A stretch of DNA of 64,000 nucleotides from Podarcis cretensis (Eukaryota). The stretch covers positions 47,802,001 to 47,866,000 of the forward strand of contig OX638151.1 in assembly GCA_951804945.1 (NCBI GenBank). The letters run 5' to 3'. The position numbers were made by a program, and so were the translations under genes. This document shows, piece after piece, positions 1 to 64,000 of this stretch. The stretch's first letter is position 1, and every line of letters starts with the position of its first letter. The notes below the pieces were generated by a model that was not told the DNA's origin, did not search any database, and saw nothing but the letters and a program-made list of their open reading frames with translations.

Positions 1-1185
1 TGCTGTCTTTTATACTGCTGTAACCCAGTCTGGAAGCTTCTCATGAAGGGATGGTAATAAACCTAAAAATAATAATACTGCCATGTTTGTCGTCTTGGGA
101 TCTTTTGTGAGGAAGAATGGGGAATAAATTTAATTAATATATAGGTTTTTAATAGGGCAGAGGAAGAAAAAGACATTGTTTTATGTACTTTCCTTGTTTG
201 AAACTGTTTAGTCTTTCATGATATGTCCCAGCTAGTAGAATCAAGATGAAATGTTTAATGGTGTCGCATCTTGCAGCTTCTCCCAGCTGCTTAGCTACAA
301 ATGGTAAAAATGTTGGGTAGGTGTGTTAGCAAGCAAGATATGGGAGGAAATAATGGGATTGTTTGTTAGTTCTTGTGTGTGATATACGGGGTGCTGAGAA
401 CGCACAAATATCCGTTTTGCTTGCTTTTGTATGTTTTTATACTGTTTTATTGGTTTTTGGTTGTATTTTAGTTTTAATGGATATTGTTTTTATGTACTAC
501 ATAGTGTGCACTGCTTAGAGATTTTTGAAATATTAAGTGGTTTAGAAATGCATTCAAATAAAATAAATATTAAGAGCCAAGATCAAGGGGGAGGGACTGG
601 GAGTTAGATAAATAATGTGCTTACTATCTATTCTTCCATGGAGGTTTTTATATAGGAAACACCTGTGTAAGGAGGGAACCCATGAGAATTTGTTCCTGGA
701 CCCACTCAGACATAATTACTGATGATAAAGCAAGCCTGCTCCTCTATTCTGTTGAAGACAGCTGTGGCTTCACAGCAGCTGGCCCATCTCCATGTTACTT
801 TTGATTTGTTCTGGAAGCTGGAAATGTCTGGTGCAGTTTCTCAGAATGCTTTGGGAAGTTGAAAGGAGTTGAAGGGTGGTACATGAGGGAGCTGTGGGAG
901 CAGGAGTGTAGCTTGGGAAAGTTGGAAAGCCAAACCTCTGAAAGGCCCTAGAAAGCTGATTGTTAGGCTAAATAGAATGCCAGCATATTGGCAGATTATT
1001 GGAGAGCCATTCTATATTGTACAGAGGCTAGACACTCCAGTGGCCCTGAGCAGGAACCATAGCACACAAAACAATAAATTCATGTAGGCCTAAAGTGAAT
1101 AAACTTGCATCAGTTGTAATAATCCTAAATGTTGCTTGATAACTGCATATACCATTTTTACAAACAGGATGATTAAAACTGTTCA

Positions 1186-1190
<5 letters not shown>

Positions 1191-1222
<32 letters not shown>
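1191..1222. repeat. (TG)16 microsatellite
   Basis: Direct reading. Confidence 0.98.
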
Positions 1223-1223
<1 letters not shown>

Positions 1224-1379
1224 CCCCCGCCGCCAATGGAGAGCTGTGAGATTTAAGAACTATGGGGCACTTTATTACAGTGATACTGTACGTTTGAAGC
1301 AAAATACTTTTTTGGGGGGGGGAATTCAATTTCCATAGCTTATTATCAACATATTTATTTCATCTGCACCCTCCCATAT

Positions 1380-1504
1380 CAGGTTTGGGGAATCTTTGGC
1401 ACTCTAGTTGTTGCTGAACTACAACTCCCAGCAGCCCCAGCAAGCTTGGCCAATGGGAGTTGCAGCTCAAGAACATTTGGATTGCCAAAGTTTTCCCACA
1501 TCTG
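1380..1504. mobile_element. Short palindromic hAT-type MITE
   Basis: Imperfect TIRs CAGGTTTGGGGAATCTTTGGC / GCCAAAGTTTTCCCACATCTG; internal inverted ACAACTCCCA / TGGGAGTTGC; no clear TSD. Confidence 0.65.
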
Positions 1505-2976
1505 CTGTAAATCAGTAATAGAAGCAAATATCTATGGACATGTTCTAACCAAGGGTGGACACTTCCAAGTTCAGTTTATTTCAAGGAAAGCAATTTGGAT
1601 CCAATGCAGATTTACCAAGCCATGAGCCAGCTTCAGAAATGTGTGCATATTCTCCTTCTTCCCTTATCTTTCTGGAGTGAATTCCTCCCTTCCCTCCTTT
1701 GTTTGCTCTAAACATGGTTTAGATTCATCAGCTGGTGACAACCATAGTTAAGGCTAATCAACTTTGATATAGAGCAAGGGTTACAAACAAATTCTGGTTT
1801 AGAGAATCCTAGTTATCATGGCCATGGCTAATAGTGATACAGATGTGCTAAATGATTGTTGAGGCATGTACAAGAAGAGAGGGCTGTATTTGCTCCAAAG
1901 TCGGCAAGTAGGTCTTATAAGCATGCCTTAGACTGGTTTTCTGTTTGTAGGGAGCCATCATTACATCTGCATTGAACTATAACCATGTGCTAAACTTTTT
2001 TCTTGAGTGGAACATGGGGTGGGGCTTGGTGGCTTTGTGTTGAGTAACTACTACCATTTCAGTCACAACAGACAACTCTTAATCTCAGTGATCAATAAGC
2101 CTCTCTATGTAACACATCAGCCATAGACCCATCAGAAGGATCTGAGTCCCAGTGTGATACCAGTAATCCTACATAGACAGTGCTGAGGACACTATCTCCA
2201 ACATATTTTGATTGATGCCTTTGTGAAGGAATTGAAAAAAGTATCAGGCAGCATTCCTACAACCTAGGCCTCCTTCTCCAAAGCACAACACCATAACCAT
2301 ACAACTACAGCAGTAGAGGAAAGAGAGATACACAGTGAGTTCTTTGGAGTCTCCCAAGAGCCCAGTCAATTTCATGCTCCTTTCATTTCCCCACCCTGTG
2401 TGCATCACCCTGAGGAATATCAGCCATAGAAACCTGAAGAAGGGACCATATGGGGAAGCTATTGCCCTATGAAAAAGTGCAGGCTTCACATACAAGAGGA
2501 GGCAGGTGTGGTAGCCAGTTACAGTGACTGATGAATAGCCCATTAGACTTTCTCAGGTAACTGCAGGTATACCCATGCCCCAAGGTGTCTTGGCAGTGCT
2601 AGTTTCCACAATAATAGCACATTCACCATGCTGGCAGTAGCTGTGAGTTATTTTCATGACATGGAGCTATTTCCATATACCTGATTAGTCCACCTGTCTA
2701 CTTAGGCCGTTTACCCATTGAAGGAGATAATGTAGTAATTAACTCACCTATATAGTCTAGCGAATTGTAATGAACTCGATTCAGTTTGTCTGTTCTGTTC
2801 CACATGCTATATCTCTTACCCTGCAAAGAAAAGGAGCCATTAGTGTTTAGCTAGAAGTAGTAGTAGATGGAAGTGTTCACCAGTTGGGCTCCCCACAGTG
2901 TTCCCTGGCACAGTGTGAAAGAGTGGGTTGGTTGGCTCTCCTTCAGCACATGTGTCACATTTTTTATCCCTTGTTT

Positions 2977-3345
2977 GAGTGATACACTGTGGTTTAAACC
3001 ACTGAGCCTATTGGGCTTGCCAATCAGAAGGTCAGCGGTTTGAATCCGTGTGACCGAGTGAGCTCCTGTTGCTCTGTCCCAGCTTATGCCAACCTAGCAG
3101 TTCGAAAGCATACTAGTGCAAGTAGAGAAATAGGTACAGCTGTGGAGGGAAGGTAAATGGCATTTCCATGTGCTCTGGCCTCTGTCACGATGTTCCCTTG
3201 TGCCAGAAGCAGTTTAGTCATGCTGGCCACATGACCTGGAAAGCTGTCTGTGGACAAATGGCTCCCTCAGCCTGAAGTGAGATGAGCACTGCACCCCATA
3301 GTCGCCTTTGACTGGACTTAACCGTCCACAGGTCCTTTACCTTTA
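2977..3345 (+). mobile_element. Sauria SINE, older copy
   Basis: Aligns with the copies at 8527 and 42359; tRNA-like head with decayed B-box; (ACCTTT)-type tail; CpG decay. Confidence 0.9.
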
Positions 3346-4485
3346 ACAATCTGTTGAGTTTCATTTGTTAAGCAAGTACACAATAGTGGAAGGAGAAACA
3401 ATGTGTGTCCATGAATATTTGATTTTTGCATACCTATCTCCCTTCTGGGGAACAGGACAGGAGAGTGTGCAGGAATACTCATTTGAGCAGGGCTGGCCTG
3501 AATCCTTTGGGCGCCTCAAGCAAGATGTGCTACTGATGCCTCCTCATCCATGCCCCATGGGGTGGGAGGAGACTAGTGGCAAAGCAGCTACTCTGGGGGA
3601 ACACCCCCTTTTCTCCAAGAGTCTTGATGAAAGGGAGTGTTCCTCAAGGTATTGCTGCTGTTCTCCTTATCTTTGGCTTTCAGCTGTTTCTTTGGCTTAC
3701 CTGCATTGGAAGCCGGGTTGTCTTACTTCATTGGTGCGCTCACATGGCACACATTTCTAACCACTTTCCACACCTCAGAATTTGCTGCCTGAGGCAGCTG
3801 ACTCATGGTATGGCACAACGTCCTCTAAGCCACCCTCCCTTGCTTACTTTTTGTAGGGTTCCTTGCACTTGCAGCCCTGGGTACAACAGCAGATTTCTCA
3901 TTGTTGTTTGTACTGTATCTGGAATCCTTTGGCAGGGTACCCATAACAGGTTTTCAGAAGACCGTTCTTCATCCACTCATTACCTTTTTTATCGTTGCTG
4001 TTGTTTCTCTTAGGCTGCTAGGTGTTTGTTGGTTGTACACAGTTATCACTCTCTGACAATTATATAGTCCTATGCTACATTTTGATATCTGAGTTGTTCC
4101 CTTTGTGAAGCCTACACTTGATGCAGTGTGTCGATTGCTACTGAGTTAGGCTGTAACCCTAAACTGACTGACAACAGCAGGGCTTTAGGAGTGGAGCAGT
4201 CAACACTACATCCACAACCCAACCATTTGTGCTGGCCAAGGCAAAAAGAGTTAGGGGACAGGAAAGTATAATATTTGTGCTGTTTTTTAAAGTAGAAAAA
4301 GGTCATTAGGCATGTCCATGGGTTTTTTTAATTACTGCATTTTTTTTACAGATGTATTGTGTTTTTGCCTGCTCCTTGTTGGAATTGTTTTATATTTTTA
4401 ACTGTATTGAATCATGTCCTGAGAACATATGGTTAAAATACTCATTTGTTCAAAAAAGGACCATATTCTGAATTGTGCGTGAGTA

Positions 4486-4711
4486 CAGTGGTACCTCAGG
4501 TTACATACGCTTCAGGTTACAGACTCCGTTAACCCAGAAATATTACCTTGGGTTAAGAACTTTGCTTCAGGATGAGAACAGAAATCGTGCTCCAGCGGCG
4601 TGGCAGCAGCAGCAGGCCCCATTAGCTAAAGTGGTGCTTCAGGTTAAGAACAGTTTCAGGTTAAGAACAGACCTCTGGAACGAATTAAGTTCTTAACCCT
4701 AGGTACCACTG
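4486..4711. mobile_element. Tc1/mariner (Tigger-like) MITE
   Basis: TIRs CAGTGGTACCTCAGGTTA / TAACCCTAGGTACCACTG, flanked by TA on both sides. Confidence 0.9.
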
Positions 4712-6359
4712 TATACACATGTGAAGTAATAAACCACAGTTTTGTAATTCATACTTTTTCATTTGCTTGAATTTATTTTATACTCATGATTTTGTTATTC
4801 TAGCACATAGAATAACACGTGTGTAATACATAGCAGTAATTATATATTATTTCATAAATGTTAAGCGTTGCAATTTTTTTTGGCAAAACTGCTGAAAACG
4901 GTAGTACAAAATGCAGTGATACTGATGGTCCTATTTTAAGCTGCTTCCCATGCTGCAGAGGAATAAGCACCCATGCAGTGGTGTCCAAACCAGATTTGAT
5001 GAAGTGAAGGGCCATGAAGGCCGACCAAAGTTTAACTTTTTTTAGTTGAAGTTGTTGAGCTTTTTTAGGAGCCAGATTAAACCAACCAGCAGGCCAGATT
5101 AGGCCCCCGAAACAGACTTTGGACATGCCTGCTTTAGGGAAAGAAACCATGTGTGTGAATACATTTGGTTATGAATGACCTTCTCTTGCTTCTTAACCAA
5201 TTTTTAGAATACACGGACGTAGAAGTTGTATTGAAGTAAACAGTAACTTTTGTAGATATTTATTGTTACATGCTTGTTTTTTGTTAGAAATGGTAATGTG
5301 AAGTTCTTAGTCTAGAATTATTTCTGTTGTATCTTCGTAATTTGTTTTGATCACACTAAAGTCTACTCAGCATATAGATAGGATTATGCAATCCACAATT
5401 AGTTCATGCTGGCAACTTCCCTTGCTCTTGCTATGGACCTTGGAGCAAGGAGGACAAAGGGAGGGAGAGGTCCAGGAGCACAATTGCGGTTGTGTGGGGA
5501 AAGAACTTAGAAGTGGCCGGCTTTGTTGGAATCCTCCCTCCCTTTGCATAAAGTTAATGGCAACAAAATAAATGCCAATTTGAGTTAATTGAGAATCCAA
5601 GAAGGCTATCTCCACCCAACCTTCTTTACCCACCTGAAGCCACAGTAGAGCTTCGCATAACAACTAATAGTGGCCAGGGACCATCCAGGACCAGGAGTAC
5701 ACTAATCCAAGTTTAGATAGCAACAGTCACCTCTTTGGGCTCTGCTCCTATATTTTTTTGAACAAAGACCACAAGAGGTTGTGCAGGGAGTCCAGGGAGC
5801 CTGTTGCTGAGATTCTTGGTTCAACTAGAACTCTCCAAGATGAAGTAAAGGAGGCTTACAGAGGTGGACAGGGAAAGCTCTAGCATATATGTTGGTGATA
5901 ATCAAAACACATGCTACTCACTAGCATATTGATAGCATACCCCACTCTAACCCAAATAAAATAATCTTGTTGACTTTCAGAAGAAACCCAAACCCCATAC
6001 CCTTATACAAGGACAAAGGCACATTACTCATAGTCTGTGTTAATGAAGTGAAAAAAGAAGCCTGTGTGCATTTTCTAAAGACTTTCAAGCTTGACCTCTT
6101 TTATCGGCAAAGCAAGATTATTTTGCTGAAAACAGTTTGAATGGGCAGAAACATCCTGTGGCTTGGATTTCTTCCTTGTGGCATGACATTGAATTAATTA
6201 CACTCAGGATGTCCCAGGAATTCTCTACCCTTGTCTTTGTCATGAAAGTTACTCAGGTACCTGACTGGACCCTCTCTGAAAGCATCTTTTAACATTGTTA
6301 AAACAAAATAAAAAAATTCCTTCCAGTAGCACCTTAAAGACCAACTAAGTTAGTTCTTG

Positions 6360-6397
6360 GTATGAGCTTTCGTGTGCATGTACACTTCTTCAGATAC
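6360..6397 (-). ncRNA. Second hammerhead motif copy (antisense arm)
   Basis: Reverse complement GTATCTGAAGAAGTGTACATGCACACGAAAGCTCATAC; one substitution in stem II. Confidence 0.72.
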
Positions 6398-6673
6398 ACT
6401 GAAACAGAAGTCACCAGACCCTTCTATATAGTGAGAAGGTGGGGAGGGGTATTACTCAGAAGGGTGGTGGAATTGGGTGATTGGCAGATAGCTGTGATGA
6501 GCCTGTTGACGACTCTTAACACTGCAATATGCAAGGAAACTATGTAGCACTTTCTCTAAGAAGCTGCTCAAACATCTGATCAGCGTTCTCTACTCTCCCA
6601 ATCCCACCACCCTTCTGAGTAATACCCCTCCCCACCTCACTATATAGAAGGGTCTGGTGACTTCTGTTTCAGT

Positions 6674-6711
6674 GTATCTGAAGAAGTGTGCATGCACACG
6701 AAAGCTCATAC
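6674..6711 (+). ncRNA. Minimal type I hammerhead ribozyme motif (Penelope-type)
   Basis: GTAT-CTGAAGA-A-GTGTG(CATG)CACAC-GAAA-GC-TC-ATAC: stem I GTAT/ATAC, CUGANGA box, stem II, GAAA, palindromic AGCT helix III, UC cleavage site. Confidence 0.8.
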
Positions 6712-7573
6712 CAAGAACTAACTTAGTTGGTATTTAAGGTGCTACTGGAAGGAATTTTTTTATTTTGTTTTGACTATGGCAGACCAACACGGCTACCTAT
6801 CTGTAATTTTAACATTGTTGTTTTTTCTGTAGCTGGGGGCATGAGTCATCCCCACTGGATTCAGTCTTCCCCACTCAGACTGATGCTTGCTCCTCTACAT
6901 GCCAGTCTCTTACTCAGGAGGCTGCCACACAAGTTCAGCTGTCTTGGAACACTCCTGGAAAGTCTTTTCCAATCTCTCTTTTAGTATTCTTTTAGTCCCC
7001 TTGCCTCAATGGATCACAGAAGCTTGCTCCTTTTTGTCCCTCTTTCATTTAGACTTTAGCTAGATTCCTTACCTCTTACACCCTTGCCAATTGCCTCCAA
7101 ACCATGTTTGTTATTTTATTTCACTGGTTTTAATGAACCTCTGTACAAAGGCACCAGCCAGTGTCTTTATGAAAGAAGGTGAGTGAGTTGGGCTCATGGG
7201 CTACATTATTCACCACTCCATCACAGCCTGAGCCTTATCAGAGAGAGGGAGCATTTCCCACAACACGCATAAAGCAATCATGAAGGAAGTGTGATTACCC
7301 TTGTGCCCTTTTGTGGAAGGATCCCCTCCCATCACAAAGAAAACTCAGTAAATTTGAGATAAGCAACACCTTCTCATCCCTTCCTCACCAGGACAGGTAA
7401 CCCCTGCATCTCAGCTTTCCTACTCTTCTCTGTTCTTCACATTTCTCTGAACTCAAGAGAGAGGACAGCTACTAACCTTTGTTGTTGTTGTTATTGTTCC
7501 TGGTTCTTTCTCTTTCCCCACAGTAAAGTTCAGCTTCACTTTTACTCTTTCCCCTTCATCTTGGTGATTAAGC

Positions 7574-7820
7574 CATGGGTAGGCAAACTAAGGCCCGGGG
7601 GCCAGATCCGGCCCAATCACCTTCTAAATTCGGCCCATGGGCAGTCCAGGAATCAGCATGTTTTTACATGAGTAGAATGTGTGCTTTTATTTAAAATGCA
7701 TCTCTGGGTTATTTGTGGGGCATAGGAATTCGTTCATTCCCCCCCCCCATATAGTTTCCCCCCCCCCAGGTCTGAGGGACAGTGGACCAGCCCCCTGCTG
7801 AAAAGCTTTGTTGATCCCTG
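7574..7820. mobile_element. hAT (Charlie-like) non-autonomous element
   Basis: Perfect 8-bp TSD GATTAAGC (7566-7573, 7821-7828); ends CATGGGTAGGCAAAC / TTTGTTGATCCCTG; subterminal GGCCC repeats. Confidence 0.9.
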
Positions 7821-8161
7821 GATTAAGCGAATGGCCCAAGCATAGTTATTAACTCATTTCTGTGTTTTTCTGTACTAGAATTTTAAGCCAAAAACCTGCC
7901 TGTTGTTTATTTGTTTATATTGGCATATAATCGTTACATTTATTTATATTAATTTATAAATAAATATTGTATTTGCAGCTGCATCATGTTAAGAATACTC
8001 CATACTAAAGCCCCCAAATTTAAGTCAGTACAATTCTGTTTGTGTAAGCACACTATAGTCACCAGTAAGAAAGATGGAGTTGAAGTACGAGAACTGGGAG
8101 AGAAGAGGGTAAGAGGGTGACTAGAGCAAACCTATCTGGACTGAGCTCAACTGAACACAGG

Positions 8162-8380
8162 GGGTTGTATTCAATATATTGCTAAAGTGAATGTTCTATC
8201 AGCACAAAAGTTTCTGCTTGTGGGACGGAACACTGTCCTCTGCCTTGCCCCTTAAATCTGTTCTGGATGTTTCCCCAACCTTCCAGAGCAGATTTGCAGA
8301 CTGCACAGGCGGAGAAGAGGGGAGAATCCCTTTGTGCTCATGCTAATCCTTGAGCTTGCACAAAAAGTTGAATACTTCCC
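8162..8380. mobile_element. Palindromic MITE-like repeat (related copies near 10800-11060, 18790-19030, 39770-39990, 48850-49050, 57140-57320)
   Basis: TIR GGGTTGTATTCAA / TTGAATACTTCCC; central AAATCTGTTCTGGA...TCCAGAGCAGATTT inverted pair recurs in the other copies. Confidence 0.65.
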
Positions 8381-8526
8381 AGAGTTCTAGTTGTTTACTT
8401 TTCATGCAGGTTCAGATACATGTGGGATGGGTTTTTCTGCATCAAAAAGGGGAGAAGGGGACCTGGAGTCCTAGGAGGACCAAGTTTTCCCACCATGGGA
8501 AATAAGTGCAAAGCACCTAGAATGAA

Positions 8527-8893
8527 GGGACGCAGGTGGCGCTGTGGGTTAAAGCCTCAGCGCCTAGGGCTTGCCGATCGAAAGGTCGGCGGTTCGAATC
8601 CCTGTGGCGGGGTGCGCTCCCGCTGCTCGGTCCCAGCGCCTGCCAACCTAGCAGTTCGAAAGCACCTCCGGGTGCAAGTAGATAAATAGGGACCGCTTAC
8701 CAGCGGGAAGGTAAACGGCGTTTCCGTGTGCGGCTCTGGCTCTGGCCAGAGCAGCGATGTCACGCTGGCCACGTGACCCGGAAGTGTCTCTGGACAGCGC
8801 TGGCCCCTGGCCTCTTAAGTGAGATGGGCGCACAACCCCAGAGTCTGGCAAGACTGGCCCGTACGGGCAGGGGTACCTTTACCTTTACCTTTT
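8527..8893 (+). mobile_element. Full-length young Sauria SINE
   Basis: GGGACGCAGGTGGCGCTGTGGG head, B-box GGTTCGAATCC, (ACCTTT)n tail, CpG-rich; 12-bp TSD ACCTAGAATGAA at 8515-8526 and 8894-8905. Confidence 0.95.
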
Positions 8894-10101
8894 ACCTAGA
8901 ATGAAAGAGAGGTTCCATGTGCAACATTTTGGTTGACATTCCTCACTTTGATGAATGCTAATTAGTAGTGATATGTTTACTGGTGCTCAGAGTGCCTCAG
9001 GCATCGTTTCCTTCCCCAAAGCTGTAAGATGGCCAGTTAGTAGATACACCTTGTATGGCTTGATTGCCACAGGAATCAGGCAGTGAGGAAGACCCCTGCA
9101 TATTCCAGTTGTCACCTCTCTCTGCATAACTTGTGAGAGTCACTCCTGCTGCAGATGGTAAGGGATGAGCTTGCTCTGGTTCCCCTAATTTCACCTGTTT
9201 AGTTCATCTTTCCAGACAAAATGGGATTTCATTGAGTCAGATACTGTACTGACTTAAATTGGCAGCAAGAATGAACTCCTTGGTATAACATCATATTAAA
9301 ATTACATTTTTGAGGTGCATCTCCAATTATATTCCTGTTGTGTAGCCTTAATCAAAGAGTAGCGACTTTCCCCCCGTTAACACCTAATGTGAATGCATGT
9401 GTGAAACATAATGTATTACTAAGCCATGACAGGAGGATATGTTGCCTGTTTCACCTTGTCTCTCTTATGTCATCTGAAATGTTATACCATGTCAGGTCTT
9501 TGAATGCTTTGGAGATGATGATATGTTTATACATGTCTTAGTTTGCATTCTTAGTTTTGTTGGCAAGTGTGTATACGGTGCCAAAAAGAAGTTTTTGACA
9601 CACATTGTAACCCACATGAAATTCATTTGAAATTATTCAAAGACTGATTGGACTTCAATGAAATGTATAGTTGCTGTGTCTAGCAGCATTTGTTTTTCCT
9701 CCATAAGCCACATATTTTTATCTGTGTCTTTTTGTGGGATTTCTTTGGCAGAAACAATTCCTGGCATGTTAGAATGTGAAGGGTTCCTTCTCACCAGCTG
9801 AGTCTTTCAGCTGGCTGGGATCACCAAGTACCGTAGTGGTAATAACCCTTAGTATTCTAAATCACACCTTTTAGTTAAGATTTTGAAAAATATTTCTTTT
9901 AGATGCTACATTGGGGGGGGGGTGCGGGAAGACAAATTGTCTTATATTTATTATGTATCAAATGTTTTTGTTGCTGTTTCTTAATCTTTTGCATGATCAT
10001 GGAACTCAAAGTACTTTCCTAAAAAGCCAATAATTTTCATTAAACTAGAAGAATCTTTTTTGGTAGTTAAAGCAGAACACTGTTAACAAAGAATATTGTT
10101 G

Positions 10102-10186
10102 AAACAAAATTAAAAAAAAAATCCTTCCAGTACCACCTTAGAGACCAACTAAGTTTGTTATTGGTACGAGCTTTCGTGTGCATGCA
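10102..10186 (-). mobile_element. Truncated Penelope-like pLTR fragment (same family as 6300-6806)
   Basis: Closely matches 6301-6380; stops inside the hammerhead stem II. Confidence 0.85.
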
Positions 10187-10924
10187 ACTTTAGTTTTCAT
10201 TTCCCTCTACTCCCAAATATATCTAGTAGGTGGAATCTAGAAGGACTCAGTGTTAGAAACTGGGGAACACTAGGAGCCCCGTGGCTCCTGGGACCTAGGT
10301 TGTGGGTGGCAAAACAAAATGTCTAGGCATCTTTGGGGGGGGGGGTTGTCCCGCTACCAGACCAGGCAGCCTCCCAGTGCAAAACAAAAACAAAAAAACA
10401 GGGTAGTGCAGCAGCAAAAGACATGTGTTGTGCTTTGCTTTGACATCACACCTCCCTTGTGCAGGTGAGATAGTCTCTAGCTATAGCAGCGCTGCTATTC
10501 AGTCATGTCAGGCCTTACACTTTACATTGTAAATGCTTGTGGATGTCAGTTGAGCTACAGCAGCCCAGCTGGTATAAATTGATGGTGGATTGGATTGGAA
10601 CCTCATATAACAACTTTCATAAATCTGAAACATCTATGATGGTTACAGTGTAATTTTGTATCACAAGGCTAGGCAAAGTTGGCATGGTTTTTATTTGGGC
10701 AAAAATTTTAACCCACCCAGAAAAACCATGCACGTCTTAGTTCTTGCTTTTCTGGGGTTTTATTGTTCCATTTGGATCTGTTGGGTGTTAGCCAGTGATG
10801 TTGTTCCGCTAACACAAGAACTTTTGACTGTGCAGAGGAACTTTCCCTTGCTCTCCTCTTGCACCCCCCCCCCAAACCTGTTCTGGGGTGTTCCTTCAGT
10901 GTTTGATCCCTGTATGGGACAGCT

Positions 10925-10993
10925 GCATATTCCTGCATTGCAGGGGGTGGACTAGATGATCCTCAGGATCCCTTCCAACTCTATGATTCTATG
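10925..10993 (+). mobile_element. CR1 LINE/SINE 3' tail inserted in a palindromic MITE
   Basis: GGACTAGATGATCCTCAGGATCCCTTCCAACTCTATGATTCTATG, the CR1 terminus. Confidence 0.75.
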
Positions 10994-13521
10994 TCTATGT
11001 CTGAACCCTCCAGAGCAGATTTAGGGAGGATGTGTGGGATATGGAAGGAGAGGAGATTTCCATTCTGGTGTGTGTGGGGGGTGTAGTGTTTGCTGTCTTT
11101 TTATAAACTGCTCATAGACTGTTCTGGTATGAAGCAGTATATAAATGTATTTCATTGATAGGTTGAGAGTTAAATTATCTTCTTTGATCAGAACTGTTTA
11201 CACAGAAGGCTGTAGTGTGCTAGCAACTGGTCTTGGGGAAACTGCTCAGTAGCAAAGCAGCACTTTTCTTTCCCCCTCTCTATAGCTTTGTGCACTTACA
11301 CTACAGCTGCATAATTCTTAGAAAACGCCTGGTTCTTCAGAGCCAGGATTGCCAGCAGCCACAGCTGAGCACTATGATGAGTGAACTCCTAGCTCTTTTA
11401 AGCTAACAGACTGATAACAAAAATATTCTGCCATAGGTATGCTAATTAACACATCTAATGTGATTTTTGTTGGAAAAAACAATGTAATCACAAGGCAAGC
11501 CACAAGTGACAGAATGTAATTGTCTGATAAATAGCACTGTGCTATATTTCCCAACAGTTGTATGCAGCTACCATTTTCTGCACACAACTGGCCCTTTTAT
11601 TTCCTGTTTCAAGGAAGGCTATATTTTATACAACACAATGTACATCATTAATTCTATAAAGGATTATGTTGCACTGTGTTTCATTTTCATGTATAAAAGC
11701 TTGGATAAAAAATTTATGTTCAAACTGAGCCCCCACCTTGTAAACAGCCTAAGCTTGGTTGGTTTCCTTGCCAAATCTATAGAAATCTTAAAAGTGGTTT
11801 TAAGAAATGGGATCAAATTCTGTTTGTTGGACAGTGTGACTTCAATATTTTATAGAATACTTCAAGCTCAAAAGCTTTAAAAAGGATATTGGCCCAAACA
11901 AAGATATCAAAACCTGGGTTTTTACACACCAAGTTAATGTTTCTTGAAACAGATCTATTCATCTTACAGTTTATTAGGGGAAGCACATTGATAGCAGAAT
12001 TAGTGCCTGTTGAAATATTTCTGTGCTCTTGATAAGTGTAAGAGCCCAATGCAAAAAAAAAAAAAAAAAAAAAAGCAAATAGTTTTTGAGAAAAATAATT
12101 TTACAGCTTATTCACCAAGTTGATTCTCACAGTTCCTTGGGGAAAAATAAGAGAGGTAGGGAATGATTGGTGCATTTAAAAAGTGCACCGATATTTCTAG
12201 ATTCCTAGGTAATGGAAACAAACAACTTTTTAGATTTACACCATGTCTTACTGCTTTTCCGATTTAAAAAAAAATCTAAAAGATTGTGTGAGCTTTGAAT
12301 TAGCAATAAGCTTATACAGGAAGCAAAAGTTATTTGTGATGAGAGGCCTGCACTTTTACTGTTTGGGAAAGAGGTGACCCATGTTGCCTAAAGCATCTGT
12401 CCCTCAGCAGTCTGTGCCTGAATGTCTAGCCCCTTGCCCAGCAAAGAAGGGGCTTGCTTTGCAGTTTAGATTTGGAAATTGGCTCCCTGAGGAGTTCCCT
12501 GAAGAATCTGCTGCACCAACAGAAGTTAGGCAGAGATTGCAGAGCAGGCTGCTCCACCTCTTCCTTGTTGGGTCCTGATCTAATTTCCCTCCTCCTGAGT
12601 TTAACTTCAGGAAGGGATACCACAAGCAGACAGGCAAGTGTCTGGCTCACTGCTGGTTCAGGGCTTCGAGCCTGGTTTATTCATGCCTGAGAGCCAGCTG
12701 TATATTTATGGTGTCTCCCGCATCTGGGCAGAAGAAGACAGGAGCGCTTGCAGTTCAGCCCATAAAGTACAGCCTAAGAGCCTGGGAGCACCTCCCTCTT
12801 TGTTCTTCCTTGTGTGCTTGTGCATGTCTTGCCACCTCCCTCTCCCTCTCCAGCAGCTGTGTGAGCTCTGAGTGCTGTCCCTGTCATTGCTGCCCTTGGA
12901 TCCCTGCACTAATGTTAGTTAGGGGCTTGGAGACACACAGGAAGCAGCCATAGACACCACCTCACCAGCCCTCATTATTGACACCTCATATGATCACACA
13001 CTGTCCCATTAGATCCATTTCTGTTGAAAAATATTGCGGCTTGGGGCAAGACAGGTGCACAGCTACTGTAGGTGTGGGAGTGGGGAGAAAAGGGCAAGAA
13101 AAGGCAGGGGAAATGGGGGAGCAGCTCTGATTCGCTCTAGGAAAAGCAGCTTCCCTGAGCTGTCAAGTTGAAAGGATACATTCAGGCATAATATTTGTAA
13201 CATTTAACAACTTTAAAGATGTGCCCCCCTGTAATTTTTGTAACAATATTCTATACCATTTCTATGGAAGTTTCCTTGGTCTCAGGGTCAGGATCCAGAT
13301 TAATATTGACTGGTTTAGCTATTTTTGATGTGATCAATGTCTAGCCAAGGTCTAAGCAGGTTAGGTTTCTAGTTGCTTAAACAGGTCCTGTTTGACAAGG
13401 ATAGAAGGAGATGAAATTTGCCAGGCATAATGCTTGGGAACTGAATGAATGGAGAACTATCATGAGCATGATTCATAATTTACTTAGAACAATATGAGGA
13501 CTCTTTTTTCAAAAGTTCCAT

Positions 13522-13844
13522 ATAGAATCATAGAATTGTAGAATTGGAAGGGACCCTGAGAGCCATCTAGTCCAAACCCCGTGATGCAGGAATCTCAACT
13601 AAATCATACATGAAAAATGGCTATCCAGCCTCTGCATAAAAAGTAGAGTACATCATCTCCCCAGGGCATCTATTTCACTGGCAAACAACTCTTATCGACG
13701 GAAAAGGCTTCCTGATATTTAGCCGGAATCTCCTTTTTTGTAACTTAAAGCCATTGGTTTGGGTCCTACCCTCCAGAGCAGACTAAAACAAGCTTGTTCC
13801 ATCTTCCATGTGTCAGTCCTTTAGATATTTGAAGATGGCTATCA
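13522..13844 (-). mobile_element. CR1 LINE 3' fragment
   Basis: ATAGAATCATAGAATTGTAGAATTGGAAGGGACC (reverse complement of CR1 tail), followed by ORF2 C-terminal-like sequence. Confidence 0.85.
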
Positions 13845-13984
13845 ATTTCAATATTCCCATTGAAAAGTTTTCACTGAAATTTAGTAGTGGATTGCTTATT
13901 CTTATAAGTGTAATAATTTTGCCTCTTTTGAAATATCAGGGGAGAGATTAAAAGCCAGTTGTTTTCCTTTTTCTTCTCTTCTAG

Positions 13985-14095
13985 GCCCTTGATGAGCCTC
14001 CATATTTGACAGTGGGCACTGATGTGAGTGCAAAATATAGAGGGGCCTTCTGTGAGGCCAAAATCAAGACAACAAAAAGACTGGTCAAAGTCAAG
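13985..14095 (+). CDS. ARID4B: ARID4B exon (human exon 3 equivalent), Tudor domain start
   Basis: ttctag|GCC...AAG|gtatgt; 111 nt; [37 protein letters not shown]. Confidence 0.97.
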
Positions 14096-15546
14096 GTATG
14101 TATGTGTGTAATTTTTCATTTAAAAAATAGAATATATTCAGAGCACTCCACAATGTATGGGTCTTGAAGTGAGGCATTTTAAGAGGGATGAGTTAGTGAA
14201 GTACTTCACTAGGACTGAGTGCTCAGTTGTTCTCCCTCTCCAGTAGATTAACTTCCTAACAGTTTCTAAGATCACTTTGAGGGAGGGACACAAATGATAA
14301 GCAGCACCAAAATGTCATTAGTGTTGTTTTAAAAGCAACACCAAAATGTAGACGTTGCATAATCATTTAATAATCCTGCTAAATTTCATTATGCCACCAA
14401 TATATCTGAAAATAAAGAAAAGCTATAGCCCTCTTCAGGTGTTCTGATTAGGATTTGGGGAGGCTACAGGGATAAGCACACTACATCTGTTTGTTTCCCT
14501 TCTTGTTTTGTCACCCTTCACAAGTTGGAAGGCAAAGTTTTGAAGCAGGAAGCCTCATGTGGTGGATGTTCCCTGTGTATTTCAAAACCCTGCTTTTATA
14601 AAATAATCTTTTTTATTAAAGTAAAGTGCTGTTTGTTTTTAAGCAGTTTAGTTAATCAGTTAAATCCAAATCTGCTCAAAACACTCAAGTTCTATGGGAT
14701 TCAGTTTTCTATAAATAGACAGTATAAATGTATGTATCTTCTATTGTTTGTGTGTAATACTTCAGTCATAAGCTAATGATGTTATTACTGATTACTTTTC
14801 TGTGCCACCCTTCCTTCAAGGAGTTAGGGAAGCATGCATGTGGTAATCTCACAACAATTGATGCTGCTTCATGGCTGAGCAGGAATATGAACAAAGGTTT
14901 TCTTAGTCCAACTCCAGCACTGTGTCCTTTGCATTACGTCTCATTTTCCTTTATAAGGGAAAAAAAAGCAAAATAAATTAATGGAGATTATAAAATGGGT
15001 GGCGCTTCTAATATTTTAGATTTTAGTGGCAAATAGGGCCATAAATAGGGGAGACATGCTATATATAGTTATTTGTCTGCTAGTGGCGTAATTTGCAGCT
15101 ACTGTAGACTGGCTAAGCTCAAACTCAGAAATATCTCTACACCATGTGGGGATGTTGAAAACGGATGTGCCCTATTTGTGGAATGCCCTTCTGTTAGATG
15201 TATGTTTAGTGCCTATTATTTTTTCATTTTGTTGCCAAGTGAAAAAACTATTCATTTGCCCAGGCAATTGTAGGATATTAGCTTTATTCATTGCTGGAGG
15301 TTGCAGGCCCACTCTGTCCTTGAATAAAGGCCTGTATTTTAATGATTTGGGCTTTAATCATATTTGCTCTTATTATGAAGTGGATTTTTAAAATTGCAAT
15401 TTGGATGAGTTTTAATTGTATTGTTCATCACCACAAGATTGGTTATAATGAAGGGTGGCCTAGAAACATCCTAAATAAATAAATAGTAAAGATAGCTATA
15501 CGTACACTTGCTCTGCTTTAACAATCCTTTAAATTGTGCTTTGCAG

Positions 15547-15612
15547 GTAACATTTAGGCATGATTCATCAACTGTGGAAGTTCAGGATGATCACATAAAA
15601 GGCCCTTTAAAG
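15547..15612 (+). CDS. ARID4B: ARID4B exon 4
   Basis: ttgcag|GTA...AAG|gtaata; 66 nt; VTFRHDSSTVEVQDDHIKGPLK. Confidence 0.97.
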
Positions 15613-16454
15613 GTAATATATTTGAATGATTAACCATGAAAAATATTTCCTAACAAATCAATATATTTACAGTGATGTATATATAGATATAAAGTTAGGT
15701 GTAATTATTGAATAATCCTACTACATTGCACCACAATTACCTTGTGAAGAATGAACAGTTATTATTTAAGTAGGATATAATATAGTTTGCATAGTATTAA
15801 AATCTGAGCTGTTCTGATCGATAGAATTTAAGTAGAGTAGCTTGTTTCTGGCATGGTACATACAGTGATAGAACAGATTCTGCAAATTAATGGGTTGGGA
15901 TCCAAAGGATAACACACAGTGTTCTGGCCTCTCCTTTTTACTGCAGCTTCCTGGGCTTCCCTTCCCCAGCCCAGAAAAGCCACTCCTGAGGGTCAGGGAA
16001 AAGTACAGAATGGTGTGCAATATGTGTGCCAGGAATTGACAACACATATTGCTATACACATGTGGAAGTGTCTTCTGTTCACTTATTGGCCTCTTTGGAT
16101 CTCAGATCAAGTGTTCTGTACGGTGTCTTGGCGTAGCTTATGCCATTTCTTCTGATGAAAAATTTAGGCCAGGTCTAGTATGCTGTGCGGAGAGTCATGC
16201 AAGGGACCTGTGTTAGTCTTTTTGAATTTAAGTCTCCCGCACCCCCTTTGAACCGCTGGACCACATCCCCATCCCCTATCACAAACTGCTTTTGATACAC
16301 CGCTCAGTTTGAAAAGTGCTTGTCATGTGGTTCAGGGGCTGCTGTACAAGGACTAAAGTCTTGAGCCCCCATTAATAGCTATTAGATTTTTGACTGAGCA
16401 TGTTAAGAAAAGTGCCTGGCTGGGTAATTTTTTAGAGTCCAGGACAATTCTGGT

Positions 16455-16523
16455 CTGTGGGGGTTGGGCTAGATAACCCATGTGGTCCCTTCCAACTCTA
16501 CAATTCTGTGATTCTATGATTCT
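16455..16523 (+). mobile_element. CR1 3' tail
   Basis: GGTCCCTTCCAACTCTACAATTCTGTGATTCTATGATTCT. Confidence 0.8.
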
Positions 16524-19500
16524 TTATTTACAGAAATTTCTTGAAATTATTGTAGTGAATGAATAAGTGTAGGAAAATGTGTTGGGAATGGATAATCTTG
16601 TGAATTTTGCCATGAAGACAAATGAGCAGGATACTTAAATTCCTGTCAGTTTCTCCTCACAGATCTTTCATTAAAATCCATGTATTTTTTTTTCTGTTTT
16701 CCAGTTGTTTGGCACATCTAAAACACATAGTTTGCAATTAACTACATTCAGAACTGCATGCCTGCAAATATTACTTTTTATGGAATATATAGTGTTGGCT
16801 TTGAGATTAACAATGAATTTATTATTTTAAGCAGTATCAAAATTTTAGTTTTAATGGGACAGACAGTGACTGCTGCCCACAGTGGCCTTGACCGTGTTGA
16901 TGCAGCTGCATACTTTGCTCACTCCCACAGTTGTTGGAAAGGTTTCCTTAAATCCAGTAGCTGCCAGCAAAGCTGTTTGTTAGTTGGAATTGTTGGTTGC
17001 TGCTGCAGAGCAGTGAAGAGAGAAGGGAATTCCTGTTGTTATCTGCATGTGCTAGGAGGCAGGGGAGCATTGTGATCAGCACTCTGGAAGTACACTGTTG
17101 CTGACAGGCAAAAGGGGTTGTTATACTGGCAGTCAGCAACCACACACCCACTTTCACAGTGCAGACTGTGAGACCCCTTGCTTCAGCACCAGCTCCTAAT
17201 GTTTATGACAAGAACTATCCTATCTCCCCGTCAGCAGCTTCTAGCAGTGCTGCTCAGCTCACTGATTCACTGGCTGGTGCTGCGTAAACAAGACCATATG
17301 CCTGGTTCCAACCAGAAGAATGAATAGTTTAGAGACTTCTCATAAACTTAAGTACTTTTATTTATATGCTGCCTTTCCATAGTTAAAGCTATGCTCAAGG
17401 CACCTTACAATATAAGAAAAAGACATAATTACGAACATAAGTAGTCATCAACAATAAAGAAAATGCCAAAAAGTACAAAACCAAATTGAAAAAAGATCCA
17501 CTTAAATCATAGTATCTAAAACAAAGATGCAAAATAAATAATATCAATAAGAGCAACAACCCCCCTCCCCAACAAAAGTACCTAGGCAACACCCCAGCGT
17601 AGGCAGCCTCAGCTATTGTAGCAGGAGTCAGTCAACACCCTGCCCTCCCAGGACAGGTGGGGGAAAGGCCAGCAAGGCAGGGAGCAGGTCTTCCAGGATT
17701 CAATGGAGTTCTCATAAGCACACCCTGCTTCAGCCAGAGATGACCTGCTATCCCTTTTCTTGCAACATGTTTCACTTTTCGTGGTGTGACGCAAAGAATA
17801 TGTTTGGGAGTTAAATTCTGCTACTTTGGGTGAGTTTCCCTGTTTCCTGGTGGAAACAAGCCAATGCAGGATTTAACTCTGCCCTCCTACCCATCAGGTG
17901 ATATAAAAAATGATGTTAGCTTATGGACAGATGGATGTGATTTGGGGGAAATGGCTTGGTGGGCCAAGCGTGCCAACAGCCTGGAGGTTTATCATTCCTA
18001 CCCTAAAATAAGCAAGTGTAACCATTAGACTTTACTGAAATGGTGTGTGTTTTACTTGTTGATTCCTTAAGTTGTTGAATAAAGCTCCGCAGTCACTCGT
18101 CTAATAGTGAAAACAACACACGGCAGAAAAATATTGTTCCTTCTAGAGAACAATGAATGGTAACTGCCATTAAAATGTAAAACAAGTGGTAGTATGGTGG
18201 AGGAAATGTAGTTTCCTTTTTGTTTTCTATAATATTAATTGCTCCTTTCATAAGAACTCTCCAGGTAGCATAAGACAGGAGACAGAAAGGAAATATGGTG
18301 GTTAATTTAAAGAGGCATGCAGCTTTTTTTAATATAGGAATATTTAAAATACTACTTTAGAGAGAAAATGGTGACTTTCTCAGTCCGTCATCCTCAAAAA
18401 TCTAATAGCTATAATGATTAGAGATTTTCTTTCTTTAATCTTTGAGATTCAGAGAAATTGAAACATCAGTGCCTACTTATTTAGACTTTAAAGACATGGT
18501 AGAAAGAAGTTTGTTTTTTGTTTTAGGCAACTATTCTAGGGAATAACTTTGACCATTAGCTCTTGTTCACCATCTGCTGGCAGTAAAGAAGTAGTAATAG
18601 GCAGATCAGCATTTCTGAAAAGTGCCTTTTGGAAGCATTTTGGGGTAGAAGTTAGGAAAGCTGTCTTTTAAAAATAATTTAGGCATACCGACTCATAAAA
18701 AAACACGTTTCTAAGCATAATTTTTGTCTACTCCAGGGTAGCAGTTCTATGCTAATTAATTGATTTTCTTTGGCTTATAGTTCTATATACTGAGTTGAAT
18801 CCAGATTTTTCATGAGTGGAGCTCCACTCATAAGACATTTCTGAAGGGGGTTACAATTTTCACTGATTTATCTTTCCCCTTTCAGCCTCATATCCGCCCT
18901 GCCACCAACCCCCCTCCCCTGGTGGGTTGAAGGACCCTTCAGAATAGGTAGCACAGGGGACTCCCAAGAGGAAATGGTGATAATTATCTCCTTTCCTTCC
19001 TCCAGTGGTGGCTTCCACTAGATCTTAGTCCCAAAAAGCCCTTTTCACTGGAACCAACCAAAGGTGGTGTGTCCCATAAATAATAACTTCACTGAATGTT
19101 TGGGCAGGTGTGTTATACATTCCAGCCATGTCTGAGCAGTCATGTTACTATGTGTTCGCTTTGGTGGAAGTCAGTAATGTATGTCTCTGTTTTTTCATGA
19201 ACTTGTGCCATATGTACTAGTGTTTTTTTTAAAATCTGAGTTCCGGATTATTGGTTATAATAGTTATATTTAAGGGTATAAGATAACATCTGGAGGAGAA
19301 TTTCAAAACTACAACTTCTGTAGGCCAGGATCCAAAGTGTATTGTGAGTGCACCATGGCTGTTCATCTCCCCTGCCCAGGTACTCCTGAAGGTCAGGAGA
19401 TCATCAACCTCCATAGCAGGTGTGGGCAACCTTTGGTCCTCTCATTTTTTTCTCCTGAAGTCCAACTTCCATCATCCCTGGCCAGTGTAACAGGAAGGGC

Positions 19501-19967
19501 TGCAGCCAGAAAAGAGATTTGCCTATCTCTTTGCACACAGTTCTCTTTGAATCTTCATCATAGAACATATTTTGTCATTTAAAAAAAAAATGCCTTCATA
19601 TAATTTTATACATTGCATGTTCTGATATTTACAGCTTTCTTGGTTTGAGTGGGAAAAAAATTCACTTGTGGAATAATCCTATTAAGTAGTTCTAAAAGGC
19701 ACCCTCTTGGTACAAATAGATATATAGTTTGAAGTCTGAAAAGTAAAACCTGACATACATTAGATTGCCTCAGAGGCATGTTACAAAGCCTTGTGTGAAG
19801 ATGGTATGTTTTTCAGATTTCTCCTTCCCCCGAAATGCAGCCACACACACTATATGTGTAGATTGGTTTTTGAGAACAGAAACTGAATTTAAAAGAATGA
19901 AAAATGAAATGTTCAATATTTTCTAATTATTGCCTTGGAGATTACCTAAGTGGCTTTTATGTTTTAG

Positions 19968-20058
19968 GTAGGAACTGTGGTGGAAGTAAGGAATCCAGAT
20001 GGAACATATCAGGAGGCTGTCATCAACAAATTAACAGATGCTAGTTGGTACACTGTAG
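19968..20058 (+). CDS. ARID4B: ARID4B exon 5
   Basis: ttttag|GTA...GTAG|gtaagg; 91 nt; [30 protein letters not shown]. Confidence 0.96.
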
Positions 20059-20608
20059 GTAAGGAAAAACAACTCCATTTTTCACCAATCCAAAAATTAC
20101 AGGTCAGGAAAAATATGTGTTTTTTCTTCCATAATAAGTAGTGGAATTGAGTTCTTGTTTTTTATATTTAGTGAGTGTTTTCTTACTCTCAAAATTATCA
20201 CTTTAATTGAAATCTATATATGGCTTCTTAAGAATATTCTTGGACTTGCTGCTTGACAACAACAGGCAGTAGGCATGGAGATGGGAATGGGGAAAATGAA
20301 GAAAATATGGCAGAAGAAAATAGAATAATGCAGATTTATGCAAGTTGGTGGGGGGTTAGTTTTAATTTGAGATTATTCAACAACGTTTGAAAGGGTTTCC
20401 CCCACCTTTTGAAATTTTAAGAGTGTTCCCTGCCACACAAAAATACATAAGTTTTATTCAAATCTGTAATATTGAATAGTATTTATACTGCAGTTTTCTG
20501 TTACAACAACAATGTGGGGAAAGTGTAGAATTTGACTAATAACATGTTTGTGTTAATTTTCCATCTAAGAAAAAGGGGGCAAGAAAAAGGGACCATTTGA
20601 TTTTCAAT

Positions 20609-20683
20609 GAGTCCTGTGGTACCTTAAAAAAGACTAAAGACTTAGCATGAGAAATCACAGTGCGCCTACTTCTTAGATGCATG
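20609..20683 (-). mobile_element. Old Penelope-like pLTR remnant with decayed hammerhead
   Basis: GAGTCCTGTGGTACCTTAAAAAAGACTAA...GCATGAG...ACTTCTTAGATGCAT resembles 6320-6397. Confidence 0.55.
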
Positions 20684-21204
20684 TTTTTCCGAGCTACATT
20701 TTTGGAGTTGATATTAAATTAGAATTAATGATGAAACTATAGTTCTAGTTGGTAAGCTCATTCAGGGCCTTCAGAATGATGATTTGTTTCCTCCTCCAAC
20801 AGCCTTCATGACAAATATGTATCACTTTAATATTGATGCCTTCTAAGAAAAGATAACATTTATCAAGATACAAAACTTATTTGCCTGCATTTCCAGAGTT
20901 AATTAATATTTCCATAAGCCTTGTTCCTTTATTTATTTTTTTATGAGTAAAGTTTTCAGATTCATGGAGGGCGGGATAGGAAAAATCCAGTAGATCTTTC
21001 TCCTGTAAAACACTGCCTAGCTTCTAGCTTACAAATTTGATTTTAAGACTGCAATGCAAAGTGTACTTATTTGAGAGTGAGCTCCACTTGAACTTACTTC
21101 TTAGTTTTGAGTAAACATGCATACATTCAGCATTTGTTTAACAAAGACTTTTCAGTAAGAAGTGCAGCCTTTTGCTTTTAATTAAAAATGCAAACAATAT
21201 TACA

Positions 21205-21720
21205 AAGGCTGCTTTTGCACACAAATCAGGCATGAGCTGTGTGCTAGTGCACACATCCCTAGTGTTCCCATTTCACTCCTCCTTTCTACAGTAGATAAAC
21301 AAAGCACAAACAGTCAAGCTTAGAGGTACATACAAACCTGGGATTCTGGTTTGTTTCACTCAGCAAACCATGATTGCTATGCCAACAACAAAGCATGACC
21401 TTCAAGTTGATTGTTTTGTCTGGCTGAAACACACCATGATCCCAGGTGTAGATTTTACACTGACTAAATTTGGCTTTTAATTGATTTTATTTGTTTGCAT
21501 TTCATTATATTTGTATAAAGCAATGAATGCATGCAATAATAAATGAATATAATATAATATAATATAATATAATATAATATAATAGCCTGTTGGTTTGTTT
21601 ATCCACTTGTGGAAGGGAGAGGCAAAATGGGAACACTAGGGCTGTATGCATGAGCATGCACCCCATTCACAGTACTGTTTAATCGACCAAACCTTATGGC
21701 TTAGAAATATGTGCAAACAT
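21205..21720. repeat. Long imperfect inverted-repeat (MITE-like) element containing (AATAT)n at 21546-21584
   Basis: CCCTAGTGTTCCCATTT (21257-21273) is the exact reverse complement of 21625-21641; GATAAACAAA / TTTGTTTATC also pair. Confidence 0.7.
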
Positions 21721-22299
21721 AGACTAATTTTTGGTCTGAAATAGTAACCCCTCCAAAGAAAAGGAAAGAAATACCCAGCATCTGTTGATGCTATTCCTCA
21801 CTCTTATTTTCTGTTTCTATTACTTTTTGGTATTTAGTCTTATGCAGTTCAAAAGAGTTTGAAATGTTAGAACTGAGTGAATGCAAAAAGGCCGAAGATT
21901 GAAAGGGAAGATCAAGCTGTACCCTCCATGTTCACCAGCAGTCTCTTTAGGCTACAATCCTTCTTGCTCCGGTGAATTAGTATACATAGGATAACAGAGC
22001 AAGCATTCTCCCACAGGGTTACTGGCTTGGCTTCCTCTGTCTCCACACATCTTTTTTAGTTTGATTTCAACATTTCAAACAATAGTAAAAAAATTAAAAG
22101 CACCCTCCCATTTACCAAAGAAGAGAGGGCCTATCACCATAATTACCCAGGTGAATGGATTTGTAAAAGCCCTGTTTAGAGGCTGCATTTCGACCATAAA
22201 TAAGTACCTGGCCAGTTCTCTTCCCCAGTGGAGATGGTTAACTAGCGTGTGAGGATCTCCAGAGGCCTCCAGCATGCAAGCCAGATAAAATCCTCCAGC

Positions 22300-23580
22300 T
22301 ATGTAACTGGGGAGACAAGACCAAGAAAGAAAATGTATTTGAAGATTTTCTATAAGCTGTACTAACTGAAACTAAGGACAAGAAAAAGTCTGTGTCAATC
22401 TCAAAGTGGAGGAGACTCCAAACAACTTCAGCCCTAAGTTCCTCTAAAAGCAGCCCTCCAAGTACTCTAAGCCAAGATGGCAGTGGCAGCACAAGCCCAC
22501 AATCACGGTTGGAGATTACTGTAGAGATCCTCAAATGTTTGGAAGGGTTCTGAAAACAGTGGAGAATGTCATGCCCTGAAATTTCAGAAGTTCTTTCCTG
22601 TCCATTGTCCAAATATCAGAGGATCACCTCAGCATTTCCTCCATTAAAGACATTAAGCTAGCATCTCACTAAAGCAAAGTACAGGGGGTTAGATTCAGGA
22701 AAAGGGAAACACGTTAAATTTTGGACTTCCAAAGAACCCCTCGTCATCTGCAGAAGTGCAGATACTGCATAAAGACCCTGTGCTCATTACTGACTGGACT
22801 TACATCATCTATACAGTTTATAACAACTATTCAAATATGCAATAAGAAGCATGTAAAAATTTGAAATTGGAGATCATCAGCTAACTGTTGCAGAGATGCT
22901 TTCTTAATTGTCTGCATAAGGCTGACAGTAGATCTTCTTACCAACAATAATAGTTGCAGATGACCTGTAGCCTTAACTCAGAGATCTCAGTTCCACCCAA
23001 GGTAGAAAAATTGTTAGGTTGGTGGACTTCAGGGTTACCCTTGATATGGAGCTTCCCATCCAGAAATCCAGTTGGGTCATCTAAACCACAAATGCTGATC
23101 TGAGCACATGGGAGGCCCACTATAAGGAAGCATTGATTTTGTGATCACCAGAGGATCTCAGAGGAGCATAATCTCAGGAGTATAAAACCTTCTGGAACTC
23201 AAGATGATCAGATTGGCTTTGCTCTACTTCTCTCACCTTCTACAGGCACATCATCTCCTGATCAAGATGGGCACTCAAGGTCTGCATCAAGAGAAGGGGG
23301 GCCCTTGATCAAAATTAGTCAGTGGTACACAAAAAAGGGACCCTCAGTACCTAAAAGGGAAACAATCTCTAGACCTAGCAGATACTATTTGCTGATATAC
23401 ATGTCTACAAAAAGATAATGCAACACACAGATAAATTCTTGAGTATTTTATTGATAAACTGGAATATTGTCCCTTACTGAGCCATCTCCAGACTCTGCTT
23501 TGCAAAACTCTCAAGAAGAAAAATACCTACACAGCCTAATTCCCTAGAGTAGAAAATTGCAAAAAAAATAAGATTGCAAG
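22300..23580 (+). mobile_element. Possible decayed DIRS gag-like remnant
   Basis: Purine-rich, coding-like block with Ser/Arg-rich traces (GHSRSASREGG), xEYF and PRVE traces; many stops. Confidence 0.25.
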
Positions 23581-24882
23581 AGTTTCATATGGAATGTTTC
23601 CCATTATTAAAATTTTGTCCTTTTATGAAATATTGAATGCCAAAGTACATCTTAATGCCTTGACTGACTAATATGGGAAATTATTATTAGTGATGGACAT
23701 TGAAAAGAGAATTTTTATTTTTCTTCTTCTCAAAATCTGATTTTGTCTAGGCAGCTATTATTCAAGGACAGGTTATGAAATATCTGTTCAGTGTGTTATA
23801 CATGTCAACCTTGTAAACAGAATGCATTGACAGTAGAAAATGCAGAAACATATTGTTAAAGTATAGTGCATTTATATAAATTAATGATATTTTGTGTCAT
23901 CTACACTTTTCAGTAACTCCCTTTAAGGATGTATTAAAAATAGAGAAGTATTTAGACACCAGTTTAAATAATAGGATTATGGGCTCCATGGAGCATTGGC
24001 TTGATTTTGGATGCTGTAATCTTATAAATTGGAACTGCAGTTTCAAGTTGACAAGTCATTTAGAAGAATGTGCTCTTAGAGTACTGTCTAAGTGCATGAT
24101 ATAAAGATTGGTTGGGTATTTGTTGAATGAGCAGAAAGTGCTTTTGTCCACAAATAGGCAGGTTGCTGATCTTTCCTGGATGCATCCACTTGTCAAATTG
24201 TGCTCCAGGGGATCCCTTGACCTTTCATGAGTTGCTTTTGGGGAAAGGAGGAGGATTGTAGTAAGGGAGCAGAGAAGCCTGTGAATTGTAGTCCTTTGGA
24301 TCCTGTTTGCTTAATTTGAATTCTATAAAAGATATTGCCAGATGACACAAGAAAATATAGGCTAATAATTCTTTTAAGCTCTACTACTACAATTGGTTAT
24401 ACAAATAACTAATGGTTGAGTCCTTAGAAAGTTCATAAATTATGCCTGATAGATTGCAATGAATTTATAGTAATGGGCAAAACCTATTTAAAAGTGAAAG
24501 AGAATGCCTTCTTTGTTGATTTACTTTAATAAATAGCTTGGCCTTCATCAGTTTATCACTGATCAATCCTCTTAAGAGTATTATGCCTTGCATAGGGGTT
24601 GGTTTCATTAAACATACAATTAAAAATTATATATACACATGCACAGACACATTTTTTAAATTTGTACACTCTGTTCAATATATTCCTGTCATACTTTGGG
24701 TAGATGCCAAAGCACATTTAGGAATAGTTAATTCTTAGTTACTGTTTAAGTGAATAGGACTTAAATTGTACTTGGTCTCTACTGAATCAACTTTAAGTTG
24801 ATAAGACAAGATTTGCTTGTTTTTAATTGTAATTGGACAAATAGATTAATAATTTGTGTTTCCTTTTTACGTTTGGTAACAG

Positions 24883-24962
24883 TATTTGATGATGGAGATG
24901 AAAAAACTCTTAGACGTTCTTCGCTTTGCCTGAAAGGAGAGAGACATTTTGCTGAAAGTGAA
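24883..24962 (+). CDS. ARID4B: ARID4B exon 6
   Basis: aacag|TA...GAA|gtaagt; 80 nt; (V)[26 protein letters not shown]. Confidence 0.97.
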
Positions 24963-27110
24963 GTAAGTATTTCTGATTAAATGAGAATTAGCTTCTTTTT
25001 GTAGATCCATGCTATTCTGAATTTTATTTAGTTATGTTGAAGGAATCTGGCATGTTATCCCACCAATTAAAGGAATGTAGTAACCTGGCTTTCTGAAAAT
25101 AATGGATCATGATGTGAGTCTAAGAAATCATTACTGCTTCTCAAGGAGACCTTGCTGTTGAAGTCATAAGCTCATGCTACCATGATTAGTTTTTTGTAGA
25201 ATGGAAAGTGGAGCAGAGAAGATGGGCCATTTGTACAATACAAATTTTAACACAAAATATGCTTAAATAGGTTTGCTTTCAGTGATGATAATGTGTATGT
25301 TAAATGTATACAAGCATGCTTATGTAAATCAGACTAAAAACAAATAGCTAACATCAGCATGTCCACAGGACAAATAAATTCTATAACAGGGAACCCAAGC
25401 ATTTAATTAGCTGTGAAAACGTATATAATATTTACTGCTCTATCAAGAGAGAAGTTAATTTCTGGTTAACTTCTTAAGCTATAGTCTCTCTACACTTTGG
25501 TGTGTTTGTGTAAACCATTCTACACCATGGTAACCTGGTAAGTAACTCCAGAGTCTATGAATTCGCAACTGAAAATTGCTAACATGTGTGCCTACCTCTC
25601 CAGAAAAACAAAAAATGCATAAGCAACTGAGAACTGTTGCTCTTCACAGTGCAATCTTATGCATGTGTACTCAAGAGTAAGTCCCAATGAGTACAATGAG
25701 CCTTACTTCCAGGTGAGTGGATATGAGTGTAGCCCTTAATCTATTTCCAGACTCTAATTCAATGCTGTTTATGTCATATTTTGGAATTTCTGCAGCAAGA
25801 GTGATTTTAAAAAGGATGTTGCTGCTGTTTAGCATAGTGAGAAGCAGATATTTTAAAATTTCTCCAAGATGGATCCCTAGGTACATTGTTATCCCAACAA
25901 CCCTGCTCTTATTTGCTTTCTAATTATTCCTTCTTGATGGTTCTTCATCCTACTGCAGAGGGCAGCTGATGCCATTGAGAGTACTATATCTTGGTTCTGT
26001 AGAATCAAAAGTTAAATAGAGGGTGTGGGGGAGAGAAAACAGGAATGACTGTACTTACACATTTGTGCCCAAATGTTAGGTATTTTGATAGGCAGAGTAT
26101 ATTGTTCAGTGCTGCTCCTTCCAATCTCTGGCATGCTCTTCCTAGAGAGCCTCACCTGATACCTACATTAATGTCCTTTTGGCTCCAGGCAAAAACTTTT
26201 CTGTTCTCCCAGGCCTTATAGCAGCATTTATTATTTGTTATTTATCATTTCTTCCAGTCACTGCAGAGAGATGATAGTTTGGTCAGTTTTAGCTTTTGTT
26301 GGGGATGAATCTTGTCAATATGCTAATTGAATTAGTTGCTGGTGGCTGGTTTACATCTGTTTTATGCTGAGTTGGATTTTATGACTGGATCTTATTGCTG
26401 AAGTATGGCTGGGCTGGTTTTATTGTTTTATAATTGAATTGCTTTGTTTATAATTTTGTTTCTTTTGCTGTTGTATGTTGCCTAGCAACTCATAAATGAA
26501 AATTTACTTTTTTTAAAAAAAAACAACCTTGTAAAAGGCTAGTGCTATGGAAAGCACTTCCAAAATTTTGTTGGAATTGCCTAACATCCAAATGCTCCGT
26601 TTAGACTTCTTGTGTGCTCGTCTCTTCTTCTGCTGCATGAGAACTTTTGCCAAGTGTAGTTTCACTTTCAAAGAATCTTGGCTTAGCATTATGTCTGGGC
26701 CAGGAATCTTGGGTTACAACATATTCTTGTCAGTCTCAATAAATCCATGGTTATTTAGTTACTGTTTGTTCTAAACTAGAATTCATTATTTTATATATTA
26801 TGCTAAACCAAAATTGGTTGGCGGTGGGGAACACCCTACTCTCTGCAGAAGTCCTCCTCCTGACTGTGCAGGAGGAAAATGAGGAAGCATTTCTCTCAAG
26901 CTATTGGAGTCCTGTCCATATAGCACTAAACTGTGGTTTAGCATTACGTATAATTCGAGCCATTGCCTACTCTAGAAGATCACCTTTCAATTTAATTTAA
27001 TTGCAGTTTTCAGTGCTGTGTAATGCATTCATTAATATTCAGACATGCTTGGTTGATGAAAATTCCTGGGTCAGTTCAAATGGTGATAAATGTAATGTAT
27101 TTTTCAACAG

Positions 27111-27202
27111 ACACTAGATCAGCTCCCACTTACCAACCCTGAACATTTTGGGACTCCTGTCATAGGAAAGAAAACAAATAGAGGAAGGAGATCTAATCAC
27201 AT
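27111..27202 (+). CDS. ARID4B: ARID4B exon 7
   Basis: caacag|ACA...CACAT|gtaagt; 92 nt; [30 protein letters not shown]. Confidence 0.97.
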
Positions 27203-27466
27203 GTAAGTTGTTTTTGTTTGCAATTGTTTGTTGATTTGTTATTATCTTAATTTTCAGCAGGTGGTTTGAAGTTGGTAGAAATGTATCGCATAATTTAAAC
27301 TGAAAGTGCTGTTATGTGGCCCAATGTGTATTGGAAGCAGGACATAAGGGCTATTAAAAAAAACACAGACAAATTTGTTAATGGCGTGGGACAAGGCCAC
27401 AGCTGGCCCACTGTATCTTAGAGTGACATAAGAAGAATCTTACTGGGTTAGAGTAAAGGCCTATCT

Positions 27467-28058
27467 TGAGACTGACCCAGAAACTCCAGCGGGTGCAGAA
27501 TGCCGCGGCGAGAATCCTTAGGGGTCTTTGCTGCGAGATCACATTCACCCGGTGCTATACCAGCTGCACTGGCTCCCGGTGGGGTACAGGATCAGGTTTA
27601 AGGTGCTGGTTTTAACCTCTAAAGCCCTATATGGCCTAGGACCCTCGTACCTACGGGACCGCCTCTCCTGGTATGTCCCACAGAGGAACTTACGGTCTTC
27701 AAACAAAAACATCCTGAAGGTCCCAGGCCACAGAGAGGTTAGGCTGGCCTCAACTAGAGCCAGGGCTTTTTCGGCTGTGGCTCCAATCTGGTGGAACGCT
27801 CTGTCACAATATACTAGGGCCCTGCAGGACTTGACATCTTTCCGCAGGGCCTGCAAGACAGAGCTGTTCCACCAGGCCTTTGGTGAGGGCAGCCTGACTC
27901 CCTCCTTTGGCAATCTTCACAGAGCTCTAGCCCAATGGTTGCCATCAATTTGATTTAAACTAATTTTATAATGAAATGATTTTAGAATGTTGTACTATTT
28001 TATTGTTGTTAGCCGCCCTGAGCCCGGTTTCAACTGGGGAGGGCGGGATATAAATAAA

Positions 28059-28100
<42 letters not shown>
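27467..28100 (+). mobile_element. 5'-truncated L2-type LINE (ORF2 C-terminus, 3' UTR, (TTA)n tail)
   Basis: KLQRVQNAAAR...HIHPVLYQLHWLPVGYRIRFKVLVL...RAFSAVAPIWWNAL (ORF 27528..27953); tail AGCCGCCCTGAG...GGGCGGGATATAAATAAA(TTA)n. Confidence 0.9.
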
Positions 28101-28590
28101 CATCATCATCCTTTTCCCCACAGTGGACAATAAGGTGCTTCAGGGTAACACACAAAAAGGGCATAAACACAACAAAACTATTTTTCTGTTTCCTAGTGAC
28201 TAGTACTCAGAGGCATACTGCTTCTGAACCTAGAAGTTTGGCCATTAGTAAAAAGATCTTGCATGAGTTCCTCACTTTAAAACTAAGCCAGTGGCCATCA
28301 TTAGATATTGTGGCAGTGAATGCCCAGTCATAAGTAAGATATGTCTATATAAGGAGGTACTTTTTAGACAGTCCTGAATCGACTGTTCGTTATTTTTGGA
28401 GGTTGGCTTCATGTGCTGGTAGTTGTAAGGTAGAATCAACCCTTGAACTCCTAGTGTAAGTACAACTTTCCCCTTGTATTTAGTAGTGGGCTGAACAGAG
28501 GCTACTCAAGTCTGCCATGCTTGCTTCTATTACTGAATATGGGTATTGGATCTTGCTGCTGTTCTTTATTTAAATATTTTTTGTTGTATA

Positions 28591-28908
28591 CAGTGGTGCC
28601 CCGCAAGACGAATGCCTCGCAAGATGGAAAACCCGCTAGACGAAAGGGTTTTCCGTTTTGGAGGTGCTTCGCAAAACGAATTTCCTATGGGCTTGCTTTG
28701 CAAGACGAAAATGTCTTGCGAGTTCCTGTGGGGTTTTTTACCTCCCCCCCCCCTTTTCTAAGCCACTAAGCCGCTTATCTGCTTATCCGATAAGCCGCTA
28801 ATAGCGCTAAGCCGCTAAGCCGTCAATGGGCTTGCTTCGCAAGGCGAAAAAACCGCTAGATGAAGAGACTCGCGGAACGGATTAATTTCGTCTTGCGAGG
28901 CACCACTG
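28591..28908. mobile_element. Tc1/mariner (Tigger-like) MITE, young
   Basis: 22-bp TIRs with 1 mismatch, CAGTGGTGCC(C/T)CGCAAGACGAA; TA TSD both sides; CpG-rich. Confidence 0.92.
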
Positions 28909-29950
28909 TAATATATGGCGGGCGTTGCGCACTTTCAGAAAAAAAGTGGGGGTAGTCATTGATACCATGTTATGGATTTATGTTATGGGGGGCACAGGTG
29001 ACAGAGATACTGTTCTCTGAATTTTAACTCAGCAGATCAAACATTGAAATAGAGACATAAATGCAAATGTAATGAAGCACCTATATTAGAATATATATTT
29101 CTTTTTGTGTGTGTTTGCATATGGCAAAACACTGTTTGTATCTTTTTTCAAAAAGTTGCAAAGATGTACCAAAAACCTTTCCACCGAAGAATCCTTGCCA
29201 AGTGCACTGTGAATACAAGCACTTCGATAATGGCTTATTCTTGACTAATCTTGGTTTTTGTTAATAGTACTGTTTAAAGTTTTGTTTCATCTGTACTCTT
29301 CTATCATTTGCAAACACAATGTATTTGTAGTTGGTTTTAATTCAGCTTGAAATCAACAGGTTTTTCTTTCACTTGCTACTTTGTTTGTATCAGGATTCTT
29401 AGTGAGACTTGCATAGCTTTGGCAACAAGACTTATCCCTTTATTTCCAATAATTATGACATATGTATTTTGTCCAGTTACTTGCCTCAAATGGTTATCCA
29501 GTTAAACTGTCAGGTTCTAACTATTAACTTGCTCCTCTCCCCCTGATTGGATGACAATCCACCCAGCCCTGATTGGTTTCTGAGTCACTAGAAGGCTGAC
29601 CATCATATGTGAATTCGCCTTCACATGGGGATTTAAAAACTGGTGGCTACCATTTGTTACTTGCTCGCAATTCCCCTCAGAATAATACTATGTGATGTAT
29701 TGTCATTCCAAGGGCATTATGAGGAACATGGTGGCTACAAGCATGGAATACTACTTTCACGCCCCTGGGAGACTGCTATCACTGTACCACCACTGTTGGG
29801 GTGGAAAGAACGAAAAGAGAGAGTGAAAGGGATGGACCCTATAGCAGTCCCCACTTCCCAAAATTCAAGCTAAAGTTCATTCGTAGTTTGACCCAAATCA
29901 AAATTCTGAACTCTATAGCACAATTTAACTTGGAGTTCTTTTCCTTATAG

Positions 29951-30089
29951 CCCAGAAGAAGAATCTTCCTCATCCTCAAGTGATGAAGATGAAGATGACA
30001 GAAAACAAACTGATGAACTGTTAGGAAAAGTTGTTTGTGTAGACTACGTTAGTGCTGATAAAAAGAAAAACCTCTGGTTCCCAGCTCTG
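29951..30089 (+). CDS. ARID4B: ARID4B exon 8 (start of RBB1NT/PWWP domain)
   Basis: ttatag|C...CTG|gtaagt; 139 nt; PEEESSSSSSDEDEDDRKQTDELLGKVVCVDYVSADKKKNLWFPAL. Confidence 0.97.
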
Positions 30090-31902
30090 GTAAGTGTTTC
30101 AATTTTATATTGTTTAATAGCTTTATTTTGAAGAGAGAGAAAAGTACCTAGAAATTATATTTTGCACTTTGAGATATTCCTCTTTCATAATTTAAAACCA
30201 CCACGTTAAACAAGGTCAGAATAGTCATACTATCTACAATTCATTTGAGCACACTAAGGGCAGTAACTTCATAAAGTGCATATATTGTAAAAACTGTGCA
30301 GTTTAATAACCCGTAAGTGCCAAGTCAGTCTGTATACAATAAAGCAGAATTTTTTAAAAAAATGTAAAACAGAGCACTGCTTCTTTTCTTTTTTCCTATT
30401 TTATGGTCCCTATTATTTTCCATGCTATTAGTTCAGCTTCCAATTGCATAAGAAGGTCAAAGGCAAAAGCTGCTGATTTGTTCCTATTTTATGCTACAAA
30501 ACATACAGATTGCTGGATCTGTATTCTGAAGTGGTGTACCAGTTGCTAGGGAGAAACAGCAGCAGTGGGCTACTTTTTTCATCCTCTCCCTGTGGGCTTC
30601 CTGAAAGCATCTGGCTAGCCATGGTTAGGAAAACAGGCTAGACTAGATTGACCCTGAGTCAGGAATGTTTTTATCAATCCTTTTGCTGCATGGAATTCTT
30701 TTACATTTACTTACTTGAGAATATTAACATTTTAAAAATAAAATGCCTCCTCCCCCAAAATTGTGTAAATCATGTCACATTAATTACAAGCATATAAGTG
30801 GTTGCAGATAGAAAACTTGTTCATAAATTTTAATGAATATTTGCAGAACTGTAAATGTGATCCTAAACTGTACAGTTGACATTAAATAAATCATCATTAT
30901 TTTTAATTTATTGTTTTGGCTTTCAAAAGCAATGCACATGTCACATCCATTATAAAAGAATGGCTGAAGCATGAAATATTACTTAATAATGTTCTAGAAG
31001 AAGGTTGCATTAGGTTCGTGCTTCTAATGGAAGATTGTGACTTAGCCAAAAGCACCATAAGGTCACATTTTTAGAAACTGAAATAAGGCAAATCAAAGAT
31101 CTTAGAAGCAATGTGCCAGTTTTAAATAGGGAAGGTAATTTAACAAGTGGCTTAATTCATATGATGTAGGTGATTATATTTGGCTGAAGTTGCTGAGCAA
31201 TTTAAACTCTTTGTGAAATCAGTAGTGAATAGGGGTCCACAAATTTCTTCCTAGCTTACTAACCCACCGTCCCCTAGAAGACTCTGAAGAGAGGAAAGAT
31301 TGGTATCTCAATTGCTGCTGGGCTTTTCAGAAGCATAGGCAGCAAGGGGCTTCCTCCTTCTCTCACTTCTGCACCAGACACTGAGGAAGCAGTGGAAAGG
31401 AGCATCACATCTTTCTCTGAAGCTCTGTGGGAAATGAGATGAAAGGGCTCTCCCCCAAGTCCTCTGTGTATACAGAAGACTCAGGCAAATGTGTGTGTGC
31501 CTTTTATCTCACTCAGTGCTAAACTTAAAGAGAAGGTAGAATGCAAGTCCTGTCCTCCTTGTTGCTTCTGTTTCTTCAAAGCCCACTGCAAAATAAGACA
31601 ACATCGTCTCCCCTTCTCTGAATTCTCTGCACAGGTTAGAATACTTGGAGAGGAGCAAAGCCTTGTTTTTCATGCATGGCACAATGGAAGGCAGCCTTCA
31701 CACAAGTTCCCTGAAGTTTTCAGAGAACTCTGGGCAGGATTTTTGTGTGTGCTGAGCATCCATGACAGGGACAGTCAGTCACCTCTGTGACCAGTTTTTT
31801 GGACTCTAGAATATGAACAAAAAGTATCTTCGTTGAAATATCTCAGAATGGTACCAAATATTGATATAAAATATTTTAAATATTTCCTTTCTTTTTATGC
31901 AG

Positions 31903-31982
31903 GTGGTTTGTCCAGACTGCAGTGATGAAATTGCAGTCAAAAAGGATAACATTCTGGTTCGTTCTTTCAAGGATGGCAAATT
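31903..31982 (+). CDS. ARID4B: ARID4B exon 9
   Basis: atgcag|GTG...AAATT|gtgagt; 80 nt; VVCPDCSDEIAVKKDNILVRSFKDGK. Confidence 0.97.
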
Positions 31983-32928
31983 GTGAGTAGAAAGATTTCC
32001 AGTGTCATTATTTATACCAACTAGCTAATACAATCTGTCATTTCTACTCACTGACGTGACATATATAGGGCTTTATTTTTAAATGCCAGTAAGAGGGAGG
32101 GACAGGAAGCACAAACCAACTGTTCATTCTACCTTCCACCCCACTCATGTCACTTACATAGAGTGCCTAGCATATGTGTTAGGAATCAGGTTGCAATTTT
32201 GTGCAGCTGTATAAGTCAAAGGGTGGCTGCTTTACATACTTGTTCTATATGTCAAAGTTTGTTTTTGTGATGGACAATTTCTAAAGAGTCTGTTCTTGAT
32301 TTGGTTAACATGCCTGTGTATCACTGTAAATCACAGTAACACAGTATTATTTCAGCTGGCTTCAAAATAATGTAAATGGCGGGCCCATTTCTGACCTGAT
32401 TCATGCCACTTTTTCACTTGAGAAGAATTTCTTTTCTTTAAGAAAGTATCAACAAGGAAATGTCAGTCTTGTCACCTTTTATAAAGTCATTTTTCTCCCT
32501 TCACTGAGAGGCAGACATTCCTAGGTGGGTTAGGTTCTGCCTCTGGAAGGCAGGACTGAGGAGCCATTTTTTGAGAGGTGTGAACCACTCACCCATCTCC
32601 CATTTGTCTTCTTGCTTGACACAAGAAGGCAGGGTTTTTGTAAGGATTGCCCTGTTAAGCAGCTGCCATGGATACAATTGTCTGTTCCTACTGCTTTCCA
32701 CTCACAGAAAGCTTGGATTGAAAGCTCTTGCACAGAATTAAATCTGCTCTGGTAATGGACCCAGGAATCAGTACCTTCTTGATACTCTTGCTAAATGAAC
32801 ATAATAACAGCAGACAAGGTTTATATTAATTATAATGGTTATGGACCTGGTTTTTTTGAAAATACCAGGATGGTATGTTTGATCCATGGATGGAAAGAAT
32901 GATTTGTTATTAAAGTTTTGTAATACTA

Positions 32929-32930
<2 letters not shown>

Positions 32931-32962
<32 letters not shown>

Positions 32963-32970
32963 TATTATTT
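32931..32970. repeat. (TTA)n microsatellite abutting the exon 10 acceptor
   Basis: Direct reading. Confidence 0.95.
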
Positions 32971-32972
32971 AG

Positions 32973-33046
32973 CTCTTCCGTACCAAGGAAAGATGTTCGA
33001 GAGATTAGTGATTCTTCACCAAAGCCTGATGCTGCATTAAAGCAAG
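32973..33046 (+). CDS. ARID4B: ARID4B exon 10
   Basis: atttag|C...CAAG|gtaaag; 74 nt; SSVPRKDVREISDSSPKPDAALKQ. Confidence 0.95.
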
Positions 33047-34295
33047 GTAAAGGCAATATAGAATTAAGAAAAGATAGCATTTTTCAGCTAAATTTGGCTA
33101 GAAATCTGGCACACACTATGAGGGACAGCTGTGCTACAAAACATGAGGGTGCTACATGTCCCACCAACTGCTAAACAATTCCTACCATATTTTCCTGCAG
33201 TTCAGCCCACTCAAAGTTGCTCTTTCCTGTTCCCTACCCTAGAAAGCTCCTCTTATTAGCCATGATAGCTAAATGGAACCTTCATGTTCTCAGGTAGTAT
33301 ACTTCTGAATTGTATACTCACTGAGTACACTCAGTGAATACTGGGTGCTGGGGACAAACAGCAGGGGAATTTGTTCCTTTCACGACCTGTTTATAAGCTT
33401 CGCACTGGGATTTGACTGACCAATGTTTGCAACAAGAGTGCTAGACCAAATGGAGATCAGTGATTTGCCCAAGGCTTCAAAGAAAATATCAGGCAGAAAC
33501 TCTGTCTTAAACACCAGACTACTTCTGTGATCTCACATTTGTTGCTGCAAAAAACATTTTAAAGAAGGTGAATGACTGAAGCTGAGAGAATGGTGACTTA
33601 CCCGAAACCAGAACCTAAGTATAAAGAAGAGCAGGAGTTGCCTTCCTTTTTGGACCAGGGAACACATTTTGAATTTTGAAAGGGTTCTGTCATAAGATGG
33701 CTGCCTTAGGGGTGTGAACAAAGCACAAAATGGCTGCCATGGGGAGCATGGCCTCACATAAAATTATAGAGAGTGCTTAACCTGTTGAATTTCTGCATAG
33801 AAAATGAGGCAGGCCGGTAAAGTGTATTAAAGGGGCGTGGAAGCAGCAGCTCTTTAGGACCTCAGGATTCCTACTGCCTGGTATCAATCACTTCACACAT
33901 TGACTAAAAACACTTGACCAGGTAGGAGAGCCAGGCTTGCTCATTTTACAGACATTCCTTAGAAGAGTGTTCCTGCGTGTTCTGCTTCATAACTATGTTT
34001 CTAGCAGGGCTGGAGACTTGCTTAAAAAGAAAGTAAGCTCAGTCTGGGGCCTCCATGGGAGCACAAATGAAGACTCTTGTGGGCACCATGGCACTCACAG
34101 GCTCCAGGCTGGTGTCCCCTGAGGTGAGCCAAGTAAGTTCACCTCCAAACTTCAGTTAAATTTTCCTTTAATTAGGTTACCTCCCAAATCTGTTCCTCTT
34201 CAGCTAATTTACACCACACACATTCATCCCTTGGGCATTCACACAAAGAAAGAAAAAAATGTATTTTTCATCTGTGCTTTCCCAAAGCTCCTGTA

Positions 34296-34437
34296 CAGGA
34301 GGGGTGGGGAATCTGTAGCCCGTCAGATGTTACTGGACTCCCAACTCCCATCAGCCCCAGCCATTATGGTCAGTGGACAGGGATGATGGTTGTAGTAGCC
34401 CAGCACCATCTAGAGTGCCACAGGTTGCCCACCTCTG
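34296..34437. mobile_element. Palindromic hAT-type MITE (family of 1380-1504)
   Basis: GGGGTGGGGAATCTGTAGC / GCCACAGGTTGCCCACCTCTG ends; internal ACTCCCATCA motif. Confidence 0.65.
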
Positions 34438-34769
34438 TGAACTATTAGCAGTCCTCTATTCCAGCCTGCAGTTCAGCTCAAGAACGACGACAAAAAGCAT
34501 GAAATTTCAGACTGGCAGCTGTTCTTCAGTCAGCAGCCACCTGATATGCTGGTCCTGTCTGGCTCCATTACATCTCTCCCACACAGCTCCTTCATGTTAT
34601 AACCATACAGGCAGTCTCTGGCTTTTGCTATAGGGACAGCCAGGAGATGAATCCTGCAGAGACACCTTCTGAGCCCAGCAACCCCCAAACTGTAATATCA
34701 GAGAAGGGGTAAATAGGGGTCAGCTGAATTTTCATTACTTATTCTTTTAATGTATTTGAAATATGTACA

Positions 34770-35460
34770 CATTGCCTCTCAGTTATAATTTCTGCGGGTG
34801 CTAATAAAGTAATTGAAGTAGGAAGAACAAAAACCAACACCATACAAGACAAGCATCATTAAATACCATCAAGACCATGTTGAATACTATCTTAAATAGC
34901 CAGAATAAATCAGCTGAGTGATACCTCACTTGTAAAAAAACCCCCTGAAAGCTATCACAATTTGCTAGGCTAATGGACAGGGAGGGAGTTCCCTAAATGA
35001 AGTGCCACAACTGAAATGGTACTGTCCTTCTCTGCCACCCACCATACTTCAGGAGATGGGACATTGTGAACAGGGCATCTGATCCTAATACTCAGACATG
35101 TTTTGATGGGAATTTGTGGTTTTTCATATACCCTGACCCCAAGCCATTTAAGGCTTAATAAGTCAAAGCCAGCACCTTTAATTATGTACAGAAATAGACA
35201 GATAGTGGTCTTTTTTCAATTAGTGACAAGGTATGTTCCCTGCTATTTGTGGCAATTAACAGGTATGCTTGCTACTCAGAACTAACTGAAGTTCCACGTG
35301 TCTTCAAACACATCATAAGAACAGTGGCCAGATCCCACCAGAATTTGTTATATGACCCACAGAGCATTCATTTGAAAGACCAGATCAGTAGCCACACCCA
35401 GGCTGCAGACTTGATCCTTTAGGGAGAAGTGCAACTCCATTCTGAACAGGGCAAACTATA
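34770..35460 (-). mobile_element. Decayed L2-type LINE fragment
   Basis: Diverged similarity to the reverse complement of 27467-28100 (GGGAGGGAGTTCC...GCCACAACTGAAA..., AAAGCCAGCACCTTTAAT). Confidence 0.5.
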
Positions 35461-36022
35461 TCAAGACAGAGGGCACTTTTAGTTTTGTATATTTATAAAA
35501 CTATACCATTTTAGCATAGAAGGTAGTGAGAGGTGAGCTGTGATTAAATGAGCACATGGCACTACTTTGATGCACAAAAGTTATGAACTTATACCAGGGG
35601 TTTGTCCATGGCTGATGGACTTGCGGCTCCAAGCCAGTCTGCTAAAGGTTTCTTGAAAGAGATAAAATAGTATCTAGCTATAGCAGATAGTTTTGTAATG
35701 CCAAAAGCATAGATCGGTGAATGTGCTTACTGTGAGATGTTAGCCAAACCCCTCTAGAACAAAGGTGGGCTTTTTATCTCTCAGGGTGAGGGAAATCCCA
35801 TGTTCAAATAAAAGTAGGATCACTTCACACACTTATCATCTTTTCCCCACAAGAAAACGGCATATGGCCTGCACCAGTACGTTCCGAAGGAGAAAACTTG
35901 AACAAGCTCCATTTCTCTCTTTTTGTGTGTTTTACCAAACTGGCCTTTGTTTTTGTTTTTGTTTTTTTACATGCAGGAGCAAACTAGACATTCAGTGCTA
36001 ATAAGTTTCATTCAATTTACAG

Positions 36023-36168
36023 CTTTTGATCAAGCCTTAGAATTCCGTAAAAACAAAACTGTTCCCAGTAACTGGAAGACTGAGTTGAAAGAGGAAAGCT
36101 CCAGTAGTGAAGCAGAAGAGGAGGAGGAAGATGAAAAAGAAAAGGAAGATAACAGCAGCGAAGAAGAG
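36023..36168 (+). CDS. ARID4B: ARID4B exon 11 (ends at a GC donor)
   Basis: ttacag|CT...GAG|gcgagt; 146 nt; FDQALEFRKNKTVPSNWKTELKEESSSSEAEEEEEDEKEKEDNSSEEE. Confidence 0.92.
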
Positions 36169-37412
36169 GCGAGTACAGCACTGTAATTTGGTTGAGCCAT
36201 GGAATATTTCCTGTTTGGAGTATATTGATTGTTGAATTACAGTAGTGGCACAGACAATATCAACCCTTTTATTACATTGTCCTTAGCATACCTCTTCCTT
36301 GTATATTGTCCATATTTGTGAACCCTGATTAGTCTAGGAAACCAGTTTTCTTTATGCAACAAAGAAAACTAGTGTGTGATCAGCGTGAACGTCTGCAAGG
36401 TGGGGAAAAAACTACCAACAGGGATGATATATGACCTATATGTTGCAATTTTATTTAAGTTCAAGAAATAGGCAGAATAATTGTGGCAATGAGCGTGCTT
36501 GACTGGAATAAAGAAGGGACATTATCTCTTATTTGGGTTTGTAAAAAAAAAAAAAAAGAATGTTCTGCTGATACCATAGCCCTTAGGGATAAGACATTGA
36601 ACTAGCAGCATATACGAGTAGGGGAAAAGTCAGCCACACACACCATGATCTGCAAACCCTGCACAGGCATGCATTGAATGGCTAAGAATCCTCCTTAATA
36701 TTAACTTCGTGTTTTGCTAAATCCCACTTCTAACATACATGATTAACTGTAACATCAGCAACATCTGCTTTTCTAAATTTTCACTGGAGTTCTTTTGTTG
36801 ATTTACAAAGAAGAAGGAAACTTTAAAAAGTGCAACCCCAAAAACCCACATCCTTCAAAATGGTGCTAAAATATATGTGGAACATCTGTGGAAATGAGTT
36901 AGTTTATCTTTCTGCAAAAGTTGCCATCTCCACAATGAAATATTTTTGTCTTGGAGAGGAAAATGGAATTTTAGTTTGACTGCTGTAATTAAATAACAGA
37001 TAACAAATTTCAATTAATTTGTTATTTCAGATTTGCTTTATGTTCTTATTATGGCGATTTAAGACTGCAGTCCTATATACACTTATTTGGTAGCAAGTCC
37101 CATTCAATTTTTTTCTGAGCAGACATGCAGAAGATTATGCTATAAATATGCATTTATTTGTATTTTGATGGCTCCCCATAGTGAAACTAAACGTTTTGCA
37201 ATTAAAATCCACTTAAAACAGTTATTAGTGTAAGATACAGAGAAATGACATTTGCCTTCAAAGCCAAAGTACCAAAGCATTATGTAATGGTTCCTGAACC
37301 TTTAAAATATAAATGTAATTCCCTGCAATACTTTTTAAAGAAAACTGTGGCAATTAACAGGGCAATCTAACATGTGCTTTTGTTACCATATTGTTTAAAT
37401 TGTTTAAATTAG

Positions 37413-37485
37413 GAAGAAATAGAACCCTTTCCAGAAGAAAGAGAAAACTTCTTACAACAACTCTATAAATTCATGGAAGACAGGG
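37413..37485 (+). CDS. ARID4B: ARID4B exon 12 (ARID domain start)
   Basis: aattag|GAA...AGGG|gtaagc; 73 nt; EEIEPFPEERENFLQQLYKFMEDR. Confidence 0.96.
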
Positions 37486-38282
37486 GTAAGCATGTCATTA
37501 TATTTAACATATAGGGGTTTTTTTTACGCTATAGGGGATGTAGTACAGTACGAGAATGTAGTACACCCCTGAAAACTTGTCTTGTTGCTTTTCATAAAGT
37601 GAGTTTCAAAGCTCCGTTGGGGTCTAATCCCTGGTCTCCTAGGTCCCAGCCCAGGGGTGAGGAACCTCTGGTCAAATGTGACTCTTCAAGCCTCTTTCTA
37701 GCCTTTGGGGGCCCTGGCAGGCCAGACTGGCCTTGTTTCAGATCCTCCTATGGTGCTTTTACCCTGGCTGGAATGTATCCTTGAACTCTGATAATCATTC
37801 TCCCTTGCTTGGATGGAGGATAGCGAGGGGTGTTGTGCGTATGTTTAGAAGCTCCCCTACTGTACAAAGATAAAATTTACATCAGTGTTTTGCTTCTAGT
37901 CCTGCCCTCATAAAGTTGCCCAGAAGGGAATGCAGCCATAAGGTTCAAAAAGGCTCCCCTGCCCCATTTCAACCACTACATCAGATAGGCCAGTTGAAAG
38001 TTGTTCCTTTTAAAAATCAGCACTATCTTTTTGGAAATAAAAATGAATTCTAGCTGGTATAGTACAGCAAAATATTTCATTTATATATTAAACCTGTTAT
38101 TTGTTTATTTGTCTAAAACATGTATCCTGTTACATGTACATCCAGTTAGTGTTCCCTGGACAGGATATAGCAAAGTAAAAATATAATAACAGCACATCAA
38201 TTTTAAAATGGAAGGAAAATGCAGCACGTAAAGAAACAACAGAGTAACTAATAACTTATGCAGTGTGTGTCTGTATTATATA

Positions 38283-38469
38283 CAAGCCTGCACAACTTGT
38301 AACCCACCAAAACCAAACACAGCTCACCAGCCAAGTTTTGTGGCCTGCCAGGTGCTTGTGCAATCCTTTGCAGGCAGCTAAAATTGGAAGTTTATCAAGC
38401 CCTTCATGGCTGCCATATGTTGCTGGTGTGGTGTGTTCAACTTTGTAGGTTACAAGTTGCACAGGCCTG
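38283..38469. mobile_element. Old hAT-type MITE
   Basis: 22-bp TIRs CAAGCCTGCACAACTTGTAACC / GGTTACAAGTTGCACAGGCCTG (3 mismatches); no TSD visible. Confidence 0.6.
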
Positions 38470-38960
38470 AAGAGAAGAATGATTGCAGGGCAAATATTAT
38501 TTCATTATATTTTTATTTTTAACTGTATCATAATGCCAGTTGTCCAACTGCCCTTTAGTAATCATAGGGCAGAATGAATGGATTTGACAACAAAGCTGAA
38601 TTAAATTAATTCATCTCAGCTTTGCAAAGAAGTTCCCTTTGTACCATTTAGAACTTTTGGAGCCCACACATATTTGGATAATGGCTTTTCCAATTACTTG
38701 GAAAAACTGTGTAATATGAGTTCTGTTACATGATTGTTAACTAGGAAGATAAGGCCACAGCTGCAGTCGTATGCACATTTCCCTGGAGTAAGCCTCATTG
38801 GAATTACCTCTGAGTAAATATTCAGAGTACTGAGCTGCACAGTATATATATGTGGTATAGTCTGAGATTGAAACACTGAACTGATTTATGTCCATTAACA
38901 CCAATATGAGTTGCTCTTTACAAGCTAAAAAGCCACACTTCAAAATACTTTCTTTCACAG

Positions 38961-39055
38961 GGACTCCTATTAATAAACGACCTGTTCTTGGATACAGAAA
39001 CTTGAATCTCTTCAAATTATTCAGACTTGTACATAAGCTTGGAGGATTTGATAAT
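38961..39055 (+). CDS. ARID4B: ARID4B exon 13 (ARID domain)
   Basis: tcacag|GG...AAT|gtaagt; 95 nt; [31 protein letters not shown]. Confidence 0.98.
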
Positions 39056-39526
39056 GTAAGTACTATTAATCAGAGTAGAAATAATTTTGCAATTTGAAGA
39101 AAAGTTAATAGTGCAGCTTCAAAACCACTAGGAGAGGAGATTTGTAGATGATGAGGTGGACATCACACTAAGGACTTTTTATGCATTAATTTTTCTATCA
39201 CTAAGACTCTTTTCTAGGTTAAAAAAGAAAGCAGCTTGTAATAGTAGTTTAGTATGAAGTCTCCAGTCATTACATATACCCAATTATCTGAGTGTTAACC
39301 CCATAGAAGACAGACTTACTTCAGAATACATATGTATTATCTGTGCACAGGAGATGGAAGTGAATTTGAATACTCTTAAAGTATGGGCGTCTAATTTTTG
39401 TGTGTGCTATTTTAGACCCTTAAAGTTCATAATAAATTACTTATTTAGACACCTGTGCAGAATTATTCATTTAAACATAGACATAATGCTTTTTATTGGG
39501 ATAACAACTTTCATTCTGCTTTATAG

Positions 39527-39624
39527 ATTGAAAGTGGAGCAGTCTGGAAACAAGTGTATCAGGATCTTGGGATCCCTGTCTTGAACTCTGCCGCTGGATA
39601 TAATGTTAAATGTGCATACAAAAA
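39527..39624 (+). CDS. ARID4B: ARID4B exon 14 (ARID domain)
   Basis: ttatag|ATT...AAAAA|gtaagt; 98 nt; [32 protein letters not shown]. Confidence 0.98.
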
Positions 39625-40485
39625 GTAAGTAGATCTGTATATATAAAATTGTGTGCCTCGCTTTGATACTCAACGTTGAATGCTTCATCTCAGCGAAAAT
39701 AAACATTGCATAGGTATTCTGTTTTAAAACTGTCATCATTTAAATGAAAGAAAAAAAAGAAGATAATGGGCTATATTCAGTTGTGTTTCTTCAGTCATGA
39801 ACAGCTTTGTTTCAGTGGAGCTTTCCATGAACAAAACAATGGGGAAAGTAGTTTTCACCGAGTCCCCCTTGCTCTAAAGGGTTAGACGATCTCTGGAACA
39901 GCATGGGAGGTGGTATAAGGGGCTTCAGGAGAAAGGCGGGATTTGCAAAAATCATATCCTTCCTGCATTTCCAGAAACATCCACAGAGCAAAGAACCCAG
40001 TATTCTCACGGTGCAAACCTAATACTGTACTCGTGTGTATTCATTCGGAAATAAGTCACATCAATGGGGCTTAATCCTAAATAGGAGGATACAGTTCTAA
40101 TTAAGGTGTCTTTATCTATTTTGGCTGTATCATGCCATGTGTAGTAGTAACTACCCAAATCAAGTCTGCTGTTCTGGCAGCTAACAGTAAGTCCTCTTTC
40201 AAATTTGTTTGGAAAGTTATTAAATTTTATTCCTGAGCTTCCATGTTGCTAGACTAACCAGACTCAACATAACTTTTTTTCAGGTATTTCTTTCAAAAAC
40301 AAGTTGACATTTGGGGGCAGTTAAAACAACACAATTTTGAGCTGGTACCATGTTGTTGATTTATTTTAAAAAAACAAAGCAATCTTAAACCATTATTTAG
40401 CAAATTAATTTACATCCTTAAAAGTGTAGTTATCTCATAAACCAAACTATGGTGAACTAATCATTATGTTATTGCCATCTTTTAG

Positions 40486-40735
40486 ATACCTCTATGGCTT
40501 TGAAGAGTACTGTACATCAGCTAATGTTGAATTTAAAATGGCATTACCAGAGAAAATAGTGAGCCAGCCCTGTAAGGACCTTGAAAAACATATGAAGAAG
40601 CATGAAGAAACTGAGCAAAATATAAAAGAAATAAAGGTGGAAACTGAAGAAAGAGATGATGAAGTAATGAGGAAACAGCAAGACACACAAGCTGAGAATG
40701 AGAGTGAAAGAAAAGAAAATGATACGTCCTCCTTG
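40486..40735 (+). CDS. ARID4B: ARID4B exon 15
   Basis: ttttag|A...TTG|gtaaga; 250 nt; YLYGFEEYCTSANVEFKMALPEK...ERKENDTSSL. Confidence 0.96.
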
Positions 40736-41899
40736 GTAAGAGCTGTTTCATTATTTTTTGAAGATTTTGTAAAATATACCATTACATCTGTTAATGTAAG
40801 CTGAAATATTATTTGAGTGGATATTGTGCCTATAAAGCAAAGCATTTTATTCTAGCATTAATATACTGTTTGCTAGTTTTGCTACATTTCTCAAAGTATT
40901 AATGTCATTTTCAGAGCTAATAAGAACCTGTTGCAGTCCAGATTCACTTTGACAGAAGAAATACCTTTGTGGGTGTCTTGCAGAGTTCTAAAGAAGGCCC
41001 TAAAAACTCTGTTTAGGCAGAAATCAAACACTTGTCTCTGCGATATCTAGACCACATTTGGAGATTGTGTCCCAAGATCCGAACCAGACTTTTGTCCTCA
41101 CACCCAGTCCCTTTGCTCCTCCTTTTGCTAAGCTCCGTTAAGCTAGGAAGTCTCAAGCTACGAAACTGATAACACAGTTTGAAAGTTCCTTACATTCACA
41201 TGACCTTACAAATTCCTTGTAGCAATAATTTGCACCATGTGGAAAATCAGAGCTCCATGTTCCTGATGTTCTCCTGGTCAAAAATATCTGGAAAGTTACG
41301 GGTGAACAATGTTTCCTACGATATTTATGTTCCTTTTTCCTTTGAGCAGAGATGTTGTAAGGTGGGATGAGAGCTCCCTCTAGCACATCTAAATTAGAGG
41401 TTTCTGCTCTTCAGGTCCCAGCAGTTTTTACTGCTTTCATGTTGTGAGATTGTATCTCACATTCTCCATTCAGCTTTGCTCAGAGTTGTGTTTTGTCTAC
41501 AGTTTTCGGAGCTTATCTTTATGACATTGTTGCTTATCATTTGTTGTTAGTGTTTCTGTGCTTATTTGGGGGAAGGTTGTGTTGATGCTGTTTCTCTCTT
41601 AGGGAGTCCCATGAATTTTTGTCTTGATGTACAGTGCTTGATTGTGTGTGAGTTTTTGGGTTTCTTATGTGCCTTACCACTTTACACTCTTTCTGCTCTG
41701 TATCTTCCCTTCACCACCTCCCCTGCTGCTTGTCCCTGGTGAACTACCCTCCACCCCCAGTATCCGAATTTTGTTTTTGGTCAATGGAGGGGATATTTCC
41801 TCCCCTCTGGAACTCTGACATTTTTTCACAGTTCTCCTCCAGCAGCTCTGTAGCTTTTTAAAATATAATATTTTTGCTGATCACCCATTAGGTCTCAGT

Positions 41900-42330
41900 A
41901 ATCAGCTACAGCTACTCTGGGGCTATGGGCAAGATAAAGCAGTTGAAGGCTAAAGCCCTTAAGGCAGCATATAAATCAGCTCATAAACACCATGCTCCTG
42001 GATGGCATTGACCTTTACTGTCATGGGCAGAAAACCTGGTTCTGTCTCTGTTGGCATGGATACCATGGCTGAGAGGACTGATACTGCTAAAGCACTCATA
42101 CGTAAGGGGGGCCACCCAAGGATATCTGGTTCAGTTTCCCACTCTTTTCAGATTGATTGTGATAAGGAACCTCTGTGTAAAGAATGGGTGCACCTTAGAA
42201 CCCTCTGAAAACTTCCTCTGAAGAGGATTTTTTGGGGATTCGAGATGGCATTATCTGTGAATAAAAATATCACTCACTTTTCTGATATGCAAACATATCA
42301 AAAGAAAGAGGTGCCCTAAGTCATGGAGTA
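41900..42330 (+). mobile_element. Possible decayed DIRS gag C-terminal remnant
   Basis: Traces ALKAAY and LPLKRIFG resembling DIRS gag LKxAY / LPFxGxxLFG; by eye only. Confidence 0.25.
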
Positions 42331-42358
42331 TTACGGTCAGACCAATAGTGCATACATA

Positions 42359-42737
42359 ACGCGGGTGGCGCTGTGGTCTAAACCATTGAGCCTCTTGGGC
42401 TTGCTGATCAGAAGGTCGGTGGTTCGAATCCCCACAATGGGGTGAGCTCCCATTGCTCTGTTCCAGCTCCTGCCAACTTGGCAGTTCAAAAGCACACCAG
42501 TGCAAGTAGATAAATAGGTACTGCTGCGGGAGGAAGGTAAACGGTGTTTCTGTGCGCTCTGGTTTCAGTCATGGTGTTCTGTTGCGCCAGAAGCTATTTA
42601 GTCATGCTGGCCACATACCCAGAAAGCTGTCTGTGGACAAATGCCGGCTCCCTCAGCCTGAAAGCGAGATGAGCGTCTCAACCCCATAGTTGCCTTTGAC
42701 TGGACTTAACCATCCAGGGGTCCTTTACCTTTTACCT
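42359..42737 (+). mobile_element. Sauria SINE, intermediate age
   Basis: Head GCGGGTGGCGCTGTGG, B-box GGTTCGAATCC, ACCTTT tail; degenerate TSD TAGTGCATACATAA / TAGTTCTTACATGA. Confidence 0.93.
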
Positions 42738-43637
42738 TAGTTCTTACATGAGACTGCAGCGTTATCTTTAAATGCTCTCTGCTATGCAGAGACTGGGTGA
42801 GCCCTCGTTCCTTTACAAGAGATTACCATATTGATACTTACATCTCTGCAGGGACACTTTTGAGAGGCACGTGCTTCACCATGTGTTTCCAGGGATATAG
42901 ACAACCAAGACCCACCTTATTTTGGGTAACTTGGACACATGAAGAGTCCTTTTGTTTGAGTGAAAAGATGTTTTTATAGCCTTACCCTACCATTCACTAT
43001 TTGGTTTGTTCTTATCTTATTCTGTATCTGGATTGCCTTGTGTGACGGAGCAGGGCACTGCTCAGTGTGTGTTGTTGTTGCTACATGTTGTTGGTATGTT
43101 TTCTTACTAGTGTGTTGGGTGCAGGATGTTGCAGCTTGGGGGCTGGCCAGCTGAGAGGGTAAATCTCTAATTTAGCTGCAATTGTGCTTGCAAGTGCTTG
43201 AGGGAGCTCTCATTCTACCTAAGAACATCCTTTCACTAAAAAAATACCCTTCACAGGTAAAACCAGTGGTCCTGTTTCAGCAGCCTGGACATGGATCAAG
43301 GGACAACATTCATGATCCAATGTGAATTGCAGCAGAACTTCCTTAGAGATGTGTTATTATTTCATGAAAGTGATTTACAATATAATAAAGCATATATAAA
43401 ACAGCAACATATATAAAATCAGTTAAACATTTGCATAAATAAAAACAATTTTTAAAAAGTTTACACAGAGAGAGAGACAGACAGAGAGTTTAAAACAACA
43501 TCAGCACATACATAAAATCAATTCAAATCCAGTATAGATACCAACAGAGAAAATGGCTGGTGCAGATTCTTCCTAATTGAAAACTAACAGTTTTTTTTTT
43601 CAATTGTGAGCTATATCAATGTTTTTATTTCTCCTAG

Positions 43638-43795
43638 GGAAGCAAAAAAGGTTTTCAGGAATCACACACTGACCAGGAAAAGGAATTAAGAATACTGAAA
43701 ACAGATGAAGCCAATGTGGAACATAAAGAGGATGAGAAGAGTAAGGACTTGGAAAATCAGAATACCAGTCTTGAAACGGAAGAGAGGGAGAAAAA
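43638..43795 (+). CDS. ARID4B: ARID4B exon 16
   Basis: tcctag|GGA...AAAAA|gtaaga; 158 nt; GSKKGFQESHTDQEKELR...ETEEREK. Diverged, but GSKK..SHTDQEKE is recognisable and the phase-2 end fits the next exons. Confidence 0.9.
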
Positions 43796-43923
43796 GTAAG
43801 AATCTTTTATTTTCAGCTAAAACCTATATATGAGGGGAGCAATACTGGGCTTCAAATCTGAGTTGCCTTTGATCTCTAAAAGATCAAAGAGGAACTAGAA
43901 TTTAAGAGGAACTAGATAACTTA

Positions 43924-44011
43924 GGCTGTAATCCCAGCCTCATTTACCTCAGAGTAAGTCTTACTGAATTCACTGAGACTTACTTTTGTCAACTTGTTTA
44001 GGAAAGCAGCC
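43924..44011. mobile_element. About 85-bp palindromic MITE (other copies near 21047, 25647, 37063, 38757, 39250, 40010)
   Basis: GGCTG...CAGCC ends; central GAGTAAGTC...GACTTACT hairpin shared by the copies. Confidence 0.65.
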
Positions 44012-46514
44012 TTTATGTCAAAAAGCTCAATGAATACCATCTTATTTTGGTGCTTCTTTTTGTCGGAGATGTCCAGTTAAATTGCTTCATTATTCTGAAT
44101 AATATAGAGGTTGTGTAAGAGAAGTCATCTGCTGTCTTCTGATAAAAAGATAATTAAGAGTGATGGGGAAGCAGCCATAGGCCCCTCTGGTCCAGCATTC
44201 TGTTCTCACAGTGGTCATCCAGATACCCATGGTAGGCCTGCAAGCAGGGCCGGGTTGCAGCAGCACTCTCCACACTGGTAATCATGGACTTCAATACTGA
44301 AAGATATGCGTGGAGTAGGATTGAAAGCTGGAAGAATTGTGTAGGATAATTTAAAAGAAAAAGGTGTGGGGAAAGCTAAACAATAAATTGTGGGCAAAAA
44401 AAAAGTTACAGTAGGGGTTCTCAAACTTTCTGCCCACAAGGCTCATTTAAATTTCTTGAGGCCCACAAGTCACAAAATGGTGCAGTGGCAGAGCCAGTCA
44501 CAAAACGGTGACAGATGAAAACAGTTTGGCATAATCAGCTGACAGTTGCTGACATCATTTTCTACTGATATCGAATCCATCTTTGGAAATTGCTGACATC
44601 TTTGTCACAGCATTTTCCTTGTGGCAAGGAGTTCCATAGCTCAGTTTTCCTCAGGTTAAATACAGACATTTGCTCTGTAGGTATTGTGACTCAGCCTCCC
44701 TATTTTTGGCAGAGTTTGCTTCTTCAGAGGCTCTTTAAGTGGAGAAGGTTTTTTCTTTTATATTTCCCCCTTCACACTCCCACATGCCTCTAAAGTATTT
44801 TTACTGTCTCATCTTACCACAGTTACTGATCTTCTCCCATTTTCCTTCCACACTCAACTTGTACCTTATTCACACATACTCAGCCGACTGCTGTTTCTTT
44901 CAGCCCTTCCTCCTTAATACTATTGCATTAATTTCTTCCTCCTACAACAGTTTCCCTCTCATTCTCTTACTTTATATTTCTAGCTTATTAAAATATTAAC
45001 CTATAATCTCACCTTTAACACCTCCCCTTACCCTTTCCCCTCAGAGGAGGGAGACCTTCCTTCCAATTCCAGCTTTTCCCAGTCTTTACTCAACATTCAA
45101 TGAATTTTTGACACTAGCCAACTGTCTGAGAAACACTGAGTTATAGGTTGGAGTTTTTAAAGATTTGGCTCATCTGGTGCGCCACCAAAAGGAAAGAGAT
45201 GATTTCTTATCCAGAAATCAACTGAATATAGATTAGCACTCCATAAATTTATTCTACTGGAAGGCGACAACATCAGTAGAACTGATGGTACCGCTACTTT
45301 GTTGAAGCACCTGATCAAGTAATTGTCTTGATCTGCCAAGACTTCCCTAATTTTGCTGCTATGGTGTGACAACTATGTTGAACATCCAAATGAAATTATT
45401 TTATTGCCATTCTGCTTCTGAAATAAATATAGGAGTATCTATTATCAGCGTGTCATGCATGTGACTAGATTCAGGTCGACAGCCTATCTGAGTAGTTGAC
45501 CCTCAGACATGCATAAAGGTGTGGTGTGCCTTTCAGGCAAAATGATAATCGACTGATCATTTTTATGTATATAAAAAATAATGCTCCCCTTTTTTTGAAA
45601 TGCAGATTGACATGTATGGTATGTTGGAATTGACCCATTGTGTTCTCATATTTTGGTATCATGTAGAGTTCATTGCTTATTGATATTGAAGTGTATGGAT
45701 TTCTTTATTGTGAATTAATCTTTCAGGCACTTTTTTTTTCTTTTGGAAAATATAGCTTTTTCCAGTTCAGGTTTCAGACATTATTAGTGGGACTAAGTAG
45801 TTCATTTACAATTCTCACTTTTATACTTGTAGTTTGTACCTATCTTAAGTTTGTATATTTGACTACAGTAAGAATTGTGTCTGCTGTTACCAGTTCAGTG
45901 CATTACATGATTTCTGTGTTGGGGGCTGCTTATTACGAGGACCTGTGAGGAATGTGGTGAAATAATGTAAAAAGGAGCTAGTCAGGAAAGTCACTAAAGG
46001 GGAAGCATTGTGAGGGAAGAGTATTTCTTGTGGAGCTGTTTGTAAGAGGTTTGTAGCAATGAAGGGAGGAATATACATGCCCTTTTCTTGCGCATGCTCT
46101 AGGCTTAGATAAGTAACAATGTGCCTCCTTGTATACATGTTTTTACAGAAGATGTAAATGTAACTGTGCACTGTATTGTCTCATAAAAAGTAGCACTCAC
46201 ATTCCTGTTTACTACTACTAATATTAGTACTTCGTTCTGCTATGTTGGGGATCTACAAGCCGTGGCCTGATGTGGCCCCTGTTGTGTTTTTGTGTAGTAT
46301 ACTATTGTTTTTCAAAATATACATTTCTAGTTATCTTTATCTCAGACACGCTTCTTGATTTGACAAACAAGTATAATATCACTGTATATCTAGTATATGT
46401 TAATAATGTGATTAAAACTTTGGTTGTTAGTATCTTGATTTGGGGCTTAGAAACACTTCACTAGAGCACTTCACTGTGTAAGTTTTGTATATCAGAGTTA
46501 CTGTATCTGAACAT

Positions 46515-46646
46515 NNNNNNNNNNNNNNNNNNNNNNNNNNNNNNNNNNNNNNNNNNNNNNNNNNNNNNNNNNNNNNNNNNNNNNNNNNNNNNNNNNNNNN
46601 NNNNNNNNNNNNNNNNNNNNNNNNNNNNNNNNNNNNNNNNNNNNNN
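46515..46646. other. Assembly gap (132 N)
   Basis: Run of n. Confidence 1.
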
Positions 46647-47849
46647 AGCAATTCCATTTCACTAGTGATTTGCATGCTAGCCATTGCATTGCCTCAATTC
46701 TGTGGTGGCTTTCAGTTAGGATTGCAGTGGGCTGTTTAGTCTCACATATAAAAATACTTATCAAGACAACCCTCAGCTTTGTACACTCTTTCATATCTGC
46801 AAACACTGTTATCTGATTTCTTGCAAGTTACACATGTAATTGAAGAATCTCGGGTACAACTACATACAAAGATTGTATCTGCGGCCTGTAATGACCATAC
46901 TGTTAAAATGCATAGATCGGACACGAGTCTTTTGTGTGGTTCTACTTTCATCAAAACCTTATGGAAGTATAGTTTGTTTTGTTTTTAAAACCCCCCACTA
47001 ATCCTGAGGTTAGCAACTTTTAGCCAAATAGCTTCATTGAAATAAAACAGCTATTGTGGGATAAGGTAGTATAGAGAACCGTGGCTGTTTGGATTTAATT
47101 GAAATGAAGAGCATTTTAGCATATTGGGATACAAAAGGAGGCTTTTGTACAAGTTGTTCTGTTGTCTTTGCTCTTCCCAGAACATACATTAATTTATGTG
47201 GTTGTTACAAATGGGTTTAAAATAATGTGTAGAACATGTATCCAGTACTTGTGTTTTGCACATTTTGCCTCTTGTATTCTAGTCACAAATATATAAATTC
47301 TAACATTTTGAAAGCTCTGATTCCTCAGGCCCTGGTTCTTTAGTCTATAAATTTATTAGTGTTTTGTCTGGGACAATTACAATTGTGAGTTGCAATAGTG
47401 ATGGGCGTCATATTTTTTCTAGAGAACAGATTTCTTATGCTTTGCTATATTTGTGTTTTGCTTCTGTGACTCATGATATAGTAATGCTTGGACACAGATT
47501 TACAAGTTACGGGGGGAGGGGGGCAATCTGCTAAGGCTAATGATAGATACGACTTCGTGAATCAGTGATTGAAATCTATGGAATGTATAATGATAATAAA
47601 TTAAGCAATATAGCTGTGCTTCTTTCATAGTCTTTGAGATTAGCTATGGTGTGCTTCCATCAGGAAATTAGTTAATTGTTGCAAATTCAAAATTGCCACA
47701 ATCTGTCCCCACTACCACCTTTTAAGGATAGTCCAAAAGACTGACAGAACTTGTGTAGCTATGCAGACATTGCCTCTCTCTTACTTTTCATGGAATACAT
47801 TTTAAAGTGCCGAAAACTTCTGAATGCTATTTGGTTAGCCTGTGAAACT

Positions 47850-48235
47850 GTGATAACAGTTCCTTGTCATCCTGGAAAAAAGTGACAAGTCGGATGCCTC
47901 GAGGTTCTGTCCTGGGCCCATTGTAATTTGGATGAAGGTGCTCATAAATCTGCAGATGACACCAAACTGGGAGGGATAGCCAATGCCGCTGAGTAACAGA
48001 ATCGGGATTCACGATGAGCTTAACAGATTGGGGAACTGGGCCCAAACTAACAAAATGAATTTCAATAGGGACAAATGTCGGGTTCTGCACTTAGGCAGGA
48101 AGAACCAGCTGTACAAATTAAAATGGGGGAGACTTGGCTTGCCAAAAGTACATGTGAAAAGAAGTTACAAGAAAGGAGAATCCAACTAAACATCAAGAAG
48201 AACTTACTGATGCTCGGCAAGGGAACAATATACAA
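47850..48235 (+). mobile_element. CR1 LINE ORF2 (RT) fragment with internal deletions
   Basis: Translates to VTSRMPRGSVLGP, ADDTKLGG, MNFNRDKCRVLHLGRKN, which are CR1 RT motifs. Confidence 0.9.
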
Positions 48236-49689
48236 TTCTATGAGTTCAAAGACACATTCCAGCAAGGCAATGAAGTAAGGTTGGTGAGGGTGTGTGCCCT
48301 GGGCCAAGTCCCAAGGACCAGATAGAGAGGTGAGGAGGGTTATATTCAGATGCTGGGCCTGAGGTCCCCATCTGAGATATAAAACCTAGGGAAAACAAGC
48401 TGAAAATGTGCAACAAACAAATATATAGTGTCTGCCCACTTACATGGGAGTTATGTTCCGGACCCTCGCACTCATTAGTGAAAATTGTGTAGATAGGGAG
48501 CACTCTCTAAATATCTTATCTGAAGCTCTGTCTCCAATCCAGACCCCCCAAAAATTACTGTATCCAAAAATATCCACAACTAGAATTGAAGCTCTGGGGT
48601 CAGCTGGAGGCTGGAGGATGCATGGAAAAGCGGTGGGGGAGGCTGAGCAGCCTAAACAAAGCCCCATTGCGCCTCCAGACTCTTTGAGGCTCCCTCTGCC
48701 CTCATTGACGTCCTCTTCCAGCTCCGGTGAGGCTCTCCTCATGAGTCACGTGAATTGAATTTTTTATTTCCTGGCGACATGCATATACGTGGTCGTGCAC
48801 ATATGTGGGGATGCCTGCATAGTGAAAAATTATCTTGCTTTTCCCAAAAATGCAAAGAGCAAAATGGACTTCATCTTCCATGATGGGACTTGCCCTTCCT
48901 CCCCTTCCCTCTGCAGCCTCCCCCCCCCCATTCCCCAAATGTTAGAGCAGATTTTGGGGGCATGGGGTGTACTGAATGGGTGAAGAGGGGAAAGGGAAAT
49001 CCCATTGTGCAAGTAGAAGCCTGTGCTGTTCACACAGATGATATCATTGGTTAATCATTTTGTACAATCACATTTATAGGACCACTATGATGAGTATCGT
49101 AAGGGGCAATAGAAAATGACTTACGCTGATCAAGCCTCGTTGATTTCTACCAGATACTGTTGTTGAGTGTACTTGGTTTGAAATGAGGAAACTTCACAGG
49201 ATACTGTGCTATGCTCACAATGATTTTTTTTTTGGGGGGGGGGAGGATTCAAGTTAGTTAGGCATATCAAAGTGCTGCTTGATATACTTATTTCAGTTGA
49301 ATTGCATTATTGATTATATAGGAGTGAAGTGTTCGGTTCCTTAGAATGTGTTTCTGGAGATTTGCAAAAGATGTTTCTCAAGAGAGCAATTATCAGAGTA
49401 AATGATGTATACTATGCAAAATGGCCACTAATGTAGAAGTAACAGAGTAGTTTGAAATTTGGAAGAGGGATTTACCCTAAGCAGACTCTAGATACAATTA
49501 ATATTTTTCCTCTTTCAAATATGATCAGAGCGATTACTGCATTGTGATAGTAAATCCTTTATACACTAACTAATATTCAGGCTCGTCTTTTAACAGTATT
49601 TACTTTGATGATTATCAAGTGTGTCTGTTCCCTATAAACCTTTTAACGTAGTTGCAGTCTTCTGTTGTCGCTGGCTGGTTTCTTTCACT

Positions 49690-50400
49690 TTCCTTTGCTG
49701 AAGGTTGAAGCTCCTGTTCTCTGGGACAGTTTTTACTTGAACTGCTTGAGGCAGCTTACATGTGGGAACTGCTTACATCATCATCTTACTGTGTTATCTT
49801 GTTGATGTACTTTGGGATCCACCGTTCTAATGAACTGACCTTTCAGTTGTCTGCTTTACAACACTACCATTTAGCCAAAATCTTCACTTTACTGGAGTTT
49901 TTAAAATCCTATTTAAAATCTTATAGACATCATCATCTGCTATGCAAATACTTTTTATATTAGGTTTACCAAAGTCTGGAATCCAAGAAATCTAGCTTCT
50001 GTCTGTATGCAGATACGTAAAGTAAGGTTTCTTGAAGGCATACTGGCCTATCCTGGCAACATTTTCCCTCAGGACTTCTGCTTCATGGTATTCAGTGCTT
50101 TGCTTCTTTTCTGTATGGCAAGATTTTCAATCTGGGAATAGAATGCTGTGGTCTTCATAGTACAGATCTATTTTTAAAAATCTATTGAAAAACTTGGAGG
50201 CATGTATTCTTGACAGTTCTGCTGTTCCCTGACATGAATATTCTTGACATCGGTTGCATCTTTGTATCTTCCATCTGTGATTGCAAATCACTCTTCACCC
50301 CTTTTAAACATATATTTTTAAAAATGATCTCCGGTTTAACTTTATTATGCATCCTGGTATTTGGTTCCAGAAGATGTTATAACTTGCTCTGAGGATTTGA
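49690..50400 (+). mobile_element. Probable decayed DIRS tyrosine-recombinase remnant
   Basis: ORF 49760: WEL...GIHRSNEL...HYHLAKIFTLLEF resembles DIRS YR WDL...SARRVSEL...FHLSQxIxLPxF. Confidence 0.4.
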
Positions 50401-52129
50401 GGATTATTTAATTTGCTGAGATTTTCACGCTTCCATAATTTTTTCAAGCTTTTAATTTTTTAATTTTTTTTCCTGCATTGAAGGTTAGTTACTCACTTTA
50501 AAAGCAAAAGAGTGAGAACTGAAGGGCACCAATGGCTGTGTTTTGCCTTTTCCTGATTTATATATTTAAGGTTTCATAATAACTTAATATGAAAAATGCA
50601 CATAATATTAAAAAAATAGAATTTTCTGTTTAACAGGAACTTATTCATTAGTGTGCTGCCTAATATTTAATAGATTTGTGTTTTTTTAAAAGAATTGAAA
50701 GCACTGATGGTGTAAAATTGATGTTGGAAAGCAGGGGACAGATGAGAGAGAAATGCTGAAATCTATGCAAGTGTTCCTAGATCCCTTTTAGATGAGAAAC
50801 TGAAAATCAGTTACTAACCCCGCACACCCAATAGTGCTTTTTTGTTTGCTTTTTAAATTACAGAATGGCTTTATGCTCCCACCCCTTGTGCTGCAAAAAA
50901 AAAAAAAAAAAAAAATCAATACATTTTGAGATGATCATTCCCCAGGGTCCTTTCCAATTCTTTGAAAAGGTGTGGCTGAATATGCTGCATTGGGTGGGGG
51001 TAAGACTGTTGTATGACAAACAACAATTGAAATGGGGGAAAACATGTTTGTTGAGCTCAAAATCCCTACAGTTGTTTCATTGATATTCCTGTTGAAGACA
51101 CATGGGCAAATTAAGGTTTAGCTTGTTCTTTCTGGGAGATTGATCCCTTTTTATGTGGGAAAAGCATCTGAATTACAATGAAATTTGTATCCTTGGAACA
51201 CTGGGAGAGGAAACCATATTATATTCCTTTAGATGAGAAAGGGCTTTTTCTATATGAAATACTAAAAATTAAAGTTTAGATTATAAATTTTTTGCAAAGG
51301 CTCTTTCTCTAGCTGTAACTTGTTCAAAAAACATTTTACTATGGTTTTGAAATTTTCTCCAAGAAGTGCTTACTTATTAAGCGTAATGAAGTAAGCACAT
51401 TGCCAAATCCAGTTTATTATTGGAGACAAATTAATGTGTGTAACATAGGAGAGAAAACATGCATAACTTAAACTATCTGTTCTGGTCACAGCACTTGCCA
51501 CTGGGTATGAGAAAAACTGCTTTTTATACTCAACAAAGGCTTGGTTCTTCAGCAGCAGAAACTGCTATGGCAAAAACAGCTAGGGAGAGCTTCAACTGCG
51601 CATGTGGTTCTCTCTCATCCAACTTCTCCCTCTTTGGATTTTTGTCAAGGCTTGTGAAAAATAGCCATCAATTTTGGATACTTGCCTCTTCAAAAGTCAT
51701 GATTAAATTCAGCGGGAAATGTGCCATACTTCCTGCCCATGACTTCTAGGGAGAGGACCTGAAAAAAATATCTGTTATTTAAAATTCATAAATATTGGGT
51801 TGAGTTTTTAATTTTGAAAACTTAGACCACTACTTTCTGTGTCATGACCAGGATCCAAAGAGCTATTTTATACGTGCCCAAGGGTGTGGGTGTGCCCATT
51901 GAGATTTTAAATAGATACACACCTGCCTCCTTCTTCACAAGCTACTTTCAAAATTCATCCCAATGTCAAAAGAGATTTAACCATGAGGCTTGGGTTGCTA
52001 CTGCTTTCAGTGTGCGGAATTAATTGCACAGTTTTTTGAATTGAAGCCTTAGCAACGAAAGCATACCTGTGCTGTTAAAGCAGTCCTTTGCCAATTAGTG
52101 TTATGTTCCAAAACAAACAAAAAAAGACC

Positions 52130-52280
52130 TCAGTGTATACTCAGTTGGTAGAGCATGGGATTCTTAATCTCAGGGTTGTGGATTCAAGCCCCACATTGGG
52201 CAAAAGATTTCTGCATTGCAAGGGGTTGGATTAGATGACCTTTGTGGTCCCTTCCAACTCTAGAACTCTAGGATTCTATG
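52130..52280 (+). mobile_element. tRNA-Lys(CTT)-derived SINE with CR1 3' tail
   Basis: 52140-52202 closely matches vertebrate tRNA-Lys-CTT (CTCAGTTGGTAGAGCATGGGATTCTTAATCTCAGGGTTGTGG...) and is fused to a GGTCCCTTCCAACTCTA...ATTCTATG CR1 tail. Confidence 0.88.
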
Positions 52281-52741
52281 TTCTGAAAACTAGTTATGTA
52301 TGAAGCACAAAGTGAAAAATTCAAATACATTCTGTTGGGAGAGACAGAGAAATATGAGCCCAAGATGCGGGGGGAAGAGGTCTCAGCTAGGGATAGACAG
52401 CTTCAGTAGCATCTTGGCTTATGACTGCATCTTTAATCTTCATAGATGGTGGTAAACATTTTTTTCATTAAAACAAGTCATCTTTTTAAAATCTTCTGTA
52501 AGATTTAAAGCTTCTTTCTGTCACTATTCTGACTGCTAAATTCTTGTCTATATTCTTGTCAGTTGACAATATAAATTAAAAATTCTCATCTTTTAAGGGA
52601 TTTCATATATATTTACATATATATATGGAGCCTGCTGTTCTTCACCCTCTATGCATCCGCAGTATTAATCAATATACGCCATTTGGCACAGAACATTTTT
52701 TCCAATCTTTTTATTAACTGACATTTTTTAAACCTTTCAAG

Positions 52742-52984
52742 CAATGGCACCATTAAGGAGGAAGAAGAAGATGAAGAAGAAGAAGCAGAAGAGGAGGAGG
52801 AAGAAGAGGAAGATGACAACAATGAGGAAGAAGAAGAATTTGAGTGTTATCCACCAGGCATGAAAGTCCAAGTGCGGTATGGACGAGGGAAAAATCAAAA
52901 AATGTATGAAGCTAGTATTAAAGATTCTGATATTGAAGGTGGAGAAGTCCTTTACTTGGTGCACTACTGCGGATGGAATGTGAG
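52742..52984 (+). CDS. ARID4B: ARID4B exon 17 (poly-Glu tract and first part of chromo-barrel/Tudor-knot domain)
   Basis: ttcaag|C...GTGAG|gtaatt; 243 nt; [13 protein letters not shown]...[48 protein letters not shown]. The 5' boundary (AAG acceptor) is less certain than the 3'. Confidence 0.92.
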
Positions 52985-53254
52985 GTAATTGAGATTTAGT
53001 TAGTGATTACTTCCTTAAAAATACTTCTAAAATACACTTGTGTATTTTAAAACACACTGAATATTGAATTTTTTTCAATATTGCTGCTCTTTGGAGATCA
53101 TTGTACTGTATAAAATTATTTATATTATAGGATATAGACACAGCAACTGAATAGCATATAGATCAAGAAAAATAATCTTGTTTGGACTCCTTTCTCAGCA
53201 TTATTTTAAGTAGTACATAACAGAGAAATAGCTTATGGCTCTGCTCATCATGTA

Positions 53255-54200
53255 GTATTGGGCAACACACAGCTAGATCTTTACACATTTCTCAAAATCT
53301 AGCATGAAAAAGCAAAGCATACATTTTACCATGAAGTAGAGGTGAGGTTTCATTTGGAGTAACTGGATTTCTATCTGGATGATTGCATGCATGCAAGAAT
53401 CTTATCGTTCATTTTCAGCACTTAAACCAGATGACCAGCTTCTTTGAGCACCTAGGATTCTTATGTGCATCTTTGTGGACAGTAAATAGCTGACTTTCAC
53501 TTGGCCAGACCTGGTTTCTTGTTACCATTCGCTTCTAAAGAAGATTCATCTTGCCATAGTTCCATTTGTCACTGATTTTATGTCTGAGCATCTTCCTCTT
53601 ATTATGGCTTGCTGCTGTAATTTAGTGCTTTAGGGAAATGGTGGGTTTAATTTTTGCCGAAAATGTTCTTGACGTCTTTTATGCCATTAATTGAATTTTC
53701 TACTCCGTGCAGTTCTCAAATTGCTGCATCCTCAGGCTCTTTCAAAAGTTTGTTTTATGGATATGTGTTTTGCAAGGGCTTTTGTAACAGGCCCCATATT
53801 TCTCATTTAATACTCATGTAGACCTTCTTATCATCTTTGCTTGCCATTTGGATCTGCATTGCTTTTATAGTTATCTTTGTCTCGGAAGGTTGGAGAGAGG
53901 CCATATTAGACTTCTCTGATGTTGGCAAAGTCAGCCATCATGAGTCATAGTTGGAAACTCTTGTCATGCTACCTTCTCTATTTTCATAATGGAGCTGTGT
54001 TCAATGAAGTCATTGCTTATCAGACAAATAAGAGACTGCTAGTAAAGATTTTGAATTGTAGGATTTTGTTTTTCTTTTTCTTGCAGTAATTAGTTTCATT
54101 AACTGTTGACTTGCTCACATGTGTCTTCAAACCAAGTTGAGCATGTATTGCAAAATAATAAGAGTTTTGCCTTCTATGTTCAGGTGTAAATAGTGAATAC
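53255..54200 (+). mobile_element. Probable decayed DIRS remnant (post-RNase H region and tyrosine recombinase)
   Basis: Ordered traces: W..xxDLY (53259-53284), PRIL (53451), WP.(R)PWF (53502-53517), SRKVGE (53880), resembling WGxPxxDLFA / PRVL / WPRRPWF / ARRVGEL. Confidence 0.5.
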
Positions 54201-54869
54201 ACAACATATGACTTGCAAACTGATGTAATGAACTTGTATAAAGCCTTTGATTTTTTTGTATTTCATTTCCTTTGAAAAGGATGCATATTTTAGACTACTC
54301 AAGCAACACTCTTAATTTCTCCCTAGAATTAGAAAGAAGTTGAAAGTTGAGCTCAGGCTTTACTTGCTTCATTGTGAAAGAGAACTTTTATTTATAGGCT
54401 TTAAACTATTTTTATTTATAAGAGATCCAAGAGCAGCTACAGTTAAGTTTTTGAAATGATATTGGTGTTATTATGTAGAAATGATAGATTTGTGAGCGGT
54501 TGAGTATAAAGTCTTAATTGTGGCTTGGGTGATTTGGGTTGAATGTATTCCAGTTTGAAACTCTAGCTTTTGAGGGAAAGATTGAGATAATACTTATAAG
54601 GGCTAGAGAATCCTCTTAATTCATGTGATTGTTTAGTTACTGAAGGGTTTCTATTATGTATATTTAACTTTGAGTGTGACCCTTAGAAACGTAAAACTCA
54701 ATAGATCATCAACATAAAGCCACTAGTTTAAATTTCCCCTAGAGGTTGTGCCCTGAGGCTCTTGCTAATTCCCTACAAGAAATGCAAACCCTAAATCTGT
54801 AGATTGGACTTTTCAGCCTCAGTAGAAAATAGAGTAGAACTTTTTGTCCTGAAATCTAGGCATACAAAA

Positions 54870-54925
<56 letters not shown>
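54870..54925. repeat. Compound (GT)n(AG)n microsatellite
   Basis: Direct reading. Confidence 0.98.
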
Positions 54926-54929
<4 letters not shown>

Positions 54930-55904
54930 AGTGATCTTTGGTGGTTATATTTAGGGTGTGTGCGCCTAATAAGTTGTTTTCTCATTGCTTTTGTGGCCTC
55001 TTGTTCTTCAAAGCAATTTAATAATAAAAACATACCTTTGTGGTTCTCTGTATCTTTCCTCCACGCTCCACCTCAAAAAAAGCAATAGCAAATTGAGATG
55101 CCTTTCACATCTGTCTTTCAACTAATAATATATCATGTATGCCTCACATCATAATTGTAGACCCTTCACTGTTGGTTTGTAATTCTATAACCCTTGGACA
55201 GACTACATATGTTAACTGTACATCAATATTTACACAGATGATTTAGGCTAGGGATCCCATGTGAATTTAAGCAAATCAAGGAATTGTCGGTTTTGCATAA
55301 TCAGAATTAAATTGCTACAGGACCTGAGACAGAATGGGTGGAGGGTCTACATACATTTGTGCATTAAGAGACTCAGAATGCTTAGGTGAGTAGATAGTTA
55401 TTTTTAGGAGGTGCCAGCAATAGGTGAAGGTTTGTTATTTGGTGATTGGAGTTAGTGGAAGGAAAGAGACAGCTAGGAGTTTCAGTTCTGTCAATCAAAT
55501 GTAGACCCCACAGTCTTCTTTTGTGGAAGAAAATAGCATTGATTCATAGCCTGACTCATACAATTTCTGTTTAGACACTTCTTTGAGGTAGAGAAATGTG
55601 GCCTTCAGCTTGAAACAGCTGTTAACTATGTGTTCAACAGTGCTAGTGCTAACAAGGTGGCGACTCATTGATACTCTTTCTGCTGAATTTTAAATGTTAA
55701 GCCACTTTCATTCTGTCTCCTGAGTTGGATGAATATGGCTGCCAGAATTCTGTGTGATGTGCTGTCAGTAAGTTAAAATAATGTATTTATGGTTCTTCTT
55801 GCTTTGAATATTTTATTTTTCATTTTGTAAGAGTTAGTCAAAGCATAAGCTACATTTAATTGCCATGAAAAGTTTCTGAGTTATTTCAGAGTGATTACTG
55901 GAGA

Positions 55905-56106
55905 TAACCAAGTACATGCTGCCTCCAGTAATGGTGTTGGTATGCCTCTGAACACCCATTCCTAGGAAGTACAACTGCAGAGAATGCTGTTGCTCTCATG
56001 TCCTGTCTGCAGGCTTCCCATGTGCTTTGACCTACTACTGTGAGAACAGAATACTGGACTAGGTGGGACTTTGGTCTGATCCAGCAGGGCTCTTCTTATG
56101 TGCTTA
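55905..56106 (+). mobile_element. Old LINE (CR1-type) 3' end; related fragments near 27425-28400 (-), 30530-30660, 33260-33450, 44170-44300 (-)
   Basis: CTGGACTAGGTGGGACTTTGGTCTGATCCAGCAGGGCTCTTCTTATG terminus recurs in the window. Confidence 0.6.
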
Positions 56107-56145
56107 AAAAGTTATTATCTGTATTTCTACTTGTTGTTCCTGTAG

Positions 56146-56283
56146 TCTTGGGGAAACTAATCTGGACCCTCCAGGTACTATTGGACTCCGATTCCCATCA
56201 TCTCTGACCATCTGCCATGTTGGCTTGGATTGATGGGAGTTGGTGTCCAACAAGATCTGGAAGCACCATATTGGCTACCCCTG
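56146..56283. mobile_element. Palindromic hAT-type MITE (family of 1380-1504)
   Basis: TCCCATCA / TGATGGGA and TCCAG / CTGGA inverted pairs; ends ACCCCTG. Confidence 0.6.
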
Positions 56284-56344
56284 CTGAAGACCATGCTTTG
56301 AATATCTCCCAAAATGTAACATTATGTATTTTATTTCCTTGTAG

Positions 56345-56429
56345 GTATGATGAATGGATCAAAGCAGACAAGATAGTGAGACCAGCTGACAAAAATGTGC
56401 CAAAAATAAAGCATCGGAAGAAAATAAAG
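56345..56429 (+). CDS. ARID4B: ARID4B exon 18
   Basis: ttgtag|G...AAG|gttgtt; 85 nt; YDEWIKADKIVRPADKNVPKIKHRKKIK. Confidence 0.96.
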
Positions 56430-56728
56430 GTTGTTGACTTTGGACTACTGCTGAATATATTCATATGAATAAGTGGAGGAGAAAAGACCACATACTCATT
56501 TATGATAGCAGCTGTTCTAGTTGGAGGGAATTTCAGTGCCACAAGAATGTTGTTTCATATTTACTTGTCCTTATGTACCTGAGTTAACATAAAACCGTTG
56601 ACTGTGAAGGACAAAGCCAGTCATCCTATATCAGACCCATATTGTGTGTTTGGCAACTTATTCATCAAAACACAACAGTAGGCAGTGTGGTGTTTTTTTA
56701 TTGGCCCAGAGTTGCTTAGTTAGATAAC

Positions 56729-56764
56729 TGTTTGTTTGTTTGTTTGTTTGTTTGTTTGTTTGTT
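56729..56764. repeat. (TTTG)n microsatellite
   Basis: Direct reading. Confidence 0.97.
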
Positions 56765-57667
56765 ATATAGATTTACATACTGCCCTTTATCCAGTATGGA
56801 ACATTCACAATTTCCAATATCATAGAGCTTTTTTCCTAGCAAATATGAGAAATCCAAGATAGAAAAAGTGCAATTTAATAATGCAAACCCCCAGATTCCA
56901 TTTAGCACTACACTGAGTCTTCATGATATGTATGACACTACACCAGTGTTATACATATAATGAAGCTCTTCACCTACTTATAGTTTTCACTCTGTTTTGA
57001 GATATCCCTTGACGGGACCTAGAATCAATCACCTGGTTAGACAGACCATCACCCAGAGAGTGAGCAGGACTCAGCATGAGTCCTAATAATGCTCTGTCTT
57101 GGCAGGCTTTTATCCAATGATGTCATTCAATAGACAAAGGGTTCAATCAGTGGAACAAGGAGGAAACCCATTTTTGGTTATTTCCCTTTTACGTTGCAGG
57201 GCCCCTTCCTCTAAATCTGCTCTGAACGATCCCCAAACCTCTGGAACATATTTAGAGGGTCAGGGGGGGGGTTGCCAAAGAACGCTTCCCTCTCCATTCC
57301 ACTGATGGAAGCTTTAGTCAGCTGAGTGACACCACTGGATGCAACCCTCACATTCTTAGCATTCTGGAGGTTCAACACCAGGTTCATTTCTGAGGAGGGA
57401 CGTGAAAAGCTTCTGCGCAGCAGCAGAACTGTTTCCAAAATGTATATGTGTCTATGCACATATTTGGGATTTGTATTTTTCTTGTTTGTTGGCAGAAATT
57501 CATTATCTAACAAAGATAAAATTCCACTTATGGAACTCTTGTAGAAAGCTTAATATCTGCTCCATTAGGCTTCCTTCTCCACAGCATGTGTGATATCTTT
57601 CCAGAGTTTTATGCTCAAAACTCTTAGTATGGCTTAATTAACTGAATGTTTTTTTCTTATACACTAG

Positions 57668-57860
57668 AATAAAGCAGACAAAGAGAAAGATGAAAAATAT
57701 TCTCCTAAAACGTTTAAATTGCGACGCTCATCAAAACCACCTTTTCATGCCAGTATATCACCTGAGATGGCATCCAAATCAGACTGCACTGAAGCCAAAA
57801 CTTCGGAAACTGCTCCAAATAAATCTTCAGAGATTATTTCTATCCTTAATGGAATGCAAG
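57668..57860 (+). CDS. ARID4B: ARID4B exon 19
   Basis: cactag|AAT...CAAG|gtaata; 193 nt; NKADKEKDEKYSPKTFKLRRSSKPPF...SILNGMQ. Confidence 0.95.
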
Positions 57861-58974
57861 GTAATAGACACGTTCCAGTTTATTGTGCAAACATTTTTCT
57901 AGTACTAGGGAAGAGAATCCTTTATGTATTTTGATATCAATAGTACTGGTGACTAGCTTAAGCGTGACCATTCATTTGCTTAGTACAAAGTATGGATAAG
58001 AATCTAGGCTCATTAAGAAACAGGAAAACTATAGCAGGCCGGAATAAATAATCATGTATTCTCCTAGCAGAATGTCTTTGTGTGAGTGAGTTGCCCCCTC
58101 TTCTTTTTTGTTCTTTAGTTTCCTACCATCTACATTCATCTGTTCCTAGTTTGTTCTAACATTTTCCTTTTTTATGGACATCAACACATTTTTGCTTTTC
58201 TGTCTGTTACTAGATATTGCAACTCACATTTTAACTTTTTTATTTCATTTCACCCACTTCCTAGTAGTTCCATTCCTCCTTAAACAAACTTGTGGCTTCT
58301 AGTCTTGGGTCAGAATCCAATGAACTACTTTAGCTGAGCCCAAAGGCTTGTGTTTGCTGAATGGAATTATTGGCTGATTTTTCTGAACAGCCGCTCTCCA
58401 TGAAAATCTTCGAAGTTTTAAAAGCCATCTTGATCAACAAGCTGCTGATCAAGAAGATAAATATAAAGTCCCCTTGGGCTCATGCAATTGATTGCTCATT
58501 TGTTTGAATGTTGGACCTGGTCCCATACAATATGGTATCAATCTGTCATTTCTCACAATGGAACCATACTCTTTATGTTGCTCCTTTAGGGAGTCTTCGT
58601 TCTCCTTTCCTTTCCAATTCTACAGTCTTAGAACATGTGGGATTGATTCACTTTTATCCTCCAAAGAATATTGCATTTCCTTTTTAAAGTCATTTCTCTG
58701 ATAAAGCCTTTTGAAACCATCCTCATTTCCTTTTCGTCTTGCGCACTTTCCTTTGAGTCTGTTTCATCATTTGTATTGCAAGTTACAAGCTATCTTAGAT
58801 TGTTTGAGAAAATAATATTTATTTTTGTGGTGTTTGCATAAAGGTTTTTATTAATTGTATCTAAAGGTCTAGTTTGCATTAATAAACATAAAAAGTATGG
58901 TTTTTGATGCAAAAACTTGTGGAGAAGCAGGAATAATACTACTTTTTGCAAACAACAACAACAACAACCCACTG

Positions 58975-59141
58975 AAGTGTTCTCATTCATTGGTAAAACA
59001 CAAGTTTTGTGTGCAGGAATACCTGGGTTCAATCTTCAGCATCTTCAGTTAGGGCTGAGGAAGAGACCCCTGCGTAAATCAGTTTAGACAATACTTGGTC
59101 AGATGGACCAATATTCCAACTCTATTACAGCTTCCAGTGTC
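58975..59141 (+). mobile_element. Old tRNA-derived SINE (Squam3-like)
   Basis: Decayed A/B boxes (TGGTAAAAC...CCTGGGTTCAATC) then TCAGTTTAGACAATACT...AGATGGACCAAT body. Confidence 0.55.
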
Positions 59142-59404
59142 CACTTAAATGATTTTTTTTAAATAAAAAGAGGCTGATGTTACACAACTGGATTGAGGAC
59201 TGGTAAGGCATTTTAGCCCAGGACTGCACAGAGCATGGAACAGCTGGGTACACTTGTCCAGGACCTCAGAGGGCTAAGCCAGCTGGGTGGGGGGTGGGTG
59301 GGGGGTGCCAGGGGCTGGCTGTACTTGTCATGTTTGAGTTTATAACTTTATTCTAACAAGACTCCTGCCCTGGGTCCTCAGACAAGATCTGCATGGGCCT
59401 ATTT

Positions 59405-59513
59405 CAGCGAGCGCCGAAACCCGGAAATAACCCGTTCCGGTGCTTCCGGGTTTCAGCACGTCTGTAACCTGAAAACGCGTAACCAGAAGTGTCTGTAACC
59501 CGAGGTACCACTG
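59405..59513. mobile_element. Single-ended Tigger-like MITE fragment
   Basis: Ends GTAACCCGAGGTACCACTG|TA, same TIR as 4486-4711; no partner TIR. Confidence 0.8.
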
Positions 59514-60152
59514 TACTGCCCTTCATCCATAGATCTCGGGGCAGTTCACAACATGAAAATACAAGATATAAAAAAACAGAATACACAATAAAGACAAGAG
59601 CAAAAACAAACCCATAACCCCCCCTCTCAAAAGAATGCCACATGAGAGGAAACCCCATGCATTTCATGCACATTGCCAAACACGTGATTAGCACTCTTAC
59701 ATATATGTGATTGCATATTAGGAGTAAAACCTAGACATCCCATTCTCTTCATCAGGTTATCAGTGCTATAAGAGATGAGCATGTAATTTGTATGCTTAAC
59801 TGGGAAGATTTTTGCATGCATCCATATGTGCATCGTGCCCCTATGAGTGAAGATGTATTTATCAGGGCCTCAATCACTTAATAGAGTTCCAAAACACTAT
59901 ACAAGCTCGTTGGTGTAATTACCCAGCAGCATTGTGAGAATTGCAAAACAAGAACTGCCACCAGTATAGCTCTAGCATTTTTAAAAAATCATGTTTGATT
60001 TGCTTTTTAAGATTATTGAATGCCTAATTTTAATAGATATAAAGATTCTGAAGCCTAAAACAAATGTTTTTGTATCAATATAATTGTAATATATCCAGAA
60101 ATATAGTTAGGATGATGGTTTTTGCAGTTGATTTTCTTGGTTCCTCCCCCAG

Positions 60153-61346
60153 CTTCTGAAAGCTCTGATGACAGCGAGCAAGATGATGACCAAAGTCCTC
60201 CAAGTGTTTATAATAATGGTAAGGAAGAACCGCAAGATGAGGCTTTGAGCCAAGGTAACAATGAACTCTGTCCAAAAGAGCAGAACAGCTTGCCCTTTCC
60301 AGAAGAGGTCAAATCCCTTTCAGATGCCACAGCATCCAAACCAGCATCCAAATCTCCGGAAAGACTACGAAAAGAATTGGCAGAACTATCTGATGATACT
60401 GATTATGAGGGAGAGAATGAAGCCACCAAGAAGAAGAAAGATGTCAAGAAAGAGGCAGTGGATAAAACAAAGCCCCCAGTGAAACGTGGAAAACGAAGAT
60501 ACTGTGTCCCAGAGGAATGTGGAAAAACTGGGTCACCTAATATCAAGGATGAAAAATCAAATGGCAAAGACATGTTAAGTTTGGAAAACAGTAGCAACAG
60601 TTCCTCAGATGAAGATGAGGGGAAAACTAAATTAAAAATAACACCAACCAAGAAGTACAATGGTTTGGATGAGAAGAGGAAATCCTTACGGACAAATGCT
60701 TTTTATTCAGGTTTCTCTGAAGTGGCAGAGAAGAGAGTAAAGCTTCTAACTAACTCTGACGAAAGGCTTCAAAATACCAGAGCTAAAGATCGAAAAGATG
60801 TCTGGTCGAGTATTCAGGGGCAGTGGCCTAAAAAAACCCTCAAGGAGCTTTTTTCAGACTCTGACACAGAGGCAGCAGCTTCTCCGCCACATGTGTCTTC
60901 CGAGGATGCTACACCGGAGCAGCACCTGCAAACTCTCGTAGAAGAGACTTCTTTTCCCAGTTCTAAATCTGAAAGACCTTTGCCACTTAGCACAGAAATG
61001 AAACCTGTCGAGGAGAAGCCAGCTGAAACGAATGACAAAAAAGTTGAATTCCCAAGCAGTGGCAGTAATTCCGTACTAAACACCCCTCCCACAACACCTG
61101 AATCGCCCCCGTCTGTAACAGTAGCAGAATCCAGCAGACATCAGTCCAGCGCGTCTGTGTCTGAACCACTGGCACCAAATCAAGAAGAGGTACGAAGCAT
61201 CAAGAGTGAAACGGATAGCACAATTGAGGTGGACAGTGTTGTAGGGGAACTGCAGGACCTGCAGTCTGAAGGAAATATATCTCCTACAGGCTTTGATGCC
61301 AGTGTCAGCTCCAGCAGCAGCAATCAACCAGAACACGCTGAGAAAG
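60153..61346 (+). CDS. ARID4B: ARID4B exon 20 (large exon)
   Basis: ccccag|CT...AAAG|gtataa; 1194 nt; core of ORF 60122..61705; includes KDVWSSIQGQWPKKTLKELFSDSDTEAAASPP and EEVRSIKSETDSTIEVDS. Confidence 0.97.
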
Positions 61347-62737
61347 GTATAAACATTGTGCCATTTAGCTTTTATCACTTTTCCAAATTCGTTATTAATG
61401 TGTTGAGTTCCAAATTTTCTGTCTGTCTTCAAGATGTCTTAAATCTCTGTGAAAACTGTACTGTTCAGAAAATGGAATATAATTATCAGTGGGTTGGACC
61501 CAAGGCTTCCCTTCTGGGAACAGATTCAGCCCCATATATTTTAGAGTTGAAAGAATGCGTCTTATTATTTAAAATGAGAGATGTTAGGAATCTGATATTA
61601 ATACTGAATTATGTGAATGTGCCACTATTCTTTGCACAAGTTTATCTCACAAATGAGAATGAAAATATTTTGTTATCTCAAAAGTTATCCGGAAAATGTA
61701 ATTGAATGGCTACAGTCTAATAGATTATATGGTCTAGTAGATTATAGTTGACCATGGGATCTAACAAAATTGTTTTGAATTTCAGTACAGTATTAACTGC
61801 AGTACAATATTTATATATTTTGCTAAAGAATGGTGCAGCTGACTGAAGAGGACATCAGACTGCACATTTGATCTTCTTTATCCGCTTGTCACTGCCAACC
61901 AATCCTGGTTTGCTCTACAGCATTCTTCCATTTCTGCTCTGTTCATGTTATCTGTTGTTCAGCATAGTAGTTTTACATGTCCTGTGAAATGTAGATTACT
62001 GTCTTTAGAAACTATGATAAAATTGTCTCAGACTTAGTTAAATTAATAGACAGCTGAAAACAACAAAATCTTTCAAAAACATACAAGCATGATTAAGTGT
62101 TCCTATTCTATTAAATTTCATCCCTAGTATGGTAGGCTTTTTATTACAGGAGTATTGCATATTTTTTCACATTTTCTAAAGGGATTTCTAAACTAAGAGT
62201 GGCCACTACTTTATCATTCTATTAAAATGATAAAAATAGTTGCTTGAAAGTTTATTTTAATAACATATGTCTTGTTTTTTCTTCTCTCAGTTTTAAGGAA
62301 TCATCTAACAAAATCCTTGCTTTGAATAAATCAGAGTATCTAGCATTCATATTTTCTATGGCTGGACCCAAAAAAGGGATATGGCTATGCAGGAAAGGAC
62401 CACACACACAGCTGCAACTTCACATCCTGCTTTTGCCACATTAGTTTCCACTGCCTTAGAGGCAAGATGCTTTCTAAACTGAACAGTGGTTTGCCTCTTC
62501 AGTAGCAACTGCTGAGACAAAAGCAGCAAGCAAAGCTCAGGTTGTGCATGCGGTTTTTCCCCACATGGGTATGTCTCTTCTTTGGTCTAGGCCTACTTAC
62601 TTTAGAGAATTTGCATTGAAGCAGGAAGCAGATATTTTAAGTTAATTCCACTTCATCGTTTAAAAAGTAAACATTGGTGTCTCTGGTATGTAAAATACAT
62701 TGTGTAATATCTTGTTCTTGCTATTATTTTACTAAAG

Positions 62738-62845
62738 CTTGTCCAGGCCAAAAAAGGCTCAAAGATGTCCAGGGAGGTGGTTCCTCAAAAAAGCAAAAAA
62801 GAAGTCACAAAGCATCTGTGGTGAACAACAAAAAGAAAAGCAAAC
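62738..62845 (+). CDS. ARID4B: ARID4B exon 21
   Basis: ctaaag|CT...AAAC|gtaagt; 108 nt; CPGQKRLKDVQGGGSSKKQKRSHKASVVNNKKKSK. Confidence 0.94.
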
Positions 62846-63329
62846 GTAAGTATAGCAAACTTCAGCTTCAAACTTTAGAAAATGTCTTTGCAACAGTTTT
62901 GGGCCTGCTTTTGGGTCAAATCTTAATATCATTCATGTTTCTCACAACTGAGAATGAAGTGTTGTTGGAATGAAGAAGTTATAGAATCTGTACATAAAAA
63001 TAAAATAAAATTGTATACCCCCCCCCGAATGAGTTCTCATAAGTGATAAGGGCTGCCTAACCCATATCAAATTGTGGAATTCCTTGCCCTCTGGCACCAG
63101 GGCCAGGTACCACTTATCTCTATGGAAACAAGTGTTACGTTTTCTCTTCCAGTTACCTGTTTTAAACTGCCATTCTGTTTTTATTGGAAGATTGCAGCCA
63201 GATTGTCTGCGTCAAGATTAGTTTTACCCCACAGTAAGAGATGCGTCTTATAATTGGAAACAATCATTCAAAGGGGTGCTGAGATTTTTAGAAATATGCT
63301 AAACCTGTATTTCCTATGTGTTTCTTCAG

Positions 63330-63545
63330 CAAACAGCAGTGATAGTGAAGAACTTTCTGCTGGAGAAAGTATCATCAAATCTCAGCCAGCAAAATCAGTT
63401 CCTGCAGCAATGAAGTCTCAGAATACCAAATCTCCAGCAAGAACACAGTCTCCAGGAAAGTGTGGCAAAAATGGAGAGAAGGATTCTGATCTCAAGGAAC
63501 AGAACAATCGCTTGCCAAAACTTTACAAATGGAGTTTTCAGATGT
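63330..63545 (+). CDS. ARID4B: ARID4B exon 22
   Basis: cttcag|CA...ATGT|gtaagt; 216 nt; NSSDSEELSAGESIIKSQ...RLPKLYKWSFQM. Confidence 0.96.
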
Positions 63546-63667
63546 GTAAGTATGGATTTCTTGTTGCTGTGCCTGCACTTTTGAATGTGTACCTTCTGCA
63601 ACCCCAAGGTTGTTGGAGGGGCAAGGGAATGACCCATGTTAGCCTGTTTTGCAACAAAGGCAAAGAC

Positions 63668-63771
63668 GTTTGTAGTATTTTAAAGACTTAAGAGATTTAT
63701 TATAGCATAAACTTTCACGTTGCATCTAATGAAGCAGACCCTTTGCCTTGAAATCTTATGGCAAAATAAAT
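63668..63771. mobile_element. Old Penelope-like remnant in inverted arrangement with decayed hammerhead
   Basis: TTTAAAGACT...ATTTATT..GCATAAACTTTC (minus arm) followed by GCAT-CTAATGA-...-GAAATCTT-ATG...AAATAAAT (plus arm). Confidence 0.5.
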
Positions 63772-63778
63772 ATACATA

Positions 63779-63820
63779 GGTGGTTGGTTGGTTGGTTGGT
63801 TGGTTGGTTGGTTGGTTGGT
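63779..63820. repeat. (GGTT)n microsatellite
   Basis: Direct reading. Confidence 0.97.
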
Positions 63821-64000
63821 TTTTGTGGGTGGTGATTATTTGATTCCTAGTGGCAGTAGCTACTGATACAAGAATAACCTTGATAAGTAGACTCATCCAG
63901 TCTTCCCAGTTTTCTATAAAGAATCATTTATTTCTTAACACTGCCCAATTTTTATTTAATTAAATCTAGAATTTGTATAATGCTATAAATTTGTTGCATC

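Follow-up and report, generated by a model that had tools for sequence, protein, structure and literature searches.

The window (the whole 64,000-nt stretch of Podarcis cretensis DNA that we analysed) carries on its plus strand a run of exons from about 14.0 kb to just beyond its end, belonging to a gene that we take, from its protein motifs, to be ARID4B; a Pfam search of the large exon returned no family. Because an ATGAAG/gt exon lies upstream (next to a CpG island, 15.4 kb before the window) and coding sequence resumes at ~14.0 kb, the motif studied here, at 6674-6711, falls in a 29-kb intron and is sense to the gene. The exon positions thus agree with the intronic, sense placement given in the initial annotation, the gene name being again a matter of protein motifs; the intron is presumably intron 2, following the human gene structure. 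The CpG island (~15.5-18 kb upstream of the window) separates the presumed ARID4B from a head-to-head neighbour on the opposite strand, whose exons beyond the ATGAAG/gt exon we assume to be those of a GGPS1-like gene. Just past the window (~window +70,900) is a 1,036-codon open frame of LINE-type endonuclease/RT, and the introns hold dispersed repeats of two families (2987-3347, 8556-8889, 42371-42735; 10943-11001, 13522-13593, 16460-16518, 52222-52280) that presumably resemble a SINE and a CR1 3' end.

A 507-bp insertion, spanning 6300-6806 and flanked by a 13-bp target-site duplication, holds the motif. The insertion and one neighbouring copy are laid out as follows:

6287..6299, no strand: left copy of the target-site duplication, TTTTAACATTGTT; the empty site joins 6286 to 6807
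6300..6529, minus strand: tailless inverted pLTR arm whose 5' end faces inward; 97% identical to family copy L004
6360..6397, minus strand: second hammerhead with one stem II change (GTGTA for GTGTG), a core-pattern match
6520..6596, plus strand: N-terminal ORF scrap, YARKLCSTFSKKLLKHLISVLYS; 97% identical to the ORF-bearing long copies L043, L044 and L046
6594..6771, plus strand: right pLTR arm (3' part), which holds the motif; 97% identical to L004
6641..6649, plus strand: TATA-like box, TATATAGAA, 30-31 nt before 6671-6672; putative promoter element
6669..6673, plus strand: initiator-like TCAGT, hot spot of family 5' ends (mode 6672); putative start site
6772..6806, plus strand: 35-nt tail, on the right arm only, with the ORF start ATG at 6776 (MADQHGYLSV)
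6807..6819, no strand: right copy of the target-site duplication, TTTTAACATTGTT, with the same empty-site junction
10102..10190, minus strand: older separate pLTR-end copy (88%), cut off inside stem II and lacking the 5' half of the core

The two inverted arms are identical at 174/178 aligned bases, and the left one (6300-6529) is antisense to the motif in the ARID4B pre-mRNA. Between them, the 70-bp ORF scrap is joined to the pLTR where an internal deletion has removed most of the ORF, leaving only 23 + 10 codons in this copy; we had also considered 6530-6593 as captured host DNA, which was ruled out when it proved to be the element's own ORF. The TATA and initiator-like pair is mirrored in the left arm (6430-6398 vs 6641-6673), which has a pair of CCAAT-like boxes as well and is oriented antisense to ARID4B. 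The older copy at 10102-10190 lies 3.4 kb downstream of the motif and antisense to it, and in its subfamily the A that follows the cut site is replaced by G, giving a G-U pair in stem I.

The insertion is recent and neutral-looking. Two DNA runs were compared across the locus: X14 crosses both insertion junctions, and X18, the DNA of a close relative (under another organism label, about 1% diverged), has an empty site, its contig 9 passing from 6286 to 6807 without insert and with 12 other letters in 1,081. With one of the two runs (X18) thus empty, the motif is not a hammerhead conserved in the host intron.

Read directly, the plus strand at 6674-6711 is GTAT CTGAAGA A GTGTG CATG CACAC GAAA GC TC ATAC, in which the following parts were assigned from the sequence, all on the plus strand:

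6674..6711: minimal type I hammerhead motif, also present as 6,322 exact genome copies
6674-6677/6708-6711: stem I, 4 bp
6678-6684: hammerhead core C3-A9
6685: extra unpaired A between A9 and 10.1
6686-6690/6695-6699: stem II, 5 bp with a CAUG loop
6700-6703: hammerhead G12-A15.1
6703-6706: AGCT palindrome (helix III)
6707: C17, with the cut predicted after C6707

All the core bases of a hammerhead are present (CUGANGA, GAAA, the A15.1-U16.1 pair with U16.1 at 6706, and H17 at 6707), together with a 4-bp helix I, the unpaired A6685, the G6686-C6699 pair and a palindromic 15.2-16.2 (AGCT). A helix I of 4-5 bp, an unpaired base, G10.1-C11.1 and a palindromic 15.2-16.2 are the traits of minimal hammerheads (PMC4209133, excerpt). 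The sequence agrees exactly with what the initial annotation had described, namely an intact minimal hammerhead cutting after C6707, with helix III reduced to the palindrome AGCU (AGCT at 6703-6706) and stem II and its loop forming a perfect 14-nt palindrome (6686-6699). The core pattern matched twice in the 64-kb window, whereas 100 shuffles averaged 0.01 matches, and exact copies of the 38-mer number 6,322 in the 1.5-Gb genome (3,134 forward, 3,188 reverse) against 0 for the reversed control, so the motif is not a product of chance; a looser core pattern gave 8,584 matches genome-wide. The check suggested initially, a search with the Rfam hammerhead models, detected neither the motif nor its minus-strand copy: there were 0 hammerhead matches in the window at the gathering score, and none among the 5 matches at E<=10 over 6200-6900. 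A MIR2118 match from Rfam at the locus was discarded because it reflects only the long hairpin.

The insertion is a truncated Penelope-like one of a known kind, and its motif is the standard minimal hammerhead of such elements, as had been proposed at the outset. The family copy L028 has a single frame with RVT_1 (29.7 bits) followed by GIY-YIG (25.2 bits), both above the Pfam cut-offs, and two cysteines between the motifs (IVYAIKCQQCPSALYIGQT), as in EN+ Penelope-like elements; in the long copies L004, L028 and L044 the motif lies in the pLTR, after the end of the GIY-YIG ORF and before the ORF start. Inverted pLTRs, a 30-40-nt tail on one end and a target-site duplication complete the layout of that class, inverted-pLTR insertions of which are reviewed in PMC8557442 (excerpt). 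The same overview gives a zinc-finger-like CX2-5CxxC linker between RT and endonuclease as the mark of Neptune/Nematis, and the L028 linker, CNKPRCQLC, reads CX4CxxC; this one linker motif points to an element of Neptune/Nematis type rather than Penelope/Poseidon.

A pattern that lies downstream of the hammerhead gave 9,603 matches, and to describe the family we surveyed the first 100 (C1, 0.2-8.2 Mb; L077-L151). Of the surveyed arms, 100/125 form 50 head-to-head pairs, with the tail on exactly one arm in 46/50. Among arms whose hammerhead is complete, 60/89 have an inverted partner that overlaps them and 29/89 do not. At the best subfamily marker (58 pairs examined, 50 of which cover the marker site), the two arms agree in 45/50 pairs (36 major, 9 minor) and differ in 5. 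We had entertained an origin of the two arms from two independent RNAs, which would have made about 16 pairs differ; since subfamily variants are shared in 45/50 pairs, the two arms mostly come from one source.

The survey layout, head to head with one tail, fits priming on both DNA strands from two internal RNA sites, a mechanism demonstrated in vitro with the Anolis element (PMC11167929, excerpt). Extrapolating from that work, the element protein would have nicked AT-rich DNA on both strands, and reverse transcription would have been primed from two positions within the RNA, 35 nt apart; head-to-head arms with a tail on one of them would result. The many short copies with a common 5' boundary at the hammerhead could also be read as a non-LTR retrozyme, or as a miniature element that replicates independently as a unit of its own and did not arise by truncation, and retrozymes have been proposed to derive from pLTRs (bioRxiv 10.64898/2026.07.22.740005, excerpt). 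At least two tandem hammerhead units would then be expected, whereas the locus has no tandem units; the insert carries ORF sequence, although retrozymes are defined as free of coding sequence; and junctions and arm lengths vary between insertions. We regard this origin as extremely unlikely, and take the insertion to be a truncation product.

Further copies were noted on the way. Within the same intron, ~6.1 kb before the window begins, a second family insertion (L031:3810-4061) carries an intact sense hammerhead; it starts exactly at the first base of the motif, its inverted arm is short, and its duplication is 14 bp long (CTGTCCTTTATGCA). A sister Penelope subfamily is represented by five copies (L200-L204, C3:120.55-120.73 Mb), 39-50 kb apart, which share 85-86% protein identity over the endonuclease end and a stem II loop variant, and probably sit in a segmental repeat. 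Another, decayed hammerhead-like family (L193, L195, L211, L215, L188) has a stem II of the GAGTTC...GAATTC type and a common downstream sequence.

An old related family (L218-L242), with 78-88% identity to the query, served to compare the core between lineages. Its majority bases keep the same core, while the stems have changed in a compensatory manner: stem I is GCAT/ATGC against GTAT/ATAC here, and stem II has 6 bp, GTGG(A/G)C/GTCCAC, against GTGTG/CACAC. The shared core and these compensatory changes indicate that selection acts on the motif as an RNA structure in the lineage of the element, the core match being partly ascertained since the family was first found through the core pattern. 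The inserted old-family copies themselves differ from their majority at 35/240 core and 124/960 flank positions, and the core is kept in 6/25 rows, counting the query and with two of the rows being arms of one insertion. Loss of the core at the flank rate argues that the host does not keep inserted copies. The suggestion that the core should be better conserved than its flanks thus held between the families and failed among the old inserted copies. As read from these comparisons, selection acts on the active element and not on the intronic copies. Divergence in the young family is 11/1,027 in the core (9 of them at one CpG) and 1.3-3.1% in the flanks, a contrast that is uninformative. No ORF was found beside the old-family copies, most of which also seem to lose the shared sequence just upstream of the motif.

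Folding predictions bear on what the motif would do in the ARID4B pre-mRNA. In the predicted fold of 6280-6830 (-363.6 kcal/mol), stems I and II have a pairing probability of 0.0, and forcing the hammerhead costs +69.7 kcal/mol; since the sense RNA holds its own antisense copy 300 nt upstream, full masking is predicted. When the left arm was omitted, the predicted probability of stem I was <=0.058 in 22/22 contexts, and the bare 38-mer was the only context predicted to fold as drawn (0.7). Masking of this kind is not universal in the family, given the 29/89 full-hammerhead arms without an overlapping inverted partner. As polymerase II passes the insertion, the antisense arm would be made first and would pair with the hammerhead arm, and the resulting ~180-bp duplex would more likely undergo A-to-I editing than act as a ribozyme.

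The motif had been described as lacking a same-strand partner, which is true within the window, but that account omitted the minus-strand copy at 6397-6360 and the intact same-strand copy 12.8 kb upstream of the motif, in the same intron and outside the window (L031). With its core bases all intact and this second copy in the same intron, the motif might be imagined to cleave the ARID4B pre-mRNA at 6707/6708 by dimerizing with the upstream copy, through family RNA in trans (such RNA being present in a relative), or with the help of the element protein, as known for the Anolis element, whose hammerhead needs that protein for cleavage (PMC11167929, excerpt). Each of the two intronic copies has its own inverted arm, however, that of L031 covering its 3' half, and for each the predicted stem I probability is 0.0. 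Dimerization appears no more favorable: the AGCU duplex is predicted to give only -2.5 kcal/mol, and the lowest-energy dimer of the 38-mer pairs through the stem II palindrome, destroying stem II. In published assays, a monomeric minimal hammerhead did not cleave and dimers cleaved weakly (PMC4209133, excerpt).

Two raw RNA runs of a relative (~12% of each read) gave 1,295 and 1,236 family reads, with depth in 10/30 bins, all within the repeat, and none on the unique flanks. The reads come from other copies of the family, since 91-93% of them continue into unlike sequence, and with unique flanks free of depth these runs are uninformative on the window copy; A>G and T>C differences in them are not readable as editing. 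Read ends did not pile up at 6707/6708 among the family reads in either run (2/2), a weak argument against cleavage given fragmented libraries from another species. We consider it very improbable that the motif cuts ARID4B pre-mRNA by any of these routes.

The insertion might also affect its host otherwise, as a long intronic duplex, by way of editing or of how the 29-kb intron is spliced, or as a core promoter working in both directions. The predicted ~180-bp duplex is 97% paired, and both arms carry TATA and initiator-like elements, the left one in antisense to ARID4B; promoter motifs are noted in pLTRs (PMC3846280, excerpt) and an internal promoter was shown for Drosophila Penelope (PMC2377424, excerpt). 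Against such an effect, the insertion is absent from a relative about 1% diverged, lies 7 kb from the nearest exon and is one of thousands of similar insertions, and we hold it to be very unlikely.

Altogether, it is highly probable that the motif, the pLTR hammerhead of an abundant young Penelope-like element, is locked in a hairpin and would not cut the host pre-mRNA, a verdict on cleavage that comes from equilibrium folding prediction and from analogy. For ARID4B, the insertion is probably without consequence, its ribozyme being predicted to be masked. The earlier view that the motif is latent or acts only in trans is thus probably right as to latency, but it had overlooked the local 180-bp inverted repeat, which predicts full masking and not the wait for a trans partner. 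With thousands of intact copies in the genome, it would be possible to ask genome-wide whether introns are depleted of sense hammerheads that are not masked. The function of the hammerhead would belong to the active element's own RNA, of which it likely forms the first 40 nt.

This last suggestion comes from where insertions of the family begin. Among 120 surveyed arms with a 3' end (shorter internal pieces being left out, and paired arms not being independent), 41/89 of those reaching the 5' border of the hammerhead stop <=5 nt from G6674, with the mode at G6672, and 4/113 end within the 11 nt surrounding the cut site, a count not above that of the adjacent bins. Counted per insertion, 35/75 begin <=5 nt from the first base of the hammerhead vs 1/75 near the cut site. 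Unpaired arms give 14/25 at the 5' border vs 1/25 near the cut site, so that microhomology with the palindromic stem II is not the cause. Adding 15 loci picked by their hammerhead gave 46/106 and 5/135, respectively, and in two DNA runs the loose ends of contigs pile up at 6674 (31 and 46).

Since the ends fall at the 5' border of the hammerhead and not at the cut site, the templates were probably uncut. The simplest reading of these ends would be a transcription start, set by the TATA at -31 and the initiator-like TCAGT, with reverse transcription proceeding from the internal priming sites. We tentatively propose, at somewhat less than even chances, that insertions record the 5' end of the RNA, with transcription starting at the first bases of the hammerhead, reverse transcription passing through the uncut ribozyme and the hammerhead forming a 5'-terminal module of the mRNA. 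Alternatively, the hot spot could be a splice acceptor at the CAG of 6670-6672, in line with a Drosophila element whose intron ends at helix I (PMC4209133, excerpt), or it could mark polymerase fall-off. Cut RNAs may also simply fail to insert, so that some cutting by the ribozyme would be compatible with the pattern of ends. A cap-derived extra G at the hot spot was also considered, but the insertion junctions are too mixed with microhomology to show one. A search of the literature, mostly outside subscription journals, found no study of this 5' hot spot. The short predicted fold shows an upstream UUUCAG:CUGAAG hairpin. As a weak lead, this hairpin might act as a switch, with the core set free only when transcription begins at 6671-6674, but the gain in stem I probability over longer contexts is just 0.00 to 0.06.

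If the insertion ends do mark transcription starts, a hammerhead cut would remove the cap and switch the Penelope mRNA off, and would not release it from a precursor, reversing the usual proposal for Penelope hammerheads. The ends would bear on the question of what these hammerheads do.

The known hammerheads of amniote introns, HH9 and HH10, are single, deeply conserved, full-sized motifs. Like them, the window motif is a type I hammerhead sense to its host intron; unlike them, it is minimal, one of thousands, missing in a close relative and without an Rfam match. With the minimal hammerheads of metazoan Penelope-like elements it shares the core, the 4-bp helix I, the unpaired base before G10.1, G10.1-C11.1, the palindromic helix III, the position in the pLTR, thousands of dispersed copies, and pairs on opposite strands 100-700 bp apart; such hammerheads are reported in reptiles (PMC4209133, excerpt). 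It departs from that description in its stem II, here a perfect 14-nt palindrome, and the cleavage of a precursor RNA proposed there is not what the insertion ends of this family reflect, since they do not map to the cut site.

Pen2/Pen2a of the rotifer Adineta vaga likewise have head-to-head pLTRs, a 30-40-nt tail containing the ORF start, a short target-site duplication, a pLTR with TATA and initiator, and an internal deletion with microhomology (PMC3846280, excerpt), in another host and another family, the CX4CxxC linker of the window family pointing to Neptune/Nematis and not to Penelope/Poseidon. In reptiles, the Poseidon element of Anolis carolinensis, PAc, resembles the window family in its AT-rich target, and its two internal priming sites explain the tail, as here (PMC11167929, excerpt). 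The PAc ORF starts in stem II, whereas in the window element the ATG follows the motif at a distance of 65 nt, and a frame opened by the ATG of the motif's stem II loop has only 9 codons. For PAc, the excerpted account reports that the hammerhead is dispensable for insertion and that no RNA-seq ends fall at the cut site. The insertion ends of the window family would add an in vivo record that agrees with the uncut RNA template used by PAc in vitro (PMC11167929, excerpt).
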